Source of the DNA: Desulfobacteraceae bacterium Eth-SRB1
Lineage (GTDB): Bacteria > Desulfobacterota > Desulfobacteria > Desulfobacterales > ETH-SRB1
Assembly: GCA_004193555.1 (NCBI GenBank)
Contig: RPGP01000001.1
Location: 192,114 to 256,113 of the forward strand
Length of the DNA stretch: 64,000 nt
Direction of reading: 5' to 3'
Shown: piece after piece, positions 1 to 64,000 of the stretch
Numbering within the stretch: the stretch's first letter is position 1
Layout of the letters: the number at the start of each line of letters is the position of its first letter
Notes under the pieces: model-generated
Databases searched by the model: none
Told to the model about the DNA's origin: nothing
What the model saw: only the letters and a program-made list of their open reading frames with translations
Program-made: the position numbers and the translations under genes

Positions 1-651
1 GTCATCAGGATCGGCAACATTGACCGTCTGCATACCTTTGTGGGTCAAAGATGTGTGGAATTCAAAAGCCTGATAGACGGCGGAATCATAACGCAGTTAT
101 CCTTTGTGCCGGCAGCCCGCTCAAAAGAGAATCTAATCCCGGCTGAATGCGATTACAAAGGGAAAAAATACAAAATCAACAGAGAGCCCACACAGAAAGA
201 ATATGATGATATGCTGTTCGGCTGGCTTGTTGAGTCGGGTGTCACATCAAATTCTGTAATTTATGTAAAGGAGCTTGCCACTGTTGGAATCGGAACAGGA
301 GAACAGGACAGGGTGGGCGTCGCAGAAATCGCAAGAGACAAGGCATATCGGAAGCTTTGCGACCGTTATTGCTTTGAAATGCACGGCATCCCTTATAACG
401 GACTTAAAGACAAGGACGCAAAGGAAGAAATCAACAAGAGGGTGACTGATGAAAAAGGCGGGCTTGCCGGCGCTGCCATGGTAAGCGATGCATTTTTCCC
501 GTTCAGGGACGGCGTGGATGTTGGAATCCGGGAAGGAATTACTTCAGTTATCCAGCCCGGAGGATCTGTCAATGATTATCAGTCTATCGAGGCATGCAAT
601 GAGGCGGGCGTCGCAATGGTATATACGGGGCAGAGAAGCTTTAAGCACTAA
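1..651 (+). CDS. purH: AICAR formyltransferase domain protein (PurH-type), C-terminal part, open at window start
   Basis: Frame 1 has no stop from base 1 to the listed ORF at 40. The C-terminal motifs VSDAFFPFRDG, QPGGSVND and MVYTGQRSFKH are typical of the PurH AICARFT domain end. Confidence 0.7.
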   Translation, partial: VIRIGNIDRLHTFVGQRCVEFKSLIDGGIITQLSFVPAARSKENLIPAECDYKGKKYKINREPTQKEYDDMLFGWLVESGVTSNSVIYVKELATVGIGTGEQDRVGVAEIARDKAYRKLCDRYCFEMHGIPYNGLKDKDAKEEINKRVTDEKGGLAGAAMVSDAFFPFRDGVDVGIREGITSVIQPGGSVNDYQSIEACNEAGVAMVYTGQRSFKH

Positions 652-658
652 GAGATTA

Positions 659-798
659 ATGCCTAAAGTGAGCTAAAGTGTCTAAAGTGAGCTAAAGTTA
701 AGGTATGCGCCTTTGGCGCTGCCAATTTTATATAAAAGATGGAGCAAGGCGACTCATTAACTTTAGGCACTTTAGCTCACTTTAGGCACTCATAACTT
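659..798. repeat. CTAAAGT-type palindromic intergenic element (A-type), copy 1
   Basis: The left arm is gcctaaagtgagctaaagtgtctaaagtgagctaaagttaagg. The core contains the gcgcctttggcgc mini-hairpin and ggagcaaggcgac. The right arm is ttaactttaggcactttagctcactttaggcac. The element is near-identical to 8884-9047. Confidence 0.85.
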
Positions 799-813
799 AT
801 AGGAAAGTAAATC

Positions 814-2769
814 ATGTCCAAGCTATTATGGAAACCTTCGGAAAAAAGAATTAGAAGTTCAAACATGTACAGATTCATGCATGTTATTAATAATAAGTAC
901 GGCCTGGATTTAGCCGGTTATGATTCTCTCTATCAATGGTCGATTAAAAATATCCCTGATTTCTGGGAATCGATGTGGGAATTCGGCGAGATTAAAGCAT
1001 CAAAACCATTTGATCAGGTTGTTGATAATCCTGGCAAAATGCCCGGAGCGAGATGGTTTTCAGGGGCCAGGCTTAATTTTGCCGAAAATCTCCTTCGTTA
1101 CAGAGATGATCAGCCGGCTATAATCTTCAAGGGGGAGCATCAGGATTCCATTAAAATAAGCTATGCAGCGCTTTATGACGAGGTGGCACGCCTGGCCATA
1201 TCTTTAAGAGATGCAGGTGTTCAGCCGGGAGACAGGGTGGCCGGCTTTATGCCGAATCTTCCTGAGACAATCATTGCAATGCTGGCAGCCACAAGCATCG
1301 GCGCAACATGGTCTTCATGTTCTCCTGATTTTGGAATAAAGGGGGTTCTTGACCGGTTTGGCCAGATTAAACCTAAAGTCCTTTTTACGGCAGATGGATA
1401 CTTTTTCAAAGGAAAGCGCTTTGACAGCCTTGAACGTATCTCAAATATCATAAAGGAGCTTCCTTCCATTGAAAAGGTTGTTGTTGTGCCGTATACAAAT
1501 CAAAGTCCAGATATCGATATTGTCCCGAATTCCATCCTTTATAGAAATTTCAGATCTCCGCAAACCGGCCTGGAAATTCAATTTGAGCAGCTTCCTTTTG
1601 ACCATCCTCTTTATATCATGTATTCCTCCGGCACTACCGGCCTGCCGAAATGTATGGTCCAGGGCGCAGGCGGAATCCTTATCCACCACATGAAGGAACT
1701 CATGCTCCATACAGATTTAAAACGTAAAGACAAAATTTTTTACTTTACCACATGCGGCTGGATGATGTGGAACTGGCTGATTAGTTCTCTATCTGTTGGA
1801 GCTGCCATTGTTCTGTTTGAGGGCAACCCATTTTACCCTGTTCCAGGCGCCCTCTGGGAAATAGCGCAAAATGAAAAAATCACCATTTTCGGGACAAGCG
1901 CAGGATACATTGCAGCCCTGAAAAAGGCCGGAGCAAAGCCCGGCAAAGAGTATAACCTGGCGTCACTTAGAACTGTACTTTCCACCGGCTCTCCTCTTTC
2001 CGTGGAAGATTTTGAATATGTTTACAAGGAGATTAAAGAGGATATTCAGTTGTCCTCAATTGCCGGGGGCTCAGATCTCAACGGCTGCTTTGCACTGGGA
2101 AATCCAATGCTGCCGGTTTATGCAGGAGAGTTGCAATGCAGAGGGCTGGCCATGAAAGTTGAAGCTTTTGATGAAAATGGAAAATCAATAGTCAACGGGC
2201 AGGGGGAGCTGGTTTGCACAGCTCCCTTTCCTTCCATGCCGATCTATTTCTGGAACGATCCGAACAGCAAAAAATACCATTCCGCATATTTTGAGGTTTA
2301 TTCGGATATCTGGGCACATGGCGACTATATTGAAATCACGGATAGAGGAGGCGTAATCATGTCCGGACGGTCGGATGCTACCTTGAACCCGGGTGGAGTC
2401 AGGATAGGCACGGCCGAAATCTATCGTCAGATCGAACAGATTGAGGAAATAGAAAACAGTGTTGTCGTTGGCCAAAACTGGAATAACGATGTCCGTGTTA
2501 TTCTGTTTGTAAAGATGGCCACAGGATTTGATTTAACTGATGATCTCAGAAATAAAATAAAAGCAACCATCCGAAACAACGCTTCTCCGAGGCATGTCCC
2601 GGCTAAAATCCTAAGTGTGCCGGATGTGCCATATACACACAACATGAAAAAAGTTGAACTTGCGGTTAAGAAAATTATTCACAACCAGGCTGTGCTCAAC
2701 AAAGACGCTTTAAGAAACCCCGAGGCGCTGGATTACTATACCGGTATAAAGGAACTTCAGAAGGATTAA
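814..2769 (+). CDS. acetoacetyl-CoA synthetase (acetoacetate-CoA ligase)
   Basis: The 651-aa ORF has an N-terminus (LWKPS...FWESMWEF) and an AMP-binding motif (YSSGTTGLPK) characteristic of acetoacetyl-CoA synthetases. Confidence 0.85.
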   Translation: MSKLLWKPSEKRIRSSNMYRFMHVINNKYGLDLAGYDSLYQWSIKNIPDFWESMWEFGEIKASKPFDQVVDNPGKMPGARWFSGARLNFAENLLRYRDDQPAIIFKGEHQDSIKISYAALYDEVARLAISLRDAGVQPGDRVAGFMPNLPETIIAMLAATSIGATWSSCSPDFGIKGVLDRFGQIKPKVLFTADGYFFKGKRFDSLERISNIIKELPSIEKVVVVPYTNQSPDIDIVPNSILYRNFRSPQTGLEIQFEQLPFDHPLYIMYSSGTTGLPKCMVQGAGGILIHHMKELMLHTDLKRKDKIFYFTTCGWMMWNWLISSLSVGAAIVLFEGNPFYPVPGALWEIAQNEKITIFGTSAGYIAALKKAGAKPGKEYNLASLRTVLSTGSPLSVEDFEYVYKEIKEDIQLSSIAGGSDLNGCFALGNPMLPVYAGELQCRGLAMKVEAFDENGKSIVNGQGELVCTAPFPSMPIYFWNDPNSKKYHSAYFEVYSDIWAHGDYIEITDRGGVIMSGRSDATLNPGGVRIGTAEIYRQIEQIEEIENSVVVGQNWNNDVRVILFVKMATGFDLTDDLRNKIKATIRNNASPRHVPAKILSVPDVPYTHNMKKVELAVKKIIHNQAVLNKDALRNPEALDYYTGIKELQKD

Positions 2770-2778
2770 CTACCTAAA

Positions 2779-3741
2779 ATGTTAAAAAAATTCTTATCAA
2801 AATACTGGTTTTTTATCGGCATTGCCATTGTTGCAGTGCTGGCCTTTAATTTCCCTGTTGTTGGTGAAAAAATCAAGCAATGGCATCTTCTTAAAATCGG
2901 TATTTTTATCGCATTCTTAATTACCGGCCTTACACTGGAAACAAAAGCGATTTCCGATGAAATAAGAAATATAAAGGTCTTATCAGCAGCAATTATCTCA
3001 TCTTTGGTATTATTCCCGATAATAACATTTTTTCTCGCTAATATTTTCTATAAAAACACACTCGATTTTGTTGTGGGTGCATGTATTATCGCCACGGCGC
3101 CGGCAACAGTTGCGTCGGGAACCGTTTTAACCGCTATCGCCAGAGGAAATATCCCGCTCAGCCTTTTTATCTGTATTGCCAGTAATTTTGTGGCAATCTT
3201 TACCATCCCGTTTTCTCTGAATCTTCTTTTACAATTTAGCCAGGATATGGATCTGCCTGTGTTTGCCATGATCAAAAGCCTTATTTTAATTGTATTGATT
3301 CCGGTAATAGTGGGGCAACTTTTGCGAATGAAACTCAAACATCTTGTTGCTCCATATAGAAAACTGTTTTCGATTTTTGCTCAGTTAATCGTTCTTGTCA
3401 TAATTTTTAATGCAGTATCCAGTTCAACATCAAAAATATCTCAGATGGGATATGAAATCATCTTTGTTTTTGCCTTCATGATATTGCTTCACACGATTAT
3501 TCTTTTGCTGAATTTCGGACTGTCCAGGCTGATGCGATTAAACATGCCCTCAAGGGCTGCATTTACCATACATACATCACAAAAAACACTGACGGTTTCA
3601 TATATAGTATGGGCCGGATATTTCGCCTCTGATTTGCCCCTGGCATTGATTCCGCCAATCGCGTATCATCTGACACAGATGATAATGGACACATTTCTGG
3701 CGCATCGCTTTAACGAGCTGGCTCAGCAGGAAATCGCTTGA
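2779..3741 (+). CDS. bile acid:sodium symporter (BASS) family transporter
   Basis: The 320-aa polytopic membrane ORF has the hydrophobic profile and length typical of the BASS/SBF-like family. Confidence 0.65.
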   Translation: MLKKFLSKYWFFIGIAIVAVLAFNFPVVGEKIKQWHLLKIGIFIAFLITGLTLETKAISDEIRNIKVLSAAIISSLVLFPIITFFLANIFYKNTLDFVVGACIIATAPATVASGTVLTAIARGNIPLSLFICIASNFVAIFTIPFSLNLLLQFSQDMDLPVFAMIKSLILIVLIPVIVGQLLRMKLKHLVAPYRKLFSIFAQLIVLVIIFNAVSSSTSKISQMGYEIIFVFAFMILLHTIILLLNFGLSRLMRLNMPSRAAFTIHTSQKTLTVSYIVWAGYFASDLPLALIPPIAYHLTQMIMDTFLAHRFNELAQQEIA

Positions 3742-3784
3742 TTTCCACTCGCAAAGTAAACCTTTGTCTTTTAGTCTTGCATGG

Positions 3785-3966
3785 AAAAGATGAACGTCCA
3801 ACATCGAACAATGAACGTCCAACATCGAATAATGAAACAAAACACCCAATGAGAAACAAATGTTCAGGGATATTTGGTTGCTGTTTTTCTGACCTCCGAC
3901 CTCTGTTTCTTTGTTTTTCCCATTCGATGTTCAATGTTGGACGTTCGATGTTCGATGTTCATTGTT
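3785..3966. repeat. GAACATC-heptamer palindromic intergenic element (B-type), copy 1
   Basis: The left arm is aaaagatgaacgtccaacatcgaacaatgaacgtccaacatcgaataatg. The right arm is cattcgatgttcaatgttggacgttcgatgttcgatgttcatt. The loop includes a short CCGACCT-type run. Confidence 0.85.
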
Positions 3967-3980
3967 TCAGTTTAGCGTTT

Positions 3981-4394
3981 TTATTCCCACCTGTCTCCGC
4001 CTCTACGCTTGAGGTCAATATAGGTCACTTTTCCCTGTTCATTAATAAATGAATTCAGAAGCCAGCTTACAAGGCTGATAAGAAGCGAACCGAATACAGC
4101 CGACCAGAATCCGTAAACATTAAAGCCGGGAATCACGCCGGAAGCCATTTTAAGCATAAATGCGTTTATCAAGAAGGTAAATAAACCAAGGCTCATAATG
4201 TTTATGGGAAGGGTTAAAAGTAGCGCTATGGGGCGAAAAAAAGCATTCAGTATGCCAAGCATGGCTGCGGCAGACAATGCGGAAAAGAAACCGCTGACCT
4301 GTATTCCATCAAGCAGGTAGGATGTAACTATGATAGCCCCTGTTAAAGTTAGCCATCTTACAATAATTCCATTCATTTTTATAAAAAACTCCAC
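3981..4394 (-). CDS. phage holin family / DUF360-like small membrane protein
   Basis: The 137-aa ORF has 4 predicted TM segments and resembles YvlD/DUF360 proteins. Confidence 0.55.
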   Translation of the reverse strand: MEFFIKMNGIIVRWLTLTGAIIVTSYLLDGIQVSGFFSALSAAAMLGILNAFFRPIALLLTLPINIMSLGLFTFLINAFMLKMASGVIPGFNVYGFWSAVFGSLLISLVSWLLNSFINEQGKVTYIDLKRRGGDRWE

Positions 4395-4538
4395 TATGCG
4401 CGCTTCGCGGCGCTACAAACGAAAATAATTTGTCGATTATATCCAACGGTTACAATCGTCTTGTTTGGAATGGGATAAAAGTTAGAGTGTTAAGAGATTA
4501 GAAATTCAGGAGTTTTCTTAACACTTAACACTTAACAC

Positions 4539-5405
4539 CTAATCCTTAAACACTATCCCTGTATATCCAACAAAGCTGTCGCCGGGACTCTTATCATAGC
4601 TGGTAGCATAGGCGATAGACTCTGCGTGTTTTGCTCCAAGCTGTTTTGAGGCCGCTATAGCTGCCGCTGCAGCGCCTGGGCAACAGGCATTCTGGTGGCT
4701 CAGGGCTTCAGTTATAACGCCTTCAGTATCCATTTTGAGCATAATCTCAATAATCCTGCGATCATTTTCATTACGCACCCAATCAATTGATCCAGGACCG
4801 GTTCCCTCGGGCATAAACCCGTAGTTTGTGCCATAATGTGTAAGGTCTGTGGAGCCGATAACCTTTACCCTGAGGCCGAGCTTTGTTGCGATCTCTGCTG
4901 CTGCTTTTCCTATTTCAAGAGAGCTTTTATCAGGAGGAACTCCCATTGGAACGATTTTCACATCTTCAAAAAAATATTTTATAAAAGGAAGTTGAAGTTC
5001 TATTGTGTTGTCCTGCATAAAGCGCTCAGGAGTTTCAATATTAAATGTAAATTTCCGGGCAAGCTCCTCTGCGAGCTCATTTTCGATTGGAATTTCACCA
5101 AACGGGGTTTCCCACAATCCCTCTTTCATAATATAGCAGGCAGAACCCGGATGAAGGTGCATTCCAAAGATAATTATTACATCCGTATGTTTTTCATCCT
5201 TTAGGCAGCTGATTACGTTACAGGCAATACTGCCTGAGAAGTACCACCCCGCATGGGGCACAATTCCTCCGATCGTTTTTCCCTTTAAAGAATCCTTAGC
5301 CTTTATTTCTTCAAGAAAATGGCTGATTTCTTTTTCACATTCACCCGCGCTGTCAGGATACCAGCTTCCCGCAAAAACCGATCTTCTAACATTCATTGTC
5401 ATCAC
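4539..5405 (-). CDS. AmmeMemoRadiSam system protein B (MEMO1 family)
   Basis: The N-terminal R.SVFAGSWYP motif and the HAGW and HLH..G histidine motifs are typical of the Memo/AmmeMemoRadiSam B family. Confidence 0.8.
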   Translation of the reverse strand: MMTMNVRRSVFAGSWYPDSAGECEKEISHFLEEIKAKDSLKGKTIGGIVPHAGWYFSGSIACNVISCLKDEKHTDVIIIFGMHLHPGSACYIMKEGLWETPFGEIPIENELAEELARKFTFNIETPERFMQDNTIELQLPFIKYFFEDVKIVPMGVPPDKSSLEIGKAAAEIATKLGLRVKVIGSTDLTHYGTNYGFMPEGTGPGSIDWVRNENDRRIIEIMLKMDTEGVITEALSHQNACCPGAAAAAIAASKQLGAKHAESIAYATSYDKSPGDSFVGYTGIVFKD

Positions 5406-5411
5406 CCCCTT

Positions 5412-5470
5412 TGGATTGATGATTGATGGAATCGCTTCGCTCTATCTTTTCAATCGACAATCATCAATCC
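5412..5470. repeat. GATTGATGA-type small hairpin with GCTTCGCT core
   Basis: The sequence is ggattgatgattgatgg-aatcgcttcgctc-...-tcgacaatcatcaatcc. The right arm overlaps the hypB stop codon. Confidence 0.7.
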
Positions 5471-6135
5471 TTACCCTGTTTACCACGCACTTTACCCTTA
5501 AGCCACTCGATCCAGGGTTCAATGCCCTTATCCTTTGTCGCAGAAATTTCAAAGACAGGCATGTCAGGATGTACCTGCTTAATGTTATGAATTGTTTCCT
5601 TGATGTCATAATCCAGATACGGAAGTAAATCTATTTTATTTAATATCGCTGCGTCACATTCACGAAACATCAGAGGATACTTTACAGGCTTATCTTCCCC
5701 TTCTGTGACGCTAAGAACAACCACGCGAGCGTCTTCTCCAATGTCAAATTCTGCGGGGCAAACCAGGTTCCCGATATTTTCCACAATTAAAAGCTCAATG
5801 TCATTTAGATCAATGTTGTCTGCCGCCTTTTCAATGACATGGGCGGCAAGATGGCAGTCGCCGCCAAACTCATCTGTATTAACCTGGACAACAGGGGCGC
5901 CTGTCCCGGCAAGCCTGTCAGCGTCGTTTGAAGTGCAAATATCTCCCACAATAACGGCGCTTTTAATCTCGGGCATAATATAAGACAGGGTTTTTTCAAG
6001 AGTTGCTGTCTTGCCTGATCCAGGAGAACTCATGACATTAAGCACAAAAACTCCCTTTTCCGCAAAAAGCTTTCTGTTTTGCTCCGCCATTTTTTCGTTA
6101 ACATCCAAAACTTTACGAACTACTTTTATTTCCAT
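5464..6135 (-). CDS. hypB: hydrogenase nickel incorporation GTPase HypB
   Basis: The P-loop SSPGSGKT, the CH motif and the ENVGNLVCPA-like motif (ENIGNLVCPAEFD) are present. Confidence 0.9.
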   Translation of the reverse strand: MEIKVVRKVLDVNEKMAEQNRKLFAEKGVFVLNVMSSPGSGKTATLEKTLSYIMPEIKSAVIVGDICTSNDADRLAGTGAPVVQVNTDEFGGDCHLAAHVIEKAADNIDLNDIELLIVENIGNLVCPAEFDIGEDARVVVLSVTEGEDKPVKYPLMFRECDAAILNKIDLLPYLDYDIKETIHNIKQVHPDMPVFEISATKDKGIEPWIEWLKGKVRGKQGKD

Positions 6136-6159
6136 GTTGATATCCTTTACCTTAAAAAC

Positions 6160-6258
6160 GTGTTAGGTGTTAAGTACATGATTAAACAGCAAATTGCTTT
6201 CACCTAACACTTAACACATAGTGTCTTTTACCACAGAGATCACAGAGCTCACAGAGAA
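6160..6258. repeat. TAACACY-heptamer hairpin followed by 3 x CACAGAGNN 9-mers
   Basis: gtgttaggtgttaagt pairs with cacctaacacttaacac. This is followed by cacagagat cacagagct cacagagaa. Confidence 0.75.
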
Positions 6259-6266
6259 TTTTCTTT

Positions 6267-6617
6267 TTATTCTTCAACGACCTCAATCGATGTTATATCG
6301 AGTTCCCTTCCGGAAACAATATCAATCAATCCGCTTTTACACTCCCTGCATGTAAAAACAGGCTTGTTTACGGTCCATTCAAAATTACATTCCCTGCATC
6401 TTGCAACGACAGGGATCTCTTCGACATTGAGCTTTGCTCCTGAAAGAAGTGTGTCCTTAGCCACAATTTCAAAACAAAAACGAAGACTTTCAACTACGAT
6501 GGCAGACATCTTGCCTACCTTCAAATTAACCCTTTCAACCCTTGCATTTTTAATATCATCGGGTATTGAAGCTATTGCGATCTCGACTATCTCAGTTGCT
6601 ATGCCCATCTCATGCAT
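6267..6617 (-). CDS. hypA: hydrogenase maturation nickel metallochaperone HypA
   Basis: The MHEMGIA N-terminus and two CxxC pairs (CRECN, CRECK) are present. Confidence 0.9.
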   Translation of the reverse strand: MHEMGIATEIVEIAIASIPDDIKNARVERVNLKVGKMSAIVVESLRFCFEIVAKDTLLSGAKLNVEEIPVVARCRECNFEWTVNKPVFTCRECKSGLIDIVSGRELDITSIEVVEE

Positions 6618-6790
6618 TATAAGTACCTGTATTTACAAAATTAGTTCTGGACCAACCTTCTATATTTTTGGGGAAAATCGCAACCAATCGGGTTGTCGGT
6701 TCTCGGTTCACAGTTACTCAATTTCGCAGTGTTTTTTTCAACCGTGAACTGATAACTGTAAACCGTAAACGGTTACTTTTGTTTTAGCCA

Positions 6791-7666
6791 CTACTGCTTA
6801 AACACCTCAGCACAAAATTCCCCCAGGGTGCATAGATCTTCGCACATATAAACCCCGCCTTCCTTCAATGCAGCAATTTTTTCCTGTGCCGTGCCTCTGC
6901 CGCCGCTCACAATTGCGCCGGCATGCCCCATCCGCCGTCCCGGGGGCGCTGTTAAACCTGCAATAAATCCAACAACCTTTTTTTTCATATTGTTATAAAT
7001 AAACTCGGCCGCCGCCTCTTCAGCGCTGCCACCAATCTCTCCAACCATAACAATCCCTTTGGTATCCGGATCCCTTTCAAAGGCATCCAGGCAATCTATA
7101 AAGCTTGTTCCAATTACCGGATCGCCTCCAATCCCTATACAGGTAGTCTGTCCTATTCCCTGCAGGGTTAGCTGATTTACAACTTCATATGTCAGGGTGC
7201 CGGAACGGGACACAACACCTATGGGGCCACCGGGTTTGTGTATAAACCCCGGCATAATGCCGACCTTGCACTGTCCCGGTGTAATGATGCCGGGACAATT
7301 TGGGCCGACAAGACGCGACCGGGCATTCCCCAGATAACTTCTGACTTTCATCATATCCAGAACCGGAATGCCTTCAGTAATTGCAACTATAATTTCAATG
7401 CCGTTATCTGCCGCTTCCACAATTGCATCTGTTGCATATTGCGGAGGAGCGAAAACCATACTGCAGTTTGCGCCGGTCTTATCAACAGCCTCGCCAACTG
7501 TATTAAACACAGGGATATCATCAATTCTTACCCTTCCCTTGCCAGGGGTTACCCCTGCAACAATATTTGTGCCGTACGCGATACATTGGTGAGTATGAAA
7601 CCGCCCCTCTTTCCCGGTTATGCCCTGAACTAACAGGCGTGTATTTTTATCAACAAATATGCTCAC
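6791..7666 (-). CDS. sucD: succinyl-CoA synthetase alpha subunit
   Basis: The ORF has [17 protein letters not shown] and MGHAGAI motifs. It overlaps sucC by 4 nt. Confidence 0.9.
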
Positions 7667-8859
7667 ACTTTATGCCTTTCCCCGCCCAGCATAGCTCCTG
7701 CCCCTGCAAACTCTGAAATTTTTTGCGCAGCATCCTTAAGATTCTCAGTATAAATCGGCTTAAAGCTGGATTCAAAAAGAATTCTGCGGCCTTCTTCAAT
7801 GTTGGTTCCATCCATGCGAACTATTACAGGTATATTTACATCTATCTTTTCAGCAGCCTGAACAACCCCTTTTGCCAGCACGTCGCAACGAAGTATCCCG
7901 CCAAAAATATTTATGAAAACCAGCTTCACATCCTTATCGCTGAGAATAATCCCGAAACCTTTTTCAACCATTTCAATGGTAGTGCCGCCGCCCACATCAA
8001 GAAAGTTGGCCGGCGCTGCGCCGGCAAGCTTTATTATATCCATGGTTGCCATTGCCAGGCCGGCTCCGTTTACCATATTGCCGACATTTCCATTCATTTT
8101 AATATAGTTGAGATTAAATCGTGAAGCTTCGACCTCAAGAGGATCCTCCTCCTCAATATCCCGATATTCAAGGATATTCCTGTGGCGGAACATGGAATTG
8201 TCATCAATGTCTATCTTTGCATCCAGAGCAACAATAGATTCTTTGGATGTAACCACAAGCGGATTTATCTCCGCCAGGGAGCAGTCGTAATCAACAAAAA
8301 GCCTGTACAGGCTCTGAAGCATTCCAACAAACTGCTTCCAGACAGAAGATGTAAGTTTCAGGTCAAAAGCGATTTCCCGGCAGTGAAAGGGCTGAATCCC
8401 CAGATTAGGATCAATAAAAACCCTGATTATTTTATCAGGGTCTGCTGCAGCCGCATCTTCAATATCGATCCCGCCTGCCTCGCTTGCCATAATAAGGATT
8501 TTTGAAGTTTTCCTGTCAATGATAATGCCGAGATAGAGTTCTTTATCTATTTCCAGCTTCTCTTCCACAAGTACCTTCCTGACAAGCTTTCCTTCCCGCC
8601 CTGTCTGGCTGGTAACAATTTTCGTTCCGATGATGCGGTGTGTCAGGCTGTAAACCTCATCAGTCGATCCCGCAAGTTTGATGCCTCCGCCTTTCCCCCG
8701 CCCACCGGCATGGATCTGGGCTTTTATAACGACCGGAAATCTTCCGATTCTACGAGCTGTTGCCCTGGCTTCGTCAGGGTCAAAAGCGATTCCTCCATCC
8801 GGCACACTAATGTTGTATTTTTTAAATAATTCTTTTGCCTGATATTCGTGAAGCCTCAT
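7663..8859 (-). CDS. sucC: succinyl-CoA synthetase beta subunit
   Basis: The ORF starts [12 protein letters not shown] and has an ATP-grasp and CoA-ligase domain pattern. Confidence 0.9.
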
Positions 8860-8883
8860 TATCTATATTTCCTAAAAATTTTA

Positions 8884-9047
8884 CCACGGAGCTAAAGTAA
8901 CAAAGAAAGTTATAAGTGAGCTAAAGTGCCTAAAGTGAGCTAAAGTTAAGGTATGCGCCTTTGGCGCTGCCAATTCTATATAAAAAATGGAGCAAAGCGA
9001 CTCATTAACTTTAGGCACTTTAGCTCACTTTAGGCACTCGTAACTTT
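8884..9047. repeat. CTAAAGT-type palindromic element (A-type), copy 2
   Basis: The element is near-identical to 659-798 and is the reverse complement of 13461-13640. Confidence 0.85.
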
Positions 9048-9055
9048 TTTACTGT

Positions 9056-11107
9056 TTACCCAATAACACAAAGCACATCGCCCTTTGCAACCGAATCGCC
9101 GGTGCTGAAATTGATCGTCTTGATTGTTCCGGCTACCGGAGACGGAAGGGCATTCTCCATCTTCATGGCCTCCAGAATCACAACAGACTCTCCCTTTTTG
9201 ACTGAATCGCCTATATGTTTTTGATAACTTATAATCATGCCGGGCATGGGCGACGTCAGCGGAGCGCCGTCAGCATCACTTTTTTCCCTAACTGCAGGCG
9301 CAGATTCCTTAACCGGTGGAGTAACGGAAGCGGCTGCCGGTCTGGGCGGCGCAAGAGCTGCAGGCGGCGCAGTAGAGGGAGAAAGTACAGGCGTCAGGGC
9401 TGCGGTCGGTACAGCCGGAACAGATGCTGATGCAGGTCTCTGCCGGACATAGCTCACAACCGGCGATCCTCCAGGCTCTTCCACGCCAACTTCAAAGTAT
9501 TCATCATCTACAAACACGTTAAATGTACGCAGGTTTTCCCCTTTGGGAGGAGCCTCTTTTTCCGCCTTTTCAACAAGCCTGCCGGCAAGAGCCTTTGCAA
9601 TCAGCTCCTGCTCAGCCTTAACATCTTCCAGGCTCTTTGGTTTTACTTCCGGAGGAGGCTCCTCCTTGCCGTATTTCCATTTCAAAAATCTTTTTCCCGT
9701 AACAGGATAAAGAGCGTATATAAGGACATCGTCCAGATCCACCGCAAGGCCCTTCACATCCTCTCTGGCCTTTTCCAGCTCAGGCTCCAGGACTTCGGCA
9801 GGCCTGCATGTAATCGGGTTCTCCCCCCTTGAATAACTTTTCAGGACTTTTCCCCTGACCTTTGGATTAATGGGAACAGGGGTTTTTCCATACAGTCCGT
9901 AGCACAGATCTTTTACCTGGTCCGTAATCATCCTGTATTGCTCATTTTCATCATCAAAAAGAACATTGTTAACTGTCTGAACCCCGACGATCTGGCTTGT
10001 GGGCGTTACGAGAGGAACCTGTCCAAGATCTTTTCTTACTTTCGGCAGCTCTGCATATACATCATTTAGCCTGTCCAGGGCATCCATTTCACGCAACTGG
10101 TTAACCAGATTTGAAAGCATTCCCCCGGGAGTCTGGTGGAGAAGCACATTGATATCGATTATTGACATTTTTTTGTCGTCCAGCAGATGCCGGTATTTGG
10201 GAAGCACATCCCTTTCAAGAATCTCGCTTATGGCTCCCAGGAGCTTGATGTCAAATCCGGTATCCCTGTTTGTTCCAAGAAGCGCCATAACAAACGGTTC
10301 AACCGCGGGATGTGACGTGCGGTATGCATAAGGGGACAGACAGGTGTCAATAATGTCAACGCCCGCTTCTATAGCCTTTAAATGAGCCATACAGGCCATG
10401 CCTGATGTAAAATGACTGTGAAGATGCACAGGAACCGAGACAATATCTTTTAACGCCCTGACAATGGCATATGCATCATAAGGGGCAATAAGACCGGCCA
10501 TATCCTTTATGCAGATGCTGTCCGCTCCCATCTTTTTTAGTTCTTTTGCCTTATTTATATAATAGTCAAGGTTGTAAACATCTCCGCCCATCCGGGGCTC
10601 GGTCATTGAATAACAGATACATCCCTGAAAATGTTTTCCGCATTCTTTTATAACAGGCACAACCGTTTCAAAGTTACGAAAGTCATTCAGCGCATCAAAT
10701 GTCCTGAATACATCGATACCGTTTGCGGCCGCTCGATCGACAAAGGCACGGGCAACGTCATCAGCATAATTCCTGTAGCCAACAAGATTTTGCGCTCTTA
10801 GAAGCATGGCAAAAGGGGTCTTCTTTAAATATCTTTTTAAAGTCCTTATCCTTTGCCAGGGGTCTTCATTCAAAAAACGGTGCATTGTATCAAATGTTGC
10901 GCCTCCCCATGTTTCCACAGCCCAGAATCCGACCTCGTCCATCATCTCTGCAACAGAAATCATGTCTTCAGTACGCCCCCTTGTGGCAAACAAAGACTGA
11001 TGACCGTCACGCAAGGACAAATCCATTACCCTAAGAGGGTTTTTTGCCTTAGGCCTGTCTTTGCTGTAATCCATTTTTGTGATCTCTACCTTATTATGGT
11101 CGCTCAT
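9056..11107 (-). CDS. methylmalonyl-CoA:pyruvate transcarboxylase 5S-type subunit (oxaloacetate decarboxylase alpha-like) fused to a biotin carboxyl carrier domain
   Basis: An HMGL-like/PYC_OADA N-terminus (RDGHQS) is followed by a Pro/Ala-rich linker. The C-terminal biotinyl domain carries EAMKMEN. Confidence 0.8.
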   Translation of the reverse strand: MSDHNKVEITKMDYSKDRPKAKNPLRVMDLSLRDGHQSLFATRGRTEDMISVAEMMDEVGFWAVETWGGATFDTMHRFLNEDPWQRIRTLKRYLKKTPFAMLLRAQNLVGYRNYADDVARAFVDRAAANGIDVFRTFDALNDFRNFETVVPVIKECGKHFQGCICYSMTEPRMGGDVYNLDYYINKAKELKKMGADSICIKDMAGLIAPYDAYAIVRALKDIVSVPVHLHSHFTSGMACMAHLKAIEAGVDIIDTCLSPYAYRTSHPAVEPFVMALLGTNRDTGFDIKLLGAISEILERDVLPKYRHLLDDKKMSIIDINVLLHQTPGGMLSNLVNQLREMDALDRLNDVYAELPKVRKDLGQVPLVTPTSQIVGVQTVNNVLFDDENEQYRMITDQVKDLCYGLYGKTPVPINPKVRGKVLKSYSRGENPITCRPAEVLEPELEKAREDVKGLAVDLDDVLIYALYPVTGKRFLKWKYGKEEPPPEVKPKSLEDVKAEQELIAKALAGRLVEKAEKEAPPKGENLRTFNVFVDDEYFEVGVEEPGGSPVVSYVRQRPASASVPAVPTAALTPVLSPSTAPPAALAPPRPAAASVTPPVKESAPAVREKSDADGAPLTSPMPGMIISYQKHIGDSVKKGESVVILEAMKMENALPSPVAGTIKTINFSTGDSVAKGDVLCVIG

Positions 11108-11130
11108 CTTATATTTCTCCTTTTAAATAG

Positions 11131-11262
11131 TGCCTAAAGCGCCTAAAATATGTTAAAGTGCCTAAAGTTAAGGTATCGCTTCGCTCTGTTTTTTATATAA
11201 AATTAGCAAAATTCCATAACTTTAGGCACTTTAGCTCACTTTAGGCACTTGTAACTTTGCTT
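11131..11262. repeat. CTAAAGT-type palindromic element (A-type), copy 3
   Basis: The arms are gtgcctaaagcgcctaaaatatgttaaagtgcctaaagttaagg and taactttaggcactttagctcactttaggcac. The core is tcgcttcgctc. Confidence 0.8.
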
Positions 11263-11469
11263 TTGAAAGGTCTTCATCTGCATCAGATTGCGCATCTGCA
11301 TCTGCGCCTGCCTGCCGCTTATACCCCACAGCTTCAACTGAACCTGAGTTGATAAATACGGAGTCTGATTAAAAGCATCGGCAGGCTGATTACATATAAT
11401 CTCTTCCCCTGCCCCGATATAATTTATAACCGCAGATATTGCGGCTGCCATTTTCTTTTTGTTTTCCAT
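11236..11469 (-). CDS. small hypothetical protein between transcarboxylase 5S and 12S genes
   Basis: This is a 77-aa ORF in operon position. Its last 6 codons and stop lie inside the A-type repeat arm. No family was recognised with confidence. Confidence 0.35.
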   Translation of the reverse strand: MENKKKMAAAISAVINYIGAGEEIICNQPADAFNQTPYLSTQVQLKLWGISGRQAQMQMRNLMQMKTFQKQSYKCLK

Positions 11470-11485
11470 CTTGAGTGCTCTTTTA

Positions 11486-11883
11486 AGTTACAAATGACTA
11501 AAGTGACTACTGTAAGTGCCTAAAGTGAGCTAAAGTATATTAAAGTGCCTAAAGTTGTGGTACGCCTTCGGCGTGTTAATTTTAAAGTTATAAGCGCCTA
11601 AGGTAATGTAGTGAACTACTGGCTATCTTTACTTCGATTTCTACAAAACTTTGACAGTCTCGTAAAAAGTCGAAAAATACCGTTTTTCGTCATTCCGGTA
11701 AAAACCGGAATCCAGTCTTTTCAAGTAGTTACAGAACATCTGGACTCCGGTTTTCACCGGAGTGACGACTTTTTACGAGTTCATCAACTTTAGCTCACTT
11801 GCAGTTTTCAAATAAGCAGCGCCGAAGGCGCATTCCTTAACTTTAGGCACTTTAATATACTTTAGGCACTTTAGCTCACTAAA
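11486..11883. repeat. composite A-type element: 4HB-gene deletion derivative with a nested TIR element
   Basis: The left arm and 5' region match 24696-24770. Bases 11607-11655 match the last ~50 nt of the 4HB gene at 25085-25134. The right arm matches 25176-25222. Confidence 0.8.
11659..11779. repeat. nested small element with 14-bp terminal inverted repeats CTCGTAAAAAGTCG / CGACTTTTTACGAG
   Basis: The 14-bp TIRs are perfect. Internal hairpins are attccggtaaaaaccggaat and ctccggttttcaccggag. Related ends occur at 22755-22880, 55026-55158 and 55925-55950. Confidence 0.7.
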
Positions 11884-13437
11884 TTACACCGGTATATTTC
11901 CATGTTTTTTAGGAGGTCTGGTCTCCCGCTTGCCGCACATTATTTCGAGGGCATCGATTAAACGGGATCTCGTTTCTGCCGGCACAATCACGGCATCAAT
12001 ATAGCCCCTGCTTGCCGCGCAATAGGGGTTTGAAAAAAGATCCTCATACTCTTTGATTTTTTCTTTGCGCATAGCGTCAGAATTTTCGGCCGCCTTAATC
12101 ACTCTACGATGGATGATATTAGCCGCGCCGCCGGCTCCCATTACCGCGATCTGAGCGCTTGGCCACGCAAATGCCATATCAGCGCCGAGATGCTTTGAAG
12201 ACATTGCAATATAAGCGCCTCCGTAATCCTTGCGGGTAATAAGAAGCATTTTCGGAACCGTAGCTTCTGAATAACACCAGAGAAGTTTTGCGCCGTGCCG
12301 TATAATCCCTCCCCATTCCTGATGGCTCCCTGGAAGATAACCCGGGACATCGGCTATAGTCAGTATCGGGATGTTAAAGGAATCGCAAAAACGTATAAAC
12401 CGGGTAGCTTTGTCCGAAGCATCAATATCAAGACATCCCGCAAGAAACATGGGCTGGTTTGCGATAATGCCGATGGTTCTCCCGTTCAGCCTGGCAAAAC
12501 AAACAATTATATTCCTGGCATAATGCTCATGCGGCTCAAAAAATTCTCCATTGTCAACTATCGATCTTATCACATCAGTCATGTCATATGGCTGGTTCGG
12601 ATTGTCAGGAATAATTGAATTAAGAGCGAAATCTGTCCGCCCGCTAACATCACCTGTATCCTCAACAGGCGGATCCTCCATGTTGTTTGACGGCAGATAT
12701 GAAAGCAGTTTTTTTATTTTATTTATAGCATCTTCATCGTTTTCACCCGCAAAATGGGCAACCCCGCTTTTTTCGTTGTGCGCCATGGCTCCGCCGAGAT
12801 CCTCAAATGTAATTTCCTCTCCTGTAACAGACTTTATAACCTCAGGGCCGGTAATAAACATATAACTGCTGTTTTTTACCATAAAAACAAAATCCGTCAT
12901 GGCCGGTGAATAAACTGCTCCGCCGGCTGTGGGCCCCATTATCGCCGATATCTGGGGAATAACGCCCGAACAGGCTGAATTACGAAAAAAAATCTCCCCG
13001 TATCCGGAAAGGGAATCAATCCCTTCCTGTATTCTGGCTCCTCCGGAATCATTAATCCCGACAAAAGGCACGCCTGCCTTTAGGGCTAAATCCATAACCT
13101 TACAGATCTTTTTAGCCTGCATTTCACCAAGGCTGCCCGCCCTGGATGTAAAATCCTGTGAAAAGGCAAAAACAGGCCTTCCGTCAACAAGACCATGGCC
13201 TGTTATCACGCCGTCGGATGGAATCTCAACCTTTTCCATACCGAAATTTACGCATCTGTGCGCAACAAACATATCGATTTCCCGGAATGTATCAGAATCG
13301 AATAAATGATTTAATCTTTCCCTTGCGGTCAATTTTCCTTTTTCATGCTGCTTTGCAACCAGCTTTTCGCCGCCCATCTGCATGATTTTCTTTTCCCGCT
13401 TTTTCAAATCCTTTATTCCATCTTCCACAATACCCAT
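11884..13437 (-). CDS. methylmalonyl-CoA carboxyltransferase 12S subunit / propionyl-CoA carboxylase beta-type
   Basis: The 517-aa ORF belongs to the carboxyl transferase family, with motifs GGARIQEG and ITRKDYGGAY. Confidence 0.85.
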   Translation of the reverse strand: MGIVEDGIKDLKKREKKIMQMGGEKLVAKQHEKGKLTARERLNHLFDSDTFREIDMFVAHRCVNFGMEKVEIPSDGVITGHGLVDGRPVFAFSQDFTSRAGSLGEMQAKKICKVMDLALKAGVPFVGINDSGGARIQEGIDSLSGYGEIFFRNSACSGVIPQISAIMGPTAGGAVYSPAMTDFVFMVKNSSYMFITGPEVIKSVTGEEITFEDLGGAMAHNEKSGVAHFAGENDEDAINKIKKLLSYLPSNNMEDPPVEDTGDVSGRTDFALNSIIPDNPNQPYDMTDVIRSIVDNGEFFEPHEHYARNIIVCFARLNGRTIGIIANQPMFLAGCLDIDASDKATRFIRFCDSFNIPILTIADVPGYLPGSHQEWGGIIRHGAKLLWCYSEATVPKMLLITRKDYGGAYIAMSSKHLGADMAFAWPSAQIAVMGAGGAANIIHRRVIKAAENSDAMRKEKIKEYEDLFSNPYCAASRGYIDAVIVPAETRSRLIDALEIMCGKRETRPPKKHGNIPV

Positions 13438-13460
13438 TGTTATTTCCTTTCGTTAAGCAA

Positions 13461-13640
13461 GTTACGAGTGCCTAAAGTGAGCTAAAGTGCCTAAAGTTAA
13501 TGAGTCGCTTTGCTCCATCTTTTATATAGAATTGGCAGCGCCAAAGGCGCATACCTTAACTTTAGCTCACTTTAGGCACTTTAGCTCACTTGTAACTTTT
13601 TTTGTTACTTTAGCTTACTTTAAATCTCTGTGTTCTCCGT
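13461..13640. repeat. CTAAAGT-type palindromic element (A-type), copy in inverse orientation
   Basis: The element is the reverse complement of the 8884-9047 element, including the outer ccacgg...gttac flank. Confidence 0.85.
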
Positions 13641-13642
13641 GG

Positions 13643-14617
13643 TTAATAAAGTTCAAGCAGCCTACATGCCGCATTTATGGGCGCAATCAACCCTTTTTCA
13701 ACAGCCCTTTTCATTTCCGGCAACTCTCTTTTAACATCAGTGTTGTTATAAAACCGTTGTTTAAGCCCTTCTTCAAGCAGAGACCACATCCAGTCAACAG
13801 CCTGTCTCTTCCTCTTTGCCTCTAACTCTCCCGTAGCGGCGAGCTTTTCCATGTGAAGTAATATGGTCTTCCATATCTCATCTATGCCTCTCATTTCAAG
13901 TGCGCTGCAGGTTAAAACAGGAGGCGTCCATGTCGGAGATGAAGGTATCAAAAAATGCAGGGCAGATTCAACCTCTTTTCTCGCTTTTTCAGCCTTTTCA
14001 ATATTGTCGCCGTCAGCCTTGTTTATGGCAACAGCATCGGCCAGCTCTGAAATCCCCTTTTTCATTCCCTGGATTTCATCACCGGCTCCGGCCAGCATAA
14101 GAACCAAAAAAAAATCGACCATGGAGGCCACGGCGGTCTCAGACTGGCCTACCCCGACTGTCTCAACAATAATTACATCAAAACCGGAGGCTTCGCACAC
14201 AAGTATTGTTTCCCTGGTTTTTCCTGCAACCCCTCCCAGGGTGCCGCCCGAAGGAGAAGGCCGTATAAACGCCCTTTCCTCAACAGAAAGCTTTTCCATG
14301 CGGGTTTTGTCTGCCAGGATACTCCCCCCGCTCCTCTGGCTGCTTGGATCAACTGCAAGAACCGCCACACGATGCTCCCTGTTCACAAGCGTCATGCCAA
14401 GGTTCTCAATAAATGTACTCTTACCAGCGCCCGGAACCCCTGTAATGCCAAGCCGAACACCTTTTCCCGTGTATGAAAGCAGCTCATCAACAATTATCCG
14501 CGCCAGATCCTGATGGGCCGGAAGGGAGCTTTCAATCAGCGTAATGGTCTTTGCAAGCGCCAGCCTGTCATGCTCCAGCACACCCTGGATATAATATTGA
14601 TAATTATCCGCAATCAT
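13643..14617 (-). CDS. meaB: methylmalonyl-CoA mutase-associated GTPase MeaB (ArgK family)
   Basis: The P-loop GVPGAGKST and motifs ETVGVGQSE and NKAD are present. The gene is adjacent to the mutase. Confidence 0.85.
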   Translation of the reverse strand: MIADNYQYYIQGVLEHDRLALAKTITLIESSLPAHQDLARIIVDELLSYTGKGVRLGITGVPGAGKSTFIENLGMTLVNREHRVAVLAVDPSSQRSGGSILADKTRMEKLSVEERAFIRPSPSGGTLGGVAGKTRETILVCEASGFDVIIVETVGVGQSETAVASMVDFFLVLMLAGAGDEIQGMKKGISELADAVAINKADGDNIEKAEKARKEVESALHFLIPSSPTWTPPVLTCSALEMRGIDEIWKTILLHMEKLAATGELEAKRKRQAVDWMWSLLEEGLKQRFYNNTDVKRELPEMKRAVEKGLIAPINAACRLLELY

Positions 14618-14656
14618 TTTTTAGTATTTAGATTTAATCCTTACAAAGTTGTTTTG

Positions 14657-14795
14657 AAAGATGAACGTCCAACATCGAACATTGAACGTCGAACATCGAA
14701 TAATGATGTCGCTCCGCTCCGCCAGTTTATAAATTAGCAGAATACCTTATTCAACATTCGATGTTGGACGTTCGATGTTCGACGTTCATCTTTTT
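14657..14795. repeat. GAACATC-heptamer palindromic element (B-type), copy 2
   Basis: Arms built of gaacgtc/caacatc/gaacatt units flank the core aataatgatgtcgctccgctccgccagtttataaatt. The right end supplies the mutase stop codon. Confidence 0.85.
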
Positions 14796-16906
14796 TCTAA
14801 AGCCTTCAGTGTCTTATTCGCCGATTCGGTAATAACCGTGCCGGGCCCAAATATGCCTGCCACGCCTGCTTTATAGAGAAAATCATAATCCGCGGGCGGT
14901 ATTACTCCTCCAACAAACACAATAATATCCCCGCCGCCTTTCTTTCTTAACGCGTCTATAAGCTGCGGAACAAGAATCTTGTGCCCCGCGGCAAGACTCG
15001 ACACACCAACGGCATGCACATCGTTTTCAACAGCCATATTGGCGGCTTCCTCCGGAGTCTGAAACATGGGGCTGATATCTACATCAAATCCAAAGTCAGC
15101 ATACGCTGTGGCGACAACTTTAATACCACGATCATGACCGTCCTGCCCCATCTTTGTCATAAGTATCCTCGGCCTTCTCCCCTCCTTTTCCATAAAGGCC
15201 TCAGTCCTCTTCCTGAGGGAAGCGATTATCTCGCTGTCTCCATATTCAGCAGAATAAACACCGGATATACACCGGCTTACAGCCACATACCTTCCAAAAA
15301 CCTTTTCCATGGCATCTGTGATTTCTCCAACGGTTGCCCTTGCTCTAACTGCAGGGATGCATACTTCGAGAAGATTTCCTCCTGATTCAGCACATTTCGT
15401 AACGGCCTCAAGAACCTTTTTCACAGCAGCGGAACCACGTTTTGCCCTGATCTCTTTTAATCTTACAATCTGCTCATCACGGACAGAATCTGAAACCTCT
15501 AAAACATCAAGCCGGGCTTCTTCTTCTATACGGTATTTATTTACACCAACAATAACATCCCTGCCCTGGTCTATCCTTGCCTGCTTTATGGCTGCGGACT
15601 CTTCAATTCTCAGCTTCGGCATGCCGGATTCAATAGCCCTGGCCATGCCGCCAAGCTCTTCAACCTCTTTCATGATCTTTTTCGACTCCCTGATTATTCC
15701 ATTGGTCAGGGCTTCAATATAATATGAGCCTCCAAGAGGATCCACAACATGACATATCTGGGATTCGTCCTGAACTATTAACTGTGTATTCCTGGCGATC
15801 CTCGCTGACAATTCGGTTGGAAGCCCAACAGCTTCGTCAAAAGAGTTTGTATGAAGAGACTGGGTTCCTCCAAGGGTAGCGGACAGGCATTCAAGGGTGG
15901 TTCGTATTATATTATTATAAGGGTCCTGCTGGGCGAGACTCCAGCCGGATGTCTGGCAGTGGGTTCTTAACATGAGCGATTTGGGATTTTTAGGTTCAAA
16001 CCTGCTTATTATCTCAGACCACAAAAAACGGGCTGCCCTTAACATGGCTATTTCCATGAAAAAATTCATTCCTATCCCGAAGAAAAAGGAAAGGCGCGGA
16101 GCAAAAGTGTCGATATCAAGCCCTGCATCAAGCGCTGCTCTGACATATTCCAGCCCGTCGGCAAGAGTAAATGCTGTCTGAAGAACAGAATTTGCTCCTG
16201 CCTCCATCATATGATAACCGCTTATACTTACGGTGTTGTATTTAGGCATATTTTTTGAGCAAAAACCTATGATATCGGAGACTATCCTCATGGACGGTTT
16301 TGGAGGATAAATATAGGTATTTCTTGTAAGATATTCCTTTAATATATCGTTCTGTATCGTGCCCATGAGCTTATCCTGGGGCACACCCTGCTCCTCGGCC
16401 GCGACTATATATCCGGCAAGCACAGGCAAAACAGCGCCGTTCATGGTCATGGAAACAGACATCTTGTCCAGCGGTATTCTGTCAAAAAGGATCTTCATAT
16501 CCTCCACAGAGTCAATTGCCACTCCTGCCTTGCCGATATCGCCAACAACCCTTGGATGATCCGAATCATAACCCCTGTGAGTAGCCAGATCAAAGGCCAC
16601 TGAAAGTCCTTTCTGACCTGCGGCAAGGTTCTTTCTATAAAATTCGTTAGACTCCTTTGCCGTGGAAAAACCTGCATACTGACGAATAGTCCATGGACGG
16701 CCGGCATACATAGTGGCTTTCACCCCGCGAACATACGGAGCAAACCCGGGAAATGTATTCACGCATTCAAGCCCTTCCAGATCTTCGGCAGTATAAAGCG
16801 GCTTTACATTTATCCCTTCCGGAGTCATCCAGTTCAGTGAGTCAAGAGGTTTCCCCCTCAACTCCTTTTCCGCTAATTCAATCCATTTATTTTTATCAGG
16901 ATGCAT
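14786..16906 (-). CDS. methylmalonyl-CoA mutase, catalytic domain fused to B12-binding domain
   Basis: Mutase large-subunit motifs and a C-terminal GQDGHDRG cobalamin-binding motif are present. The start is moved to MHPDKNKW at 16906 because the upstream 18 codons are repeat-arm sequence. Confidence 0.9.
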
Positions 16907-16938
16907 AGCTATAATATATTTCCTTTTACAAGGTCGTT

Positions 16939-17080
16939 TAAAAAGATGAACGTCCAACATTGAACATCGAACATCGAACGTCGAATAATGATGTCGCTCC
17001 GCTCCGCCAGTTTATAAATTGGCAAAATACCTTATTCAACATTCGATGTTGGACGTTCGATGTTCGATGTTCATTTTTTT
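16939..17080. repeat. GAACATC-heptamer palindromic element (B-type), copy 3
   Basis: The element is about 90 percent identical by eye to 14657-14795, including the core. Confidence 0.85.
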
Positions 17081-17123
17081 CTGTCCCTCAATCCCTTAAC
17101 ACTTAGCACCTAACACCTAATCC

Positions 17124-17525
17124 CTATCTTTCACACAATTCAACCAGAACCCCGTTTGTCGATTTAGGGTGCAGAAAAGCTATTTTTGCGCCCCCCGCGC
17201 CCTTCCTCGGCTTTTCATCAACAAGCCTTATCCCTTTCTCCTTTAATTCCGCCAGCGCCTCTTCGATATTTTCCACAAGAAAGGCAACGTGATGTATCCC
17301 CTCCCCCCTCTTTTCCAGATATTTTCCGATAGGCCCATCAGGGTCGGTAGATTCAAGCAGCTCGATCTCACTTTCTCCAATCGGGAAAAAAGCTGTAATA
17401 AGCTTTTCATCCGCCATTACTTCACTGTCTTCAAGCCAGAGCCCTAAACGGTCTCCCCAGAATTTTTTTCCTTTATTGATGCTATTTACTGCAATCCCTA
17501 AATGATCAATTTTTATTACCTTCAT
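17124..17525 (-). CDS. mce: methylmalonyl-CoA epimerase (VOC/glyoxalase family)
   Basis: The ORF has IDHLGIAV and GIHHVAF motifs. The start is set at MKVIKIDH because upstream codons are repeat sequence. Confidence 0.8.
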   Translation of the reverse strand: MKVIKIDHLGIAVNSINKGKKFWGDRLGLWLEDSEVMADEKLITAFFPIGESEIELLESTDPDGPIGKYLEKRGEGIHHVAFLVENIEEALAELKEKGIRLVDEKPRKGAGGAKIAFLHPKSTNGVLVELCER

Positions 17526-17548
17526 GAAATCTCCTTTTAAAAGGTTCA

Positions 17549-17689
17549 AACTAAAGTGCCTAAAGTGAGCTAAAGTGCCTAAAATGCCTAAAGTTAAGGA
17601 GTCGCTCCGCTCCGGTTGTTTCCAAATTGAGGAGCGAAGCGACAACAACATTCATCATTCGATGTTGGACGTTCGATGTTCATCTTTTT
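17549..17689. repeat. chimeric element: CTAAAGT arm + GCTYCGCT core hairpin + GAACATC arm
   Basis: The left arm is A-type and the right arm is B-type. The central 13-bp stem is gtcgctccgctcc/ggagcgaagcgac. The element is the reverse complement of 23045-23178. Confidence 0.85.
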
Positions 17690-17719
17690 CAATCCCCTAA
17701 TCCTCTAATCCTCTAATCC

Positions 17720-17761
17720 AACACCTAACACTTAACACCTAACACTTAACACCTAACACTT
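17720..17761. repeat. 6 x heptamer array AACACCT/AACACTT
   Basis: Two heptamers alternate perfectly. The array is preceded by TAATCCTC octamers and abuts the aminotransferase stop codon. Confidence 0.85.
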
Positions 17762-18945
17762 CATCCCCTATACTTATCCATTGCCTTTTTAAACCCCGGC
17801 ATAGAATTAATTATAGTTTCATCATCCACGCAGAAAGCGATCCTAAAGTGTCCGGGCGCGCCAAAACCGCTTCCCGGCACAACAAGTATCAATTCTTCCT
17901 GAAGCGTCTTTACAAATTCAACATCATCAGGAATCGGAGTCCTGGGAAAAAGATAGAAAGCTCCCGGAGGCCTGAGAAACTCATATCCGCTGTCTGCAAG
18001 GCCATTGCATAAAAGATCCCTTTTCCTTGCATATTCGGAAACATCCACGCTCATCCCCTGTATGGATGCCACAACCCGCTGCATAAGGGCAGGGGCGTTT
18101 ACAAACCCTAAAATCCTGTTGGCAAGGGCCATGCCCCCTAAAAGATTCTCCTTAAAGGAAGCGTCCGGGTTAACCGCAATAAATCCTATGCGCTCTCCTG
18201 GAATCGAAATATCCTTGGAATATGAAGTGGCGATTATGCTTTCATTATAGCAGGAAAATATACTTGGCACTTTAAGCCCGTCATATACTATCTTCCGGTA
18301 CGGCTCATCTGAAATCATATAGATTGTCCTGCCGGAACTGTTGCTCCTGTCTTTTAAAAGAGCGCCAAGTTCATTGAGGCTCTCTTTTGAATATACCTGG
18401 CCTGTGGGATTGTTCGGCGAATTTATCAGGACAGCCTTGGTTTTTTCAGTAATTGCGGATGAAATAGCGTCAATATTCAGGGAAAAATCGGGTTTTGTCG
18501 AAACAGTCTTTAATACACCGCCATGATTGTCTGCATAAAAACTGTATTCTACAAAATAGGGAGCAGGAGTTATAACCTCATCTCCAGGATCAAGTATAGC
18601 CTTCAGTATAACATTAAGGCCTCCTGCCGCTCCGCATGTCATGATAATCTCATTTTCAGAAATTCGCGCCTGCTGCTCCGCGGAAAGATAATCCGCCACA
18701 GATTTGCGTACATGCGGATAACCGGTATTCGGCATATAAGCATGGTTTCTGTCTCCGGATGCGGATGCAGCCTCTATAAGAGCTTTCCTGAACTCTTCCG
18801 GAGGCTTCAAGTTCGGATTGCCCAGGCTGAAGTCAAAAACATTATCCGCCCCATGCTCTGCCTTAAGCCGCGCCCCATCTTCAAACATCTTCCGGATCCA
18901 GGATGCCCTTGACATCATTGTTTCAATCTTTTTCGCTATTGTCAT
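17761..18945 (-). CDS. pyridoxal phosphate-dependent aminotransferase (class I/II, aspartate/alanine type)
   Basis: The ORF has NPNNPTG and SYSKD motifs. The start is at MTIAKK, preceded by GGAGG; upstream codons are repeat-derived. Confidence 0.8.
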   Translation of the reverse strand: MTIAKKIETMMSRASWIRKMFEDGARLKAEHGADNVFDFSLGNPNLKPPEEFRKALIEAASASGDRNHAYMPNTGYPHVRKSVADYLSAEQQARISENEIIMTCGAAGGLNVILKAILDPGDEVITPAPYFVEYSFYADNHGGVLKTVSTKPDFSLNIDAISSAITEKTKAVLINSPNNPTGQVYSKESLNELGALLKDRSNSSGRTIYMISDEPYRKIVYDGLKVPSIFSCYNESIIATSYSKDISIPGERIGFIAVNPDASFKENLLGGMALANRILGFVNAPALMQRVVASIQGMSVDVSEYARKRDLLCNGLADSGYEFLRPPGAFYLFPRTPIPDDVEFVKTLQEELILVVPGSGFGAPGHFRIAFCVDDETIINSMPGFKKAMDKYRG

Positions 18946-19004
18946 ATTTAACAAACCTCCATGTTCACGGTTTTCCGACTTCCGACCTCCGACCTCTAAT
19001 CCCT

Positions 19005-19229
19005 TCACGCCTGTTCCACAGATTTTACCTCCGGTATCTCCTGTTTCAGCAATCTTTCTATTCCGTTTTTAAGGGTCATCTGCGACATGGGGCATCCGGC
19101 GCATGCGCCCTGCAGGCGCACAGTAACCACTCCGTCTTTATAATCGATCAGCTCCACATCGCCTCCGTCTGCCTGGAGCATCGGCCTGATTTTGTTGATT
19201 ATTTCCTGAATTTTTTCCTTCACAATCAA
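19005..19229 (-). CDS. NifU-like Fe-S cluster assembly domain protein
   Basis: The 74-aa ORF has the GGDVEL and CxGCP (ACAGCPMS) motifs of the NifU C-terminal domain. Confidence 0.8.
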   Translation of the reverse strand: MIVKEKIQEIINKIRPMLQADGGDVELIDYKDGVVTVRLQGACAGCPMSQMTLKNGIERLLKQEIPEVKSVEQA

Positions 19230-19247
19230 ATTCCTCCTTATTTTTTT

Positions 19248-19333
19248 ACCACTGAGATCACAGAGAACACAGAGAATTTTCTTTTTGTTTTTTTATATAT
19301 TATCCCTCTGTGGTCTCTGTGGGCTCTGTGGTT
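19248..19333. repeat. CACAGAG 9-mer hairpin
   Basis: accactgagatcacagagaacacagagaa pairs with ccctctgtggtctctgtgggctctgtggt. The hairpin ends on the tgt stop codon. Confidence 0.8.
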
Positions 19334-20453
19334 AATCCTTCTTTTTAGCGGCTAAACTGTTATAAAATTTCTCTCTGAACACCTCAAACTTATCATCAAT
19401 TATTGCCTTTCGCATATTCTTCATCAAGCCGACATAATAGTTTATATTATGAATTGTATTTAAACGATAGGCAAGCAGTTCTTTTGACATATAAAGGTGG
19501 CGCAGATAAGCCTTGGAATAATTTCTGCACGTATAACATGTACACCCCTGCTCCACAGGCTCTTTATCATACTTGAACCGTGAATTAGATATGTTTATCG
19601 TGCCGCAGCTTGTAAACAACTGCCCGTTCCTGGCATTTCTGGTGGGCATAACACAATCAAACATGTCTGCGCCAAGGGCAACAAGCTCGACAATATCCTC
19701 AGGAGTTCCCACGCCCATGATGTATTTGGGCTTATTATCAGGCAGCTCAGGCAGCGTAAAATCCGCAATATCAAGCATTATATCTTTTGGTTCGCCCACG
19801 CTCAACCCGCCGATTGCATAGCCGCTGAAACCGATGTCAACGAGAGCTTCAACAGACATCTCCCTTAGATCCTTGAACATCCCACCCTGAACAATACCGA
19901 AAAGAGCGGATTTTGAACCATTATCCCATGCTGTTTTACATTTTTCAGCCCAGCTTGTGGTAAGTTTAAGGGCGTACATTGCTTCATCTCTGCTTGACGG
20001 ATATGCAATGCAATTATCGAGGCACATCATTATATCAGAACCGAGACAGTTTTGTATTTCAACCGCCTTTTCAGGTGTCAGCAAATGGCTCGATCCATCG
20101 ATATGAGATTGAAATGAAACCCCCTCGGGAGATATTTTCGCAAGCTTTGCAAGGGAAAATATCTGAAATCCGCCGCTATCCGTCAGAATTGGCCTGTTCC
20201 AGTTCATAAATCTGTGCAAGCCGGAAAAGAGGCTTATCACATCGCAACCCGGCCTTAAGTACAAATGGTATGTATTCCCCAAAATTATACTGGCTCCGGC
20301 GCCCGCAAGCTCTTCCGGAGACACCGATTTCACGCTTGCAAGAGTGCCCACAGGCATAAACACAGGTGTTTCAATCACACCGTGAGAAGTCTGCAACAGC
20401 CCCGCCCGGGCTCTTGTCTTTTTAGATTTTGCTGTTATCTTAAAATTGAACAT
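19332..20453 (-). CDS. tgt: tRNA-guanine transglycosylase
   Basis: The ORF has TPVFMPVGT and DSGGFQ motifs and the zinc site CxCxxC...H. The start is set at MFNFKI. Confidence 0.9.
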   Translation of the reverse strand: MFNFKITAKSKKTRARAGLLQTSHGVIETPVFMPVGTLASVKSVSPEELAGAGASIILGNTYHLYLRPGCDVISLFSGLHRFMNWNRPILTDSGGFQIFSLAKLAKISPEGVSFQSHIDGSSHLLTPEKAVEIQNCLGSDIMMCLDNCIAYPSSRDEAMYALKLTTSWAEKCKTAWDNGSKSALFGIVQGGMFKDLREMSVEALVDIGFSGYAIGGLSVGEPKDIMLDIADFTLPELPDNKPKYIMGVGTPEDIVELVALGADMFDCVMPTRNARNGQLFTSCGTINISNSRFKYDKEPVEQGCTCYTCRNYSKAYLRHLYMSKELLAYRLNTIHNINYYVGLMKNMRKAIIDDKFEVFREKFYNSLAAKKKD

Positions 20454-20557
20454 GTTTAAATAATTTGGTTCACGGTTCAAGGTTCACGGTTCTCCAACTT
20501 CTAAACCCTGAACCCACAGTTACATAAACTTGACCATTATCTGAATAACGAAGATAT

Positions 20558-20685
20558 TAAAAGATGAACGTCCAACATCGAACATCGAATAATGAAATCG
20601 CTTCGCTCCGCCGGTTTATAAATTGGCAGAATACCTTATTCAAAATTCGACGTTGGACGTTCGATGTTCGATGTTTATTTTTTTC
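20558..20685. repeat. GAACATC-heptamer palindromic element (B-type), copy 4
   Basis: The core is aataatgaaatcgcttcgctccgccggtttataaatt. The element is followed by the shared module cagcgctactgctggg...gctacgatcc, also present at 22441-22490. Confidence 0.85.
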
Positions 20686-20776
20686 AGCGCTACTGCTGGG
20701 AACAGAGCCCCCACGCTACGATCCCTAATCCTCAAATCCCTTAATCCCCTAACACCTGACACTTAACACCTAACAC

Positions 20777-21838
20777 TTATATTATAACCATCGCATCCCC
20801 ATAACTGTAAAACCTGTACCTTTCCTTTATCGCCTCTTTGTATGCATTCAGAATACTTTCCCGTCCGGCAAAAGCCGATACAAGCATCAGCAGGGTTGAT
20901 TCAGGTAAATGAAAATTTGTAACCATTGCGTCTATAACTTTAAACCTGTAGCCGGGATATATAAAAAGATCGCAGTGTCCACCACCGGAAGCAATATGTC
21001 CGTTTTTATCCGATGCATACTCCAGAGTTCGCACACATGTTGTCCCTACAGCCACTATTCGGCTTCCCCGCTCTTTTGCAGTGTTGATTAACTCTGCGCT
21101 TTTCTTAGAAATATGAAACTGCTCGGAATGAATCATGTGATCCCTGATATCGCTCTCCCTTACAGGCAAAAAGGTGCCATATCCTACATGGAGGGTAATT
21201 TCTGCTGTCTTGACTCCAACACCCTTTATTTTTTCAATAAGACTTTCAGAAAAATGGAGACCTGCCGTAGGCGCCGCAATCGCCCCTTTTTCACTGGCAT
21301 ATACTGTCTGGTAAGACCTCTTGTCATCGCAGGCAGAGCCTTTGCCGTTTCTTTTAATATAAGGCGGAAGCGGCACATTCCCTATCCTGTAAAGCAGGGT
21401 TTCAAAATCTCCATCATATAAAAACCTTACATTAAAATATCCATTTCTAACTTCGAGCACTTCGGCTTTTAATCCCTGATCAAAAAAAAGCAGCGCTCCT
21501 GGTTTCGGACGTTTTGAAGCCTTTATAAGACATTCACATATAAATTCGCCGTTAGCCTCCCTTTTTACAGCGCCTCCGGCATAGTCAAGAATAAGGAGTT
21601 CCACCTTTCCGCCGGTTTCCTTGTTTCCAAAAAGACGTCCGGGGATAACCTCCGTATTGTTTATAACCAGTATGTCCGACGGCCGCAAAAGGTCGGAAAT
21701 TTCATAAAATAAATGATGGGACACTTCTCCTGTCCTGCGGCGCAAAAACAACAGCCTCGACCGGTCTCTCTGGTCTGCCGGCTTTTGAGCAATAAACTCT
21801 TCAGGAAAATCGTAGTTATAGTCAATAAGTGAGTACAT
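20777..21838 (-). CDS. queA: S-adenosylmethionine:tRNA ribosyltransferase-isomerase
   Basis: The ORF has DYNYDFPEEFIAQKP, PLPPYI and GTT.VRTLE motifs. The start is set at MYSLIDY; upstream codons are repeat arm. Confidence 0.9.
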   Translation of the reverse strand: MYSLIDYNYDFPEEFIAQKPADQRDRSRLLFLRRRTGEVSHHLFYEISDLLRPSDILVINNTEVIPGRLFGNKETGGKVELLILDYAGGAVKREANGEFICECLIKASKRPKPGALLFFDQGLKAEVLEVRNGYFNVRFLYDGDFETLLYRIGNVPLPPYIKRNGKGSACDDKRSYQTVYASEKGAIAAPTAGLHFSESLIEKIKGVGVKTAEITLHVGYGTFLPVRESDIRDHMIHSEQFHISKKSAELINTAKERGSRIVAVGTTCVRTLEYASDKNGHIASGGGHCDLFIYPGYRFKVIDAMVTNFHLPESTLLMLVSAFAGRESILNAYKEAIKERYRFYSYGDAMVII

Positions 21839-21845
21839 AATATTT

Positions 21846-22437
21846 AAAAGATGAACGTCCAACATCGAACATTGAACATCCAACATCGAATAATGCTATC
21901 GCTTCGCTCCTCAATTTATTTCTGTTTCTTTTCAGCCGTTCTGATACTCGTAACGAAAATCTTAATTAATTCCTCTGTTTCCTGTAAAATATCATCTAAT
22001 AGTTCAGGTTTTTTAATTAAAGGCACACGCTGAATAAGTTTTAACCATCGCTGGCTCTCCCTGAGTTCCTTTAATGAGATACGAAGCTTATGGATAAAGT
22101 CCTTTGGGGACTCCGCTGCCTGAGCTTCACCATGGTTTGGATAAGGTGAAGTTCCCGATCTTAACAATTGGCCAGCAACATGGTTGCCTGTTCTGGTATT
22201 TGGCATCTGTTCAACGATCTTTATTATTCGCACCGAATACTCGAGCAGCCTTTCTTCCAGATCATATGTTTGTTTCTTCATCTTTTCCCATTCAACGTTC
22301 GATGCTCATCCATTTGGATTGTTGATTGATGATTTTCTCGTTCCCACGCTCTTGCGTGTGAATTCATATTTGAAGGAGCGAAGCGACATCATCATTCAAA
22401 ATTCGATGTTGGACGTTCGATGTTCGATGTTCATTTT
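21846..22437. mobile_element. B-type hairpin element carrying a four-helix-bundle gene in its loop
   Basis: The left arm is 21846-21894 plus core tcgcttcgctcctc. The right arm is 22371-22437 (gaaggagcgaagcgac plus cgatgttggacgttcgatgttcgatgttcat). ORF 21916-22281 lies between them. Confidence 0.7.
21916..22281 (-). CDS. four helix bundle protein (23S rRNA intervening sequence protein family)
   Basis: The 121-aa ORF has motifs LLRSGTS, KDFIHKLRISLKELRE and W characteristic of the TIGR02436/PF05635 family. Confidence 0.85.
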   Translation of the reverse strand: MKKQTYDLEERLLEYSVRIIKIVEQMPNTRTGNHVAGQLLRSGTSPYPNHGEAQAAESPKDFIHKLRISLKELRESQRWLKLIQRVPLIKKPELLDDILQETEELIKIFVTSIRTAEKKQK

Positions 22438-22496
22438 TTTCAGCGCTACTGCTGGGGACAGAGCCCCCGTGCTACGATCCTTAATTCCCTAATCCC

Positions 22497-22682
22497 TCAA
22501 TCCCTTCCCAAATATATCAGCGCTAAGCCTGTAAGCATAAGCACAAAACCGAACCAGCGGAGAGAGCTGTCCGGTATTTCAAGAACCTTTTGCACCCAGA
22601 ATTTCATCTTTTCCGGAAATGCAAAATACGGCAGCCCCTCAACTATCATCACCATTCCAAGTACACACAAGAAAAATTCCAT
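22497..22682 (-). CDS. DUF2065-like small membrane protein
   Basis: The 61-aa ORF has two TM segments and an EGLPYFAFP motif. Confidence 0.6.
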   Translation of the reverse strand: MEFFLCVLGMVMIVEGLPYFAFPEKMKFWVQKVLEIPDSSLRWFGFVLMLTGLALIYLGRD

Positions 22683-22960
22683 TTAATTCCTCTTTTTTAT
22701 CACGAAAACACGAAAGTACGAAAACACGAAGAAAAGCATAAAAAAGTATGATGAACCCGTAAAAAGTCATTCCAGAACCGCATCAAGCCCCACCCCTTCC
22801 CTTTCCTCTTCGTGGCCTTCGTGTTCTTCGTGGTACAACACACTCTGTGGTAAAAAATCGACTTTATACGAAACCGTCAAAATTTTATTTTATAAACTTA
22901 TGCACCCTGTTTTGTCAAAACAAAATGGCTTGACTATGCGCCGCATTAAGATATAAATTG

Positions 22961-23040
22961 TTCAGGAGTTCAGGAGTTCAGGAGTTCAGGAGTTCAGGAG
23001 TTCAGGAGTTCAGGGGTTCAGGGGTTCAGGGGTTCAGGGG
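22961..23040. repeat. 10-unit octamer tandem array (6 x TTCAGGAG then 4 x TTCAGGGG)
   Basis: A direct count gives 80 nt with period 8. Confidence 0.9.
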
Positions 23041-23044
23041 ACTG

Positions 23045-23178
23045 AAAAAGATGAACATCGAACGTCCAACATCGAATGATGAATGTTGTTGTCGCTTCGC
23101 TCCTCAATTTGGAAACAAACTGAGCGAAGCGACTCATTAACTTTAGGCACTTTAGCTCACTTTAGGCACTTTTTAACT
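23045..23178. repeat. chimeric element: GAACATC arm + GCTTCGCT core hairpin + CTAAAGT arm
   Basis: The first ~78 nt are identical to the reverse complement of 17549-17689. The core stem is gtcgcttcgctc/gagcgaagcgac. Confidence 0.85.
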
Positions 23179-23264
23179 TTTTCTGTTTCGTGTTTTCGTA
23201 ATATTTTTTTATTTATACTTTTCTCTGTGATCTCTGTGATCTCCGTGGTTAACAAAATATAATT

Positions 23265-24695
23265 ATGGAATTTGAATCTGTTATAGGGCTTGAAATACAT
23301 GCCCAGCTAAAGACAAAAACAAAAATCTTCTGCGGCTGTTCAACAAAATTCGGAGCCCCTCCCAATACCCATACCTGTCCGGTATGTCTTGGCATGCCCG
23401 GGGTGCTCCCTGTGCTCAACAAAAAGGTTGTTGAATACAGTTTGCGCATGGCGCTTGCCACAAATTGCAAAATCAACAGGCAAAGCAGATTTGCCAGGAA
23501 AAACTACTTTTATCCTGACCTTCCAAAAGGGTACCAGATCTCCCAGTATGAACTGCCGATTGCGGAAAACGGGCATGTCGATATTGAAATCAACAGCCAT
23601 AAAAAAAGGATCGGAATCACAAGAATTCACATGGAAGAGGATGCAGGCAAACTGACTCACAATCCTGACAGGCCGCTTAGTATGGTCGATTTCAACAGGA
23701 CAGGGGTTCCTCTTATTGAGATAGTCAGCGAGCCGGATCTAAGATCCCCTGAAGAAGCCGGGGCATACTTAAGGCAGCTCAGGTCGATTGTTCGTTATCT
23801 CAGTATATGCGACGGCAACATGGAGGAGGGAAGCTTCAGGTGCGATGCAAACGTATCGATCAGGCCGATTGGCTCTGAAACTTTCGGCACGCGCGCAGAG
23901 CTTAAAAATTTAAATTCCTTTAAACATGTTGAAAAGGCGCTGCAATACGAAATAACAAGGCAAAAAGAAATTTTATCTGACGGCGGTGAGGTAATCCAGG
24001 AAACAAGGCTATGGAGCCCTGATAAAAACAGGACGACTTCAATGCGATCAAAGGAGGAGGCGCACGATTACAGGTATTTTCCAGACCCTGATCTTTTGCC
24101 TCTTGTAATTGACGATACATGGATTAATAATGTAAAAAAAAGCCTGCCCGAACTGCCGGATGAAAGAAAAATCCGTTTTATAAACAAATTTTTCCTTTCT
24201 TCAAACGACGCCGAAGCATTGACATCCAGCCGGGAGCTTGCAGAATATTTTGAGGAATGTGTAAAACAATTTCCGAATCCAAAACAGGTTTGCAACTGGG
24301 TCATGGGGGAGCTGCTCGGACTATTGAATGCAGAAGAAAAAACCATAAATGAATCCCCGGTTTCAACCGGCGATCTTGCCGGGCTGCTCAAATTAATCGA
24401 CAAAGGGGTCATAAGCGGCAAAATCGCAAAAACGGTATTTGAAGAAATGGCAAAAACAGGCCGTGCCCCTGAAAAGATTGTAAAGGAAAAACAGCTTGTA
24501 CAGGTCACGGACGTATCTGCCATTGAAGAGGTGGTATCAAAGATACTTTCAAACAACCCCAAAGAGGTGGAGGCTTACAAAAACGGCAAAACCAAACTTA
24601 TGGGTTTCTTCGTCGGCCAGGTTATGAAAGAAACAAGGGGCAAGGCCAATCCGAAGATCGTGAATGAAGTCCTGAAAAAGAGGCTGATAAATTAA
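23265..24695 (+). CDS. gatB: Asp-tRNA(Asn)/Glu-tRNA(Gln) amidotransferase subunit B
   Basis: The N-terminus is [15 protein letters not shown] and the [10 protein letters not shown] motif is present. The ORF is full length at 476 aa. Confidence 0.95.
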
Positions 24696-25222
24696 GTGCC
24701 TAAAATGCCTAAAGTATGTTAAAGTGCCTAAAGTTGTGGTACGCCTTCGGCGTGCTAATTTTAAAATTATAGGATGAAAGGTGGATAACAAAAAATTTGC
24801 TGCAGCGCTTGAAAAACGAACTCGTGAATTTGCGGTGCGGATTATTCACTTATCTTCGAAATTGCCGAATACACATGAAGGCAGAGTAATACGGAATCAG
24901 ATTACTAAATCCGGTACATCTATAGGCGCTAATTATCGTGAGGCAAATCATTCCAGAAGCAAAGCAGATTTTAAAAATAAAATCAAGATTTCTGAAAGTG
25001 AAGCAAGCGAAACTCAATATTGGATTGAAGTTGTTGTAGAGGCAAAAATGTTGCCATGGAAACAGGTAAAAGCAGAACACAAAGAATGTGGCGAACTATT
25101 GGCCATCTTTACTTCGATTTCTGCAAAACTTTAACTCATTTACAACTTATAACTTTAAAATAGACAGAATACATTAACTTTAGGCATTTTAGGCACTTTA
25201 ATATACTTTAGGCACTTTAGTT
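24696..25222. mobile_element. A-type hairpin element carrying a four-helix-bundle gene in its loop
   Basis: The element starts on the base after the gatB stop. The left arm is 24696-24745 and the right arm is 25176-25222; they are complementary over ~30 bp in best register. ORF 24781-25134 lies inside. Confidence 0.7.
24781..25134 (+). CDS. four helix bundle protein (23S rRNA intervening sequence protein family)
   Basis: The 117-aa ORF has a GTG start and motifs QITKSGTSIGANYREA, DFKNKIKISESEASET and YW. Confidence 0.85.
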   Translation: MDNKKFAAALEKRTREFAVRIIHLSSKLPNTHEGRVIRNQITKSGTSIGANYREANHSRSKADFKNKIKISESEASETQYWIEVVVEAKMLPWKQVKAEHKECGELLAIFTSISAKL

Positions 25223-25237
25223 TAGAAGGAGGAATTT

Positions 25238-26929
25238 TTGAAAAATTTATTTAATAAACTCATCAGGCTGGCTTTCGTTAGCCTTGCCTTTATAATAATT
25301 ATAGATTCACCAGCTCTTGCGTCCGCAAAACAAAGCACGATCGCAATCGTGCCGTTTACCATGAATGCGGAAAAGGATCTTACCTATCTGCAGGAAGGCA
25401 TCCTTTCAATGCTTACATCCCGCCTTTCATGGGAAAACAAGGTCTCTGTTATTGCCAGGCAGGAAACAGCCGCGGCTGTTAAAACTGTTGCTCCCCCTTT
25501 AAATGAGGCAAAGGCGCGTAAAATCGGCGAAATGCTCAAGGCCGATTACGTGCTTTTCGGCTCTCTTACCATATTCGGAAACAGCGTGAGCCTGGATGCA
25601 AAAATAGTGGATATTCCCAATACCAGACCACCTGTTTCAGTTTTTAACCAGAGCCAGGGCATGGAAGAGGTGATCCCCAGGATAAACTTGTTTGCCGAAG
25701 AGATAAATGAAAAGGTGTTTAACAGAAAAACCGCTGTCAGGCAGCTTCCGCAGCAAAGAGTTCCTACGCAAATGCCGTCCCAGTATATGCATCCTGAGCG
25801 CCTGCTTTCAGGAGAATTTGTCGGGCCGGAAGCTGGAATTGGAGGAGGGCAGGGAGCAGGACAAGGAGGCTCTTCCTTTATAATGACCGGGCGCAGCGAC
25901 AGGGCGCCGGGATTCTGGAAAAGCAAAAATTTCAGATTTCAGATAAGGGGTGTGGCGCTTGGAGATGTGGACGGGGACGGCAAAACAGAGACCGTAATCA
26001 TATCAAACCATGAAATCCATATTTACAGGTCTGAAGCAGGCCGTTTTTTAAAAATAAAAGAGATTGTCGGCGCAAAACATCATAAATATATCGCTGTTGA
26101 CATTGCCGATATACAAAAAAACGGGATTGCGGAGATCTTTATCACATGTTTAAACACAACCAGAAAAAGCCTTCAATCGTTTGTCCTGGAATGGGACGGA
26201 AGCGGGTTTGCCCCTGTTGCAAAGGATAAAAACTGGTATTTCAGGGTTCTTCACCGTCCTGAACTGGGCCATATGCTTACAGGCCAGAAAAAGGGGGTTT
26301 CAGACCTTTTTCTTGGCGGCGTTTACGAACTGACATGGACAGGCAGCGGATATGAAGCGCAAAACAGGATCAGCCTGCCAAAAGAGACCACGGTTTTCGG
26401 CTTTGCCATGGGTGACATATTAAATGACGGCGGCGAATCATTTGTCACACTGGATGATCACGACCGGCTCCGGCTCTTTAGTGTGGCGGGAGAGCGGGAA
26501 TGGAAAAGCGAAGACAGGTTCGGCGGCAGTGAAAATTATATTGATCTAGATTCCGCTGAAAAAAAGAGCGAATTTGAAGACCGCATCTACCTGCCCCACA
26601 GGATCTTTGTAACAGACTTAAACCAGGACGGCAAAACCGAGGTAGTTGTCATAAAACACAGCTCTATTTCAGGCCGGCTCTTCAGGCGGTTTCGCCAGTA
26701 CGGCAGCGCTCAGTTTGAATCCCTGTCCTGGAACGGTCTGGGACTTTCTGAAAACTGGCATACCCGCAAGGTGTCCGGCTATATCTGCGACTATGCCATA
26801 GGAGATATAAATAATGACGGGGGGCTCGACCTTGTGGCCGCAATTGTGAGCAAACGTGATGTAATCGGGCAAAAAGCAAAAAGCTCGATTATAACCTATG
26901 ACCTCAGCCCGCTTATCGGGAAAAAATAA
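25238..26929 (+). CDS. FG-GAP/VCBS repeat lipoprotein-like protein with LpoB/CsgG-like N-terminal domain
   Basis: The ORF has a signal peptide and repeated DxDGDGKTE / DxNxDG calcium-binding propeller motifs. It has a TTG start after AAGGAGG. Confidence 0.7.
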   Translation: MKNLFNKLIRLAFVSLAFIIIIDSPALASAKQSTIAIVPFTMNAEKDLTYLQEGILSMLTSRLSWENKVSVIARQETAAAVKTVAPPLNEAKARKIGEMLKADYVLFGSLTIFGNSVSLDAKIVDIPNTRPPVSVFNQSQGMEEVIPRINLFAEEINEKVFNRKTAVRQLPQQRVPTQMPSQYMHPERLLSGEFVGPEAGIGGGQGAGQGGSSFIMTGRSDRAPGFWKSKNFRFQIRGVALGDVDGDGKTETVIISNHEIHIYRSEAGRFLKIKEIVGAKHHKYIAVDIADIQKNGIAEIFITCLNTTRKSLQSFVLEWDGSGFAPVAKDKNWYFRVLHRPELGHMLTGQKKGVSDLFLGGVYELTWTGSGYEAQNRISLPKETTVFGFAMGDILNDGGESFVTLDDHDRLRLFSVAGEREWKSEDRFGGSENYIDLDSAEKKSEFEDRIYLPHRIFVTDLNQDGKTEVVVIKHSSISGRLFRRFRQYGSAQFESLSWNGLGLSENWHTRKVSGYICDYAIGDINNDGGLDLVAAIVSKRDVIGQKAKSSIITYDLSPLIGKK

Positions 26930-27025
26930 AAAATTATCACAAAGCACGAAGGTACGAAAACACGAAAAAATGACTGAAAAAAGAAAGATAACTCCAAAAA
27001 TCATGAATGAAGTGAGGACATAAAC

Positions 27026-27259
27026 ATGGGACAGATAGTAATTCAGGTGTCAGATAAAGAAAAAGCCGATATGTTGTTTAAGTTGCTCAACTCATTGGAT
27101 TTTGTCGATTTTGTCAGTCCACATATGGAAGAAAACAAGCAAACAACTACAACGGCAGGTGGTAAAAATCGTCTTGATTTTTTTTCTTTAGCAGGCTTGT
27201 GGAAGAACAGAAAAGTAGATCTGGAATTGATTCGCAAGAAAGCATGGCCGAGAGCGTAG
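27026..27259 (+). CDS. putative VapB-like antitoxin (orphan)
   Basis: The 77-aa ORF has the C-terminal motif AGLWKNRKVDLELIRKKAW, seen in small partners of PIN toxins. A PIN C-terminal remnant lies downstream. Confidence 0.4.
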   Translation: MGQIVIQVSDKEKADMLFKLLNSLDFVDFVSPHMEENKQTTTTAGGKNRLDFFSLAGLWKNRKVDLELIRKKAWPRA

Positions 27260-27390
27260 GTTGGGTTGAGGAACGAAACCCAACAATAATGATTGCGCAG
27301 AAGTGTATATTAATTGTGTAAAAGTAAAGTGGTTCATCGAAAGAAGATATGATGTTGGGTTGCTTCGCTTAACCCAACCTACGAACTACG
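27256..27390. repeat. small palindromic element with GTAGGTTGGGTT / AACCCAACCTAC termini
   Basis: The terminal inverted repeat is 12 bp. Each end is itself a mini-hairpin (gttgggtt-N9-aacccaac), and the right one carries the gcttcgct core. Confidence 0.7.
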
Positions 27391-27394
27391 AACT

Positions 27395-27487
27395 GCCCTG
27401 GAATATATGCTGGAACTTTATACGCTGAATACAAAGGACTTTCAGTTCATTCCAGGCTTGATACTGTACCATCCGCAAAGCTATTGA
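27395..27487 (+). pseudogene. PIN-domain toxin (VapC-like) C-terminal remnant
   Basis: The translation ALEYMLELYTLNTKDFQFIPGLILYHPQSY* matches the conserved VapC C-terminus (T.N.KDF..IPGL). The N-terminal ~100 codons are absent. Confidence 0.5.
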
Positions 27488-27538
27488 CATCGGGATTCAT
27501 TTGGCGTTTTTTATTAGCACACTTATAACTTTTTTTGC

Positions 27539-27566
27539 TTGACAATCCAGGCTGATACATATAAAT
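27539..27566 (+). promoter_or_regulatory. candidate sigma70-type promoter upstream of porin gene
   Basis: TTGACA at 27539-27544 is followed 16 nt later by ATAAAT at 27561-27566. Confidence 0.3.
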
Positions 27567-27758
27567 GTGTTAAAATTGATATAAGGATTAGGAATCAAAG
27601 GTTTTTTTCTTAACACTTAACAGCTAACACTTTCTTTAAAGGGGGTGATATCCGTTCAATTTGGCTAAAGGGTTGACATCCCATGATTAAATTCAAGAAA
27701 ATATAATATTTGGGTAAAAATTATTTGGATTAAACAATTTTTTAAGGAGAAAAAACAG

Positions 27759-29054
27759 ATGAAAAAATTTACTATAATGGCCTTGGCCGTGTGTTTGACG
27801 GTTGTTATGGCCGCGCCTGTTATGGCGGTTGACGTTGATTTCAGCGGCGCCTACAGGGTAAGAGGGGCTTATGTCTCTCACTGGGATCTGACCGACAAAT
27901 CGTCTTCAGTTGACTTTATGGACATGCGTTTCAGACTCCAGACCGTTTTCAAGGTCACAGACAACCTGTCTGTGACCACAAGGTTTGACGCTCTGGAGAA
28001 AGTATGGGGCGATGGAGACCTTCCTGCTGCTCCCGGCGATGATAACATCGACTTTGACCGTGCCTACATGACCATCAAGACCGACTTCGGCAAGTTTGAT
28101 GTCGGACGTATGAAAGGCGGAGCATGGGGAACAAGCTTTGTAGACAACGAGGGTGACTTTGACCGTATCAAGTTCACCAAGGTCATGGACAACCTGACGA
28201 CTATTGCTCTTTACCAGAAAAACGCAGAAAATGACGACCTTCGTGGCCTTGCAGATACTTATAGCCAGAGCACCTCAGACGAGGATTCCGAAAACTACTA
28301 CCTGCTCAACATATACAAGATGGAAAACATTACGGCCGGCTTGCTGTTAGCATTCAACAATAACAAGACCGTTGCAACCCAGACTACACACAAGTACATC
28401 GCAATCCCCTATTTTGTAAGCAAGTTCGGCCCCCTGGCCATTCAGGGCGAACTGGCATACAACTGGGGTCAAACAGACTATGATGCAGTCGGAACGGTTG
28501 ACCGCGACATCAAAGAGCTTGCCTACAACATCGAGGCATCTTATGACTTTGGTTTTCTCTCAGCGCTGGCCGGTTATGCGTATGTCAGCGGTGATGAAAA
28601 TGTTGCGGCAGACAATGAAGATTCTGCATACGGCGGTGTCGGAGATGACTGGGAAAAGCTGTTTATCCTTACAACAGATGAAGTTCCCGGACTTGTTAAT
28701 CTTGGCGGAGCCGGAAACCTTTCAAGAGATGGTGTTGCTGCTGCCGGCGCTGACTACGGCGCAAAGATCATTTACGCCGGCGCAAGCGTAAAGCCTGTCG
28801 AAAATGTGACACTGGGTTTCGTAATCGGCAAAGCTGACGCTGATGAAATCCCGGCTGCTAACACAAAAGACGACTACGGCGTAGAGTATGATTTTACGCT
28901 GAACTGGAAAATTTATGACAACCTGTCATACACAGCCATTGCAGCGTTTCTCTCAGCCGGAGATATCTGGTGGGAACAGGCTGGCTATGCTACAGAACCA
29001 AATGCTTTCGAAGACACCTATGCTCTGTTCCATCAGCTCCAACTGTCCTTTTAG
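27759..29054 (+). CDS. outer-membrane beta-barrel porin-like protein
   Basis: The ORF has a signal peptide ending VMA and an alternating beta-strand pattern. It is rich in D/G/Y and has a C-terminal LSF. Confidence 0.6.
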   Translation: MKKFTIMALAVCLTVVMAAPVMAVDVDFSGAYRVRGAYVSHWDLTDKSSSVDFMDMRFRLQTVFKVTDNLSVTTRFDALEKVWGDGDLPAAPGDDNIDFDRAYMTIKTDFGKFDVGRMKGGAWGTSFVDNEGDFDRIKFTKVMDNLTTIALYQKNAENDDLRGLADTYSQSTSDEDSENYYLLNIYKMENITAGLLLAFNNNKTVATQTTHKYIAIPYFVSKFGPLAIQGELAYNWGQTDYDAVGTVDRDIKELAYNIEASYDFGFLSALAGYAYVSGDENVAADNEDSAYGGVGDDWEKLFILTTDEVPGLVNLGGAGNLSRDGVAAAGADYGAKIIYAGASVKPVENVTLGFVIGKADADEIPAANTKDDYGVEYDFTLNWKIYDNLSYTAIAAFLSAGDIWWEQAGYATEPNAFEDTYALFHQLQLSF

Positions 29055-29092
29055 GTTAAGCTGATAGAAAACAGGTTTCTTAGCAGTTAAAC

Positions 29093-29130
29093 AAAAAAAC
29101 CCCTGACCGGAAACGGTCGGGGGTTTTTTG
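29093..29130 (+). terminator. intrinsic terminator after porin gene
   Basis: The 10-bp stem cccctgaccg/cggtcggggg has a GAAA loop and is followed by TTTTTTG. An A-run upstream makes it potentially bidirectional. Confidence 0.8.
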
Positions 29131-29262
29131 TTTAAACAGGTGTTAAGGGTTAGGTGTTAAGTGTTAAGAAAGGCAAGGAGAGTTTTCGGTCCGGCCGTGC
29201 GGGCAATGGGAGGGATTTTCGCATCTGTCTAATTGTCCAAGGCAACTACTTTATAATTTTGT

Positions 29263-29291
29263 TTGACAATATGGGATAAATACAATACATT
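29263..29291 (+). promoter_or_regulatory. candidate promoter with overlapping palindromes (possible antitoxin operator)
   Basis: The promoter is TTGACA-N17-TACATT. The palindromes ACAAT-AC-ATTGT and CATTG-N5-CAATG overlap the -10 region. Confidence 0.4.
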
Positions 29292-29325
29292 GTAATTCAA
29301 TGGGATGCAATAATCAGGAGGTTAT

Positions 29326-29760
29326 ATGAGCAGAGTTCAAACCGTGCAAAAAAGCTTGAGAATACCGAGGGAAACTTTTGATGATATTGAAAAAATTGCC
29401 GGCGAGACCGGACGTGAATTTTCAGCCATAGCCAAGGATCTCCTTGCAGAAGCCGTAAAAATGCGCCGATGTCCAGGCATTGTGTTCGTAGATGGTGTGA
29501 GAGGAAGAAAAGCCAAAATAGCAGGAACCGGGCTTGATGTCTGGGAAATCATTGCAACATATAAAAGCATTAATAATAAGTTCCCTCGCCTTCGCAAAGC
29601 ATATCACTGGCTTTCCGATCAGCAATTAAAAGCTGCAATCGGCTATTATACCGCTTATCGCGATGAGATTGATTATCTGATTAAACAAAATGAATCATGG
29701 AACAGCAAAACCGTTATTGATCGTTACCCTTTCCTTGATAAGGAGACTGTCCGAGAATGA
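29326..29760 (+). CDS. DUF433 domain protein with N-terminal ribbon-helix-helix-like region (putative antitoxin)
   Basis: The CopG-like N-terminus is SLRIPRETFDDIEKIA. The DUF433 core is PGIVFVDGVRGRKAKIAGTGLDVWEI. Confidence 0.7.
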   Translation: MSRVQTVQKSLRIPRETFDDIEKIAGETGREFSAIAKDLLAEAVKMRRCPGIVFVDGVRGRKAKIAGTGLDVWEIIATYKSINNKFPRLRKAYHWLSDQQLKAAIGYYTAYRDEIDYLIKQNESWNSKTVIDRYPFLDKETVRE

Positions 29761-29895
29761 GAGATTTTTTGCAAGGTCAAGGAAGGCGAAGATTTTAACC
29801 GCAGGAATACATTGAGTATTTTGAGGATTAAAATCTGAACCTGACGCAGAGATTGCGCAAAATAGCCATTCTCGGATAGCCTCCAAGGGCGATGC

Positions 29896-30243
29896 ATGAA
29901 ATATTACATAGATGAAGATCTAAGCCCAAAGATAGCTGAAATACTGCGAAAACAGAATGTCGACTGTATCAGTGTGCATGAAGTCAGTATGGTTCAGGCA
30001 TCTGATTTGGAGCAGCTAATGATGGCTGCCAAAAAAAAGCGATGTTTTGTCACAAAAAACAGAGATGATTTTATTCGTTTGACTGTACAGTTTTTTAATG
30101 ACCACATATCTCATTATGGCGTGCTGATTATTCCTTATACAATTCCCGGGGATCAATTTGCCCGTATCGCTGACAAACTTGTGAACTATGCTCTTAAACA
30201 CCCCGACGGAATGATGCCTTATACTGTTGATTTTTTGTCTTAA
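29896..30243 (+). CDS. DUF5615 (PIN-like) family putative toxin
   Basis: The N-terminus is MKYYIDEDLSPKIAEILR and the ORF is 115 aa. It has the usual partnership with a DUF433 gene. Confidence 0.7.
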   Translation: MKYYIDEDLSPKIAEILRKQNVDCISVHEVSMVQASDLEQLMMAAKKKRCFVTKNRDDFIRLTVQFFNDHISHYGVLIIPYTIPGDQFARIADKLVNYALKHPDGMMPYTVDFLS

Positions 30244-30271
30244 TCCAGTAATTACAATTTGATTTTCTTTT

Positions 30272-30351
30272 TTCGTGTTTTCGTGTTTTCGTGTTTTCGT
30301 GTTTTCGTGTTTTCGTGTTTTCGTGTTTTCGTACTTTCGTGCTTTCGTGAT
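30272..30351. repeat. 10-unit octamer tandem array (7 x TTCGTGTT + 3 variants)
   Basis: A direct count gives period 8. The array lies between the convergent DUF5615 and mutL genes. Confidence 0.9.
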
Positions 30352-30452
30352 TAAAACTGCTTTTCTCTGTGTACTCTGTGATCTCTGTGGTAAATACTTT
30401 TCTTCTTCGTGCTTCGTGGTAAATATTTTCTGTCATAGAAACACTTTAGCTA

Positions 30453-32330
30453 CTAAACTACTCTCCCAAACAATTTCTCAATTTCTCCTTTGCTCCACCT
30501 TATCCATGTAGGCCGGCCATGCGGACAGTGGGAAGAATTTTTGCATTTATCAAGCTGGTCGAGAAGACCTTTCATCTCTTTATCGGAAAGCGGATGGTTT
30601 GCCCTGATTGCCCCGTGGCAGGCCATGAGTATCAGGCATTTATCAATGGCTTTTTCAATGCCGGGCCCGAAACCTGTTTCTGCAATTTTTTCCGTAATCT
30701 CGATAACGAGCGGCCTGATCTCCCTGCCGGCAAGAACCGCCGGCACAGACTTTACCACAAAGGTATCTGATCCAAAGGGCTCTATTTCAAGACCGGTCTC
30801 CTTTAAATCAGGGATCAGCTTTTCAAGTATGCCTGCCTCTTTATAGCCCAGGTCAACTGTTTCAGGAACAAGCAGTCTCTGGGATTCTGTTTTCCCTGCC
30901 ATGGATCTGTTTTTCAGATGCTCATAAACAATTCTCTCATGTGCTGCATGCTGATCAATAATCAGAAGCTCCTTGTCCGACTCGCAGAGTATATATGTGT
31001 CATGAAACTGGCCGATTACCCGCAAATCGCCAACACCTTTTTTATCCCAGATTTGCGCCTGTTCGGAGGCTGGAGGTCGGAGGTCAGAGGCCAGAGGTCG
31101 GATGCCAGAGGTCGGAGATCGGAGATCGGAGGTCAGGGGTCGGCGGTCGGCGGTCGGCGGTCGGAAGTCGGAGATCAGAGGTCGGAGGTCAGAGGTCAGG
31201 GGTCGGAGGCCAGAGGTCGGAGGTCGGAAGTCGGAAGTCGGATCGGAAAAGGGTGTTGGAAAGCCGCTGTAACGGGAAGCAGGCTCGGAAACGGAAAGCC
31301 TGTCCTGCACGGACAATGGACCGGCGCTCCATCCTGCCCTTTCAGCGATTTCCAGTCCCCTTTTTACAGCTTGTTTTACAGCATAATGAACCATGTTCTG
31401 CTGCGCAAACCTGACTTCCTGCTTTGCCGGATGAACATTTACATCCACGCTGTCAAATGGCAGGTCAATAAAAAGAACCGCCACGGGGAACCGCCCTTTC
31501 ATCAATCTTTGTTCATATCCTTCAAACAGGGCATGCGAAATAATCCTGTCCCGCACAAACCTTCCGTTTACATACACATAGATTCCCCGGGATGTAGTCC
31601 GGTCAACTCCGGGAGATGATATCCAGCCGGCCACAGAAATATTATCGTCATCAAATTTTATCCTGTGCAACCCCCTTTTTAAACCGCTGCCGAGGACATC
31701 CACGACCCTGTCAAAAGGATCTGTTGCAACAGGCCGGCCTTTGACAAGCCTTCCGTTGTGATTCAGCAAAAATTTCACATCAGGCCTGCCCAGACCGATG
31801 CTCGAAATAATATCTGCGATATGCCCGAACTCTGTATTGACGCTCTTTAAAAACTTTCGTCTTGCAGGCACATTAAAGAAAAGCTGCTTTACTGTAACCA
31901 TGCTGCCTGTGGGCGCGCCGATTTGAGAAACCTTTTTAATCTTTCCTCCATGGATTAGTATCTCGGCGCCTGCATCAGAGGCCTTATCCCTCGTAACAAG
32001 GGAAAATTTTGATACCGAAGCAATGCTCGGCAGCGCCTCGCCCCTGAAGCCGAGACTCTTTATGGAAAACAGATCGTCGTTTTTGTAAATCTTACTGGTC
32101 GCATACCTCTCCAGGGAAAGAAGCGCATCGTCTTTGTTCATGCCGCAGCCGTTGTCTGAAACACGAATTAATGACCTGCCGCCGTTTTCAATCTCGATTG
32201 CTATCCGGCTGCTGCCCGCATCCAGCGCATTTTCGACAAGCTCCTTTACAACAGAAGCCGGCCTCTCCACGACTTCGCCCGCAGCTATCCTGTTTGAAAG
32301 GTTTTCGGGAAGTATTCTTATTTTCGACAT
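30453..32330 (-). CDS. mutL: DNA mismatch repair endonuclease MutL
   Basis: The N-terminal GHKL ATPase (IAAGEVVERPASVVKELVENALDAG) and the C-terminal endonuclease motif DQHAAHERIVYE are present. The linker carries a 7-aa periodic insert. Confidence 0.9.
   Translation of the reverse strand: MSKIRILPENLSNRIAAGEVVERPASVVKELVENALDAGSSRIAIEIENGGRSLIRVSDNGCGMNKDDALLSLERYATSKIYKNDDLFSIKSLGFRGEALPSIASVSKFSLVTRDKASDAGAEILIHGGKIKKVSQIGAPTGSMVTVKQLFFNVPARRKFLKSVNTEFGHIADIISSIGLGRPDVKFLLNHNGRLVKGRPVATDPFDRVVDVLGSGLKRGLHRIKFDDDNISVAGWISSPGVDRTTSRGIYVYVNGRFVRDRIISHALFEGYEQRLMKGRFPVAVLFIDLPFDSVDVNVHPAKQEVRFAQQNMVHYAVKQAVKRGLEIAERAGWSAGPLSVQDRLSVSEPASRYSGFPTPFSDPTSDFRPPTSGLRPLTSDLRPLISDFRPPTADRRPLTSDLRSPTSGIRPLASDLRPPASEQAQIWDKKGVGDLRVIGQFHDTYILCESDKELLIIDQHAAHERIVYEHLKNRSMAGKTESQRLLVPETVDLGYKEAGILEKLIPDLKETGLEIEPFGSDTFVVKSVPAVLAGREIRPLVIEITEKIAETGFGPGIEKAIDKCLILMACHGAIRANHPLSDKEMKGLLDQLDKCKNSSHCPHGRPTWIRWSKGEIEKLFGRVV
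31064..31245. repeat. ~26 tandem heptamers (plus strand YRGAGGT; coding strand ACCTCYG) inside the mutL linker
   Basis: A direct count was made. The array is translated as eight SDLRPPT-like 7-aa units. The same unit type occurs intergenically at 3889-3905 and 18975-19000. Confidence 0.9.
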
Positions 32331-32342
32331 GATATTTTTGTC

Positions 32343-33035
32343 TTAGCTGCCGGCTGCTCTTTCACTTACGAGCCTGATATAGATTGAATCCGTATAATCG
32401 GAAATAATCTTCTTGAAAGCTGTCAGGCTTTTCTCGTTTTCACCCATTGCCGCATAAATTCGGCCCAGATTGAAAAAAGCCTCATCTTTCATAATGGAAT
32501 CAGATCCTGAAGCAATCATTTCAAAATATTTTATTGCTGAATTGTAATCTTTATTTCCTTCATAAGAGTAACCAAGGCTGCTCAGAATAATATTTTCATA
32601 TGAACGATTATTCTTAAAGTCATGAAGCGCTTTATTATATAAGGCAATAGCCCTGTCAAAATTACCTGAATTATAACATATGTTGGCATAAACAACTTTT
32701 GTGAATTTTCCGGCATCCTTTTTTGAATATTTATCCAGAATTGTCTGGAAATCCTTTTCCACGGCAAGGTAAGCTTTGTCGTGCCCGTCTTTTTTCATAA
32801 TGGTTGCATATTTTTGCATTCCCTGTTCCAGCATGTCAAAGGCCCTGGTTTCGGCCTTATTTGAAAAATAACTAAAGCCTGCAACAGCAATCACAAGTAC
32901 AATCAATACGCTCAGCCCATATGATAACCGGGTTTTATATTTTATGGCCAGCGCAAACAGCCTGGATGTAAGCGTTATGAATTCATCGGGTTTATTAAGA
33001 AGCATTTTCCGCGCAATCTTTTTTTTCTTTGCCAT
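32343..33035 (-). CDS. tetratricopeptide repeat membrane-anchored protein (YfgM-like)
   Basis: A single TM segment is followed by TPR-like repeats. The start is MAKKKK after GGAGG. Confidence 0.6.
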   Translation of the reverse strand: MAKKKKIARKMLLNKPDEFITLTSRLFALAIKYKTRLSYGLSVLIVLVIAVAGFSYFSNKAETRAFDMLEQGMQKYATIMKKDGHDKAYLAVEKDFQTILDKYSKKDAGKFTKVVYANICYNSGNFDRAIALYNKALHDFKNNRSYENIILSSLGYSYEGNKDYNSAIKYFEMIASGSDSIMKDEAFFNLGRIYAAMGENEKSLTAFKKIISDYTDSIYIRLVSERAAGS

Positions 33036-33045
33036 TATTCCTCCG

Positions 33046-33558
33046 TTACCAGACCAGAGATTTATGAATCCAGCCTCTGTCTCCATCAGCATGCTGGATG
33101 TAAATCCAGTTGCCTTTAGATTTTATCACCTTAAACGGTATTCCATCTTCGACTGTAAATAATATATCATAGTTTGTGCCCGGGCCTGATCGAATATTGC
33201 ATTTAACCTTATTTGTAATAACAGATGAAATTTTACCGACAAGAGATTTGTGAATCCATCCTTTATCACCTTCAAAGTCGCGAAAACGATACCATGGGCC
33301 GGACTTCTCCAAAACAACAACAGGATGGTATTTCTCCACGTTCCATATGATATCGTACTTTGTTCCCGGCCCGGAACGGATATTTGCCAGAGAGACCTTT
33401 GTTGAGAGGCGCTCGGCCAGAGCATCAGCGCTGCAAATAATGAGCAGAACTGCAATGATAATGGGATATAGTATATTAAAATGCTTTTCAGGCCTTTTCC
33501 CAATAAACTTAATTCTAACTATGCTCAAATTTATTCCTTTGGTTGATTTGCGAAGCAA
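33046..33558 (-). CDS. SH3 domain (bacterial SH3_3) x2 protein
   Basis: There are two repeats of the N/CNIRSGPGT.YD...GWIHKSLV motif after a signal anchor. Confidence 0.65.
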   Translation of the reverse strand: MLRKSTKGINLSIVRIKFIGKRPEKHFNILYPIIIAVLLIICSADALAERLSTKVSLANIRSGPGTKYDIIWNVEKYHPVVVLEKSGPWYRFRDFEGDKGWIHKSLVGKISSVITNKVKCNIRSGPGTNYDILFTVEDGIPFKVIKSKGNWIYIQHADGDRGWIHKSLVW

Positions 33559-33570
33559 TGTAATAGGCTC

Positions 33571-35763
33571 CTAATTAAGTCCAATCAGCCTTCCTCCCTG
33601 ATAAACGCAAAAAGCTGCAACCCATGCAAGGGATGTGGTGTAAGCAATACTGAAAAACATCCACTTAAGGGAACCTGTCTCATGTTTAATTGCTGCTATT
33701 GTTGCAATACACGGCAGATACAAAAGAACAAAGATCATCATTGAAAGCGCTGAAAGAGGGGTCATGCCGGATGATATAATGGTTTTTTGAAGTGCGTCCT
33801 CCTCCTCTTCTTCGGCAGCATAAAGAATTCCCATTGTGCTGACAACTATTTCCTTGGCAACGAAGCCTGTAAGAAGGGCAACCCCGCCGCGCCAGTCTAT
33901 ACCAAGAGGAGCAAACAGCGGAGCAAATTTTTTCCCGATACGGCCCATAAACGATTTTTCCATTTTTTCCGCATCTTGAGCCAGTTTAATTTTACTTATA
34001 GCGGCCTCACGCTCTTCTTCAATAGATTTCATGCCGAAGCTATCAGCAGTTCTGGCGGCAGTTTTGATTTCTGCTTCATACAATGCATTGACTCCGGCAA
34101 TTTCCGCAGAATAATCGACAGAATACTGTATGTTCCTGGGAAATGCTGAAAGAGCCCATATAACAACAGAACCGATGAGTATAATACCACCCATCTTTTT
34201 TAAAAACATCTTGCCCCTGTCCCACATATGAATCAACACGCTCTTTAACATAGGGGCTCTGTACGGAGGCAGTTCCATTACAAACGGAGCATCAGCCCCT
34301 TTTAAGAGGGTGAACCGGAACAGGCGGCCTGAGATAAATGCAGCGATAATCCCGAAAATATAAATGGCAAATATTACGGTTCCGGCCTTAGCGCTGAAAA
34401 ATGTGCCTGCAAGAATTATATAAACAGGCAGTTTGGCAGAGCAGGACATAAAGGGGGTTATAAGTATGGTAAGTATGCGGTCCTTTTCACTTTCAAGGGT
34501 GCGGGTAGCTATGACGGCAGGGACACTGCAACCAAAACCCATTAGCATGGGAATAAATGATTTGCCGTGAAGCCCGATAAGATGCATTATCTTATCCATA
34601 AGAAAAGCTGCTCTTGCCATATATCCCGTATCTTCAAAGAGCGCTATGCAGAAAAACAGAATCAATATGTTCGGCAGAAAAATTATTACACTTCCCACTC
34701 CTGCAATTATTCCGTTTATAAGAAGATCCTTTAAAAGGCTGTCCGGAAGAAAGCTTTCAAATAATGCTGAAATACCGCCAACGCCCATGTCTATCCAGTC
34801 CATGGGATAAGCCCCTAATGAAAAGGTCAACTGGAACATGGCCCAGATAAAAAATATAAAAATAGGAAACCCGATAAACCGGTGCGTCAGCACAAGATCA
34901 ATATTCCGGGATATATCGATACGATTTTTTTGGGAAGTTGTAAGCACCTCCTTTATTATTCCGGCAATAAATCCGTACCTCTCATCTGTCATTACCATTT
35001 CAGGCTCTTCATGAAAACGATCTATAAGCTTCTTTCGAAGCTCTTGTATTTCCTGAATAATATCCTGACCGTTATCCCCGGCTTTTTGGACAACGCGTTC
35101 TTTGACAATCCTGTCATCTTCTAGCAGCTTAATTGCCGTCCACCTGCTATTATAAGGAAGTTTTCCGGCAATCTTTTTTTCAATTGAGCGTTGCAGTTTT
35201 GTGATTGAGTTCTCGATATCCTTGCTGTATTTAACTCTGCGCTTCTGCGAGATTTCGGATTCTGACTCCGCCAGTTCAATAGCTTTTTGCAAAAGTGTAT
35301 CAATACCCTCGTTTTTATTTCCAATCGTAAATACTACCGGCAGATCAAGGAGTTCGGACAGTTTTTCAGCATCAATCTTCAATCCGCGTGTGCGCGCAAC
35401 ATCAGCCATATTAAGGGCGAATATAACCTTGCAGTCGGTTTCTCTTAACTGGGTTGCAAGATAAAGGCTGCGTTCAAGGTTGGAAGCGTCGATTATATCG
35501 ATTAGAACATCCGGGCATTCTTCAAGGACATAATCCCGGGCAATGATCTCTTCAACAGAAAAAGGGGTTAAACTGTATGTCCCCGGCAGATCGACTATTT
35601 TAAGATCATAGCCGTGCTTACTGACAATTCCCTCTTTTTTTTCAACTGTTACACCGGGCCAGTTTCCGACTTTCTGCCTGGTTCCGGTGATATTGTTAAA
35701 CAGAGTCGTCTTTCCTGAATTTGGATTGCCTGCAAGAGCTATGGTAATATTTTTATTATGCAT
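33571..35763 (-). CDS. feoB: ferrous iron transporter FeoB
   Basis: The N-terminal G-domain carries GNPNSGKTTLFN, followed by a polytopic C-terminus. The ORF is 730 aa. Confidence 0.95.
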   Translation of the reverse strand: MHNKNITIALAGNPNSGKTTLFNNITGTRQKVGNWPGVTVEKKEGIVSKHGYDLKIVDLPGTYSLTPFSVEEIIARDYVLEECPDVLIDIIDASNLERSLYLATQLRETDCKVIFALNMADVARTRGLKIDAEKLSELLDLPVVFTIGNKNEGIDTLLQKAIELAESESEISQKRRVKYSKDIENSITKLQRSIEKKIAGKLPYNSRWTAIKLLEDDRIVKERVVQKAGDNGQDIIQEIQELRKKLIDRFHEEPEMVMTDERYGFIAGIIKEVLTTSQKNRIDISRNIDLVLTHRFIGFPIFIFFIWAMFQLTFSLGAYPMDWIDMGVGGISALFESFLPDSLLKDLLINGIIAGVGSVIIFLPNILILFFCIALFEDTGYMARAAFLMDKIMHLIGLHGKSFIPMLMGFGCSVPAVIATRTLESEKDRILTILITPFMSCSAKLPVYIILAGTFFSAKAGTVIFAIYIFGIIAAFISGRLFRFTLLKGADAPFVMELPPYRAPMLKSVLIHMWDRGKMFLKKMGGIILIGSVVIWALSAFPRNIQYSVDYSAEIAGVNALYEAEIKTAARTADSFGMKSIEEEREAAISKIKLAQDAEKMEKSFMGRIGKKFAPLFAPLGIDWRGGVALLTGFVAKEIVVSTMGILYAAEEEEEDALQKTIISSGMTPLSALSMMIFVLLYLPCIATIAAIKHETGSLKWMFFSIAYTTSLAWVAAFCVYQGGRLIGLN

Positions 35764-36014
35764 TACCTTAAATTCTCTTTTAAACTATTGACCACATTAT
35801 CAACGGTTATTTGCGCTGCTTCTTCGACACGAAGGGATATATGATAGCCCTTTAAAATCAATTCAAGAGGATCTTTCAGGGGGGCATATTTTTCCACGTA
35901 TATCTCAGTGCCGTTAATTAAACCCATTTCAAGTATCCTTCTTCGCAGGGCGCCATTTCCTCCAACGTGAACTATAATACCGGTTTGTCCTTCTTTCATT
36001 TCACTAAGCAGCAT
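35763..36014 (-). CDS. feoA: ferrous iron transport protein FeoA
   Basis: The 83-aa SH3-like ORF has a LRRRILEMGL motif. It overlaps feoB by 1 nt. Confidence 0.85.
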   Translation of the reverse strand: MLLSEMKEGQTGIIVHVGGNGALRRRILEMGLINGTEIYVEKYAPLKDPLELILKGYHISLRVEEAAQITVDNVVNSLKENLR

Positions 36015-36046
36015 AAATAAATCTCCGGTCAGGTTAAAAGTTTTTA

Positions 36047-36067
36047 CGGGCGGGTTTATCCCGCCCG
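36047..36067. other. GC-rich hairpin between FmdB-like gene and feoA
   Basis: The 8-bp stem cgggcggg/cccgcccg has loop tttat. There is only a weak U-run on the minus strand. Confidence 0.35.
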
Positions 36068-36117
36068 CACTTAGGTCTCGGCAAAAAAATACGCAAAAGT
36101 TATCTCGTCCCCGTTCC

Positions 36118-36363
36118 TTACCTCGTTGGCCCGGGAACAGTATAAGTAGTGCATGTGCCGGTTGAACATGTTCTGGTTTTCACATCTGCCTTCTTGCTTC
36201 CGGCAGAGCTGTCTGACATTGCATAGTTGGTTGTACTTACAATGCGTTCAAATACCGTAGAATTACATTTAGGACATTTTAATTCTAATTCATCATTTTT
36301 GTTCATTACAAGCAACTCGAAATACTCCTGGCATTTTAAACATTTATATTCATATATAGGCAT
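36118..36363 (-). CDS. FmdB family zinc ribbon protein
   Basis: The N-terminus is MPIYEYKCLKC with a second CPKC pair. Confidence 0.7.
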   Translation of the reverse strand: MPIYEYKCLKCQEYFELLVMNKNDELELKCPKCNSTVFERIVSTTNYAMSDSSAGSKKADVKTRTCSTGTCTTYTVPGPTR

Positions 36364-36410
36364 GGTCAAACTCCTTCATATTGATGAACTTAGCGCCCTT
36401 TAAGCGGGCT

Positions 36411-36547
36411 TAAAAGATGAACGTCGAACATCGAACGTTCAACATCGAATTTTGAATAAGGAATTCTACCAATTTATAAACTGGCGGAGCGAAGCGATTT
36501 CATCATTCGATGTTCAATGTTCGACGTTCGATATTCGATGTTCAAAA
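36411..36547. repeat. GAACATC-heptamer palindromic element (B-type) with core in inverse orientation
   Basis: The core aatttataaactggcggagcgaagcgatttc is the reverse complement of the B2/B3 core. Confidence 0.8.
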
Positions 36548-36625
36548 GAATTTTCACTCTACCGCTCCCACTTGGCAACCTATTGATAAAATTAATCATA
36601 AAATGGAAATTTCTATACTATCAAG

Positions 36626-36660
36626 TTAGCACGCCGAAGGCGTACCACAACTTTAGGCAC
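36626..36660. repeat. solo fragment identical to the inner left arm of the 4HB-carrying A element
   Basis: The reverse complement gtgcctaaagttgtggtacgccttcggcgtgctaa is identical to 24722-24756. Confidence 0.85.
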
Positions 36661-36671
36661 TTTTTACTCAT

Positions 36672-37262
36672 CTATACTATATATTCATCAAGGGCTTCCC
36701 TGACAATTTGAGCATTTTCAAACGATGAACCTTTGCTGTTGTCGATAATTATTTCAGCATCCGGGTTTTCCTCGTAGGGCACATCAACGCCGATTACTTT
36801 GCCAAGATCTTTAAACCGGGTTCCTTTTTCCTTTCGTTCCAGTGCGCGCACATACATTTGCGCTACGACCTTTCCCTTTTTGCGTTTTGATTCTCTTTCA
36901 ATGCAGGTTGAAAGGGGGCATTTTACCATTACTTCAACAAACCGCTTGATTTTTTTTCTCGCTCTTTCCCTGTATAAAAGTTTGTGAGCTGTTGCGTCTA
37001 TGATTAAATTCATTTTGTTCCGGACGCGTTCAAAGGCAAAATCAGCCAGTTTTTCGTAAACAAAATCACGTTCTTTGACTGTATATTGCGGATTTGCAAC
37101 ATACTGTTTTCGAATATAGTCCAGCTCAACCCTTTCGCATTTGACTCCGTTTTTGCTCAGCATCTGATAAACTAATTTTGAGATCTCGCTTTTACCGGAC
37201 CCTGGCAGACCTGTGAACCAGACAGCCCATCCGTTATTCGAGGTATCGGTTGATTTCATCAA
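36672..37262 (-). CDS. P-loop kinase, adenylylsulfate kinase-like (AAA_33/APS kinase family)
   Basis: The Walker A motif is GLPGSGKS. The ORF is 196 aa and overlaps the upstream kinase gene by 29 nt. Confidence 0.6.
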   Translation of the reverse strand: MMKSTDTSNNGWAVWFTGLPGSGKSEISKLVYQMLSKNGVKCERVELDYIRKQYVANPQYTVKERDFVYEKLADFAFERVRNKMNLIIDATAHKLLYRERARKKIKRFVEVMVKCPLSTCIERESKRKKGKVVAQMYVRALERKEKGTRFKDLGKVIGVDVPYEENPDAEIIIDNSKGSSFENAQIVREALDEYIV

Positions 37263-38331
37263 TATTTATCCTGTCTGTTGAAAGCACGTTCCTGATAAAG
37301 TTAAAAAGCTTTCTTCGTACTTCTTCCGGGTGATCGGGATACCATTCAGGAGAAGCGATTACCAAGCCTCGAAACGCGTAAAATGGCTGGATAACCTTAA
37401 AGATATCGTAATCATTTGTTCTGTCTAAATAGGTTTCCATATACATATCATGCAGCTTTTTGTATGGACCATCCAATTTGCCGTATTTTAAAATGGAATA
37501 AAGGAGATAGTTTATGCTCAATGTCGCAACATCATCGGCTGCTTCCCCGTATTCTCCGCGGCTGCGATCAAAGGTGGAAAAGTCGGTTCCTTCCCGAAAT
37601 TTTATATTCCATGGATGGAAATCGCCATGTTCCCGGCACAGGCGAGAGGTATGCTGCTTGAGCTTCCAGCGCCACTCAACACAGAGCTTTTCGATTTCAC
37701 AAAAAGTATCGTCACCACAGAATTTGTAATGTCGCGGATATCCGTCAACAATTCCCATTATGCATTCGCCATGACCTAAAAGATCTCTGACTTTTCTGAT
37801 ATAAAGATCCGGTTCATCCTTTTTTTCCTTATGCACATCCGCCAGATATTCGCCAAGGGTCTTTGCTCTCTCAAGATCTCTATTTGTAAGCGGCTCCTTA
37901 CTTAAACGCGCCAGGTCTAAATAGTAATCGGTTCCCTCCACCTTTTCGGTCAGTAAAAAATATGCTGAAGCATCACGAACAGAACAGGCGCCGCCATGCT
38001 CCGCAAAATAACCTATGTCAAGAGGTTTTGCATGCCTGGGAAGCTTCTGACCGGCATAATACTGAAACATTAATACATGTACTCTGTCCCACATATACTG
38101 GTGGCCGTACTTATCATTGCGCATGGTAGAAAAGACAACCGACCTGTCGATGCCGTCTTTGCGAAATGTAATTAAAAATGTATCTCCATAGCCCAATTTT
38201 TTTATTGTATCGTCAAATCCACCCAGTTTGTCGCTTCCTATCAGCTCCACAGGCCCGCCAAAACGTTCTTCAAGGTATTTTTTTAGCGCTTCGAGTCTTA
38301 TAGGTATGTTTTCTGTTGTTTCGTCTTTCAT
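37234..38331 (-). CDS. aminoglycoside phosphotransferase (APH)/protein-kinase-like family enzyme
   Basis: The catalytic loop is HGDFHPWN and a downstream D-containing motif (FDRSRGEYG) is present. Confidence 0.6.
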   Translation of the reverse strand: MKDETTENIPIRLEALKKYLEERFGGPVELIGSDKLGGFDDTIKKLGYGDTFLITFRKDGIDRSVVFSTMRNDKYGHQYMWDRVHVLMFQYYAGQKLPRHAKPLDIGYFAEHGGACSVRDASAYFLLTEKVEGTDYYLDLARLSKEPLTNRDLERAKTLGEYLADVHKEKKDEPDLYIRKVRDLLGHGECIMGIVDGYPRHYKFCGDDTFCEIEKLCVEWRWKLKQHTSRLCREHGDFHPWNIKFREGTDFSTFDRSRGEYGEAADDVATLSINYLLYSILKYGKLDGPYKKLHDMYMETYLDRTNDYDIFKVIQPFYAFRGLVIASPEWYPDHPEEVRRKLFNFIRNVLSTDRINIDEINRYLE

Positions 38332-38350
38332 GCTCTACTCCTTACAAAAA

Positions 38351-38421
38351 ATTGTCGATTGAAAATTGTCGATTGAAGATTGAAGGTCGTCTCTAAATCG
38401 ACAATCATCAATCATCAATCC
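38351..38421. repeat. GATTGA/TCGACAAT-type hairpin
   Basis: attgtcgattgaaaattgtcgattgaagattga pairs with tcgacaatcatcaatcatcaatcc. The hairpin overlaps the histidine kinase stop codon. Confidence 0.7.
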
Positions 38422-40601
38422 ATAACGGGCAATCTTACAACAAACCTGGCGCCATGTCCATCGGTGTTTTCAAGTGTTATGGCGCCTCCATGTTTCCGAA
38501 CAATTTCATGGCAGATATATAACCCAAGCCCTGTGCCTCTGCCGACCTCTTTTGTAGTAAAAAAAGGCTTGAAAATATTCTGTCTTATAGATTCCGGAAC
38601 ACCGTCCCCGGTATCCCTGCATTCAAAAAAAATCTGGTTCATATTATTATCATAACCGGTTGTAAGATAGATGCTTCCCTGTCTGTCGTCAACCGCCTGG
38701 ATGGCATTTTTTATTATATTCAGCGCAACCTGGCCTAAATTGGCAAAATTCCCCTGAATATCAGACAGATTCTCCGCATAGTTTTTAATTATATTAAGAT
38801 CGCTGTGCTTGTACTGGTTATATAGAATTCTTAATGCATCTTCTATAACAAGGTTTAAATTTACTGCTTCTGTATATGTTTGAGTCTGTCTGGAGAGCCC
38901 GAGAAGGCTCGCGACTATCAGCCTTGCTCTGTCAAGCTCTTTATCTGCAAACTTAAGATCATTTATTATATCTTGATCCAAAGGCATTTTGTTATCCCAT
39001 TGAGATAAATCTTCTATTGTTGATTGTATAAGGCTTGTAACACTTGTAAGCGGGTTATTCAGCTCATGGGCGGTTCCCGCAACTAATTGGCCGATTGCAG
39101 CAAGGCTCTCCGAACGTATTAACTGTTCCTGTGTCCGTTCTTTTTCAGATAAAGCCTCTTGAAGAGCAAAAGTCCTTTCTTCCACCTTTTTTTCAAGGTT
39201 TTTGTTTAGGTCATCAATCAGTTTGTAGGATCGCGCATTTTCAACAGCCACCGCGCATTGACTGGATAATGTTTCAAGAAGGTCCATATCCTCTGGTGTA
39301 AAAAGATCTCCGGAAAGCTTTTCACCAAGGACAATGAAACCGTTTAATCTTTTATCGAAAATCATTGGGAAAACTGTTTCTGCATATAGCCTGTTCATAT
39401 CTGAAAGCACGTCCGGGATATCAGGGTCGCCTGATCGCTCCATAAGTTTTTTCTTTATTGCCGGCAGCCCTTGCCTTTTAATATGTTGAATAATGGAATC
39501 ACTACCGGTCATTGATATAGAACTTACGAAATTACAATATTTCCCCTGAGCCGCAAAATATTTACACCCAAAATCCGACAAATCGCATAAAAACAGGGCG
39601 CAGTAATCAACCTTCATTACATTTACAACCGTATCCATAAGATGTTTGGCTATTTCATCAAGATCAAGAACAGAGGCTATCATCCGGCTTACATTTTTGA
39701 TTGTTTTTTTGTAGTCATACTTTCCTTTTGAGAAGATACTATCTATCAGCCCCTGTATTTTTGCTTTTAGAGGCCCAATTGCAAAAGCAATCAAAAGGAA
39801 AAAGAGCAGATGGAAAAACATTGAATCGGAAAAGTCAAAACCGGTAAAAAGCCTGTTTGTAAAAGTAATAATCAGAGCATACAAACAGGTAAGCAGCGCT
39901 GTTATCAACGAATAAACCAGGCTTTTTTTGATAAGCACTCCCATATCGAGCAGATCGTGCTTAAAAAGACCAACCGCAAAAATCACCAAAGGAATAAAGC
40001 TGAAGTTACCCGGAGGATATACTGAATATCCTAAAATCGGAAGAACGTTCAGCCCGTTCATAACCCCCATGACTCCAAATCCTGCAAAAACATATTTCAG
40101 CCTGTTTTTCTGGACGCTGCTTTTTTCATTGCGGATTGCTTGGTAGATAAGTGTAAGGACAATTATGGTTACGCACAAACCTCCGATTCCGAAAAGAGGA
40201 TAAAGTGCTCCGCCCTTTGCAAAAAAACCAAATGTATATTTTTGCATCGACTCGATATAAAGCGGCGTGGGAATAAACCACATAAGGATAAAAGCAAAAG
40301 CATATGCAAGCCGGACAAGCCATTTTTTGCCGGGAATGTTAAGGTATGAATGAAAAAAGTGGATATATACCGGGAAAAGATAAATTATAAAAAAATGATC
40401 TATACGGCTGATCATTAAAGCTGTTTCAGATGATGTTGCATTAAAGGCAAAAAGAATATCAAAGTAAAGAAAGGAGCCGAACATACAGATTATTATAAAA
40501 AGGAAGTTGACCTTTGTTTTGCGACCACGCAAAACAGTCAGGACGGCAAGCCCTAAGAAACAGCACAATGTCAAAAATGGCGGAAGGCTATATAGATTCA
40601 T
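38415..40601 (-). CDS. sensor histidine kinase with N-terminal 7TM receptor region and GAF domain
   Basis: Multiple TM helices are followed by a GAF-like region. The HisKA H-box is AHELNNPL and HATPase_c carries GTGLGL. Confidence 0.8.
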   Translation of the reverse strand: MNLYSLPPFLTLCCFLGLAVLTVLRGRKTKVNFLFIIICMFGSFLYFDILFAFNATSSETALMISRIDHFFIIYLFPVYIHFFHSYLNIPGKKWLVRLAYAFAFILMWFIPTPLYIESMQKYTFGFFAKGGALYPLFGIGGLCVTIIVLTLIYQAIRNEKSSVQKNRLKYVFAGFGVMGVMNGLNVLPILGYSVYPPGNFSFIPLVIFAVGLFKHDLLDMGVLIKKSLVYSLITALLTCLYALIITFTNRLFTGFDFSDSMFFHLLFFLLIAFAIGPLKAKIQGLIDSIFSKGKYDYKKTIKNVSRMIASVLDLDEIAKHLMDTVVNVMKVDYCALFLCDLSDFGCKYFAAQGKYCNFVSSISMTGSDSIIQHIKRQGLPAIKKKLMERSGDPDIPDVLSDMNRLYAETVFPMIFDKRLNGFIVLGEKLSGDLFTPEDMDLLETLSSQCAVAVENARSYKLIDDLNKNLEKKVEERTFALQEALSEKERTQEQLIRSESLAAIGQLVAGTAHELNNPLTSVTSLIQSTIEDLSQWDNKMPLDQDIINDLKFADKELDRARLIVASLLGLSRQTQTYTEAVNLNLVIEDALRILYNQYKHSDLNIIKNYAENLSDIQGNFANLGQVALNIIKNAIQAVDDRQGSIYLTTGYDNNMNQIFFECRDTGDGVPESIRQNIFKPFFTTKEVGRGTGLGLYICHEIVRKHGGAITLENTDGHGARFVVRLPVMD

Positions 40602-42313
40602 TATTCAGTTGTTTTTACACACGCCAGCAGCTCACGCGCATGATCCAGTGTTGTCTTTGTAATTTTTATACCACCTAACATTCTGGCTAATTCTTTTATA
40701 CGTTCTTCTTTGTTTAGCGGGTTTATATCGGTTTTAGTTCTGCCGCGTGAAACAGTTTTCGATATTCTGAAATGATGATCGCCGAATTTTGCAATCTGCG
40801 GCAGATGAGTTATGCATATAATCTGGTGATAACCGGCAAGAGCAGACAGCTTCTTTCCGACAACTTCAGCCACCTTGCCGCCGATCCCTGCGTCAACCTC
40901 GTCAAAAACAAGGGTTTCAACCGATTCTGTTTTAGCGAGAATTGCCTTTAGAGCAAGCACTACCCTTGAAAGTTCACCTCCTGAAACAATGCCGGATAGC
41001 GGTTTTAACGCCTCTCCTACATTCGGAGCTATTATAAATACAGCGCGATCCATTCCTGTTTCATTTATTACATTTCCATCGGTTGTAAGGTGAGGATCTG
41101 CATTACTGTCTGCCGGCATTGTTTGAAGAGATATTTGAAATTTCGCCTTGGGCATTTCAAGTGTAGTTAGCTCCTTTTCCAGTTTTTCTGCAAGGGTTTT
41201 TGCCGTCTGTTTTCTTTTCGCAGAAAGGTGTGTTGACGCCTTGGTTAGCCTGTTATGCAGATTAAATATCATTGCTTCGGTTTCATCTATCTTTACAGAA
41301 ATATTTTCAATGCCTGAAATTTCGTGATCAATTGATTCAAGATAAGTTAGCGCCGCCTCAAGAGATCCCCCGTATTTGCGCTTTAGCTTATTTAGCGTAT
41401 CAAGGCGTTCTTCAACCTCTTCGAGCCTTTTTTCATCAATCTGTATGCTGTCCATGTAAGTTCTAAGTTCTTCGGCAATATCCTCAATATTAAAAGTCGC
41501 TTCAGAGATCCTTCCTGCTTTGGATAAGAGTTCCGTGTCAATCCGGCACGCCTTTTCAAGACTTTTCTTTACCTCAACAAGCCTTTCAATAATTGCGCCC
41601 TGGGCGCTGTAAAGTTCATCAACTGAAGCGCGGACAGACCGGTAAAGCTCTTCTCCGTTTTTAAGACGCAATTTTTCCTGCTCAAGCATTGTATCCTCGT
41701 CAAGGCTGATCGAAGCTTCTACAATCTCTTTTTTCTGAAACTCAAGCAGTTTAATGTGTTCGCCCTGTTTATCTTTTAGGGCGTTAAGCTCTCTTAATTC
41801 CCGGATCAAAGGAACTATTTCGTGATAATACCTGTAAATTTCGTGACGCAAAGGCATTAAACCGCCGAACTGATCAAGCACAATCAGGTGCTGATCTTCC
41901 TTTAAAAGCCCCTGGTGTGCGTGCTGGCCGGATATGCTGGCCATATTTTCAGTTATTGAATTCAGCATCTGTATGGTGGCAAGGTGTCCGTTGATATAAA
42001 TCCTGTGTCTGTCTTTGCGGGAAATAATTCTTCTTATTAACAGCCCTTCTGATGTATTAAAGCCATGGTCCTTCAAAACTTCGGCAATCCTGCTTTTTTT
42101 TGAAATTTGAAATAAAGCTTCAAGCTCGGCAGTATCGGAACCGGTTCGAATAAGCCTGGATGTCGCTCTGCTGCCAAGCAGCAAATTTACCGCATTTATT
42201 ATAATAGACTTGCCGGCGCCTGTTTCACCGCTTAATATCGTCAGCCCCTCTGAAAAACATATATGCAGGTTGTCGATTATTGCAAAATTTTTAATGGAAA
42301 GCTCTCTAAGCAT
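40601..42313 (-). CDS. recN: DNA repair protein RecN
   Basis: The N-terminus is MLRELSIKNFAIID. Walker A GETGAGKS, a coiled-coil middle and the C-terminal signature SGGELSR are present. Confidence 0.95.
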   Translation of the reverse strand: MLRELSIKNFAIIDNLHICFSEGLTILSGETGAGKSIIINAVNLLLGSRATSRLIRTGSDTAELEALFQISKKSRIAEVLKDHGFNTSEGLLIRRIISRKDRHRIYINGHLATIQMLNSITENMASISGQHAHQGLLKEDQHLIVLDQFGGLMPLRHEIYRYYHEIVPLIRELRELNALKDKQGEHIKLLEFQKKEIVEASISLDEDTMLEQEKLRLKNGEELYRSVRASVDELYSAQGAIIERLVEVKKSLEKACRIDTELLSKAGRISEATFNIEDIAEELRTYMDSIQIDEKRLEEVEERLDTLNKLKRKYGGSLEAALTYLESIDHEISGIENISVKIDETEAMIFNLHNRLTKASTHLSAKRKQTAKTLAEKLEKELTTLEMPKAKFQISLQTMPADSNADPHLTTDGNVINETGMDRAVFIIAPNVGEALKPLSGIVSGGELSRVVLALKAILAKTESVETLVFDEVDAGIGGKVAEVVGKKLSALAGYHQIICITHLPQIAKFGDHHFRISKTVSRGRTKTDINPLNKEERIKELARMLGGIKITKTTLDHARELLACVKTTE

Positions 42314-42487
42314 AAAAGAAATATTGCATAACCTTCTTTATTTGTAAAGTTACTTATACTGGTTTTAACCTCCTTCTGAACCTGTGAACGGTTACGAAAA
42401 TCCTTTACACAAGAAACAATGCTGGTATATATCTAATAATCGTTCACGGTTGAAAAAAACAAGCCGAACTAAAATTTATTATCTCGT

Positions 42488-42626
42488 GTCCATCCACAAG
42501 TGGTAGATTTTGGTTCCCGGCAAGGCTCGAGCGTTTTTGCAACCGCAGGCATAGTGCGCCTATTCCGAGGATTGCAAAAAAGCGAGAACGCCGCCAGGGG
42601 CCGAAAGAGGCCATTTGTGGATGGAC
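42488..42626 (+). other. 139-nt candidate structured element in the iorA leader
   Basis: A 16-bp closing stem pairs gtccatccacaagtgg (42488-42503) with ccatttgtggatggac (42611-42626), with one G-U pair. It encloses the nested helices gcgtttttgcaa/ttgcaaaaaagcg and aggc/gcct. Confidence 0.4.
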
Positions 42627-42652
42627 GCTATCTAAAATTCAGAGGAAATACA

Positions 42653-44503
42653 ATGCACAAACTATTAACCGAAAACCCTGGCAAAAAAATGCTGCTTCTT
42701 GGCAATGAAGCTATCGCCCGCGGGGCAATTGAGGCTGGAGTAGCTGTTGCAACCACATATCCCGGCACACCTTCTTCAGAAATTTCTTTGAACCTTTTCC
42801 AAATGTCCCTGGAAAGCGATCTTTATTTCGAATACAGCACTAATGAAAAAGTGGCTCTTGAAGTAGCGGCTGCCACTGCGAATTCAGGAATTCGCAGTCT
42901 GTGCATAATGAAGCATGTAGGAATGAATGTTGCCTCTGATGCCCTGATGACCCTTGCTTATGTTGGAGTGAAGGGAGGCCTGGTAATCATAACGGCAGAC
43001 GACCCTTTCATGTTCTCCAGCCAGAACGAACAGGATAACCGTTATTATGCCGTTCTTTCAGGCCTTCCCATGCTTGAACCATCTTCGATTGAAGAAGCAA
43101 AAGATATGCTCGGCTATGCATTTGATCTTTCTGAAGAGCTGCAGGAGCCGGTTATATTCAGAACCACAACCAGAATCAACCATTCCAACGCTGTTGTTGT
43201 TTTTGGAGAGATAAAGAAACGCATAACTACAGGTGATTTCCAAAAGGACCCCTTCAACTATGTGACAGTGCCCGCTGTTTCCAGAAAGCTGCATGCAAAA
43301 CTGCTGAAGAACCTTGAAAAAGCTGAGACAATATCCGAAAAGAGCAAATATAATTTCATTACAGGAGACGGTAATCTGGGCATTATATGCAATGGAGTCA
43401 GTTATAACTATGTATATGACGCATTAAACGACCTGAATTTGAAAGACAGGGTTAAAATACTTCGCATAGGGTTTTCGCATCCCATGCCTGGAGCTATGAT
43501 AAAAGATTTCTTAAAAGGGTGTGAAAAGGTTCTTGTTGTCGAGGAAGGAGAGCCTTACATGGAAGAAAGCGTAAAGGCGCTTGCCCAGGAAGAGGGGCTA
43601 ACCCTGTCGATAAGAGGAAAAGGAAAAGATCTCTTTTCGCATCTTTACGAATTTAACCCGGGCCTTGTCAGGAAATGTCTATCAAAATACTTTGGCGTTG
43701 AATTTACGCCGCCCGCAGTCCCCGATCTTTCCGATATCCCCGAAATTCCGATGCGTCCGCCCAACCTGTGTGCCGGCTGCTCCCACAGGGCCACATATTA
43801 TGAGGTTAAAAAAGCGGCTGAAGGTATGGATACAATTTGTCCAATAGATATAGGCTGCTATACCCTTGGGTTTCTGCCGCCCCTGTCTATGGGAGATTTC
43901 CTGATATGTATGGGTTCTTCTGTAGGCACGTCATGCGGGTTTTCAAAGGTTACGCAGAAAAAAGTCATTGGATTTATAGGTGACTCCACCTTTTTCCATT
44001 CAGGGATGCCAGGGCTGGCAAATGCCGTTTTCAATAACCATAATTTTACGCTAATAATTTTAGACAATGGAACTACCGCAATGACCGGGCATCAACCAAA
44101 CCCGGGCGTTGACATGAAAAAGTTAAACCTTGACGGGTATAATCAGATTTCTATTGAAAAGGTTGTGAGGTCTTTGGGCGTATCCCATGTTTCCGTTATC
44201 AGGCCGTACAAGGTGCAAAAAAGCATAGAAGCCATAAAAGAGGCTCTGAATGTAAAAGGTGTTTCAGTTATTATATCAAGGCAGATGTGCTCTCTGTATG
44301 CAAAAAGCTTGAAAAAGCTTAAGGCTCTGCCTTTTTATATCAGTGATAAATGCAAAAATCACAGAACCTGCGTCAATGAATTAGCATGTCCGGCCTTTTA
44401 TATTCAGGATGAAAAGGTTGAAATAGATCCTGTAATGTGTGTGGGATGCGCTGTTTGCGCTCAGTTATGCCCGGAAAAGGCGATTTTGCCGCTAAAAAAG
44501 TAA
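42653..44503 (+). CDS. iorA: indolepyruvate:ferredoxin oxidoreductase alpha subunit
   Basis: The N-terminus is LLLGNEAIARGAIEAG and a TPP-binding GDSTFFHSG motif is present. The C-terminus has 2x CxxCxxC ferredoxin motifs. The start is at MHKLL after AGAGGA. Confidence 0.9.
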   Translation: MHKLLTENPGKKMLLLGNEAIARGAIEAGVAVATTYPGTPSSEISLNLFQMSLESDLYFEYSTNEKVALEVAAATANSGIRSLCIMKHVGMNVASDALMTLAYVGVKGGLVIITADDPFMFSSQNEQDNRYYAVLSGLPMLEPSSIEEAKDMLGYAFDLSEELQEPVIFRTTTRINHSNAVVVFGEIKKRITTGDFQKDPFNYVTVPAVSRKLHAKLLKNLEKAETISEKSKYNFITGDGNLGIICNGVSYNYVYDALNDLNLKDRVKILRIGFSHPMPGAMIKDFLKGCEKVLVVEEGEPYMEESVKALAQEEGLTLSIRGKGKDLFSHLYEFNPGLVRKCLSKYFGVEFTPPAVPDLSDIPEIPMRPPNLCAGCSHRATYYEVKKAAEGMDTICPIDIGCYTLGFLPPLSMGDFLICMGSSVGTSCGFSKVTQKKVIGFIGDSTFFHSGMPGLANAVFNNHNFTLIILDNGTTAMTGHQPNPGVDMKKLNLDGYNQISIEKVVRSLGVSHVSVIRPYKVQKSIEAIKEALNVKGVSVIISRQMCSLYAKSLKKLKALPFYISDKCKNHRTCVNELACPAFYIQDEKVEIDPVMCVGCAVCAQLCPEKAILPLKK

Positions 44504-44569
44504 AAACACAGAACATCACGGGCAGGAGGCAAAAAGGGGCGTTTTCAAAGGTCCCTTAAAGGTTTCATA

Positions 44570-45328
44570 TTAATAAGCAGGTTGCAGAATCTTTGTGTCT
44601 ACCTCTTCCCTCAGTGGTTGGAATTCAATTCCAAGGTATGTTGCAAACGCAATTCTAAAAAACTCTGTTGCCCTGCGTCTGAGTTTTAGAAAATCATCGG
44701 TATCAATCGCATGTGTTTTTCTGATTTGTTCAAGCTTTTCTATATGCCTGACCTCCTCCATTTCCCTGCCGTCAAGACTATATTGGACAACGTCTAAGGC
44801 AAGGGCAAAGAGCTCCTTAACTGTTTCAAAATAGCTTTTTTTGTGGTCTTTATAGTGCATTAGACTGTCCCCCCAAAAGTCAGGATTTTCGATCTGGTTT
44901 TCCGTGGTTTCCCGAAAATTATCGGAAGGAATGAGGGAGACAAGGAGTGTGTAAATTTTTTTTAAAACCGGTTTAACAAGCGCTGTATTGCCTGCCATTG
45001 GAAATATCAGCTCGTTCATGATTTCCTGGAATTCAACATTGAGTTCTTCACATTCATAAGACAGTGCCTGGCCCAACTTTTCCATTCGCTTTTCATCAGC
45101 CTTATCCTCTTCCGGCCGAATATTCGGAAGATCGGAGTGCTCTTTGATTGAGCGAAAAATTAAAAAGTTAGCCATTATAGATACAACATATAACAGCCCG
45201 GAGGCGTTATCTATGTCAACATCCCGTTTCAGCAAAAACTGCTGTATTTCTGTTTTCATGGGATGTTCTTTTGCTGTTTCAGATTGCTTTTTTGCTTTTT
45301 CTCGCTTTAGTCTGCTTTTTTTCCCCAT
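44570..45328 (-). CDS. hypothetical protein (lysine-rich N-terminus), inserted between iorA and iorB
   Basis: The 252-aa ORF is on the opposite strand to the flanking genes. No family was recognised. Confidence 0.5.
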   Translation of the reverse strand: MGKKSRLKREKAKKQSETAKEHPMKTEIQQFLLKRDVDIDNASGLLYVVSIMANFLIFRSIKEHSDLPNIRPEEDKADEKRMEKLGQALSYECEELNVEFQEIMNELIFPMAGNTALVKPVLKKIYTLLVSLIPSDNFRETTENQIENPDFWGDSLMHYKDHKKSYFETVKELFALALDVVQYSLDGREMEEVRHIEKLEQIRKTHAIDTDDFLKLRRRATEFFRIAFATYLGIEFQPLREEVDTKILQPAY

Positions 45329-45622
45329 AACTTCTCCTGAATTTGGATTAATGGTTCGCCCTAAGCTGATTTATCGTAATTTGTTATTTGCAGCTATCAA
45401 AAAAGACTGTTACTGTCAATCAGAGTATAAACTTTGCTGACAAAATTCTTGATTTGAAGGTTTGACTTAAATATTTTCCGGCAGGCGGGTGAATCGTGGT
45501 GACAAAGAGGAGAAGTAAAGGAAAAACTTGCAATAAGGGGCGTGACACAGTATGGTTATTACAAAATAAATACAGGCGTAATCAAAATTTTAGTGAATAA
45601 ACCGAAAAACAGGACTAACACA

Positions 45623-46219
45623 ATGGATACAACAAGATTGATTATCGTGGCAGTCGGGGGACAGGGAAATCTGCTTACTACCCGGGTTATAGGAGAAGCA
45701 GCGCTCCTGTCCGGCACACCTGTCCGGATGAGTGAAATACACGGCATGGCACAGAGGGGCGGCGTTGTCGAATCTGCCGTTGTGTTTGGAGATGCGCAAA
45801 GCACTACCATTGCAGATGGCGAAGCAGACGCGCTTGTCGGCTTTGAGCCGTCTGAAACTCTCCGGGCAATAAATAAATGCAATTTAAACACTGTTGTTAT
45901 CACAAATCTTGCTACGCTCCCCCCTTTTACAGTAACCCTTGGGAAGAGTGTTTATCCTGATCTGAACGAACTGCAGGACCAGATCCGTGCAAAGACAGGT
46001 AATTTAATCGCTTTTGATGCCGCTGCCCTCGCAAAGGAAGCAGGAAATATCATGTCGGTGAACATGGTACTGTTAGGCTCTCTTATTCAGACAGATATTC
46101 TTCCCCTGTCTGCAAATAATGTAAAAGAGGCGATAAAGACAACAACAAAGAAAGCATTTGTGGGATCAAATTTAAAGGCTTTTGAGCTTGGTTTTACCGC
46201 CGCAAAAGAACTTGGTTAA
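45623..46219 (+). CDS. iorB: indolepyruvate:ferredoxin oxidoreductase beta subunit
   Basis: The ORF has VGGQGNLL and EIHGMAQRGG motifs. The start is set at MDTTRLII. Confidence 0.85.
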   Translation: MDTTRLIIVAVGGQGNLLTTRVIGEAALLSGTPVRMSEIHGMAQRGGVVESAVVFGDAQSTTIADGEADALVGFEPSETLRAINKCNLNTVVITNLATLPPFTVTLGKSVYPDLNELQDQIRAKTGNLIAFDAAALAKEAGNIMSVNMVLLGSLIQTDILPLSANNVKEAIKTTTKKAFVGSNLKAFELGFTAAKELG

Positions 46220-46230
46220 GAAGTTTTTCG

Positions 46231-47238
46231 ATGAATATTAAAAAAAGATTATATTTTGTGTTGCTTGCTATTTTTGTAGTAATATCGGCAGGAAGCATAG
46301 GCTATTATATTCTGTTTGGCGGAAAACCAAAGTTTATAGATTGCATATTCATGACGGTAATTTCATTGACCAGCGTTGGTTACGGTGAGATTCTTCAGGT
46401 TACAGGCAATGCTACTGCACAGATATTTACCATGATTCTCATCACCTTTGGGATGGGAATCTTACTCTATGGCATAAGTACCATGACGGCACTGTTGGTT
46501 GAGGGAGATCTCTCCGGAATATTGAGGAAAAAACAGATGGATAAACAGATAAAGAAGTTAAATAACCATTATATCGTCTGCGGCGGCGGCGAAACAGGAT
46601 GCCCCCTTATTGCCGAACTTATCAAAAATCGTGAACAGGTGGTTCTGATAGAGCTTGATGAAAAAAATATTGAGCGGTGCAGCCAGACGGAAAACCTGCT
46701 CTACGTCAAAGGGGATGCCACAGATGATCAGAATCTTTTGGACGCAGGGATTGAAAGAGCAGCTGGGATTATCATCGCCCTTCCTTCTGATAAGGACAAC
46801 CTTTATATTACAATGACCGCGAGAATGCTCAACAAAAAGATACGGATAATAAGCAAAATGATAAATCAGGAGCTGAAACCAAAACTCAAAAAGGCCGGAG
46901 CAAACAGTGTTGTATCACCGAATTTCATCGGTGCGCTTCGCATGGCTTCTGAAATGATCCGTCCCGCGGCCGTTGATTTTCTTGACAGCATGCTGCGCAG
47001 GAAGGGGTCTCATTTAAGAATTCATCAAATAGCTGTTTCAGAAAAAACCGGCGCTGTGGGGAAAAAAATTAGTGAGTCAGGAATAAAAGACAAGTTCGAT
47101 CTACTTGTTCTTGGAGCAAGGCAATATGGGGAAGAAATCGAATTTAACCCTCCTCCTTCAATGATCCTTAAAGAGGGAATTACTCTGATAGTGATGGGAG
47201 AAGTTGATAATATCGCCAGGGCAAAAAAGGCATTATAA
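46231..47238 (+). CDS. potassium channel protein with TrkA-N/TrkA-C (RCK) domains
   Basis: The selectivity filter is TSVGYGE. A Rossmann GGGETG motif and a C-terminal TrkA-C-like region are present. Confidence 0.8.
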   Translation: MNIKKRLYFVLLAIFVVISAGSIGYYILFGGKPKFIDCIFMTVISLTSVGYGEILQVTGNATAQIFTMILITFGMGILLYGISTMTALLVEGDLSGILRKKQMDKQIKKLNNHYIVCGGGETGCPLIAELIKNREQVVLIELDEKNIERCSQTENLLYVKGDATDDQNLLDAGIERAAGIIIALPSDKDNLYITMTARMLNKKIRIISKMINQELKPKLKKAGANSVVSPNFIGALRMASEMIRPAAVDFLDSMLRRKGSHLRIHQIAVSEKTGAVGKKISESGIKDKFDLLVLGARQYGEEIEFNPPPSMILKEGITLIVMGEVDNIARAKKAL

Positions 47239-47353
47239 CAGGTGTCGGGCTTAAATTTTTAGCTTTTACCATCTATACCTCGAAATGCCACGACTCCCGA
47301 GGTATAACGCTCAACATTCAACGTGTTTCATAATTTCATAGAGAAATATCTCC

Positions 47354-49555
47354 ATGCTTACCGATCTTGAAGGTCAAATCGAGGGAATTACATATACCAG
47401 CGAGGAAAGCGGCTTTACCATTGTCAGGGTAAGGGTGCATGGGCAGCGCGGCACAGTAACCGTGGTCGGAAACCTGATGTCTCCATGCACCGGAGAAGTA
47501 CTCAGAATGAAAGGGGAATGGATAAACCATCCCAGGTATGGAAGGCAGTTTAAGGTGATGCATTATAAAACAGAGGTTCCGGCCTCTATTGATGGCATCA
47601 GAAAATATTTGGGCTCCGGACTCATAAAAGGCATAGGCCCTGTCATAGCAAAACGTATTGTAAAAAAATTCGGCAAAATGACCCTTGCCATCATAGAGGA
47701 TGAAATCGAGAGGTTAGCGAAAGTTGATGGCATAGGAAAAAACCGTCTGTCAATGATTAAAACAGCCTGGGAGGAGCAGAAAGATATACGGGATGTAATG
47801 CTGTTTTTGCAAACACACGGAGTAGGTTCAGGGTATGCGGTCAAAATATTCAAAAAGTATGGAAACAGGTCAATACAGGCTGTAAAAGAAAATCCGTATC
47901 GTCTTGCAACCGATATTTTTGGGATCGGGTTTATAACGGCAGACAGCATTGCAGACAAACTCGGTTTTTCCAGAAATTCCGAATTAAGGGCTAAGGCAGG
48001 CATACTCTATGTTATGCGTCAGCTCGCAGATGACGGACATGTTTACTACCCTTATGAACCGCTTGTAGCAAAGTGCATGGAAACACTTCAGGTTGACAGG
48101 GAGATTATTATCAGGGCTATTGGATCAATTGCCATTGAAGGAATGATAATTATTGATGATCTGAATGATAATATTGAAGAATTCAGGAAAAACAATAAGG
48201 CTGTTTATCTGCCTGTTTTTTATTTCAGCGAAGTCAAAACAGCCGCTATATTAAAAAAACTGGTGAACACTCCCAAAATGATCCGCGATGTCAATGTGGC
48301 AAAGGCAATAGAGTGGGTGCAAAACAGACTTGTTGTTAACCTGGCGGAAAATCAGATTGCGGCGATAAAAGGTTCCCTTGAAAATAAAGTCATGGTCATT
48401 ACCGGTGGCCCCGGTACAGGCAAAACAACTATTATCAATGCTGTGTTAAAGATAATTTCCAGGCTTAAAGTAAAAACATTGCTTGCTGCGCCTACAGGAA
48501 GGGCTGCAAAACAAATGAGTGAAACCACAGGTCACAAAGCTGTGACTATTCACCGTTTGTTAGAATTCAGCTTTCAAAAAGGAGGTTTCCAGAAAAATGA
48601 GAAAAATCTTCTGAATTGCGGACTGTTGATTATTGATGAAGCTTCGATGATCGACCAAGTCCTGATGCATCACCTTTTAAAGGCTATTCCTTACAGCGCC
48701 GCTCTTATTGTTGTCGGTGATGTGAATCAGCTTCCCTCTGTAGGAGCCGGAAATGTCCTCAATGATATTATCGCATCCGGTATAGCGCCTGTAATAGAGC
48801 TTACAGATATTTTCCGTCAGGCCAGGGAAAGCCGGATTATTGTAAATGCCCATAAGATAAACAGCGGTATTATCCCTGACCTTGAACCACAAGACGCTTC
48901 CGGCTTAAAGAATGACTTCTACTTTATCCGGCAGGAAGATCCTGAGAAGGCGCTCAAGATTATTATAGAGCTTGTTAAGGAACGTATTCCGCTACGCTTC
49001 GGTTTTGACCCTTTCGATGATATTCAGGTGTTGACCCCCATGCACAGGGGTATTGTCGGGGCTGAAAATCTCAATGCAAAATTACAAAAAGCGTTAAATC
49101 CCGGCAAAGATCAAATAATGCGTGGGAATAGAAACTACAGGGTCAACGACAAGGTAATGCAGATAAAAAATAATTATGAAAAGGATATTTTTAATGGCGA
49201 TATCGGCAGAATTGTCGGGATTTCTCATGAAGATCAGGAAGTAATTATCTCTTTTGATGGTCGAAATATTTTATACAAACTATCAGACCTGGATGAAATT
49301 ATTCTTGCCTATGCTGTTTCCGTTCATAAGTCACAGGGTTCTGAATATCCTGCCGTGATAATACCTGTCCTTACTCAGCATTATATACTATTGCAGCGTA
49401 ATCTAATTTATACGGCAGTTACAAGAGGCCGGAAGTTGGTGGTAATGGTAGGCACAGGGAAGGCTCTGGCAATTGGGGTGAATAACAACAAAACGCAAAG
49501 GCGTTATACATATTTAAAGCATAGACTGAACGTGAACAGTTACCAGAAATTGTAA
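47354..49555 (+). CDS. recD2: RecD2-like SF1B ATP-dependent DNA helicase
   Basis: Walker A is GGPGTGKTT. The IIDEASM, VGDVNQLPSV and SVHKSQGSEY motifs are present. The ORF is 733 aa. Confidence 0.9.
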   Translation: MLTDLEGQIEGITYTSEESGFTIVRVRVHGQRGTVTVVGNLMSPCTGEVLRMKGEWINHPRYGRQFKVMHYKTEVPASIDGIRKYLGSGLIKGIGPVIAKRIVKKFGKMTLAIIEDEIERLAKVDGIGKNRLSMIKTAWEEQKDIRDVMLFLQTHGVGSGYAVKIFKKYGNRSIQAVKENPYRLATDIFGIGFITADSIADKLGFSRNSELRAKAGILYVMRQLADDGHVYYPYEPLVAKCMETLQVDREIIIRAIGSIAIEGMIIIDDLNDNIEEFRKNNKAVYLPVFYFSEVKTAAILKKLVNTPKMIRDVNVAKAIEWVQNRLVVNLAENQIAAIKGSLENKVMVITGGPGTGKTTIINAVLKIISRLKVKTLLAAPTGRAAKQMSETTGHKAVTIHRLLEFSFQKGGFQKNEKNLLNCGLLIIDEASMIDQVLMHHLLKAIPYSAALIVVGDVNQLPSVGAGNVLNDIIASGIAPVIELTDIFRQARESRIIVNAHKINSGIIPDLEPQDASGLKNDFYFIRQEDPEKALKIIIELVKERIPLRFGFDPFDDIQVLTPMHRGIVGAENLNAKLQKALNPGKDQIMRGNRNYRVNDKVMQIKNNYEKDIFNGDIGRIVGISHEDQEVIISFDGRNILYKLSDLDEIILAYAVSVHKSQGSEYPAVIIPVLTQHYILLQRNLIYTAVTRGRKLVVMVGTGKALAIGVNNNKTQRRYTYLKHRLNVNSYQKL

Positions 49556-49566
49556 CTGTTCACGTT
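49529..49566. repeat. 15-bp perfect hairpin of the GTGAACAGTTAC family spanning the recD2 stop codon
   Basis: aacgtgaacagttac pairs with gtaactgttcacgtt around an 8-nt loop. Related units occur at 6700-6780, 20466-20495 and 42380-42460. Confidence 0.8.
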
Positions 49567-49600
49567 GTTAGATTGAAAGCTGCAGGCTGATGAATATTAA

Positions 49601-50881
49601 TTATCCCTTTTTCCCCAACTTGATCGCACAGAACTCCCCGCACATGGTACATCCCTCTTTGCTTGCGCTTTCACTGGTTTCCAGAAGCGCCCCGGCCTTA
49701 TCAGGATCAATGGACATATTTACCTGTTCTTCCCAGTTAAATTCATTTCTGTACTTTGCCATCAGCAGATCTTTTTCAAGCGCTCCATGAACCCCCTTGG
49801 CAATGTCTGCAATATGAGCGGCAATCCTTGATGCTATGATGCCTTCCTTGACATCTTCTATGGTCGGAAGTCTCAGATGCTCTGACGGGGTGACATAACA
49901 AAGAAAGTCTGCGCCTGCTGATGCGGCAATGGCTCCTCCCACAGCCGCAGTAATGTGATCATAGCCGGGAGCTATGTCTGTTGGAAGAGGGCCAAGCACA
50001 TAAAATGGAGCTCCATGGCAGATACTTTTTTCCAGCTCAACATTAGCCTGTATCTCTTTTATTGGAACATGCCCAGGTCCTTCTATCATAACCTGAACCC
50101 CCTTATCTCTTGCTCTCTTTGTGAGTTCACCTAAAATAAGGAGTTCTTCAACCTGTCCTCTATCAGTCGCATCAGCAATGCAGCCTGGTCTCAAGCCATC
50201 GCCAAGGCTGAGAACCATGTCATAGGAAGCAGCTATTTTAAGCAGCCTGTCGTATTGTTCATACAGAGGGTTTTCACATTTGTTATATTCCATCCATTTT
50301 GATAAAAAGGTTCCTCCCCTGCTGACAATACCGAGACGACGCCCCTCTTTCTCAATGCAACTTACGCTTCTTTTTGTCACGCCGCAATGGACGGTAATAA
50401 AATCTACGCCGTCTTCCCCATTTTCTTCAATGACCTCAAACATGTCATCAGCGCTCATCTCCACAATAGCTTTTTTTGAATTAAGCATCTCAACAGCCGC
50501 CTGGTATATGGGAACGGTTCCGATAGTTAGCAACGACTCTTTTAAGATGGCTTTTCTTATCTTTCCTATATCACCGCCCGTTGAAAGATCCATTATAGTA
50601 TCGGCTCCTGCGGCAATAGATATCCTTACCTTTTCAAGCTCCAGATCCACATCAATACGGTCTTTTGATGTGCCGATATTAGAGTTGACCTTTGTTCTGA
50701 GTCCCCTGCCGATGGCAATAGGCAAAACAGAGGTATGTTTTATGTTTCTTATTACTACAATATTGCCATCTTCAACGCCTTTGCGGATAAATTCCGGCTC
50801 AACACCTTCGCGCCCGGCGCATATCTCCATTTCTTCAGAAATTTTATTTTTACGCGCTATTTCTAATTGAGTCATACTCAA
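49601..50881 (-). CDS. thiC: phosphomethylpyrimidine synthase ThiC
   Basis: The 426-aa ORF has a conserved ThiC core and the C-terminal CTMCGEFCA cluster motif. Confidence 0.95.
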   Translation of the reverse strand: MSMTQLEIARKNKISEEMEICAGREGVEPEFIRKGVEDGNIVVIRNIKHTSVLPIAIGRGLRTKVNSNIGTSKDRIDVDLELEKVRISIAAGADTIMDLSTGGDIGKIRKAILKESLLTIGTVPIYQAAVEMLNSKKAIVEMSADDMFEVIEENGEDGVDFITVHCGVTKRSVSCIEKEGRRLGIVSRGGTFLSKWMEYNKCENPLYEQYDRLLKIAASYDMVLSLGDGLRPGCIADATDRGQVEELLILGELTKRARDKGVQVMIEGPGHVPIKEIQANVELEKSICHGAPFYVLGPLPTDIAPGYDHITAAVGGAIAASAGADFLCYVTPSEHLRLPTIEDVKEGIIASRIAAHIADIAKGVHGALEKDLLMAKYRNEFNWEEQVNMSIDPDKAGALLETSESASKEGCTMCGEFCAIKLGKKG

Positions 50882-50900
50882 CCCCCTTGATTATTATCAA

Positions 50901-51000
50901 TGAACTTAGCGCCTTTCGGGCGCACGTTAGCGCCTGAAGTGAGCTAACGTATATTAAAGTGCCTAAAGTTAAGGAATTCTGCCATTTTTAGCTCACTTTT
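50901..51000. repeat. degenerate CTAAAGT-type element between thi4 and thiC
   Basis: The element reads gcgcctttcgggcgc hairpin, gtgagctaacgtatattaaagtgcctaaagttaagg, then agctcac. Confidence 0.65.
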
Positions 51001-51007
51001 TGCCCAT

Positions 51008-51796
51008 CTATTCGGATTTATTCTGATCTTCTGCAACAATAAGTTCCGCCACCTTTTTCCCGGAAAGAAGCATTCCGCCGAACACAGGTCCCATTCTGGG
51101 GCCGCCAAAAGCAGCATTAGCGGACATTCCGGCCACAAAAACTCCTGGGCAGATTTTTTTTGTATTTTCAATCGTGAGCCTTTCCGCCTTATCAGCCCAG
51201 AGAGAACGTTCGCCCATTACTTTTCCGGTTTTTGTGTTTAATTTCATATCTGCTTTTCGTTCAATCACACGAAGCACCTCATTAGCATGTCCGGTTGTAT
51301 CAACAATATTTTCTGCTTTGATAGTAAGAGGATCCACATGAAGACCGGCTGCTTCAACCGGCGACCAGGTAATAACAAGACCGGCGACACGATTCTCGCG
51401 GATCATGACATCTTCAACGCTCATGCAATTAAAAACCTTTGCTCCAGCCCTGGTCGCATATGAAGCGATGGTTGTGATCGATTCAACGGCATCTGCCGTA
51501 TAATAGCCGGGTTGATACTCTTTGGTCCTTATTTTAAATATATCAAGTATCTCTTTGCCCTCTTTTTGCACAACTATCTCGTTAAACATCATTCCGCCGC
51601 CCCACATTCCACCGCCTACGCTTAATTTGCGCTCAAATATCGCCACTTTTTTGCCGGCCTTTGCAAGAAAGTATGCAGCTACAAGGCCTGAAGGGCCTGC
51701 GCCCACTATAGCCGTATCAACCTCCGTATATTCCAGAAATTTTTGCGAAAAGCGTTCAACTATTGCCCTGGTTATTGTAATTTCGTTTAACTCCAT
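51008..51796 (-). CDS. thi4: sulfide-dependent ADP-thiazole synthase (Thi4 family)
   Basis: The FAD/NAD motif is VGAGPSGL. The 262-aa ORF has Thi4/THI1 family architecture. Confidence 0.85.
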
Positions 51797-52130
51797 AATT
51801 TTTTCCTCCAGTTTGATAAAAAGACTTTTTTGATAGGATTAACAGGATATTCAGGATTAAAACATCAAAACTCATCCAGTCAATCCTCATTAAAATCCCT
51901 TACTTTGTTTTTGATTTTAGCTTTCCGTTCACCAAAACAAACAATTAAACCTTGTTTGTTCACTTGCAATCAAACCTTGTTTATCCCTGGCCCAGACCTT
52001 GTTTTGTAGAGCAGGCGTAAACAGCTCCAGTCAGGATACTTTACGGTTGCCCAGGTAGCTTGCAAGAAAGTCGCTCCAGGGCAGGCCTGTTATCCTGTCT
52101 GATTTTTTTCAAATGGCTAAAGTATTACGC

Positions 52131-53474
52131 TTATTTAAGTTTTTTTGATATATTCAGAACCTTATCAACAACAACATCAGGATGCTTTCCAAGGATTCTT
52201 ATCATCGGCTCCTTTCCCACATCACCCCGGTCAAAGATAATATCCGGGATTGTATCCCTGTTTGAAAGGATGGAATCTGTTCCCCATTCGAGCGAAGAGC
52301 CCTCTTTTGCCTTTATCTCTTTTGGTTCATCCGACCGGTCAAAGCTATCAATCTCATATCCCGATTCACTGCATATATTGAGAATATCTTTGGAAAACCT
52401 GATATTCATTGCGCAGCGAAAGTCGGGGTTATACTTCATTGTTGTCAGGATTATGTCGGCAATATGTCGTGATGCGCCAAAAGCAGGGTCTTTGAAAGTG
52501 CAGACATTTTCCTCGACTTTGATAATTCTTCCGGGAATAGCGGCCACATCATCTTCCGTCAACGCATATGGCAGAGCATAACCGAAGTTTGATTGCACCT
52601 CAGGGATTATATTTCCACATTTTTCAGCCTTTATTTTTTCAACAGCTTTTTTAAGATCTGTAATGCATGCATAGCGCTGGCTGTCTCGTAAAATTGGGGC
52701 AAAATGGTTTGTCGGGCCATGTCCTTTGCCAAGGCAAAGGGAAAACCGTAAGGCATCAGTGATATATTCCTTGGCCATTCTTACCGATTCAAGAACTGAT
52801 TTCTCCTTTGCAAGGAATGTGGCAATTGCCGCTGAATATGTACAACCTGTACCATGAGTATTTTTAGTGTCTATCCTTTCTGAAACAAACTCATGAAACT
52901 TTTTACCGTCATAGAGAATATCGACTGCATCTCCCCTGAGGTGGCCGCCCTTGACAACGACGTTTTTTGCTCCCAGACTGTGTATAATCTTCGCCGATTT
53001 TTTCATGTCATCAACAGAAGATATTTTGATTTTTGACAGAACTTCGGCTTCAGGAATGTTGGGAGTAACAACAAAGGCTAACGGCAAAAGTTCTTCCATC
53101 AGGGATTCTTTGGCCTCATCTTCTATCAGAAGAGCTCCTCCCTTGGCTACCATAACCGGATCTACAACAAGGATATCTATTTTGTATTCTCTTATCTTTT
53201 CAGCTATTACTTTAATTATTCGTGAGTTGGCAAGCATTCCGGTCTTGGCTGCATCGATTCCTATATCGGTTGCTACGGAATCAAACTGTTTCTCTACAAA
53301 ATTTTCCGGGATATCATAAATTCCCTGGACACCAAGGGTGTTTTGAGCGGTTAAGGCGGTTATCACACTCATTCCAAATCCGCCCAAAACGGTAATTGTC
53401 TTTAAATCCGCCTGAATTCCGGCTCCACCTCCGGAATCGGAACCGGCTATGGTCAAGACTCTTGCTATATTCAT
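52131..53474 (-). CDS. thiDN: bifunctional HMP/HMP-P kinase ThiD fused to ThiN-type thiamine-phosphate synthase (ThiDN)
   Basis: The N-terminal ThiD carries AGSDSGGGAGIQADL. The C-terminal ~170-aa ThiN-like domain carries IPEVQSNFGYA. Confidence 0.8.
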   Translation of the reverse strand: MNIARVLTIAGSDSGGGAGIQADLKTITVLGGFGMSVITALTAQNTLGVQGIYDIPENFVEKQFDSVATDIGIDAAKTGMLANSRIIKVIAEKIREYKIDILVVDPVMVAKGGALLIEDEAKESLMEELLPLAFVVTPNIPEAEVLSKIKISSVDDMKKSAKIIHSLGAKNVVVKGGHLRGDAVDILYDGKKFHEFVSERIDTKNTHGTGCTYSAAIATFLAKEKSVLESVRMAKEYITDALRFSLCLGKGHGPTNHFAPILRDSQRYACITDLKKAVEKIKAEKCGNIIPEVQSNFGYALPYALTEDDVAAIPGRIIKVEENVCTFKDPAFGASRHIADIILTTMKYNPDFRCAMNIRFSKDILNICSESGYEIDSFDRSDEPKEIKAKEGSSLEWGTDSILSNRDTIPDIIFDRGDVGKEPMIRILGKHPDVVVDKVLNISKKLK

Positions 53475-53502
53475 GACTGAACTCCTTTAAACAAAATAAA
53501 AA

Positions 53503-53580
53503 TATGAACGTCCAACACGTGTCTTGGCATAGCATTTGCGAAGCCGGATCGAACATTGAACGTCGAATAATGATGTCGCT
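53503..53580. repeat. partial/degenerate B-type element between the riboswitch terminator and thiDN start
   Basis: The sequence is atgaacgtccaacac...cgaacattgaacgtcgaataatgatgtcgct. No right arm is present. Confidence 0.6.
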
Positions 53581-53631
53581 GAGTTTATGCTGAGTAACCG
53601 AAGTGTTCTTCAAATTATTTTAAAATCGAAT

Positions 53632-53670
53632 AAAAAAAAGGCCACTACCCTCTGTGTCAGGAAATGGCCT
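53632..53670 (-). terminator. riboswitch expression-platform terminator
   Basis: On the minus strand the stem-loop ggccatttcctgacacagagggtagtggcc is followed by TTTTTTTT. Confidence 0.55.
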
Positions 53671-53697
53671 TTTTGAAAATAAATTGCTTGATTATTC

Positions 53698-53778
53698 AAC
53701 TGCCGCTCCCTACGCTGGTATAATCCAGGTCAGGTTCAAAGGGTATTTTCTCAGCCCTGTCAGGCACCCCCGCATATT
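53698..53778 (-). ncRNA. TPP (THI-box) riboswitch
   Basis: The minus-strand sequence is gggggtgcctgacagggctgagaaaataccctttgaacctgacctggattataccagcgtagggagcgg. It contains the conserved GGGGUGC, CUGAGA, ACCCUUUGAACCUGA and UACCAGCGUAGGGA elements. Confidence 0.9.
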
Positions 53779-53849
53779 TTTAATAATCTATCCGGCTTTA
53801 TCTATATAATCAAGCAATAATTTTACAACAGCTCTTTCTGTTTTCCGGG

Positions 53850-55010
53850 CTATCGCAAATAAATTCTTGGCACACGATCTGTTATTGTGGATACAATTTC
53901 ATAATTGATTGTCTTTAAAGTTGAGGCGATCTCATCGACTGTTATCAACTCATCACCCTGTTTGCCGAAAATTATCACTTCATCTCCAGGTGAAACCTCC
54001 GGGATATCCCCAACATCAAGCACGGTCATGTCCATACATACACGACCCACAACCGGCGCTCTGCGGCCGCATACCAGCATATGGCCACGGGAAGACAGCA
54101 GCCTGTTATATCCATCTGCATACCCGACAGGCACTGTTGCAATTGTTGTTGATTTTTTAGTCTCATAAGTTGCGCCGTAACTGACCTTGAAACCAGCAGG
54201 AACCCTTTTTAAGCTGATTATCTTAGCCTTAAGCTCCATCGCCGGTTTTAGCTCAACCCGGCTTTTATCCACTTCATCAGAGGTAAACAAGCCATAGATT
54301 GAAATGCCGGCGCGTACCATATCAAGATGTGTTTCCGGCATGTTTATTATTGCCGCGCTATTAGCAGCATGTTTCACCGGAATCTCAACTCCTGCAAGAT
54401 TAAGCCGGCTTAAAAAATCCATAAACATCTCAAACTGATATTCGGCATATGATCTATCAGTAATGTCTGCGGCAGCAAAGTGAGTAAATATGCCTTTCAG
54501 TTCCAGGTGTTGTAAACCCGCTATTGCCTCGACTTCACTTACCGCACTGCCGTCAACACCATGGTCCGGCGCTAAGGACCGGAATCTGTCCGGCAGCAGC
54601 CCTAATCTTCCCATCCCGGTATCTACTTTAATGTGAACTTTGATTTTTTTGCCTGTCGTTCCTGCCGCAACAGAAAGGGCTTCGGCGTTCCGGTAGGAAT
54701 AAACTGTTTGTGTGAGATCAAACTCAACAAGCTTTTTGGCCATATCCGGTGGTGTATAACTGAAAACAAGAACCGGCGCATCAAGTCCGGCCTTTCTGAT
54801 CTGAATCCCCTCGCTTGCCCTTGCCACGCCTAAGGCTTCCGCTCCATGTTGCAGCGCCTGGTCGGCCACTTCTATGATGCCGTGCCCATAGGCATTGGCC
54901 TTTACAACAGCCATCAGGCGAGCTTCCGGCGCAATAATACGTCTCAGCTCACGCACATTGTGAGCAATAGCCTTCAGGTCAATTTCCGCCCATATAATTG
55001 GAGAATCCAA
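53850..55010 (-). CDS. alr: alanine racemase
   Basis: The PLP site is AVVKANAYGHG. The ORF has the C-terminal beta domain and is 386 aa. Confidence 0.9.
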   Translation of the reverse strand: MDSPIIWAEIDLKAIAHNVRELRRIIAPEARLMAVVKANAYGHGIIEVADQALQHGAEALGVARASEGIQIRKAGLDAPVLVFSYTPPDMAKKLVEFDLTQTVYSYRNAEALSVAAGTTGKKIKVHIKVDTGMGRLGLLPDRFRSLAPDHGVDGSAVSEVEAIAGLQHLELKGIFTHFAAADITDRSYAEYQFEMFMDFLSRLNLAGVEIPVKHAANSAAIINMPETHLDMVRAGISIYGLFTSDEVDKSRVELKPAMELKAKIISLKRVPAGFKVSYGATYETKKSTTIATVPVGYADGYNRLLSSRGHMLVCGRRAPVVGRVCMDMTVLDVGDIPEVSPGDEVIIFGKQGDELITVDEIASTLKTINYEIVSTITDRVPRIYLR

Positions 55011-55025
55011 CAGATCACCTCAATA

Positions 55026-55158
55026 TTGATGGCTTCGTAAAAAGTGGTTTTTCGACTTTTTACGAACAGTGTTAAGTGTTAAGATCTTGATATGACAGTT
55101 AAATGTTTAATCTTAACACCTGACACCTGATGAATTCGACTTTTTACGAATTCATCAA
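55026..55158. repeat. composite of three consecutive module hairpins filling the alr-truA gap
   Basis: The first hairpin is cttcgtaaaaagt/actttttacgaa. The second is gtgttaagtgttaag/cttaacacctgacac. The third is tgatgaattcg/cgaattcatca, which overlaps the truA stop. Confidence 0.75.
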
Positions 55159-55895
55159 TATTTTACATGCATCAGAAACAGCCCCTGTGGAGGGGCGGTT
55201 ATGCCCGCAAGGCTGCGATCCTTTAGATTAAGTATGTTTCTAACATCATCCGGCGTTATTTTACAATGCCCCACATCAACAAGTGTGCCTACAATATTGC
55301 GGACCATATATCTTAAAAATCCGTTAGCCTCGATTTCAAAAATCAGATATCCTTGATCCTTTTGTATGAAATCAGCATTAATAACGCATCTTGTCGCATG
55401 GGATCTGGGACTGCCCGTACCTTCAAATGTCGTAAAATCATGCGTGCCGACAATATAATTTATAGCCGCGTTCATTGCATCAAGATTGAGCGCTTTACGA
55501 ATGAACCACGCATACTGCCTGCCAATGGCGGCAGGTGTTGGTGTATTTAAAATTCTGTAATTATATGTTTTGCTTCTTGCATTATACCTTGCATGAAAAC
55601 TGTCGTCAGCATGGATGCACTCTTTTATCACAATATCATCCGGCAAGAGGCTGTTAAGCCCTTTCCGGAAATCGTCCGGGATAATCCTGGTATCAGAGTG
55701 AAAGTTTGCCACCTGCCCCAGGGCATGCACACCTGCATCTGTTCTTCCTGAAGCTGTAAGAATAACCTTTTCCCCTGTCATTGTCGATAATGCTTTTTCT
55801 ATTGTCTCCTGAATTGTCGGCTCATTTGCCTGCCTTTGCCACCCATGATATAAGGTGCCGTCATATTCTATTGTGAGTTTAAAATTCTTCAGCAT
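55155..55895 (-). CDS. truA: tRNA pseudouridine(38-40) synthase TruA
   Basis: The ORF has YDGT.YHGWQRQ and GRTDAGVHA motifs. Confidence 0.9.
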   Translation of the reverse strand: MLKNFKLTIEYDGTLYHGWQRQANEPTIQETIEKALSTMTGEKVILTASGRTDAGVHALGQVANFHSDTRIIPDDFRKGLNSLLPDDIVIKECIHADDSFHARYNARSKTYNYRILNTPTPAAIGRQYAWFIRKALNLDAMNAAINYIVGTHDFTTFEGTGSPRSHATRCVINADFIQKDQGYLIFEIEANGFLRYMVRNIVGTLVDVGHCKITPDDVRNILNLKDRSLAGITAPPQGLFLMHVKY

Positions 55896-55953
55896 AGTTC
55901 TGTAATATGGTCATGAAGTGAACAAAATCGACTTTTTACGAGTGCATCAAGTG

Positions 55954-57378
55954 TTACAAAAGGTCTTGTTTTGAACCATTGTCTCTATTAAATACCAGGC
56001 TCCTGCGTTTCAGAATATCGTAATAAATCATTATCTGCTTAACATAGTTAATCGGTTCTTTTCCCCTGCAGTATCCATACCTGGCATTTTTATAATATTT
56101 TTGATAAGCTAAAAGAGGCATGGTTATTACAAGAGAGGACCATTTGTCCGGGTCCATCTGCATTTTTTTTGCAAGATTCCGTGCGTCAAATATATGCCCT
56201 TGTCCAACATTATAGGCGGCAAGAGCTATAAACAACCTGTCCAGGCCGTCAGCCTTATTAAAATGATCATACAAATCCCTTAGATGCTGTACTCCGGCAT
56301 TAATGTTTTGTTTTGGATCAAATATATCATCCACGCCAAGGCTTTCAGCGGTTGACTGGGCTAACTGCATAAGACCATAAGCTCCTGCATAACTTGTTGC
56401 CTCAGGATCGAAATGGGACTCCTGATATATTTGAGAAGCTATCAGCCTCCAGTCAAAATCGTGCTTTTCGGCTGCCTTCTGAATAATTGAGTTATATAGC
56501 GGCAGTTTGGTGATGAGTCTCCTGTGATATGTTCTGAGATCAACATAGTCAAAATGGTCAATATCAGCGTAATATTTATTGTAAATTCTGGAAAACTCGC
56601 CGTTTTTTTTGATGGTATTCAAAAAGGTGTTAACATGTTTAAGAAGTTTGTGCTCATTTACATTCAGCGCCCATCCAAGCTCTTCCCTGTCGCTTATTGG
56701 GCATGCAAGAACGGCCCTGGGATAATATCTACGGTTTAGCAAGGCAATATTTTTGTCTGCAACCGTAAAAGCAATACTCTTTTCCGCCACCTGTTGAATC
56801 AGTTCCTCGGTAGGCGTATTATCCTGCAGCTCAATTGTGAGATCTATTCCCTCTCTTTTGAGCGCTTCAAGCCTTTCCTGATATGATGTTCCCTTTCTTA
56901 CATGAACGGTTTTACCAGCAAGATCTTCTGCTTTTTTAATATCCCTGTTGTCGCGATGAGCAATAATATATTGCTGTGTTGCCATGTATCCATTGGAAAA
57001 AGCGACCCGTTTTTTCCTTTTTGGCGTGATGGTCATGCTGGCAGCAATTAATTCTCCCCTGCCATCCATTAAAGCCGGAATCATCTCATCCCATTGCTCG
57101 GATATTATTATTTCCAGTTTCACTCCGAGATAATCTGCAAAAGCATTTACAAGGTCATATTCAAAGCCCATGGGCTGATCTCGATATATATAATAGCAGT
57201 GCGAATTATTACGGGTAATAACCCTGATTTTGCCGGTTTTCAGGATATTATCAAAAACTATGTCTCTGGAAGTAAACTGATAGACAAATAGAACGCATAT
57301 GGAAATATATGCTATGATGATAAGTAGATAAACCGGTTGGTTCCGGATTTTATTTAAGCTGTTTCCGGCCATTGTCAA
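55954..57378 (-). CDS. mltF: membrane-bound lytic murein transglycosylase F-like (SBP_bac_3 + SLT domains)
   Basis: An N-terminal anchor is followed by a periplasmic binding domain. The C-terminal SLT catalytic region carries ESHF and AYNVG. Confidence 0.8.
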   Translation of the reverse strand: MTMAGNSLNKIRNQPVYLLIIIAYISICVLFVYQFTSRDIVFDNILKTGKIRVITRNNSHCYYIYRDQPMGFEYDLVNAFADYLGVKLEIIISEQWDEMIPALMDGRGELIAASMTITPKRKKRVAFSNGYMATQQYIIAHRDNRDIKKAEDLAGKTVHVRKGTSYQERLEALKREGIDLTIELQDNTPTEELIQQVAEKSIAFTVADKNIALLNRRYYPRAVLACPISDREELGWALNVNEHKLLKHVNTFLNTIKKNGEFSRIYNKYYADIDHFDYVDLRTYHRRLITKLPLYNSIIQKAAEKHDFDWRLIASQIYQESHFDPEATSYAGAYGLMQLAQSTAESLGVDDIFDPKQNINAGVQHLRDLYDHFNKADGLDRLFIALAAYNVGQGHIFDARNLAKKMQMDPDKWSSLVITMPLLAYQKYYKNARYGYCRGKEPINYVKQIMIYYDILKRRSLVFNRDNGSKQDLL

Positions 57379-57813
57379 TTAGAATGCCCCCAATTGACAA
57401 TTTATTATTCTGATATTCATGGCTTCGCATGCACAACTCACCCTCATTTTATGAACATTATACAAGGCTGCTATATCCCAAACCTTACTGCACGGCAGTT
57501 TCCCAGCAACCACAGCATCAGTGATTGCATCTTTTAAATTCTGATCCGACGGCATTTTAGGTTTTACTTTCCTTTTTTTTGGTTGATATCCATATAAGCC
57601 AAGCTGGCATTTTGCCAGTCTGAAATTAAGCAGATCAACCGTCTTCCCAACATCGGCTGGTGAAACCTGCAACTCCTTTGCAATTTTAAAGGCAATAAAA
57701 CATGGGAGTTTGCCGTTTTTACTCTGTTTTAAAATTTCATTTTTAATAACACTGTTTATTTGTGCTCCGCCTTGATGTTTTGCCGCAAACTTATTGTCTT
57801 TCTGGTCAATCAT
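57379..57813 (-). CDS. hypothetical Cys-containing protein with internal duplication
   Basis: Two ~55-aa repeats each read GKLPC...(I/V)A...CQLG(L/A)(Y/F). The stop abuts the mltF start. Confidence 0.5.
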   Translation of the reverse strand: MIDQKDNKFAAKHQGGAQINSVIKNEILKQSKNGKLPCFIAFKIAKELQVSPADVGKTVDLLNFRLAKCQLGLYGYQPKKRKVKPKMPSDQNLKDAITDAVVAGKLPCSKVWDIAALYNVHKMRVSCACEAMNIRIINCQLGAF

Positions 57814-58098
57814 TATTTTATTCCTTTTGTTAATATGGCTTGATGTTTGGCAGTTTTATACAGCAATTAAATTAAAAACACAATTATAAAGCATAGAGAT
57901 TATATTTGCTTGAACAAAGTTAAAGCCTTTGTTAATACCTAAATTGAGTTTTTAGTAATTAGCTTTTAGCAGTTAGCACAATAATTTCAATATATTGTTA
58001 GAGGTCAATCCGCCAGAGCCTGTTGGCGGAGCTGAAAATCGAATCGCTGGTAACCATCCGAAATAATAAGAGCTAATCGCTCATCTTAGGTTCTAATT

Positions 58099-59190
58099 AT
58101 GACTATAAAACGTAAAAAAACGCGCCGGATCATGGTCGGAAAAGTAAAGGTGGGCGGAACGGCTCCTGTTGCCGTACAGTCCATGACCAATACATTTACT
58201 CAGGATATTCCGGCTACGGTTGCACAAATAAAACAGCTGGAAAAAGCAGGGTGTGAAATAATCAGGGTGGCTGTTCCTGACGAAGAGGCGGCCAGAGCAA
58301 TCTCTTTAATAAAAAAGCGGATTTCCATTCCAATTATAGCGGATATTCATTTTGATTACCGGCTGGCTATTGCCGCTGCAAAAGCCGGCGCAGACGGTTT
58401 GAGGCTAAATCCGGGAAATATCGGAAGCGCAGATAAAGTGAAGATTGTTGTTGGCTGCGCAAAAGATTGTAATATTCCGATTAGGATCGGGGTAAACGCA
58501 GGCTCTCTTGAGAAAGATATTTTAAAAAAATATAATGGCGCTTGCGCTGAAGGCATGGTGGAAAGCGCCATCCGAAATATCGAGATTTTAACGTCACATG
58601 ATTTTTTTAACATAAAGATTTCTTTAAAAGCATCCGATGTGCCCCGTACAATTGCGGCATACAGACTCCTTTCTTCAAAAACAGATTTTCCTCTTCATGT
58701 CGGAGTTACAGAGGCAGGGCCTCTCTATCCGGGCATTGTCAAGTCATCTATCGGTATAGGGATGCTTCTTGCAGAAGGAATAGGCGATACTATTCGTGTT
58801 TCTCTGACCAGAGATCCTGTTGAAGAGGTGCGTGTAGGATACGAAATTTTGAAAGCCTTACAGATTCGCCGGCATGGCCCTGAAATAATCTCCTGTCCTA
58901 CCTGCGGCCGTTGCAATATTAACCTCTTTGACATTGTTGAGCGTGTTGACAGGGCTCTGTCAGCAAGCACCTTGCCTATCAAGATTGCAATCATGGGTTG
59001 TCTGGTAAATGGACCCGGAGAGGCAAAGGAGGCGGATATCGGTATTGCAGGCGGTGATGGCGCTGGAATACTGTTCAAAAAGGGAAAGGTGATCAAAAAA
59101 TTTCCCCAGGAACAGCTTGTTGATGTTCTGCTGAAAGAGATTGAGCAGACTATTTTCACCACGGAGCACACAGAGACCACAGAGAAATAG
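58099..59190 (+). CDS. ispG: 4-hydroxy-3-methylbut-2-en-1-yl diphosphate synthase IspG
   Basis: The ORF has VQSMTNT and LRLNPGNIG motifs and a CPTCGRC cluster motif. The last 10 codons (TTEHTETTEK) are CACAGAG-repeat sequence. Confidence 0.95.
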   Translation: MTIKRKKTRRIMVGKVKVGGTAPVAVQSMTNTFTQDIPATVAQIKQLEKAGCEIIRVAVPDEEAARAISLIKKRISIPIIADIHFDYRLAIAAAKAGADGLRLNPGNIGSADKVKIVVGCAKDCNIPIRIGVNAGSLEKDILKKYNGACAEGMVESAIRNIEILTSHDFFNIKISLKASDVPRTIAAYRLLSSKTDFPLHVGVTEAGPLYPGIVKSSIGIGMLLAEGIGDTIRVSLTRDPVEEVRVGYEILKALQIRRHGPEIISCPTCGRCNINLFDIVERVDRALSASTLPIKIAIMGCLVNGPGEAKEADIGIAGGDGAGILFKKGKVIKKFPQEQLVDVLLKEIEQTIFTTEHTETTEK

Positions 59191-59770
59191 AAGGGGCATT
59201 CATGAGTGAAAATGGAGTTGTTCCGGTTTCTAAAATTGAAAACATTATCCTTGTCATAAGAGGATAAAAAGTAATATCGGCCCGTGAACTTGCAGAATTG
59301 TATGGAGTTACTACTGGGAATCTGAATAAAGCCGTGAAACGCAACATTGATCGTTTCCCGAATGATTTTATGTTTCAATTGACAGCGGAAGAATATAAAT
59401 CTCTAAGATTCCATTTTGGAATCTTAGAGAAGGGCCGGCATTCAAAATATTTACCTTACGCTTTTACAGAACAAGGGGTTGCAATGCTTTCAAGTGTTCT
59501 GAAAAGCAAGCGTGCTGTGCAGGTTAATATCGAAATTATGCGCGCCTTTGTTCGCTTACGCCGAATGCTATCTGTACACAAGGACCTCGAACGCAAGCTA
59601 ACTGACTTAGAGCAAAAATACGATGAGCAGTTCAAAATTGTTTTTGAGGTGATCAATCAGCTCATGACGCCGCCTGCGAAACCACGCAAAAAGATTGGGT
59701 TTGTGGTAAAGGAAAAGAAGGCTGCCTATGGCAAAAGGACAAAGGGAAGTAGGAAAAAGAAATGATACCG
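59063..59770 (+). repeat. direct repeat copy 1 (~0.7 kb: ispG 3' end + ORF6N gene)
   Basis: The copy aligns with 60960-61667 at a constant offset of 1897 nt. The first ~370 nt differ at about one position, and the 3' third is more diverged. Confidence 0.9.
59202..59765 (+). pseudogene. ORF6N (KilA-N-related) domain protein with in-frame TAA at codon 22
   Basis: The reading [59 protein letters not shown] has TAA at 59265-59267. The stop sits where family members have Q (IRGQKV). Confidence 0.65.
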
Positions 59771-59944
59771 GTTTTGTGTACGTTCAGCACGAATGTCCCC
59801 TTGGCCTATTGATGATACAAACTTATAAACTGAGGAACGTCCCATAGATTTCCCTTACCATTTTTTATTTCTTCGTGATCTTCGTGGTATTCAATTTCTT
59901 TTGATTCGCAAAAATTATTTCATAATTAGAATTACTGTCTTCAC

Positions 59945-59973
59945 TTGACAATAACGCCAAATGGCATTACAAT
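59945..59973 (+). promoter_or_regulatory. sigma70-type promoter of the Xre/RES operon
   Basis: The promoter is TTGACA (59945-59950), N17, TACAAT (59968-59973). GGGAGA lies 6 nt before the ATG at 60004. Confidence 0.55.
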
Positions 59974-60003
59974 ATATCAAAATGACACTTTAGGGAGATA
60001 ATT

Positions 60004-60429
60004 ATGCCTGCAACCGCTTCAGCTTTACTTGGGAATGAATTAGAAAGCATACACATTAAAAATCCACTTGATATTATTAAAATAAGTCAAAACGGATTAA
60101 CAAAAGGGGCATTAACCCGTATAGGAAAAGTTCTGGCTCTTACCCAAAAAGACCTTGCAGAATTAACGTCAACATCTTTAAGAACATTCCAGAGATATGA
60201 AAACAATAAAAAGTTAAATCCCATTGTATCAGAAAGTATGATTCAACTTACTGAAATAATCCGCCTTGGATTCGATGTGTTTGAAGATCGTGATACTTTC
60301 ATAAAATGGTTAAATACAGTCAATAAAGCGCTGGGACAAAGAAGGCCGATTGAATTGCTGAAATTCAGAACTGGAAGCGATTTGGTTCGTAATCTTTTAG
60401 GCCAGATACAATATGGTATTGTAGCCTGA
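60004..60429 (+). CDS. Xre/MbcA/ParS-type antitoxin (HTH + DUF2384 toxin-binding domain)
   Basis: The C-terminal motif W...N.ALG.RRPIELL...G...V...L....YG is present. The gene overlaps the RES gene by 1 nt. Confidence 0.75.
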   Translation: MPATASALLGNELESIHIKNPLDIIKISQNGLTKGALTRIGKVLALTQKDLAELTSTSLRTFQRYENNKKLNPIVSESMIQLTEIIRLGFDVFEDRDTFIKWLNTVNKALGQRRPIELLKFRTGSDLVRNLLGQIQYGIVA

Positions 60430-60896
60430 TGAACGTATACCGTATCGGAAAGAAGAAATACATAAAGGACTTATCCGGGCAAGGAGCTCGTTTTTATGGC
60501 GGACGATGGAATTACTTTGGATATCGAGTTCTATATGCCTCCGAATCTATACCGCTGGCAATTTTAGAGTATATTACTAAAACAGGAGCTGTTGAAGAAG
60601 AACTTATAAATCTGAGTATAGCTTATATAGAAGTCAAAGATGACGCAAGTTTTTCAACTATAAAGATCGAGGATTTACCTGAGGACTGGAATACATATCC
60701 TGTTCCCGAAGATTTGAAGAAAATTGGGACTGATTGGATAATTTCAGCCCAAAGCCTGATTTTGAAGGTGCCGGCAGTTAGTGCACCTGATTCTTATAAT
60801 ATTCTAATAAATCCAGTTCATCCGGAATTTAAAAAGATAAATTTATTAAAAGTATCAGAATATCAACCCGATCTAAGATTGAGAAAGAAAAAATAA
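60429..60896 (+). CDS. RES domain toxin (NAD+-targeting family)
   Basis: The ORF has GARFYGGRWN, VLYASES and AILEY motifs and is 155 aa. Confidence 0.8.
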   Translation: MNVYRIGKKKYIKDLSGQGARFYGGRWNYFGYRVLYASESIPLAILEYITKTGAVEEELINLSIAYIEVKDDASFSTIKIEDLPEDWNTYPVPEDLKKIGTDWIISAQSLILKVPAVSAPDSYNILINPVHPEFKKINLLKVSEYQPDLRLRKKK

Positions 60897-60937
60897 TCAC
60901 ACAGCACACACCAACAGGACATGAAACGCATATTTTC

Positions 60938-61087
60938 ATGGGCGTCCCTCTGGATGTCCCTGGAATACTGTTCAAAAAGGGAAAGGTGATAAAAAAATTT
61001 CCCCAGGAACAGCTTGTTGATGTTCTGCTGAAAGAGATTGAGCAGACTATTTTCACCACGGAGCACACAGAGACCACAGAGAAATAG
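60938..61087 (+). pseudogene. duplicated ispG 3' fragment (last 42 codons) with a fortuitous upstream ATG
   Basis: Bases 60960-61087 match 59063-59190. The in-frame reading is MGVPLDVPGILFKKGKVIKKFPQEQLVDVLLKEIEQTIFTTEHTETTEK*. Confidence 0.75.
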
Positions 61088-61667
61088 AAGGGGCATTCAT
61101 GAGTGAAAATGGAGTTGTTCCGGTTTCTAAAATTGAAAACATTATCCTTGTCATAAGAGGATAAAAAGTAATATCGGCCCGTGAACTTGCAGAATTGTAT
61201 GGAGTTACTACTGGGAATCTGAATAAAGCCGTGAAACGCAACATTGATCGTTTCCCGAATGATTTTATGTTTCAATTGACAGCGGAAGAATATAAATCTC
61301 TAAGATTCCATTTTGGAATCTTAGAGAAGGGCCGGCATTCAAAATATTTACCTTACGCTTTTACAGAACAAGGGGTTGCAATGCTTTCAAGTGTTCTGAA
61401 AAGCAAGCGTGCTGTGCAGGTTAATATCGAAATTATGCGTGCCTTTGTTCGCTTACGCCGAATGCTATCTGTACACAAGGATCTCGAACGCAAGCTAACC
61501 GACTTAGAGCAAAAACACGATGAGCAGTTCAAAATCGTTTTTGAGGCGATCCGGCAACTCATGGCACCGCCTGCGAAACCACGCAAGAAGATTGGGTTTG
61601 TGGTAAAGGAAAAGCAATCTGCCTATGGCAAAAGGACAAAGGGAAGTAAAAGAAAGAAATGATAACG
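60960..61667 (+). repeat. direct repeat copy 2
   Basis: See copy 1 (59063-59770). Confidence 0.9.
61099..61662 (+). pseudogene. ORF6N domain protein copy 2 with the same in-frame TAA
   Basis: The 5' region is identical, including TAA at 61162-61164. The C-terminal third differs from copy 1 at several residues. Confidence 0.65.
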
Positions 61668-61702
61668 GAAAAGACAACATTCAATCAAGATAATATCATT
61701 AA

Positions 61703-61731
61703 GGGTCAAAGGCGGACCTGACCCCTTTTTT
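61703..61731 (+). terminator. intrinsic terminator after ORF6N copy 2
   Basis: The stem gggtca/tgaccc has a 10-nt loop and is followed by CTTTTTT. Confidence 0.5.
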
Positions 61732-61763
61732 ACAAAAAAATAAGTGTATCGTAGGAATCAAAT

Positions 61764-64000
61764 GTGAGTAACGAAACTGAAAATATGGATACAAAAATAA
61801 CTGATCGCCTATGTGAGCTTCTGGAGTATGTTCATCATGTTGGGAAGCTCAATCAAAAACCTGTTTTTAAAATTGATGACTATAAACAGCTAAATATATG
61901 GGAGCATCAAATTAAAGGGCGAATCGGTATACAGCATAATGTTGCAGATTCAGACGGAATACCTATTTGGTTAAGAATAGAGCGTTTAAAGAGGATATCT
62001 CCACCATCCATACCGGAACAGATACAAGAATGGATTAGCGTTGGCAATGATCCAGAAAGTCATCCACAGATCAAAGATAAATTAATAAAAACATTGCCAG
62101 AAAAAGAAGCTGAAAAACTAATAGAAGAAGGCATTGTTAGTGAGAATGACGTCACTAATCCGCTAAAAGATCAAAATATGGAATTAAAGTTAAAGGATGT
62201 AATCTTTAGATTAAAGAACAATCCAAAAATAAAGAATGAGATTGACAATTACCTCAATGAGCAATGGTTACCTTGGTCTGAAGAAGAAAAGCCACGTAGA
62301 GCAACTATAAAAATATACAATTCTCTGTTTAGCCTTCAGCAAACGATAGAAGCGCAAGGAGATGAACAACCAATAGAGCTTATATGGGGTATAGGAATTG
62401 CGCGCTGGTTGTGTGAGGGACATAAAATCGATCACCCGTTACTTGAAAAACCAATCGAGATTGAGGTCAATCGGAATGATGGCGCTATTCTAATACATCC
62501 AAGGAATACCGAACCAAGCCTTGCTATTGACGCATATTTTGCCTTAGAGAATCCCGGCATTGACGCATTATTGCGTTTTGGGAAGAAACATTTTTCTGAG
62601 TTATCTGAGGATGTGGAATTTTCCCCCTATATTCACGAGAGCTTTGAACCTGTTCTCAGGCAGGCATCAACCCATTTGAGTGAAAAAGGTATATATTGGC
62701 CTGACATCAATCCTGACAAAGAATATCGTGAGCCCAACAATGCAAGTGAAACGCTTGAAATAACCGATAGCTGGGTTATCTATGCAAAACCTAGAAGTGC
62801 AACTGGATTTGTACAGGATATTGAGCGGTTTCAGAAAAAGCTGGAAGAATCAGTAGATAACCTTCCCTATCCCACAAAAAGATTAGTAACAGAGTTGTCG
62901 GACAAAAAACCACTATTTACTGGAAGTGGAATCTTTTCAGGTGGTGAATCTTCGTTGTCACCAATACCCAGGAAAGAAAAATCCGAATTATTTTTTCCAA
63001 AAGCTTTTAATGATGCACAGGTACAAATAATTGATAGGCTTGAAGAGAATGATGGTGTAGTAGTTCAAGGGCCACCTGGCACAGGGAAAACACATACAAT
63101 CGCTAATATCATTTGCCATTACCTTGCAACAGGACGGACTGTTTTAGTTACATCAAAGGGTGAGCCAGCTTTATCTGTCCTTCAAGAACAAATACCCGAA
63201 GAACTGAGAAGCCTAACAATAAGCCTTCTTACAAATGAAAGGCAAGGGATGAAGCAGCTTGAAGCTGCTGTTCAACTGCTGGCGGGCTTGGTGAGTCAAA
63301 CAAGCTTAAGGGCGTTAAATCAAGAAGCGGAATCAAGCGAGTTAAGAGTCAAACAGCTTAAAAAAGAAATTAGAAAAGTTGATAGTGAAGTTAAAGAATG
63401 GGGGTTAAAACAACTGAAACCAGTTGACATGAAACTATCAGGGGCTATCGCTGAAATAACAGCAATGGAATTAGCCCAGCAGGTTATTAATGGTGCTGGA
63501 TGCCATGAATGGCTTCCAGATGAACTGGGATCATCTGAAAGATATAACCCGAAATTTTCTGATTCAGATATTGCCAGGATCAGAGCAGCAAGAAGAAAAT
63601 TAGGTAAAGATATAGCTTATGTTGGTAAGCGCCTGCCCAATCAACAGGATATGTTAGATACTGCAAATATTGTCGCAATCCATGACGATTTAGCAACATC
63701 TGTAAGAATAGCAGAAGATACAAAAAAGAACCATATTCCTCCTTTGGCGGTATCCGTGGAAAAATCGGTTGATCGTGCCAAAAGTTTGATTAAGCCGCTA
63801 AAGGAGCTTTTGGAACTTCTTAGGCAACTTGATGATTCTCAATGGCTTGGGAAAATATTTTATTCACGGATCGATAGCTCATTAGAAAATAGTGAAAACA
63901 TCGATCTCTTTGATGATTTGAAGTGTGACCTTTCCGATCTATCTCAGCAAAGACAAAAATTTGTAAAAATGCTTGTTGAGGTAAACGATCCATCCTCTTG
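61764..64000 (+). CDS. large Upf1/DNA2-like SF1 helicase (AAA_11-type), N-terminal ~745 codons, runs off window end
   Basis: The frame is open from GTG 61764 (or ATG 61785) to base 64000 by manual translation. It is missing from the ORF track because no stop is present. Walker A VVVQGPPGTGKTHTIANII is followed by TVLVTSKGEPAL and a long coiled-coil insert. Confidence 0.75.
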   Translation, partial: MSNETENMDTKITDRLCELLEYVHHVGKLNQKPVFKIDDYKQLNIWEHQIKGRIGIQHNVADSDGIPIWLRIERLKRISPPSIPEQIQEWISVGNDPESHPQIKDKLIKTLPEKEAEKLIEEGIVSENDVTNPLKDQNMELKLKDVIFRLKNNPKIKNEIDNYLNEQWLPWSEEEKPRRATIKIYNSLFSLQQTIEAQGDEQPIELIWGIGIARWLCEGHKIDHPLLEKPIEIEVNRNDGAILIHPRNTEPSLAIDAYFALENPGIDALLRFGKKHFSELSEDVEFSPYIHESFEPVLRQASTHLSEKGIYWPDINPDKEYREPNNASETLEITDSWVIYAKPRSATGFVQDIERFQKKLEESVDNLPYPTKRLVTELSDKKPLFTGSGIFSGGESSLSPIPRKEKSELFFPKAFNDAQVQIIDRLEENDGVVVQGPPGTGKTHTIANIICHYLATGRTVLVTSKGEPALSVLQEQIPEELRSLTISLLTNERQGMKQLEAAVQLLAGLVSQTSLRALNQEAESSELRVKQLKKEIRKVDSEVKEWGLKQLKPVDMKLSGAIAEITAMELAQQVINGAGCHEWLPDELGSSERYNPKFSDSDIARIRAARRKLGKDIAYVGKRLPNQQDMLDTANIVAIHDDLATSVRIAEDTKKNHIPPLAVSVEKSVDRAKSLIKPLKELLELLRQLDDSQWLGKIFYSRIDSSLENSENIDLFDDLKCDLSDLSQQRQKFVKMLVEVNDPSS

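Follow-up and report, generated by a model that had tools for sequence, protein, structure and literature searches.

ORF-bearing intervening sequences (IVSs) of rRNA have long been an oddity, and those of 23S rRNA are inserted in helix 9, 25 or 45. To our knowledge, their protein family, PF05635/TIGR02436, has been assigned no biology in 30 years, excepting Avd of the diversity-generating retroelements (DGRs), and we know of no nuclease or recombinase chemistry for PF05635. STRR1-3 are intergenic tandem heptamers found in heterocystous cyanobacteria.

The ORF-bearing 23S rRNA IVSs of Leptospira, Coxiella burnetii, Xanthomonas and Brucella occur sporadically, show evidence of horizontal transfer and are regarded as selfish (PMC4990558). 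In the Coxiella IVS, RNase III cleaves within a terminal stem of 28 bp, and the ATG of the S23p gene is immediately preceded by 3-4 tandem GACAGAT heptamers (PMC4990558). Genes and repeats are also associated in the RAYT system, in which a gene is flanked by REP repeats of its own family and the repeat family changes with the gene lineage (PMC3116915). Avd is a basic pentameric four-helix bundle that acts on structured nucleic acid (PMC10053308, PMC6182149).

We analyzed a 64,000-nucleotide stretch of the Desulfobacteraceae bacterium Eth-SRB1 genome (hereafter, the window), in which a PF05635/TIGR02436 gene lies between inverted arrays of GAACATC-type heptamers. Relatives of the focal protein are termed family 1 (80 genome loci from many phyla: Desulfobacterota, PVC phyla and others), and relatives of a second paralog in the window are termed family 2 (80 metagenome loci). 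The features of the focal cassette, in gene order, and the second cassette are as follows.

22440-22504, minus strand: ~50-nt module (cagcgctactgctgggg...gctacgatcc) and CCCTAATC-type array, external to the 5' arm; duplicate at 20684-20748
22397-22439, minus strand: outer 5' arm, in gene sense AAAAAAATGAAC followed by 4-5 GAACATC-type heptamers (TRF, 22402-22432)
22374-22396, minus strand: 5' core box and linker, TCGCTTCGCTCC in gene sense (plus strand 22375-22386), pairing with the 3' box
22310-22373, minus strand: spacer between outer and inner 5' arms, with GATTGAT-type repeats and a small hairpin (22345-22360)
22282-22309, minus strand: inner degenerate 5' arm reaching the start codon (ATGAGCATCGAACGTTGAATGGGAAAAG abutting ATG), the canonical arm position in relatives (compare L008, L010 and L013)
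21916-22281, minus strand: ORF of 121 aa, PF05635/TIGR02436 four-helix-bundle protein of the 23S rRNA intervening-sequence family, pI 9.5
21894-21915, minus strand: 3' core box and linker, GGAGCGAAGCGA in gene sense (plus strand 21899-21910), beginning 5 nt past the stop codon
21846-21893, minus strand: 3' arm, complement of the heptamer array, terminus GTTCATCTTTT
24694-25220, plus strand: second cassette, CTAAAGTGN nonamer arms (24694-24732 and 25177-25220) around a PF05635 ORF (24781-25134)

The 121-codon ORF matched PF05635 (E 1e-13), TIGR02436 (E 1e-24) and PDB 2RLD (E 1e-15, 5 chains); PF05635 is its sole domain, and no transposase or other catalytic domain was found in it. The second paralog (117 aa, plus strand) also matched PF05635 (E 8e-21); CTAAAGTGC is the array unit cognate to it. 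The first-pass annotation had placed the focal gene between complementary GAACATC-heptamer arms, had asked whether 13-nt core boxes pair, and had noted a ~50-nt module repeated beside a gene-less element; all three points were borne out. The arms (21846-21911 and 22374-22439) form a 66-nt inverted repeat, 80% complementary and separated by 462 nt, that encloses the ORF. The core box TCGCTTCGCTCC occurs exactly at 21899-21910 on the plus strand and 22375-22386 on the minus strand, the match reaching 13 nt when the sequence is read. In the RNA fold of 21836-22450 (minus strand), arms and boxes form a long stem with a loop of ~460 nt (dG -180 kcal/mol, z -6.85), and the arms are paired in both the MFE and the centroid folds; the fold of the second cassette has a z of -4.9. 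The module lies in a direct repeat in which 22394-22504 matches 20638-20748 with 91% identity over 111 nt.

Both sequence motifs are frequent in the window: the core box has 14 matches at up to one mismatch (0.17 expected), and the heptamer arm pattern has 45 (0.04 expected). The GATTGAT repeat also borders a core box at 5414-5470. The inner 5' arm is an older, degenerate arm held by the focal copy. A small upstream ORF within the 5' arm (ATGAACATCGAAC...) was dropped as a candidate, because gains and losses of the 7-nt unit change its frame.

The cassette resembles the 23S rRNA IVSs in its protein family (S23p/PF05635), in the bracketing of the ORF by terminal inverted repeats (a ~28-bp stem there and the 66-nt arms here) and in being an element transcribed within a host RNA. 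As the tandem heptamers of the Coxiella IVS run into the start codon, so the heptamer arrays here approach the gene, the inner end of the arm lying ~9-17 nt from the ATG in relatives. In contrast, the cassette is hosted by an mRNA operon (DUF2065 gene-queA-tgt) and not by rRNA. The cassette sits in a same-direction gene string with the DUF2065 gene on one side, queA on the other and tgt further on, and the queA start codon (21836-21838) is 7 nt past the end of the 3' arm. No rRNA match was found anywhere in the window, and thus the cassette is not in a 23S rRNA helix; no Rfam family was found on any element, either at the gathering threshold or at E<=5. Whereas the Coxiella ORF is decaying, the present proteins are under strong purifying selection (dN/dS of 0.089 among family-1 relatives and 0.061 in family 2), and the arms are still recognizable at dS 0.6-1.55. 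The present elements also differ in having many copies per genome together with ORF-less derivatives, and in that RNase III cleavage is putative for them.

Avd and PF05635 proteins are homologous, both being basic, pentameric four-helix bundles (PMC10053308, PMC6182149), and the focal protein could accordingly be the remnant or accessory of a DGR, serving as Avd for a nearby reverse transcriptase. However, the gene is solitary apart from the arrays that flank it, and neither a reverse transcriptase nor a template/variable repeat pair was seen. Its neighbors in the window are the DUF2065 gene, queA, gatB and tgt, and no recurrent partner gene emerged among 141 flank proteins of 79 loci, the biggest cluster having 6 members. 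We regard a DGR origin as very improbable.

Our analysis of ~190 relatives revealed that gene and arms form a widespread unit; PF05635/TIGR02436 is a very large family, in which ~8000 close relatives were scored for the focal subfamily alone. Heptamer arms surround family-1 genes at ~70 of 77 testable loci, and CTAAAGTGN nonamer arms surround family-2 genes at ~75 of 80 metagenome loci. A flanking inverted-repeat score of at least 35 was obtained for 85-86% of PF05635 genes but for 3-4% of other ORFs at the same loci. The first-pass annotation had argued that the gene-in-loop arrangement is not coincidental, and these numbers agree. The hairpin density of this genome gives the opposite idea, namely that two independent arm insertions happened to bracket a small gene, some initial appeal: the window holds at least 14 such elements, and even queA is bracketed by complementary arms, each from a different neighboring element. 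Nevertheless, the recurrence of the bracket in ~145 of ~157 loci of unrelated genomes, with subfamily-specific units, together with the control ORFs, rules out coincidence, whose probability we consider negligible.

Other 7-9-nt units accompany distant family members in nine phyla. They were seen in 4 distant members of the fetched loci and at 18 of 20 plasmid-borne genes from Cyanobacteria, Gemmatimonadota, Bacteroidota, Spirochaetota, Bacillota and Chloroflexota. The cyanobacterial plasmid genes lie between inverted heptamer arrays with units such as GGTGACA, GGGAGTA, CTGGTCA and TAATTCG. They may be akin to STRRs, likewise intergenic tandem heptamers able to form hairpins, although STRRs have been described as repeats without an associated gene and their units differ in sequence; no literature linking STRRs to PF05635 was found. 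Arm length is held at ~28-36 nt in both families despite the unequal unit length. The idea that the pentamer corresponds to five repeats was rejected, since there are 4-5 units per arm in family 1, 3-4 in family 2 and up to ~17 in cyanobacterial copies; the stem length fits better.

The arms are subfamily-specific and not exchangeable, because each protein subfamily keeps its own repeat type across phyla and complementarity between arms of different families does not rise above noise (15 vs. 42-49). The earlier suggestion that arm modules are exchanged around a conserved core and cargo therefore fails for the genes. It holds in part within the focal genome, where one interior module is common to the ORF-less hairpins with heptamer and with nonamer arms, and where two elements are hybrids. 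The core box, which had been taken as a general feature, is not one: its 3' copy is present in 11 of 71 family-1 loci (e.g., L003 and L008) and its 5' copy in 0 of 71, and the 63 family-2 loci gave one loose-pattern match per strand upstream and none downstream, with no consistent presence. Since the box is an optional 3' module and the 5' box is absent from the other loci, the paired core is a peculiarity of the focal copy. Each arm matches its own partner slightly better than the partners of other loci (48.9 vs. 41.6), and co-evolution by locus is modest, the own partner ranking in the top 10% at 25 of 73 loci. Because arm mismatches amount to 10-17% and the own partner is barely favored, the repeat sequence may carry more weight than the stem.

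The distribution of the cassettes indicates that gene and arms together form an apparently mobile, horizontally spreading unit, in line with the mobility proposed in the first-pass annotation. Family-1 cassettes occupy non-orthologous sites, with 75 distinct flank contexts in 79 loci, and are multi-copy, copies within a genome being 92-98% identical compared with a median of 76% between genomes. The window cassette and that of L163 share a common junction and 95.9% nucleotide identity; their third-position identity is 92.6%, whereas that of the flanking queA and DUF2065 genes is 63-65%, and hence the cassette is far younger than its flanks (third-position ~93% vs. ~63%). L161 and L162 contain cassette remnants only, the element between queA and tgt is absent in L161, where the two genes are 2 nt apart, and L163 has a clean empty site for the second cassette, with gatB abutting the next gene. 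Empty, remnant and ORF-deleted states were thus all found. A phage vehicle was considered and rejected: there were no relatives in IMG/VR and 2 matches in 50,697 phage records, and the one phage-like homologue inspected had no arms.

Cassettes are nearly always downstream of a co-directional gene (62 of 63 and 57 of 63 loci in two locus sets), and their operon settings include housekeeping, CRISPR, restriction-modification and efflux genes. This placement, the strong purifying selection on the protein, the constancy of arm length and the T-run that follows many hairpins would be expected of a domesticated host system, in which the arrays are operon-punctuating hairpins (for processing, stability or termination, as REP/BIME or STRR elements) and the protein is a trans-acting binder that regulates itself through its own arrays. 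However, such a system is difficult to reconcile with non-orthologous sites, a cassette far younger than its flanks, near-identical copies at different loci of one genome, and close relatives whose sites are empty or hold decaying remnants. It also conflicts with the cross-phylum spread of the cassette protein at 65-97% identity, as QueA reaches only ~66-70% in related orders. We consider domestication unlikely.

The window also contains the following elements without the ORF.

20559-20683, minus strand: ORF-less family-1 derivative in the queA-tgt gap, with 5' arm, 5'-UTR module, core box and 3' arm
14655-14793, minus strand: ORF-less family-1 hairpin; more copies at 16940-17078 (minus strand) and 36412-36545 (plus strand)
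3790-3966: element with family-1 hairpin arms but a different interior
663-790, plus strand: ORF-less nonamer-arm hairpin; more copies at 8914-9038, 11129-11250 and 13467-13591
11495-11874: nonamer-arm element with non-coding cargo
23045-23172, no strand assigned: hybrid of heptamer arm, core-box hairpin and nonamer arm; mirror image at 17551-17681

The ORF-less hairpins derive from the cassette by deletion of the ORF; in the alignment, the interior of the 20559-20683 element is the 5' UTR of L001 fused to the 3' end of L003. The interior of the ORF-less elements contains TTGAAT-17 nt-TATAAA, also present directly before the ATG in L001, and a sigma-70 scan made no call on this motif, whose final T is absent. 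In L001-type variants, it is possible that this candidate module between arm and ATG is promoter-like and, if it were used, the 5' arm would lie outside the mRNA.

ORF-less derivatives outnumber ORF copies in the window, and elements are nested or lie side by side, as is the case for MITEs, which likewise have terminal inverted repeats, an intergenic location and internal-deletion derivatives more numerous than coding copies. REPIN-RAYT systems offer a similar likeness, in that a gene is flanked by its own repeats, which are also scattered intergenically as hairpin inverted doublets, with lineage-specific pairing. The cassette could accordingly be an element at the DNA level. The arrays would then be terminal inverted repeats in double-stranded or hairpin DNA, and the pentamer, alone or with a host enzyme, would direct excision and insertion or gene conversion; the RNA stem would be incidental, and the ORF-less hairpins would be MITE/REPIN-like non-autonomous copies mobilized in trans. 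The match between subfamily and repeat mirrors RAYT-REPIN pairing (PMC3116915), the outer termini (TGAAAAAGATGAAC...GTTCATCTTTCA) are conserved, and conservation of the repeat sequence extends over the whole family instead of reflecting compensation within single loci. Arm mismatches in the sense RNA showed no excess of G.U over A.C (154 vs. 137, p 0.35; 45 vs. 33, p 0.21), which, like the weak orientation bias of the ORF-less hairpins in the window (7 vs. 3), counts against an RNA-stem reading.

A DNA-level element would, however, require chemistry for which PF05635 offers no known nuclease or recombinase. RAYTs are relatives of the IS200/IS605-like HUH tyrosine transposases, single-copy and mostly vertically inherited, whereas the present protein is a 120-aa four-helix bundle, and its cassettes occur in several copies and pass horizontally between genomes. 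In place of single palindromes, the arms here consist of tandemly repeated 7-9-nt units. MITEs differ from the present elements in transposase domain and target-site duplication, neither of which was detected here, and in that the inverted repeats here are tandem arrays of varying copy number. In 28 parsed loci, no direct repeat was evident outside the termini, although A/T-rich ends may mask a 2-4-nt duplication. Co-orientation with upstream genes and the precedent of rRNA IVSs favor an RNA-level life, but co-orientation could simply reflect the expression of a promoterless ORF. Taken together, an element at the DNA level is possible but doubtful.

We lean towards an IVS-type selfish cassette, kin of the ORF-bearing 23S rRNA IVSs but residing in mRNA operons. 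The unit would be a PF05635/TIGR02436 gene that has no promoter of its own and lies between inverted heptamer arrays, each with 4-5 units. It would be transcribed by read-through from the upstream gene, because its neighbors on either side, the DUF2065 gene and queA, are read in the same direction as the cassette gene. In the transcript, the arms would pair around the ORF-bearing loop, the 13-nt box lengthening the stem in the focal copy. The folds of both cassettes and the similar arm length in the two families argue for such a stem. By analogy with the rRNA elements, RNase III would cut the stem and release the cassette RNA from the cistrons on either side, which would make insertion between host genes or within rRNA tolerable. 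Purifying selection maintains the basic protein, which forms pentamers, and the repeat unit that accompanies it differs from one subfamily to the next. Most likely, the arrays of a unit are recognized by its own protein, which helps the unit to be copied to new intergenic sites or into arms already present. ORF-less hairpin derivatives would be copied likewise. We infer RNase III processing at the locus, binding of the protein to the arms and copying of the unit.

A broader proposal is more tentative. TIGR02436 proteins may be sequence-specific binders of their own 7-9-nt arrays, forming transposase-free mobile cassettes that seed intergenic hairpins in Desulfobacterota, Cyanobacteria (STRRs), PVC phyla and others. 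The rRNA IVSs might then be copies that landed in rRNA, and the Avd of DGRs a domesticated offshoot.

No prior description of the association between repeats and gene, or of these repeat sequences, was found in the searchable literature, outside of which most subscription journals lie. Our study gives the PF05635/TIGR02436 family a genomic identity, that of a promoterless passenger in operons that is bracketed by subfamily-specific inverted tandem arrays and is spreading. It also accounts for the “CRISPR-associated” status of these genes in guilt-by-association screens, because they wedge between cas6/cas4 and cmr2/cmr3. Reading of its own repeat by the pentamer and excision of the cassette by RNase III become directly testable. 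Furthermore, the abundant short-tandem-repeat hairpins of intergenic regions, perhaps the cyanobacterial STRRs among them, may have originated from such cassettes.

Our analysis located the first cassette between the DUF2065 gene and queA, in a minus-strand gene string that continues to tgt and is divergent from gatB. The complementary arms that the first-pass annotation had described around the 121-codon ORF were recovered by an inverted-repeat search (66 nt each, 80% complementary), and each arm consists of a GAACATC/GAACGTC/CAACATC heptamer array and, after it, the box TCGCTTCGCTCC or the complementary sequence. The nearest solved structure to the 121-aa protein is 2RLD, with five chains in the deposition. 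The 64-kb window contains only two PF05635 ORFs, those of cassettes 1 and 2.

Cassettes and neighbouring genes in the window
19332-20480, minus strand: tgt
20777-21838, minus strand: queA
21846-21911: cassette 1 arm
21916-22281, minus strand: 121-codon ORF, PF05635 "23S rRNA-intervening sequence protein" (TIGR02436 "four helix bundle protein")
22282-22309, minus strand (gene sense): short, degenerate inner 5' arm, ATGAGCATCGAACGTTGAATGGGAAAAG, abutting the ATG
22374-22439: cassette 1 arm
22497-22682, minus strand: DUF2065 gene
23265-24695, divergent from this gene string: gatB
24781-25134, plus strand: second paralog, PF05635, bounded by ACTTTAGGC/CTAAAGTGC nonamer arrays

Outward of the inner 5' arm lie a 64-nt spacer and then the box and outer arm, whose pairing partners are on the 3' side; this outer segment complements the common 3' module GGAGCGAAGCGA-CATCATTATTCGATG exactly. 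The box had been proposed as a conserved core, which did not hold among the relatives of the 121-aa protein (family 1). Since it stands on the 3' side in only 11 of 71 family 1 loci and on the 5' side in none, the paired box and outer 5' arm are a local elaboration of this copy, and the 5' side looks as though the 3' side had served as the source for rebuilding it, or as though it had recombined with an ORF-less element. In 63 loci with relatives of the second paralog (family 2), the box showed no consistent presence, with one loose-pattern match per strand upstream and none downstream. Only 7 nt separate the 3' arm (GTTCATCTTTTAAATATT, then ATG; window 21836-21850) from the queA start codon, and no Shine-Dalgarno-like sequence is present; thus the cassette end supplies the translation-initiation region of queA. 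L163, a relative sharing the window synteny, shows the same cassette-queA junction.

The gene-plus-arms unit is widespread. Thousands of near-identical relatives (85-94% identity) of the 121-aa protein exist, mainly on tiny metagenome contigs. When each species was represented by one genome, scanning yielded 380 relatives, and the best 80 of these (64-97% identity) came from Desulfobacterales, Desulfatiglandales and Syntrophobacterales, and also from Phycisphaerae, Lentisphaerae, Verrucomicrobia/Akkermansia, Kiritimatiellota, Nitrospirota and other groups. Mis-binning may affect some of the short contigs, but among the PVC cases are contigs of 57-101 kb. Inverted heptamer arrays like those of cassette 1 surround the gene in about 70 of the 77 testable family 1 loci, scoring 40-94, compared with maxima of about 20-28 after shuffling. 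The canonical 5' part reads tgaaaaaGATGAAC ATCGAAC ATCGAAC GTCCAAC ATCGAAT nTTGAAT GGGAAAAG ATG, and past the stop codon the unit closes with ATTCGATGTTGGACGTTCGATGTTCGATGTTCATCTTTt; among the 28 loci with parsable termini, most have the 5' terminus 50 nt away from the start codon. Arrays of the nonamer CTAAAGTGN flank about 75 of 80 family 2 metagenome loci (69-81% identity). Inverted-repeat flanks accompany 85-86% of PF05635 genes versus 3-4% of other ORFs at the same loci, which bears out the earlier view that the gene-in-loop arrangement is not coincidental.

Distant family members carry other units at the fetched loci (ATTTGTGA, CGAAATC, GTTGTCA, TAGTGAT). Inverted arrays on both sides also occur at 18 of 20 annotated plasmid PF05635 genes from Cyanobacteria, Gemmatimonadota, Bacteroidota, Spirochaetota, Bacillota and Chloroflexota, with units including GGTGACA, GGGAGTA, GGGTGTA, CTCTGCC, GGAGATA, GGGAAAA, GGAGGGCA, GATTAGT, CCAGTGA, TAATTCG and GATTTTA. 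The two exceptions retain the 3' array alone; an ISL3 transposase gene lies immediately upstream in L168, and a transposase gene about 550 nt upstream in L167. In L174, an unverified phage-like contig of human faecal origin, the homologue at 2462-2842 is without flanking arrays (score 20); therefore, the arm rule is general but not universal. The arms had also been considered exchangeable, and this was contradicted by their scores of 42-49 against own-family 3' arms and 15, which is noise, against those of the other family. No other feature accompanies each protein subfamily as faithfully as its arms do.

The suggested link to mobility was strengthened by comparison with related genomes, which revealed non-orthologous sites, a young cassette and empty sites. 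Family 1 occupies 75 distinct flank contexts among 79 loci. Three relatives share the window synteny. L163 (QueA 76% identical) has a canonical cassette in the same place, the DUF2065-queA junction; its ORF shows 95.9% DNA identity to that of the window and 92.6% identity at third codon positions, versus 63-65% third-position identity for queA and the DUF2065 gene. The sole cassette remainder is the box and 3' arm in L161 (QueA 85%) and a vestige of the arm in L162 (QueA 87%). The queA-tgt gap is 2 nt in L161, while in the window elements are stacked over about 300 nt at this position; in L163, gatB adjoins the next gene directly, while the window carries cassette 2 at that junction. Within-genome copies at different loci are 92-98% identical in six of seven pairs, compared with a between-genome median of 76%.

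Adjacent intergenic regions have had their elements reshuffled, and recombination between arms may have been the cause. A segment of about 85 nt, ttcgttattcagataatggtcaag...gaaccgtgaacc, is a GGTTCAC-type hairpin that lies 5' of tgt in the window (20480-20560) and 5' of queA in L161 (2230-2520). In L161 (about 2310-2345) and L163 (about 3880-3925), small GC-rich palindromic inserts that differ from each other interrupt the box GGAGCG/AAGCGA at one shared point, and the box may be an insertion hotspot.

Further elements in the window
14655-14793, 16940-17078, 20559-20683, 36412-36545: ORF-less hairpins
17551-17681, 23045-23172: mirror-image hybrids of nonamer arm, core-box hairpin and heptamer arm
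19250-19276/19306-19332, 22701-22730/22808-22833, 20467-20492, 17720-17761, 20723-20779: further short-tandem-repeat families
22960-23038: GTTCAGGA x10
30270-30349: TTTTCGTG x10
31063-31242: TCGGAGG x26
53690-53781, minus strand: TPP riboswitch (RF00059, 70 bits), the sole Rfam family at gathering score in the window

Aligned with the cassettes, the four ORF-less hairpins join a 5' arm and 5'-UTR module of the type in L001 to a box and 3' arm of the type in L003, both related loci, and are ORF-deletion derivatives; across the ORF-less hairpins of the window, orientation is only weakly biased (7 versus 3). In the hybrids, the core-box hairpin is TCGCTCCGCTCC...GGAGCGAAGCGA with an 18-nt loop, and only the boxes can pair, the arms being from different families. 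Nonamer arms at 11495-11874 enclose about 285 nt of non-coding cargo with a nested palindromic element (gtcattccgg...ccggaatcc). Inverted copies of this element type surround a 96-aa GIY-YIG gene in L162 (4190-4611), which is another gene-in-hairpin family. The further repeat families (CACAGAGAA/CTCTGTGGT, CACGAAAA/CTTCGTG, GGTTCAC, AACACCT, CCCTAATC), several of which form inverted pairs that enclose no ORF, may be orphan arms whose cognate genes, of other four-helix-bundle subfamilies, lie outside the window. The long pure arrays far exceed the 4-5-unit arms, and TCGGAGG x26 lies inside the span of a long ORF (30453-32330).

The closest known system is the ORF-bearing 23S rRNA intervening sequence (IVS). 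In Coxiella, three or four tandem GACAGAT heptamers precede the S23p ORF, and a 28-bp terminal-inverted-repeat stem closes the IVS and is cleaved there by RNase III, at the first repeat; an old proposal from Leptospira work regards IVSs as mobile elements whose ORF serves mobility (PMC4990558). In the window cassette these parts recur in the same order, with the same predicted fold. We thus take it to be an IVS-type cassette carried on mRNA, from which RNase III would probably cut its RNA; such cutting would explain the tolerance of cassettes inside operons. Arms measure about 28-36 nt in both families despite different unit lengths, which suits a double-stranded RNA stem. Arm mismatches show no bias of G.U over A.C, and compensation between the two arms of one locus is weak. 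Both points argue against a purely RNA-level role, and action of arms and protein at the DNA level therefore keeps substantial weight. At the system level, RAYT genes with their REPINs (PMC3116915) are a close parallel. We found no nuclease, no evident target-site duplication (28 loci with parsed termini) and no partner gene (79 loci). The homologous Avd, a pentameric barrel with positive charge, acts together with structured RNA (PMC10053308, PMC6182149), and the cassette protein is basic (pI 9.5-9.7). Together with the subfamily-specific arms, these properties suggest that the protein recognises the arrays of its own cassette.

The dN/dS ratios of 0.089 (dS 0.6) in family 1 and 0.061 (dS 1.55) in family 2 indicate that the PF05635 protein is functional; the arms are still recognisable at divergences that saturate synonymous sites. 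The upstream neighbour is co-directional in 62 of 63 family 1 and 57 of 63 family 2 loci, at a median gap, arm included, of 111 and 64 nt, respectively. PF05635 genes are wedged between partner genes in L164, L170, L172, L177, L178, L179, L180 and L183, splitting cas6/cas4, cmr2/cmr3, hsdS/hsdR, helicase/N6-methylase and DUF1156/Swt1-HEPN pairs and separating RND pump subunits, which in the annotated plasmid cases are an adaptor and its permease. Because of the co-directional neighbour and the wedged positions within operons, the cassette ORF appears to lack a promoter of its own and to depend on read-through for expression.

IVSs with S23p ORFs, the Coxiella heptamers, the multi-copy TIGR02436 family and STRR repeats were known before. 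In the searchable full-text literature, which leaves most subscription journals outside, we found no rule of subfamily-specific inverted arrays bracketing non-rRNA PF05635 genes across phyla, and no description of ORF-less derivatives or of cassettes younger than their flanks. PF05635 had also appeared in CRISPR association screens, and the wedged positions probably explain its scoring as CRISPR- or defence-associated (PMC3936711, PMC10910872).

Follow-up and report, generated by a model that had tools for sequence, protein, structure and literature searches.

The intervening sequences (IVSs) of 23S rRNA genes, known from Leptospira, Coxiella, Xanthomonas and Brucella, are the closest described elements to the locus reported here. 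The IVS of Coxiella is bounded by a 28-bp terminal stem, within which RNase III cleaves, and carries a sense-oriented S23p ORF (PMC4990558). Three or four tandem GACAGAT heptamers are located just before the S23p start codon (PMC4990558). The same study relays an old proposal that the IVS ORF might serve mobility, and its authors report no detectable physiological consequence of the IVS beyond 23S rRNA fragmentation. To our knowledge, no function has been established for the 23S IVS ORFs since their description in the early 1990s.

Other systems share some of the features seen here. The cyanobacterial STRR elements are arrays of 7-bp units with the capacity to form hairpins and occupy spacers of co-transcribed genes, hupS-hupL among them; the arrays are described as having no known function (PMC2670836), and neither function nor origin is known to us to have been settled since about 1990. 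In REPIN-RAYT systems (PMC3116915), the lineages of the repeat and of the gene match. RAYT proteins are tyrosine transposases of the IS200/IS605 type that act on single hairpin-forming REP sequences. Avd, the accessory protein of diversity-generating retroelements (DGRs), is a pentameric, nucleic-acid-associated partner protein that binds RNA; it has a homologous fold and belongs to a homologous family (PMC10053308). One study records PF05635 genes within cas loci and does not mention repeats (PMC3936711). No paper describing PF05635 cassettes outside rDNA with cognate inverted arrays was found among the open-access papers and preprints searched, and an earlier description elsewhere is possible.

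The window analysed here is the whole 64,000-nt stretch of DNA from Desulfobacteraceae bacterium Eth-SRB1. The cassette under study lies between two protein genes and, together with its hosts, comprises the following features:

23265 to 24695, + strand: gatB, the upstream host gene (Pfam GatB_N and GatB_Yqey, and sequence)
24694 to 24735, + strand: left arm of 4-5 sense-oriented units with TAAAGT/TAAAAT cores and GCC or ATGT spacers
24736 to 24780, + strand: leader with a small GC hairpin and an AT-rich stretch containing a weak RBS, GAAAGG
24781 to 25134, + strand: ORF of 117 aa with a GTG start, four-helix-bundle subfamily A (PF05635, TIGR02436)
25135 to 25175, + strand: short 3' trailer, from the ORF stop codon to the right arm
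25176 to 25220, + strand: right arm of 4-5 antisense-oriented units with ACTTTA/ATTTTA cores
25226 to 26929, + strand: downstream host gene, an FG-GAP repeat gene, with its RBS AAGGAGG and a TTG start at 25238

An earlier note, made from the sequence alone, had claimed an ORF enclosed by inverted CTAAAGT-type arms between two protein genes, and this arrangement held (arrays at 24694-24735 and 25176-25220). The note had placed the start of the element on the base after the gatB stop codon; the left arm (AAGTGCCTAAAATGCCTAAAGTATGTTAAAGTGCCTAAAGTT) begins at 24694, overlapping the stop codon TAA (24693-24695). The claimed end, just before the next RBS, held: the right arm ends at 25220 and is followed by the RBS AAGGAGG at 25226-25232 and the TTG start at 25238. 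The downstream FG-GAP gene is intact despite the insertion. TRF assigns both arms a period of 9, with 4.4 copies in the left arm and 4.8 copies in the right arm. In RNA letters the unit of subfamily A is CUAAAGUGC, and the unit of a second subfamily, B, is GAACAUC.

The arms are reverse-complementary in two registers of the repeat search, one of 33 nt at 94% (24700-24732 with 25188-25220) and one of 22 nt at 100% (24694-24715 with 25177-25198), which upholds the claimed complementarity of about 30 bp. The whole element, folded as a 541-nt stretch, gives -146.3 kcal/mol with its outer arms paired, compared with -111.3 +/- 5.8 kcal/mol for shuffled sequences (z -6.0). A construct of the arms alone with a short loop folds at -44.9 kcal/mol (z -9.3). 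The earlier note had stated that its claim would fail without a stable arm-arm helix, and this check was passed with both constructs. The GC hairpin of the leader is formed by ACGCC-UUC-GGCGU at approximately 24741-24753. A consensus scan, the only method used for this purpose, predicted no + strand promoter or terminator within the cassette. An Rfam scan at the gathering threshold returned no match to the cassette or to the hairpins; a TPP riboswitch, located elsewhere in the window, was the sole match, and no rRNA was found.

The cassette resembles the 23S IVS in several respects. Both encode a PF05635 protein from a sense-oriented ORF in the loop of a long terminal stem, and in Coxiella the 5' arm likewise places tandem heptamers before the start codon. 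The two are of similar size (~430 nt in Coxiella and 527 nt here), lack a promoter of their own and are sporadically distributed. In contrast to the IVS, the host here is the spacer of a protein-coding operon rather than a 23S rRNA helix, and the arms are part of a repeat family that is dispersed and has many copies without an ORF. Cleavage by RNase III has been shown for the IVS and is only inferred here. The claim of an IVS-like topology outside rDNA thus held for anatomy and context, and is strengthened by the Coxiella 23S IVS; the suggestion that the element may be processed from the transcript rests on inference, as no RNA data are available.

The 117-aa product exceeds the cut-offs of both family models, with E 8e-21 and 74.7 bits against PF05635 (cut-off 33.8) and E 2.6e-25 and 88.8 bits against TIGR02436 (cut-off 24), confirming the predicted 117-codon four-helix-bundle ORF of this family. 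Its closest solved relative is PDB 2RLD (E 3e-20), which was deposited as five chains. Another relative, Xcc0516, is an assembly of five four-helix bundles (cited in the context of PMC4990558 and PMC10053308). A homopentameric ring for the window protein is inferred only from these two relatives. The family motif is quoted as GxxRxxxSxxxNxxE (PMC3936711), and the aligned stretch in the 117-aa protein is SGTSIGANYRE; the S..S...N..E block is conserved in the alignment, and retention of the G and R positions is not obvious. The subfamily-A ORF has thousands of close homologs (identities of 65-93%), and the wider PF05635/TIGR02436 family comprises ~9,000 clusters at 50% identity. Comparison of the 76 intact ORFs of subfamily A gave a median dN/dS of ~0.1 and a pS of ~0.78, which means that synonymous sites are saturated. 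The protein is therefore functional and the copies are of ancient divergence. No PADLOC anti-phage defence model matched at E <= 0.1, and a phage collection yielded only two matches, both unannotated. A possible link to the HEPN superfamily was dropped, since a HEPN survey does not mention the family (PMC3710099).

In many cassettes, the stretch from the arm to the start codon contains no obvious Shine-Dalgarno sequence.

The window is full of short-unit arrays, as detected by TRF and motif searches. With at most one mismatch allowed, 39 occurrences of the motif TGCCTAAAGT were counted in the window, where 4.9 +/- 2.2 would be expected; the arms are therefore members of a repeat family and not a chance palindrome. 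A second cassette, of subfamily B, and about a dozen ORF-less hairpins of both arm types, with arms ~100 nt apart, were identified:

21850 to 22434, - strand: second cassette, subfamily B, with a 121-aa PF05635 ORF at 21916-22281
21898 to 21915 and 22370 to 22389: inner inverted repeat of the subfamily-B cassette
21850 to 21890 and 22402 to 22434: outer inverted heptamer arrays (GAACATC/CAACATC) of the subfamily-B cassette
660 to 790: ORF-less A-type hairpin, with near-identical copies at 8914-9038 and 13467-13591 (inverted) and a variant at 11129-11250
14663 to 14787: ORF-less B-type hairpin with GAACATC arms; others at 3790-3966, 16948-17072, 20566-20675 and 36419-36543
17551 to 17690: chimeric hairpin, A-type on the left and B-type on the right; the two arm types are in the reverse order at ~23046-23172
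11495 to 11874, + strand: decayed subfamily-A cassette that retains arms and leader, with the ORF reduced to its last ~45 nt

The subfamily-B cassette has the same orientation as its neighbours queA and DUF2065. Three A-type ORF-less copies share ~96% identity over ~135 nt, and the A-type hairpin folds at -64.6 kcal/mol (z -8.7). The ORF-less hairpins occupy spacers of co-oriented housekeeping genes, including all junctions of the methylmalonyl-CoA operon. The decayed copy, which is interrupted by unrelated sequence, is antisense to its flanking genes; it has kept the leader of the cassette (11555-11590), a related form of which is also present in the ORF-less hairpins. Beyond the cassettes themselves, 51 TAAAGT arrays were counted in 374 kb from genomes that carry subfamily A, compared with 6 in 477 kb of control loci, and these 51 include 11 ORF-less convergent pairs. 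No further four-helix-bundle paralogs were found in the 160 fetched loci.

This organisation resembles a REPIN-RAYT system in two ways: inverted copies of the repeat surround the gene, and the repeat also occurs dispersed, as inverted doublets without a gene. The gene here, however, belongs to PF05635 rather than to the IS200/IS605-like (Y1) transposases and has no known enzymatic activity. Further differences are the tandem-array arms, the many paralogous subfamilies per genome and the strong sense bias.

The cassette is an insertion between the gatB stop codon and the RBS of the next gene, within a co-oriented gene pair. Insertion is shown by four relatives in which the FG-GAP gene directly follows gatB, with no four-helix-bundle gene between them. 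These relatives are metagenomic loci found with GatB, the homologs of which are named Desulfobacterales; in the closest, L082, GatB is 78% identical. The spacers measure ~20 nt in L082, ~130 nt in L083, ~7 nt in L084 and ~37 nt in L086, compared with 542 nt in the window. Other short-unit arrays are present in the 130-nt spacer of L083 and in the gatB 3' spacers of L081, L085 and L113, which shows that array families of different kinds have repeatedly colonised this junction. The cassette junctions show no target-site duplication, and no transposase or reverse transcriptase was seen in or near the cassettes, whose neighbourhood contains gatB, the FG-GAP gene, queA, DUF2065, tgt and an aminotransferase gene.

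The same architecture recurs across phyla. A sample of 80 subfamily-A loci, with proteins 64-78% identical, was drawn from species-representative genomes of Desulfobacterota, Planctomycetota, Acidobacteriota, Nitrospirota, Nitrospinota, Calditrichota and Bacteroidota; Scalindua, Pirellulales and Phycisphaerae were also named within these taxa. A significant inverted repeat brackets the ORF in 63 of the 78 usable loci, and a TAAAGT-type unit is the building block of the arms in all bracketed loci. Unit polarity is strict, with sense units in the left arm (mean counts 4.9 sense and 1.1 antisense) and antisense units in the right arm (5.5 and 1.6, respectively). The median is five units per arm, 64 of 77 left arms contain four to six, and the units are mostly spaced 9-10 nt apart. 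In most cases the arms directly adjoin the stop codon of the upstream gene and the ORF's own start codon.

Orientation relative to the host genes is equally regular. The ORF points the same way as its upstream neighbour at 65 of 70 loci and as both neighbours at 53 of the 63 loci that are informative on both sides, and at no locus is it antisense to both. Several genera of Flavobacteriaceae share the same insertion site, as do members within Pirellulales groups. The shared Flavobacteriaceae sites fit long-term vertical retention better than active mobility.

Each subfamily has its own unit. Subfamily B has thousands of homologs that are 85-94% identical to the second paralog, and GAACATC-type arrays bracket it in three of three unrelated contexts (L161, L166 and L169): after a fumarase gene, in the spacer between a SIS regulator gene and an Fe-S protein gene, and between the ATPase (T2SSE) and platform (T2SSF) genes of a pilus/secretion-type system (type IV pilus/type II). 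A distant set comprised 16 plasmid homologs (33-45% identity) from Cyanobacteriota, Chloroflexota, Bacteroidota, Spirochaetota and Bacillota. Approximately 14 of these 16 have inverted tandem heptamer arrays of their own, which often contact the start and stop codons, with units that include TAATTCG, CAATTCG, AAGTCGG, CAAGTCG, AGATTTT, GTAAAAA, GATTAGT, GAAGGAT and AATCGTA/AATCCCC. Protein clusters follow the unit (83% identity for TAATTCG, 77% for CAATTCG and 79% for AAGTCG). Most of the distant homologs are sense-oriented in operons, for example in drmD-MmeI, helicase-methylase, csx2-cas1, DUF1156-Swt1, hsdS-hsdR and RND adaptor-permease pairs. Unit orientation relative to the ORF appears to be flipped between the Planktothrix locus L171 and the Gloeocapsa locus L179. 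Unit sequence, polarity and copy number are thus conserved within a subfamily and differ between subfamilies, a co-variation of gene and repeat that could possibly arise from co-inheritance alone.

The cyanobacterial homologs examined here are flanked by heptamer arrays of the STRR kind. In the searched literature, STRR elements have no associated gene, whereas each array family here has a matching four-helix-bundle gene, and the phenomenon seen in the window reaches well beyond cyanobacteria. The locus is one member of a large pattern that appears to be undescribed.

These surveys bear on the remaining claims of the earlier note. It had held that its proposal would fail if most paralogs elsewhere lacked flanking inverted repeats; the check was passed in subfamily A (63/78), subfamily B (3/3) and the distant plasmid set (~14/16). 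The idea of a self-contained and possibly mobile cassette is supported by the empty orthologous junctions of the four relatives and by the ~96%-identical ORF-less copies. The proposed mRNA context is supported by the bias for sense orientation and by the lack of a predicted + strand promoter or terminator inside the cassette.

Selection on the pairing of the arms could not be demonstrated. Mismatches on the sense strand show no excess of G.U over A.C (56 versus 59). The order of unit variants is not mirrored between the arms (54 matches versus 55.4 +/- 2.2 after permutation), and repetition of the variants in the same left-to-right order does not exceed permutation either. With the variant order unmirrored, the stem at many loci would therefore have small internal loops. 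Conversely, the unit sequence of the arms is kept although synonymous sites are saturated, which indicates that a pairing requirement alone is insufficient as a cause. Because these tests found no selection on exact pairing, the conserved feature is likely to be the oriented array, with ~5 units per side, rather than the helix itself.

We favour an interpretation of the locus as an IVS-type cassette, a single representative of a very widespread class of elements, and assign it a probability of roughly 0.6; cleavage, binding and the mechanism of insertion are all inferred. The class would be defined by a promoter-less PF05635 gene and inverted arrays of ~5 copies of a subfamily-specific 7-10 nt unit. 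In this model, the cassette would be transcribed by read-through from gatB, and the arms of the RNA would pair as a stem of ~35-40 bp with the ORF in the loop. By analogy with the Coxiella 23S IVS, RNase III would cut the stem; the RNA of the ORF would thereby be liberated and the host cistrons parted from each other, both undamaged. The encoded protein, a ring-shaped pentamer in its solved relatives, would recognise the arrays of its own unit; such recognition would account for the co-variation of gene and repeat. The ORF-less hairpins would be non-autonomous derivatives that are kept or spread in trans. The similarity between ~5 units per arm and a pentameric relative is no more than suggestive, and a connection between them is merely possible.

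Several observations weigh against this interpretation. No RNA data exist, and cleavage, read-through and translation are each inferred; exact pairing is not demonstrably selected. The Coxiella S23p ORF is apparently untranslated, and the excised RNA is quickly degraded (PMC4990558). There is no sign of a target-site duplication or a transposase, and no catalytic activity of the protein is known. The missing obvious Shine-Dalgarno sequence in many cassettes and the apparent flip of unit orientation in L171 relative to L179 also count against it, as do the shared Flavobacteriaceae sites and a co-variation that co-inheritance alone could explain.

The main rival is a foldback or MITE-like transposon acting at the DNA level, which remains possible. 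In that case, a transposition machinery acting in trans would bind the arrays as its terminal sites, the part of the four-helix-bundle protein would be that of an accessory that binds DNA or of a passenger, and the hairpin in the RNA would be incidental. The locus has in common with such elements its terminal inverted repeats, short non-coding derivatives, intergenic site and presence/absence polymorphism. The empty orthologous sites, the dispersed near-identical ORF-less copies and the chimeric elements with arms from two families support this rival, as do the oriented arrays that show neither selection for complementarity nor strand asymmetry. The spacing of subfamily-A units, 9-10 nt, is also close to one helical turn of DNA. 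However, no cognate transposase was seen in or near the cassettes, which are surrounded by housekeeping genes, the junctions lack a visible target-site duplication, and what is conserved is the unit rather than an exact sequence. The 7-nt units of most other subfamilies do not match the helical repeat, and a DNA transposon would not need the sense bias unless expression of the ORF is itself essential. In sum, the absence of pairing selection favours this rival and the orientation bias disfavours it.

Less credible is a domesticated regulatory module of benefit to the host, in which the hairpins would be processing or stability elements between cistrons and the protein an RNA-binding regulator; we regard it as unlikely. 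It would be consistent with the purifying selection on the protein, with the sites retained across Flavobacteriaceae genera and within Pirellulales groups, with the ORF-less hairpins at each methylmalonyl-CoA operon junction, and with the role in transcript stability or translational coupling that has been proposed for STRR (PMC2670836). Against it stand the sporadic occurrence at the gatB junction, where relatives have no element or unrelated arrays, the near-identical, decayed and chimeric copies within one genome, and the diversity of the unrelated host operons, which include defence loci. Moreover, expression of the Coxiella IVS or of S23p in E. coli caused no growth defect (PMC4990558). 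That the gene is a DGR accessory protein (Avd) located beside repeats by chance can be almost entirely ruled out. PF05635 is indeed a family that resembles Avd (PMC10053308), but no reverse transcriptase gene and no pair of template and variable repeats lie nearby; the gene stands alone between inverted arrays of short tandem units, which are not a TR/VR pair. Three further candidates were rejected on inspection of the elements: an integron cassette (no attC and no array of cassettes, which are solitary in operons), a CRISPR (spacers absent) and an intrinsic terminator (T-run absent).

The IVS-type cassette, our preferred reading, can be extended to a bolder one, which we think more apt to be wrong than right. 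Here, PF05635 pentamers and short-unit arrays would form a pan-bacterial partnership of protein and repeat, similar to REPIN-RAYT but with a non-transposase, Avd-like binder. As part of this reading, each subfamily would recognise its 7-10 nt unit and help to propagate or maintain it, and the 23S IVS, the cyanobacterial STRR hairpins and the dispersed intergenic hairpins of the window would have a common origin. The partnership may even reach arrays that invade structural RNAs and protein linkers, for example that of mutL.

Despite its size, the PF05635/TIGR02436 family is annotated only as "four helix bundle protein". The bracketing arrays, the subfamily-matched unit and the sense placement in operons provide a testable hypothesis for its function, namely that the protein recognises its own array. 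The pattern ties together the 23S IVS, the heptamer hairpins and a large family of unknown function. It also suggests that the PF05635 genes in CRISPR-cas, restriction-modification, DISARM and further operons are more likely to be hitch-hiking cassettes than functional partners, a distinction that matters for annotation by guilt-by-association.

ORF-less hairpins with TAAAGT-type (A-type) or GAACATC-type (B-type) arms occupy all gene junctions of the methylmalonyl-CoA operon on the minus strand. This operon, two chimeric hairpins and the other features of the window considered here are listed below.

Features of the window
9056-17651, minus strand: methylmalonyl-CoA operon genes (carboxylase/biotin carrier, carboxyltransferase, MeaB, mutase and glyoxalase-type epimerase)
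17551-17690 and 23046-23172: chimeric hairpins, with A-type left and B-type right arms and with the mirror arrangement
36630-36665, minus orientation: remnant of the subfamily-A leader hairpin with one arm unit (…GCACGCCGAAGGCGTACCACAACTTTAGGCAC…), adjoining a B-type hairpin
22960-23038, 30270-30349, 22701-22833 and 17691-17761: further short-unit array families
31063-31242, within the minus-strand mutL ORF (30453-32330): TCGGAGG heptamer array, approximately 25 copies in 180 nt
53690-53781, minus strand: TPP riboswitch (RF00059, 70.2 bits)

Both chimeric hairpins share an inner GTCGCTTCGCTCC...GGAGCGAAGCGAC stem, and this common stem suggests that the element families have recombined. The decayed cassette, a subfamily-A copy that has lost most of its four-helix-bundle ORF, contains a further palindromic repeat at 11640-11770 (…TCGTCATTCCGGTAAAAACCGGAATCCAG…CTGGACTCCGGTTTTCACCGGAGTGACGA…), which resembles a small inserted element of its own. 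The further array families include GTTCAGGA and TTTTCGTG (10 copies each), an inverted CACGAAAA / CTTCGTGG pair, and arrays of AATCCTCT and of AACACCT. No four-helix-bundle gene for these families was found within the window; their cognate genes, if they exist, would have to be elsewhere in the genome.

The heptamer array in mutL is in frame and free of stop codons, encoding a PPTSDLR-like 7-aa repeat in the linker that separates the DNA_mis_repair domain (aa 211-326) from the MutL_C domain (aa 439-581). These heptamers share their GGTCGGA register with the arms flanking a four-helix-bundle gene in Nostoc punctiforme (L184).

In relatives, the short-unit arrays directly 3´ of gatB (loci L081, L083, L085 and L113) differ from lineage to lineage, and include an ATTAAGTTG/TAATCAACT pair, AGTCCGT (four copies) with an inverted partner, CACGAAAA (four copies) and CGGGGTG (six copies). 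This junction has probably been colonised more than once. Four Flavobacteriaceae genomes of different genera (L068, L071, L076 and L078) carry the subfamily-A cassette at one orthologous junction, where the flanking protein ends are also the same. This shared placement indicates that the cassette has long been retained there by vertical descent.

Distant four-helix-bundle homologs are located inside plasmid defence operons (L171-L182), in DISARM drmD-MmeI, helicase-methylase, csx2-cas1, cas2-cas1, DUF1156-Swt1 HEPN and hsdS-hsdR contexts. Homologs placed in such operons might mislead annotation by guilt-by-association.

Follow-up and report, generated by a model that had tools for sequence, protein, structure and literature searches.

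The mutL gene of Desulfobacteraceae bacterium Eth-SRB1, found in a stretch of 64,000 nucleotides (the window), carries an in-frame array of heptanucleotide repeats in the part that encodes the linker between the MutL domains. The explanation that we favour, at a probability of roughly 0.68, is that the array is a tolerated, frame-policed microsatellite, which would make it a latent and potentially reversible knockout site for mismatch repair (MMR), not one shown to act as a high-frequency programmed switch. The features on which this explanation draws are listed in Table 1.

Table 1. Features of the mutL gene and of related repeats, in window coordinates
Feature	Position	Strand	Basis
mutL coding sequence, 625 aa + stop, intact	30453..32330	-	ORF list, Pfam, NCBI protein match
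N-terminal ATPase + transducer domain, aa 1-326	31353..32330	-	Pfam; solved N-terminal fragments match residues 4-324
Inter-domain linker, aa 327-438	31017..31352	-	no Pfam domain; outside solved domain constructs (4-324, 438-624)
C-terminal dimerisation/endonuclease domain, aa 439-625	30456..31016	-	Pfam MutL_C, motifs, structures
DQHAAHERIVYE endonuclease motif, aa 459-470	30921-30956	-	motif coordinates
CPHGRPT motif, aa 602-608	30507-30527	-	motif coordinates
Heptanucleotide array, 25.7 copies	31063..31242	-	TRF: period 7, 79% matches, 0% indels, score 185
Longest perfect tandem tract, CGACCGC x3 (units 12-14)	31143..31163	-	exact direct repeat, pattern matches
Five latent TGA codons in the array's two unused frames	31084..31198	-	three-frame translation, slippage simulation
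Intergenic array TCCGACC x3.3	18974..18996	+	TRF, pattern search; ~30 nt upstream of aminotransferase gene start (- strand, Pfam)
Two CGACCTC-family units, TGACCTC CGACCTC	3890..3903	+	pattern search; in loop of palindromic repeat element

Apart from its array, the window MutL is, by its predicted domains and motifs, an ordinary and intact MutL of the MutH-independent endonuclease type. The protein is 100% identical to the NCBI entry "MutL [Desulfobacteraceae bacterium Eth-SRB1]" (a separate look-up by exact protein sequence gave no record), and Pfam finds HATPase_c_3 at aa 25-116 (E = 1e-9), DNA_mis_repair at aa 211-326 (E = 3e-35) and MutL_C at aa 439-581 (E = 2.6e-41) of the 625-aa ORF. Matches to solved MutL structures cover residues 4-324 and 438-624, those of the C-terminal domain including the structures from B. 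subtilis and N. gonorrhoeae. The endonuclease motifs searched for in this domain, DQHA(X)2E(X)4E and CPHGRP, are both present, and the protein thus has the domain set as well as the endonuclease motifs of that type. Among the MutLs of relatives, length variation is confined wholly to the inter-domain linker. In the AlphaFold prediction, itself a poor model (mean pLDDT 38.9, from a 13-sequence alignment), pLDDT is lowest over linker residues 361-420, which are given no secondary structure.

The mutL array is the top-scoring TRF array in the window. Parsed on the coding (minus) strand, it consists of 25 full heptamers at window 31066-31240 and a partial unit, with the consensus CGACCTC; the unit types are CGACCTC (six copies), TGACCTC (four), CGACTTC and CGACCGC (three each), TGGCCTC, CGACCCC and CGATCTC (two each), and three singletons. 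A 14-nt pattern of two units, searched with up to 2 mismatches, matched at 22 places in the window, where shuffled sequence would lead one to expect 0.14. Seven being indivisible by three, successive units fall in each of the three reading phases, and the array yields a spacer of seven-residue units rich in Pro, Ser, Arg, Leu, Thr and Asp: it encodes aa 363-423 (DPTSDFRPPTSGLRPLTSDLRPLI...), or about 8.6 (SDLRPPT)-like units, with 12 prolines in 60 residues. The first-pass annotation had described an uninterrupted period-7 array in frame in the MutL linker, lying between the ATPase and endonuclease domains and read as 7-aa units. The lack of indels in the TRF alignment, the intact ORF, the Pfam domains and the residues encoded all agree with that description, and the array itself is as claimed; only the count of about 26 units was slightly generous.

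Identical units are adjacent six times in the array, against 2.4 expected (P = 0.02), with no enrichment at lag 3, and array self-identity is 0.80, 0.78 and 0.77 at lags 7, 14 and 21. The CGACCGC variant is confined to units 12-14, and the longest exact direct repeat measures 20 nt at offset 7. Together, the neighbouring identical variants and the missing 21-nt superperiod suggest growth by steps of one and two units; growth by a 21-nt, in-frame superperiod was ruled out for the window array by the lag analysis. A 21-nt superperiod is present in the array of a distant relative (L116), i.e. growth there was in frame. Footprints of one-unit and two-unit duplications would imply either out-of-frame (mutator) states in the past of the lineage or coupled compensating events, and they would lie nearer to the idea of a switch than to pure neutrality. 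Hairpin-assisted slippage was also considered and was ruled out, since shuffled sequences fold better than the array does (z = +3).

We simulated slippage in silico. Gain or loss of one or two units gave products of 396-417 aa without the entire MutL_C domain, bearing out the proposal of the first-pass annotation that such changes would truncate MutL ahead of its endonuclease domain, and a change of three units gave full-length products of 618 or 632 aa. Every product shifted by one or two units ended at one of the latent TGA codons, whose first bases are at 31198, 31177 and 31135 in one frame set and at 31191 and 31086 in the other. None of the eight units that begin with T (TGA or TGG) lies in the register in which its first three bases are read as a codon (hypergeometric P = 0.022). 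The array thus has, in silico, two properties of contingency loci: an intra-ORF unit whose length is indivisible by three, and unit changes that cause a premature stop, with the frame restored by a further change.

These properties would fit an adaptive contingency locus, at which slippage toggles MutL between functional and truncated forms at a useful frequency and generates, reversibly, mutator subpopulations that rise by hitch-hiking with adaptive mutations before they revert. The traces of single-unit and double-unit duplications also speak for it, and it has a precedent in the 6-bp repeat switch of Salmonella mutL (PMC2955026). We nevertheless consider it unlikely. At 79% purity and with at most three perfect units, the array is not the long pure tract of contingency loci, and it has no hairpin potential; some related arrays show the 21-nt superperiod of in-frame growth; and rare events suffice for the observed divergence.

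Comparison with relatives bears on this explanation from both sides. Between anchors that are identical in the two genes (TTTTCCGATC...CGAACAGGCGCAAATC), the stretch measures 175 nt in the window and 49 nt in the relative L060 (from SRR28272307), or 25 against 7 heptads; the two differ by 18 units, equal to 6 x 21 nt, at 98.7% nucleotide identity of the N-terminal-domain DNA. Copy-number polymorphism of this kind is a mark of contingency loci. The remaining relatives have 0, 4, 5, 7 or 10 units, all in frame. Judged from these alleles, the array is evolutionarily young and fast-changing. The first-pass annotation had held that its proposal would fail if the array length were invariant or if the repeat were ancient and diverged; instead, length differs across strains (7 against 25 heptads, 0-10 elsewhere), and the array is not a relic conserved among orthologues. 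Its suggestion of out-of-frame (mutator) states fared less well when unit counts were compared in relatives, all of which are in frame. No out-of-frame allele was found among the 10 close alleles, a small sample: the database proteins that share at least 86% identity with the N-terminal domain, 10 in all, run to full length, although these come from consensus assemblies, which hide minority alleles. This count (0/10) stands against a contingency locus.

A scan of metagenome contigs gave one close relative, L001, and a scan of genome contigs gave one, L069, which lies on the same contig as L062. An 8-mer array downstream of mutL could not be used as a comparator for the window and L060, as their downstream regions are not orthologous.

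Truncated MutLs (P0134, P0161 and P0164), encoded beside heptamer arrays on contigs of 200-308 kb, at first resembled natural OFF alleles. The only split mutL genes found, L116 and L117, both in more distant relatives, were rejected as evidence of unit slippage. Flank homology (..GDKH on one side and HGI.. on the other) places the shift of L116 at an additional C, some 25 nt upstream of its array, and that of L117 maps to a C5 run, with each single-base repair restoring an ORF of 641-647 aa. The frame of L116 could equally be restored by -1 or +2 units, but 1-nt indels appear to be the more parsimonious source of both splits than unit changes. The two contigs bear names resembling those of long-read assemblies. 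With both splits explained in this way, they count against a contingency locus.

To place the array in a wider context, we counted, in the linkers of MutLs, the seven-residue windows that a pure heptamer can encode. Heptamer-encodable 7-aa repeats, built from at least 20 different units, occur in the linkers of 57 of the 168 MutLs of the clade, a sign that the linker tolerates them. The MutL linkers gave 208 matches in 20,390 windows, against 2 in 28,694 for a nearby low-complexity SPOR-type protein family of the same clade. Such repeats are essentially missing outside the linker in clade MutLs and essentially absent from 54 mutL genes of other taxa, and were absent from 149 of 150 more distant MutL representatives. 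Within the clade they always lie within the last ~0-40 residues ahead of the C-terminal domain. The repeat peptide is wholly different between subclades (PASSIQH, PATRNAQ, DFGFRIS, SEVRGQR and others), and P0101 carries the same DNA unit in the opposite orientation. Since the peptide varies by subclade and the orientation of the unit flips, what is conserved is the periodicity of the DNA, not the peptide.

This clade-wide distribution adds to the case for a contingency locus. In a broader form of that idea, the linker microsatellite of this Desulfobacterales clade would be long-lived and constantly renewed, kept because it allows cycling through mutL-null mutator episodes with return by compensating slippage; it would be a frameshift contingency locus in a core repair gene of free-living, uncultured bacteria, with array growth and turnover as a by-product of OFF-then-ON cycles. 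We regard this as unlikely too. The enrichment in MutL linkers looks specific, and tolerance alone does not obviously predict it, which speaks against our favoured explanation and gives scope for selection or a mutL-specific ratchet.

Selection could also act on the protein, the (SDLRPPT)n peptide serving as a spacer of tuned length or as a proline-rich interaction motif that alters the cooperation of the N- and C-terminal domains. MutL linker length is known from E. coli and yeast linker studies to affect function, and the invariably in-frame repeat, its proline content and its fixed place ahead of the C-terminal domain are all compatible with such a role. However, unit number ranges from 0 to 25 among close relatives whose proteins are otherwise 85-97% identical, and the unrelated subclade peptides and the reversed unit of P0101 are hard to reconcile with a selected peptide, so that we consider a protein-level function very unlikely. 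It is scarcely credible that the array or its length was mis-assembled, even though the source is a metagenome-assembled genome (MAG) and tandem repeats are classic sites of mis-assembly, because the longest exact self-repeat of 20 nt lets typical k-mers and reads resolve the array uniquely, the ORF is intact with flanks collinear with those of orthologues, and six assemblies, made independently and with different pipelines, have arrays of the same unit at this site.

The tolerated, frame-policed microsatellite that we favour has a plausible source in the genome. Short tandem repeats are four times as dense in these genomes as in loci from other taxa (6.8 against 1.7 arrays per 10 kb), with array periods of 7-9 and 14 as against 12 and 15. 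The window contains 77 merged arrays, of which the substantial ones are intergenic except that of mutL. Matching units had been claimed at 3889-3905 and 18975-19000, and we recovered them at 3890-3903 and 18974-18996; the CGACCTC family is thus present at three loci in 64 kb, as in an STRR-like repeat family. The array would then stem from the 7-9-nt repeat families with which this genome's non-coding DNA is filled, and would have expanded within the unconstrained linker of an otherwise ordinary MutL. Its length would change by replication slippage or unequal exchange, one or more units at a step. Purifying selection on MutL would retain only net changes divisible by three units, consistent with every allele seen being in frame, and alleles shifted by one or two units would be mutL nulls, ended inside the array as in the simulations.

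The argument that repeats switch mismatch repair has so far centred on enterobacteria, in which the repeat is a 6-bp one that keeps the frame. The mutL microsatellites described here are of the frameshift type and mark a whole clade of slow-growing, environmentally important sulfate reducers. Syntrophic sulfate reducers of seeps, which are partners of archaea that oxidise alkanes and methane, belong to this clade. Were even a few of the cells out of frame, heterogeneity in mutation rate would be built into the populations, which, if true, would bear on the adaptation of syntrophic consortia and on the trust placed in MAG consensus sequences. Array length modulo 21 nt in metagenomic reads is a countable marker, by which natural mutator cycling could be tested without cultivation. 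Even if neutral, the array would be a clear natural case of a non-triplet microsatellite that survives in a gene of essential function only through continuous policing of the frame.

Slippage-prone repeats within mismatch-repair genes are also known in humans, where the A8 tract of MSH3 and the C8 tract of MSH6 are mutated in microsatellite-unstable tumours, the frameshift disabling repair. Those mononucleotide runs are themselves destabilised by the loss of MMR, which closes a feedback loop; heptamer loops lie outside the substrate range of MMR, and such feedback is therefore not expected for the Eth-SRB1 array. MutS/MutL is not known to repair loops of 7-9 nt in E. coli or H. influenzae. In S. 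pombe such loops have been reported to escape this repair (PMC5427490), and by analogy it would be unlikely that MMR loss destabilises 7-9-nt repeats; this casts doubt on the claim of the first-pass annotation that switching mutL off would make every repeat array of the genome unstable.

The contingency loci of Haemophilus, Neisseria and Campylobacter (PMC2651432, PMC5084427, PMC4085013) share with the array an intragenic unit that is not a multiple of three and on/off control of translation. They are, however, long near-perfect tracts in genes of surface or restriction-modification functions, with ON and OFF alleles within and between strains, whereas the Eth-SRB1 array is 79% pure, lies in a housekeeping repair gene and has been seen only as ON alleles. 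Closer in sequence type are the long prokaryotic SSRs of Mrazek et al. (2007), as summarised in PMC4679880, the cyanobacterial STRR and the TAACTGA repeats of marine Beggiatoaceae (PMC4679880), in which a few tandem heptamers recur at many, overwhelmingly intergenic loci. As in Eth-SRB1, intragenic copies are tolerated only at the protein periphery or between domains. Those families are not reported in MMR genes, whereas mutL of Eth-SRB1 has one such family at its centre, and repeats derived from heptamers are found time and again in MutL linkers across the clade. The linker repeat of E. coli tolA (PMC3477136) is similar in lying in a flexible linker, in its strain-variable copy number and in leaving the protein functional. 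Its unit is a multiple of three and slippage never shifts the frame, whereas every single-unit step in Eth-SRB1 is a frameshift.

The nearest parallel by gene is the GCTGGC x3 repeat of enterobacterial mutL, reportedly treated by Shaver and Sniegowski in 2003. In Salmonella and E. coli this "mutability switch" was observed experimentally to interconvert functional and defective alleles through slipped-strand changes in copy number (Chen et al. 2010, PMC2955026). Like the Eth-SRB1 array, it is a short tandem repeat within mutL, and it has been proposed there as a reversible modulator of mutation rate. The Eth-SRB1 array is not of that type: the enterobacterial switch has three perfect copies of a 6-bp unit in the ATPase domain, and its in-frame changes give an altered, untruncated protein, whereas the array has 25 imperfect copies of 7 bp in a disordered linker, with a frameshift and truncation predicted. 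It thus potentially adds to the known repeat-in-mutL switches a 7-bp, linker-sited case of the frameshift type.

The MutL protein encoded in the window is 100% identical to NCBI 'MutL [Desulfobacteraceae bacterium Eth-SRB1]', encoded on a 1.25-Mb contig, and carries endonuclease motifs at aa 459-470 (DQHAAHERIVYE) and aa 602-608 (CPHGRPT). Within its gene, Tandem Repeats Finder (TRF) identified one heptanucleotide array, the top-scoring array of the window, which is followed directly after its last full heptamer by the partial unit CGAACAG (see table). Solved MutL domain structures match only residues 4-324 and 438-624. Since the array encodes aa 363-423, between the structure-matched domains, it lies within the inter-domain linker, where all the length variation of homologues is also found. 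The AlphaFold model of the protein is poor (mean pLDDT 38.9) and agrees only weakly with this placement, aa 361-420 being predicted with the lowest confidence and without secondary structure.

Coordinates of the features discussed (window positions unless stated otherwise)
Feature	Location	Strand	Details
mutL ORF	30453-32330	-	625 aa; contains the array
HATPase_c_3 (Pfam)	aa 25-116 of MutL
DNA_mis_repair (Pfam)	aa 211-326 of MutL
MutL_C (Pfam)	aa 439-581 of MutL
Heptanucleotide array (TRF)	31063-31242		period 7, 25.7 copies, 79% matches, no indels, score 185
25 full heptamers of the array	31066-31240	-	CGACCTC x6; TGACCTC x4; CGACTTC, CGACCGC x3 each; TGGCCTC, CGACCCC, CGATCTC x2 each; TGATCTC, TGGCATC, CAGCCTC x1 each
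Longest perfect tandem tract of the array	31143-31163		CGACCGC x3
Two-unit pattern matches outside mutL	3890-3903, 18976-18996		3 matches
ORFs opposite mutL	30918-31619, 30995-31414	+	233 aa, 139 aa
Alternating MutL C-terminus	30453-30480		last ~10 residues
Segment downstream of mutL	29970-30452		not orthologous to L060 2505-3004
DUF433 protein	29326-29760	+	downstream of mutL
DUF5615 / PIN-like protein	29896-30243	+	follows the DUF433 protein
Octanucleotide array GTTCAGGA	22960-23038		x9.9, 98% matches
Octanucleotide array TTTTCGTG	30270-30349		x10, 95% matches; ~100 nt downstream of the mutL stop codon
Palindromic element (~135 nt)	14655-14795, 16940-17080, 20555-20685, 36410-36550		last copy inverted
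Palindromic element, variant	3785-3970		different loop
CTAAAGTGC/ACTTTAGGC inverted pairs	663-790, 8914-9038, 11129-11250, 13467-13591, 24694-25220, others
Split mutL, L116	10001-11927 of L116		ENA contig of 250-300 kb
Split mutL, L117	10001-11943 of L117		ENA contig of 250-300 kb

A two-unit pattern allowing up to two mismatches had 22 matches in the window, whereas dinucleotide-preserving shuffles predict 0.14; 19 of these matches fell in the mutL array. TRF and the pattern search thus both recovered the array described in the first-pass annotation, and the pattern search found the same unit family at the two intergenic sites listed there. Self-identity of the array was 0.80, 0.78 and 0.77 at lags of 7, 14 and 21 nt; because it held at 0.72-0.77 out to lag 63, we found no 21-nt (in-frame) superperiod by lag identity. 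Identical units were adjacent six times (2.4 expected by unit shuffling, P = 0.02) and occurred at lag 3 once (2.2 expected). The variant forming the longest perfect tract has no other copies in the array. Two relatives' contigs, L060 and L061, contain the blocks (CGACTTC CGACCTC)x2 and (CGACCTC CGATCTC)x2. These blocks and the neighbouring identical units resemble traces left by duplications of one unit or two; any such event, taken alone, would be a frameshift. The array strand had no hairpin potential (-3.2 kcal/mol vs -10.0 for shuffles, z = +3.0). Two plus-strand ORFs lie opposite mutL. They owe their existence solely to the array being free of stop codons in all three plus frames, and give no support for genes there.

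The first-pass annotation had proposed that gain or loss of one or two units removes the endonuclease domain, and our simulation agrees: one- or two-unit changes gave products of 396, 410, 417 and 403 aa, all terminating inside the array, so that in silico such shifts are mutL nulls. A three-unit change yielded full-length MutL (618 or 632 aa). The stops are supplied by the TGACCTC and TGATCTC variants, which together place five TGA codons in the alternative frames, three in one and two in the other, while the coding frame has none. None of the eight T-initial units is phased such that its first three bases are read as a codon (probability 0.022, by our own hypergeometric arithmetic on the unit parse), a pattern to be expected under selection to keep the frame open.

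Nine close MutL homologues (P0002-P0010) are 575-591 aa long. We retrieved their contigs and read the linker DNA, counting a unit if at least 5/7 bases matched CGACCTC. The window has 24 such units, L061 ten, L063 seven, L060 five, L062, L064 and L065 four each, L066 and L067 one each, and L068 none. In L066, L067, L068 and L001 the array is replaced by a different, non-repeat linker segment, the linkers of L001 and L066 being identical. In L062 and L064, 24 nt of non-repeat linker sequence (GCCAGACTGACGGCGGGCAAGCTC, translated as RQTDGGQA) lie between two and three heptamer units. This segment may be what is left of the ancestral linker segment found in the array-free L066-L068, in which case heptamer units would have arisen on both its sides. 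The most telling pair is the window and L060: over the N-terminal domain their DNA shares 98.7% identity, or 98.3% counting third codon positions alone. The identical anchors TTTTCCGATC and CGAACAGGCGCAAATC enclose 25 heptads (175 nt) in the window but 7 (49 nt) in L060, so that the two differ by exactly 18 units (6 x 21 nt). Array length thus changes at roughly within-species level, by either expansion in the window or contraction in L060. The array is therefore neither invariant in length across strains nor an ancient, frozen and diverged relic, the two outcomes under which the earlier proposal was said to fail.

The MutL C-terminus alternates among close relatives between ..GEIEKLFGRVV and ..GFLEREFKRV, and orthology with L060 does not extend downstream of mutL despite 98.7% identity of the gene itself. 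These observations suggest a recombination breakpoint at the mutL 3' end. The DUF433 and DUF5615/PIN-like genes downstream look like a toxin-antitoxin pair, and L065 and L068 have comparable modules (DUF5615, PhdYeFM, PIN) on the flanks of mutL.

Across the clade, we counted exact matches to the 11,260 seven-residue peptides that a pure, stop-free heptamer array can encode. The linkers of the 168 MutL 90%-clusters retrieved gave 208 matches in 20,390 windows (57/168 proteins), the same proteins outside the linker 1 in 77,155, and shuffled linkers 11 in 407,800. A SPOR/FtsN-like family encoded ~3 kb from mutL in relatives, with a variable low-complexity linker (length 243 aa in 65 of the 120 homologues), gave 2 in 28,694 (2/120 proteins). 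No match was found in 54 mutL genes of other phyla, and 150 MutL representatives at 50% identity (40-57% identical to the query, plus three at 64-65%) gave 3 in 91,006, all in one protein. With the SPOR/FtsN-like family as the one low-complexity control, and not a genome-wide census, the counts point to heptamer-derived repeats as a specific, recurrent trait of this clade's MutL linker, apparently general neither to low-complexity linkers nor to MutL overall. Most such segments lie within 0-40 residues of the C-terminal domain, on its N-terminal side, and heptamer arrays were confirmed in DNA in L116 (CCGCAAC) and L117 (AGGCGGA).

At least 20 different units are implied within the clade, many at most one or two substitutions from CC[AC]G[CT]A[ACT] (e.g. 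PASSIQH from CCAGCAT, PATSNQQ from CCAGCAA, PATRNPQ from CCCGCAA). Some linkers (P0101, P0165, P0167) contain two or three different heptamer-derived repeats, and that of P0101 has the window's unit reversed (SEVRGQR from GGTCAGA), which argues that such repeats arose independently more than once. Since the 168 clusters fall into only a few 50%-identity clusters, much of the pattern can be explained by common descent of a single long-lived array whose units turn over.

The window contains 77 merged TRF arrays; those of at least three copies, mutL excepted, are intergenic or touch ORF ends. Counting arrays that score at least 40, the density per 10 kb is 6.8 in clade loci, where periods of 7-9 and 14 predominate, and 1.7 in loci of other taxa, where periods of 12 and 15 do. 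The mutL array is comparatively degenerate, the two octanucleotide arrays being much purer; neither of these has hairpin potential. A dispersed palindromic element has arms of inverted tandem heptamers, (GAACATC/GAACGTC)n and (GATGTTC)n, around a ~50-nt conserved loop (..AATAATGA..TCGCTYCGCTCCGCCAGTTTATAAATTGGCAGAATACCTTATTCAA), with a T-run after. For its copies, folding energies range from -25 to -35 kcal/mol (z = -3.5 to -9); the loop of the variant holds two CGACCTC-family units. The element could be MITE- or REP-like, or an elaborate terminator. A second inverted family with 9-10-nt units, (CTAAAGTGC)n ... (ACTTTAGGC)n, occurs in many intergenic regions.

The array is real, in frame and within the linker; its length differs greatly among near-identical strains, and every observed allele is in frame. 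We propose that it changes by slippage in steps that would include single units, and that selection for mismatch repair would filter the changes to multiples of three. Taken together, these points make the locus a latent, in principle reversible, mutL knockout site, and our confidence in this frame-policed microsatellite as the best explanation is 0.68.

The first-pass annotation had gone further, to a mutator switch. Null one- and two-unit shifts and variable length are what such a switch would need, but we saw no sign of its use: array purity is low (79%), perfect tracts are short, some related arrays clearly grow by 21-nt in-frame steps, and OFF alleles are absent among those found in consensus assemblies. 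We consider an adaptive switch unlikely. The absence of OFF alleles is weak evidence, since consensus assemblies hide minority alleles. With the N-terminal domain alone as query, so that truncated MutLs would also be listed, we obtained exactly the same ten proteins of at least 86% identity as before, all full length and none out of frame.

Among distant relatives (64-72% identity), three truncated MutLs occur on 200-308 kb contigs. In the two with DNA obtained, L116 and L117, the gene is split: one ORF covers the N-terminal part, and a second, overlapping it, encodes MutL_C. Flank homology to full-length relatives (...GDKH|HGI...) locates the L116 frameshift at one surplus C (~11207), about 25 nt upstream from its array (CCGCAAC x11.4); removal of this C gives a 641-aa ORF 86.5% identical to P0127. 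The L117 frameshift maps to a C5 run at ~11317, where one added C gives a 647-aa ORF. Although a -1 or +2 unit change would also restore the L116 frame, the 1-nt indels fit, and by parsimony, if not absolutely, we rejected unit slippage for both. They are either real pseudogenes or mutators, or indel errors, single-base indels being probably typical of long-read assemblies; both contigs are named 'contig_N', as by long-read assemblers. L117 also has a split IS110 transposase.

E. coli MutS is not known to act on loops of more than about 4 nt, and in H. influenzae the stability of tetranucleotide tracts is not known to depend on mutS or mutL. The suggestion that a mutator state would destabilise all the repeat arrays also conflicts with data on heptanucleotide repeats, which are not affected in msh2, msh6 and mlh1 mutants of S. 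pombe (PMC5427490). It is possible that a mutator state acts on the arrays through relaxed homeologous recombination.

Tandem repeats in mutL were proposed as spontaneous mutability switches by Chen et al. 2010, with experimental support from the GCTGGC x3 repeat of Salmonella (PMC2955026). Families of heptanucleotide repeats that lie mainly in intergenic DNA have been described in cyanobacteria, Beggiatoaceae and other genomes; among long SSRs, heptamers are the commonest class (PMC4679880). In the literature, incompletely covered, we found no prior account of such a microsatellite in the mutL linker. What is new is the combination: a non-triplet, 25-unit microsatellite translated in the MutL linker, with near-intraspecific length polymorphism and recurrence across the clade.
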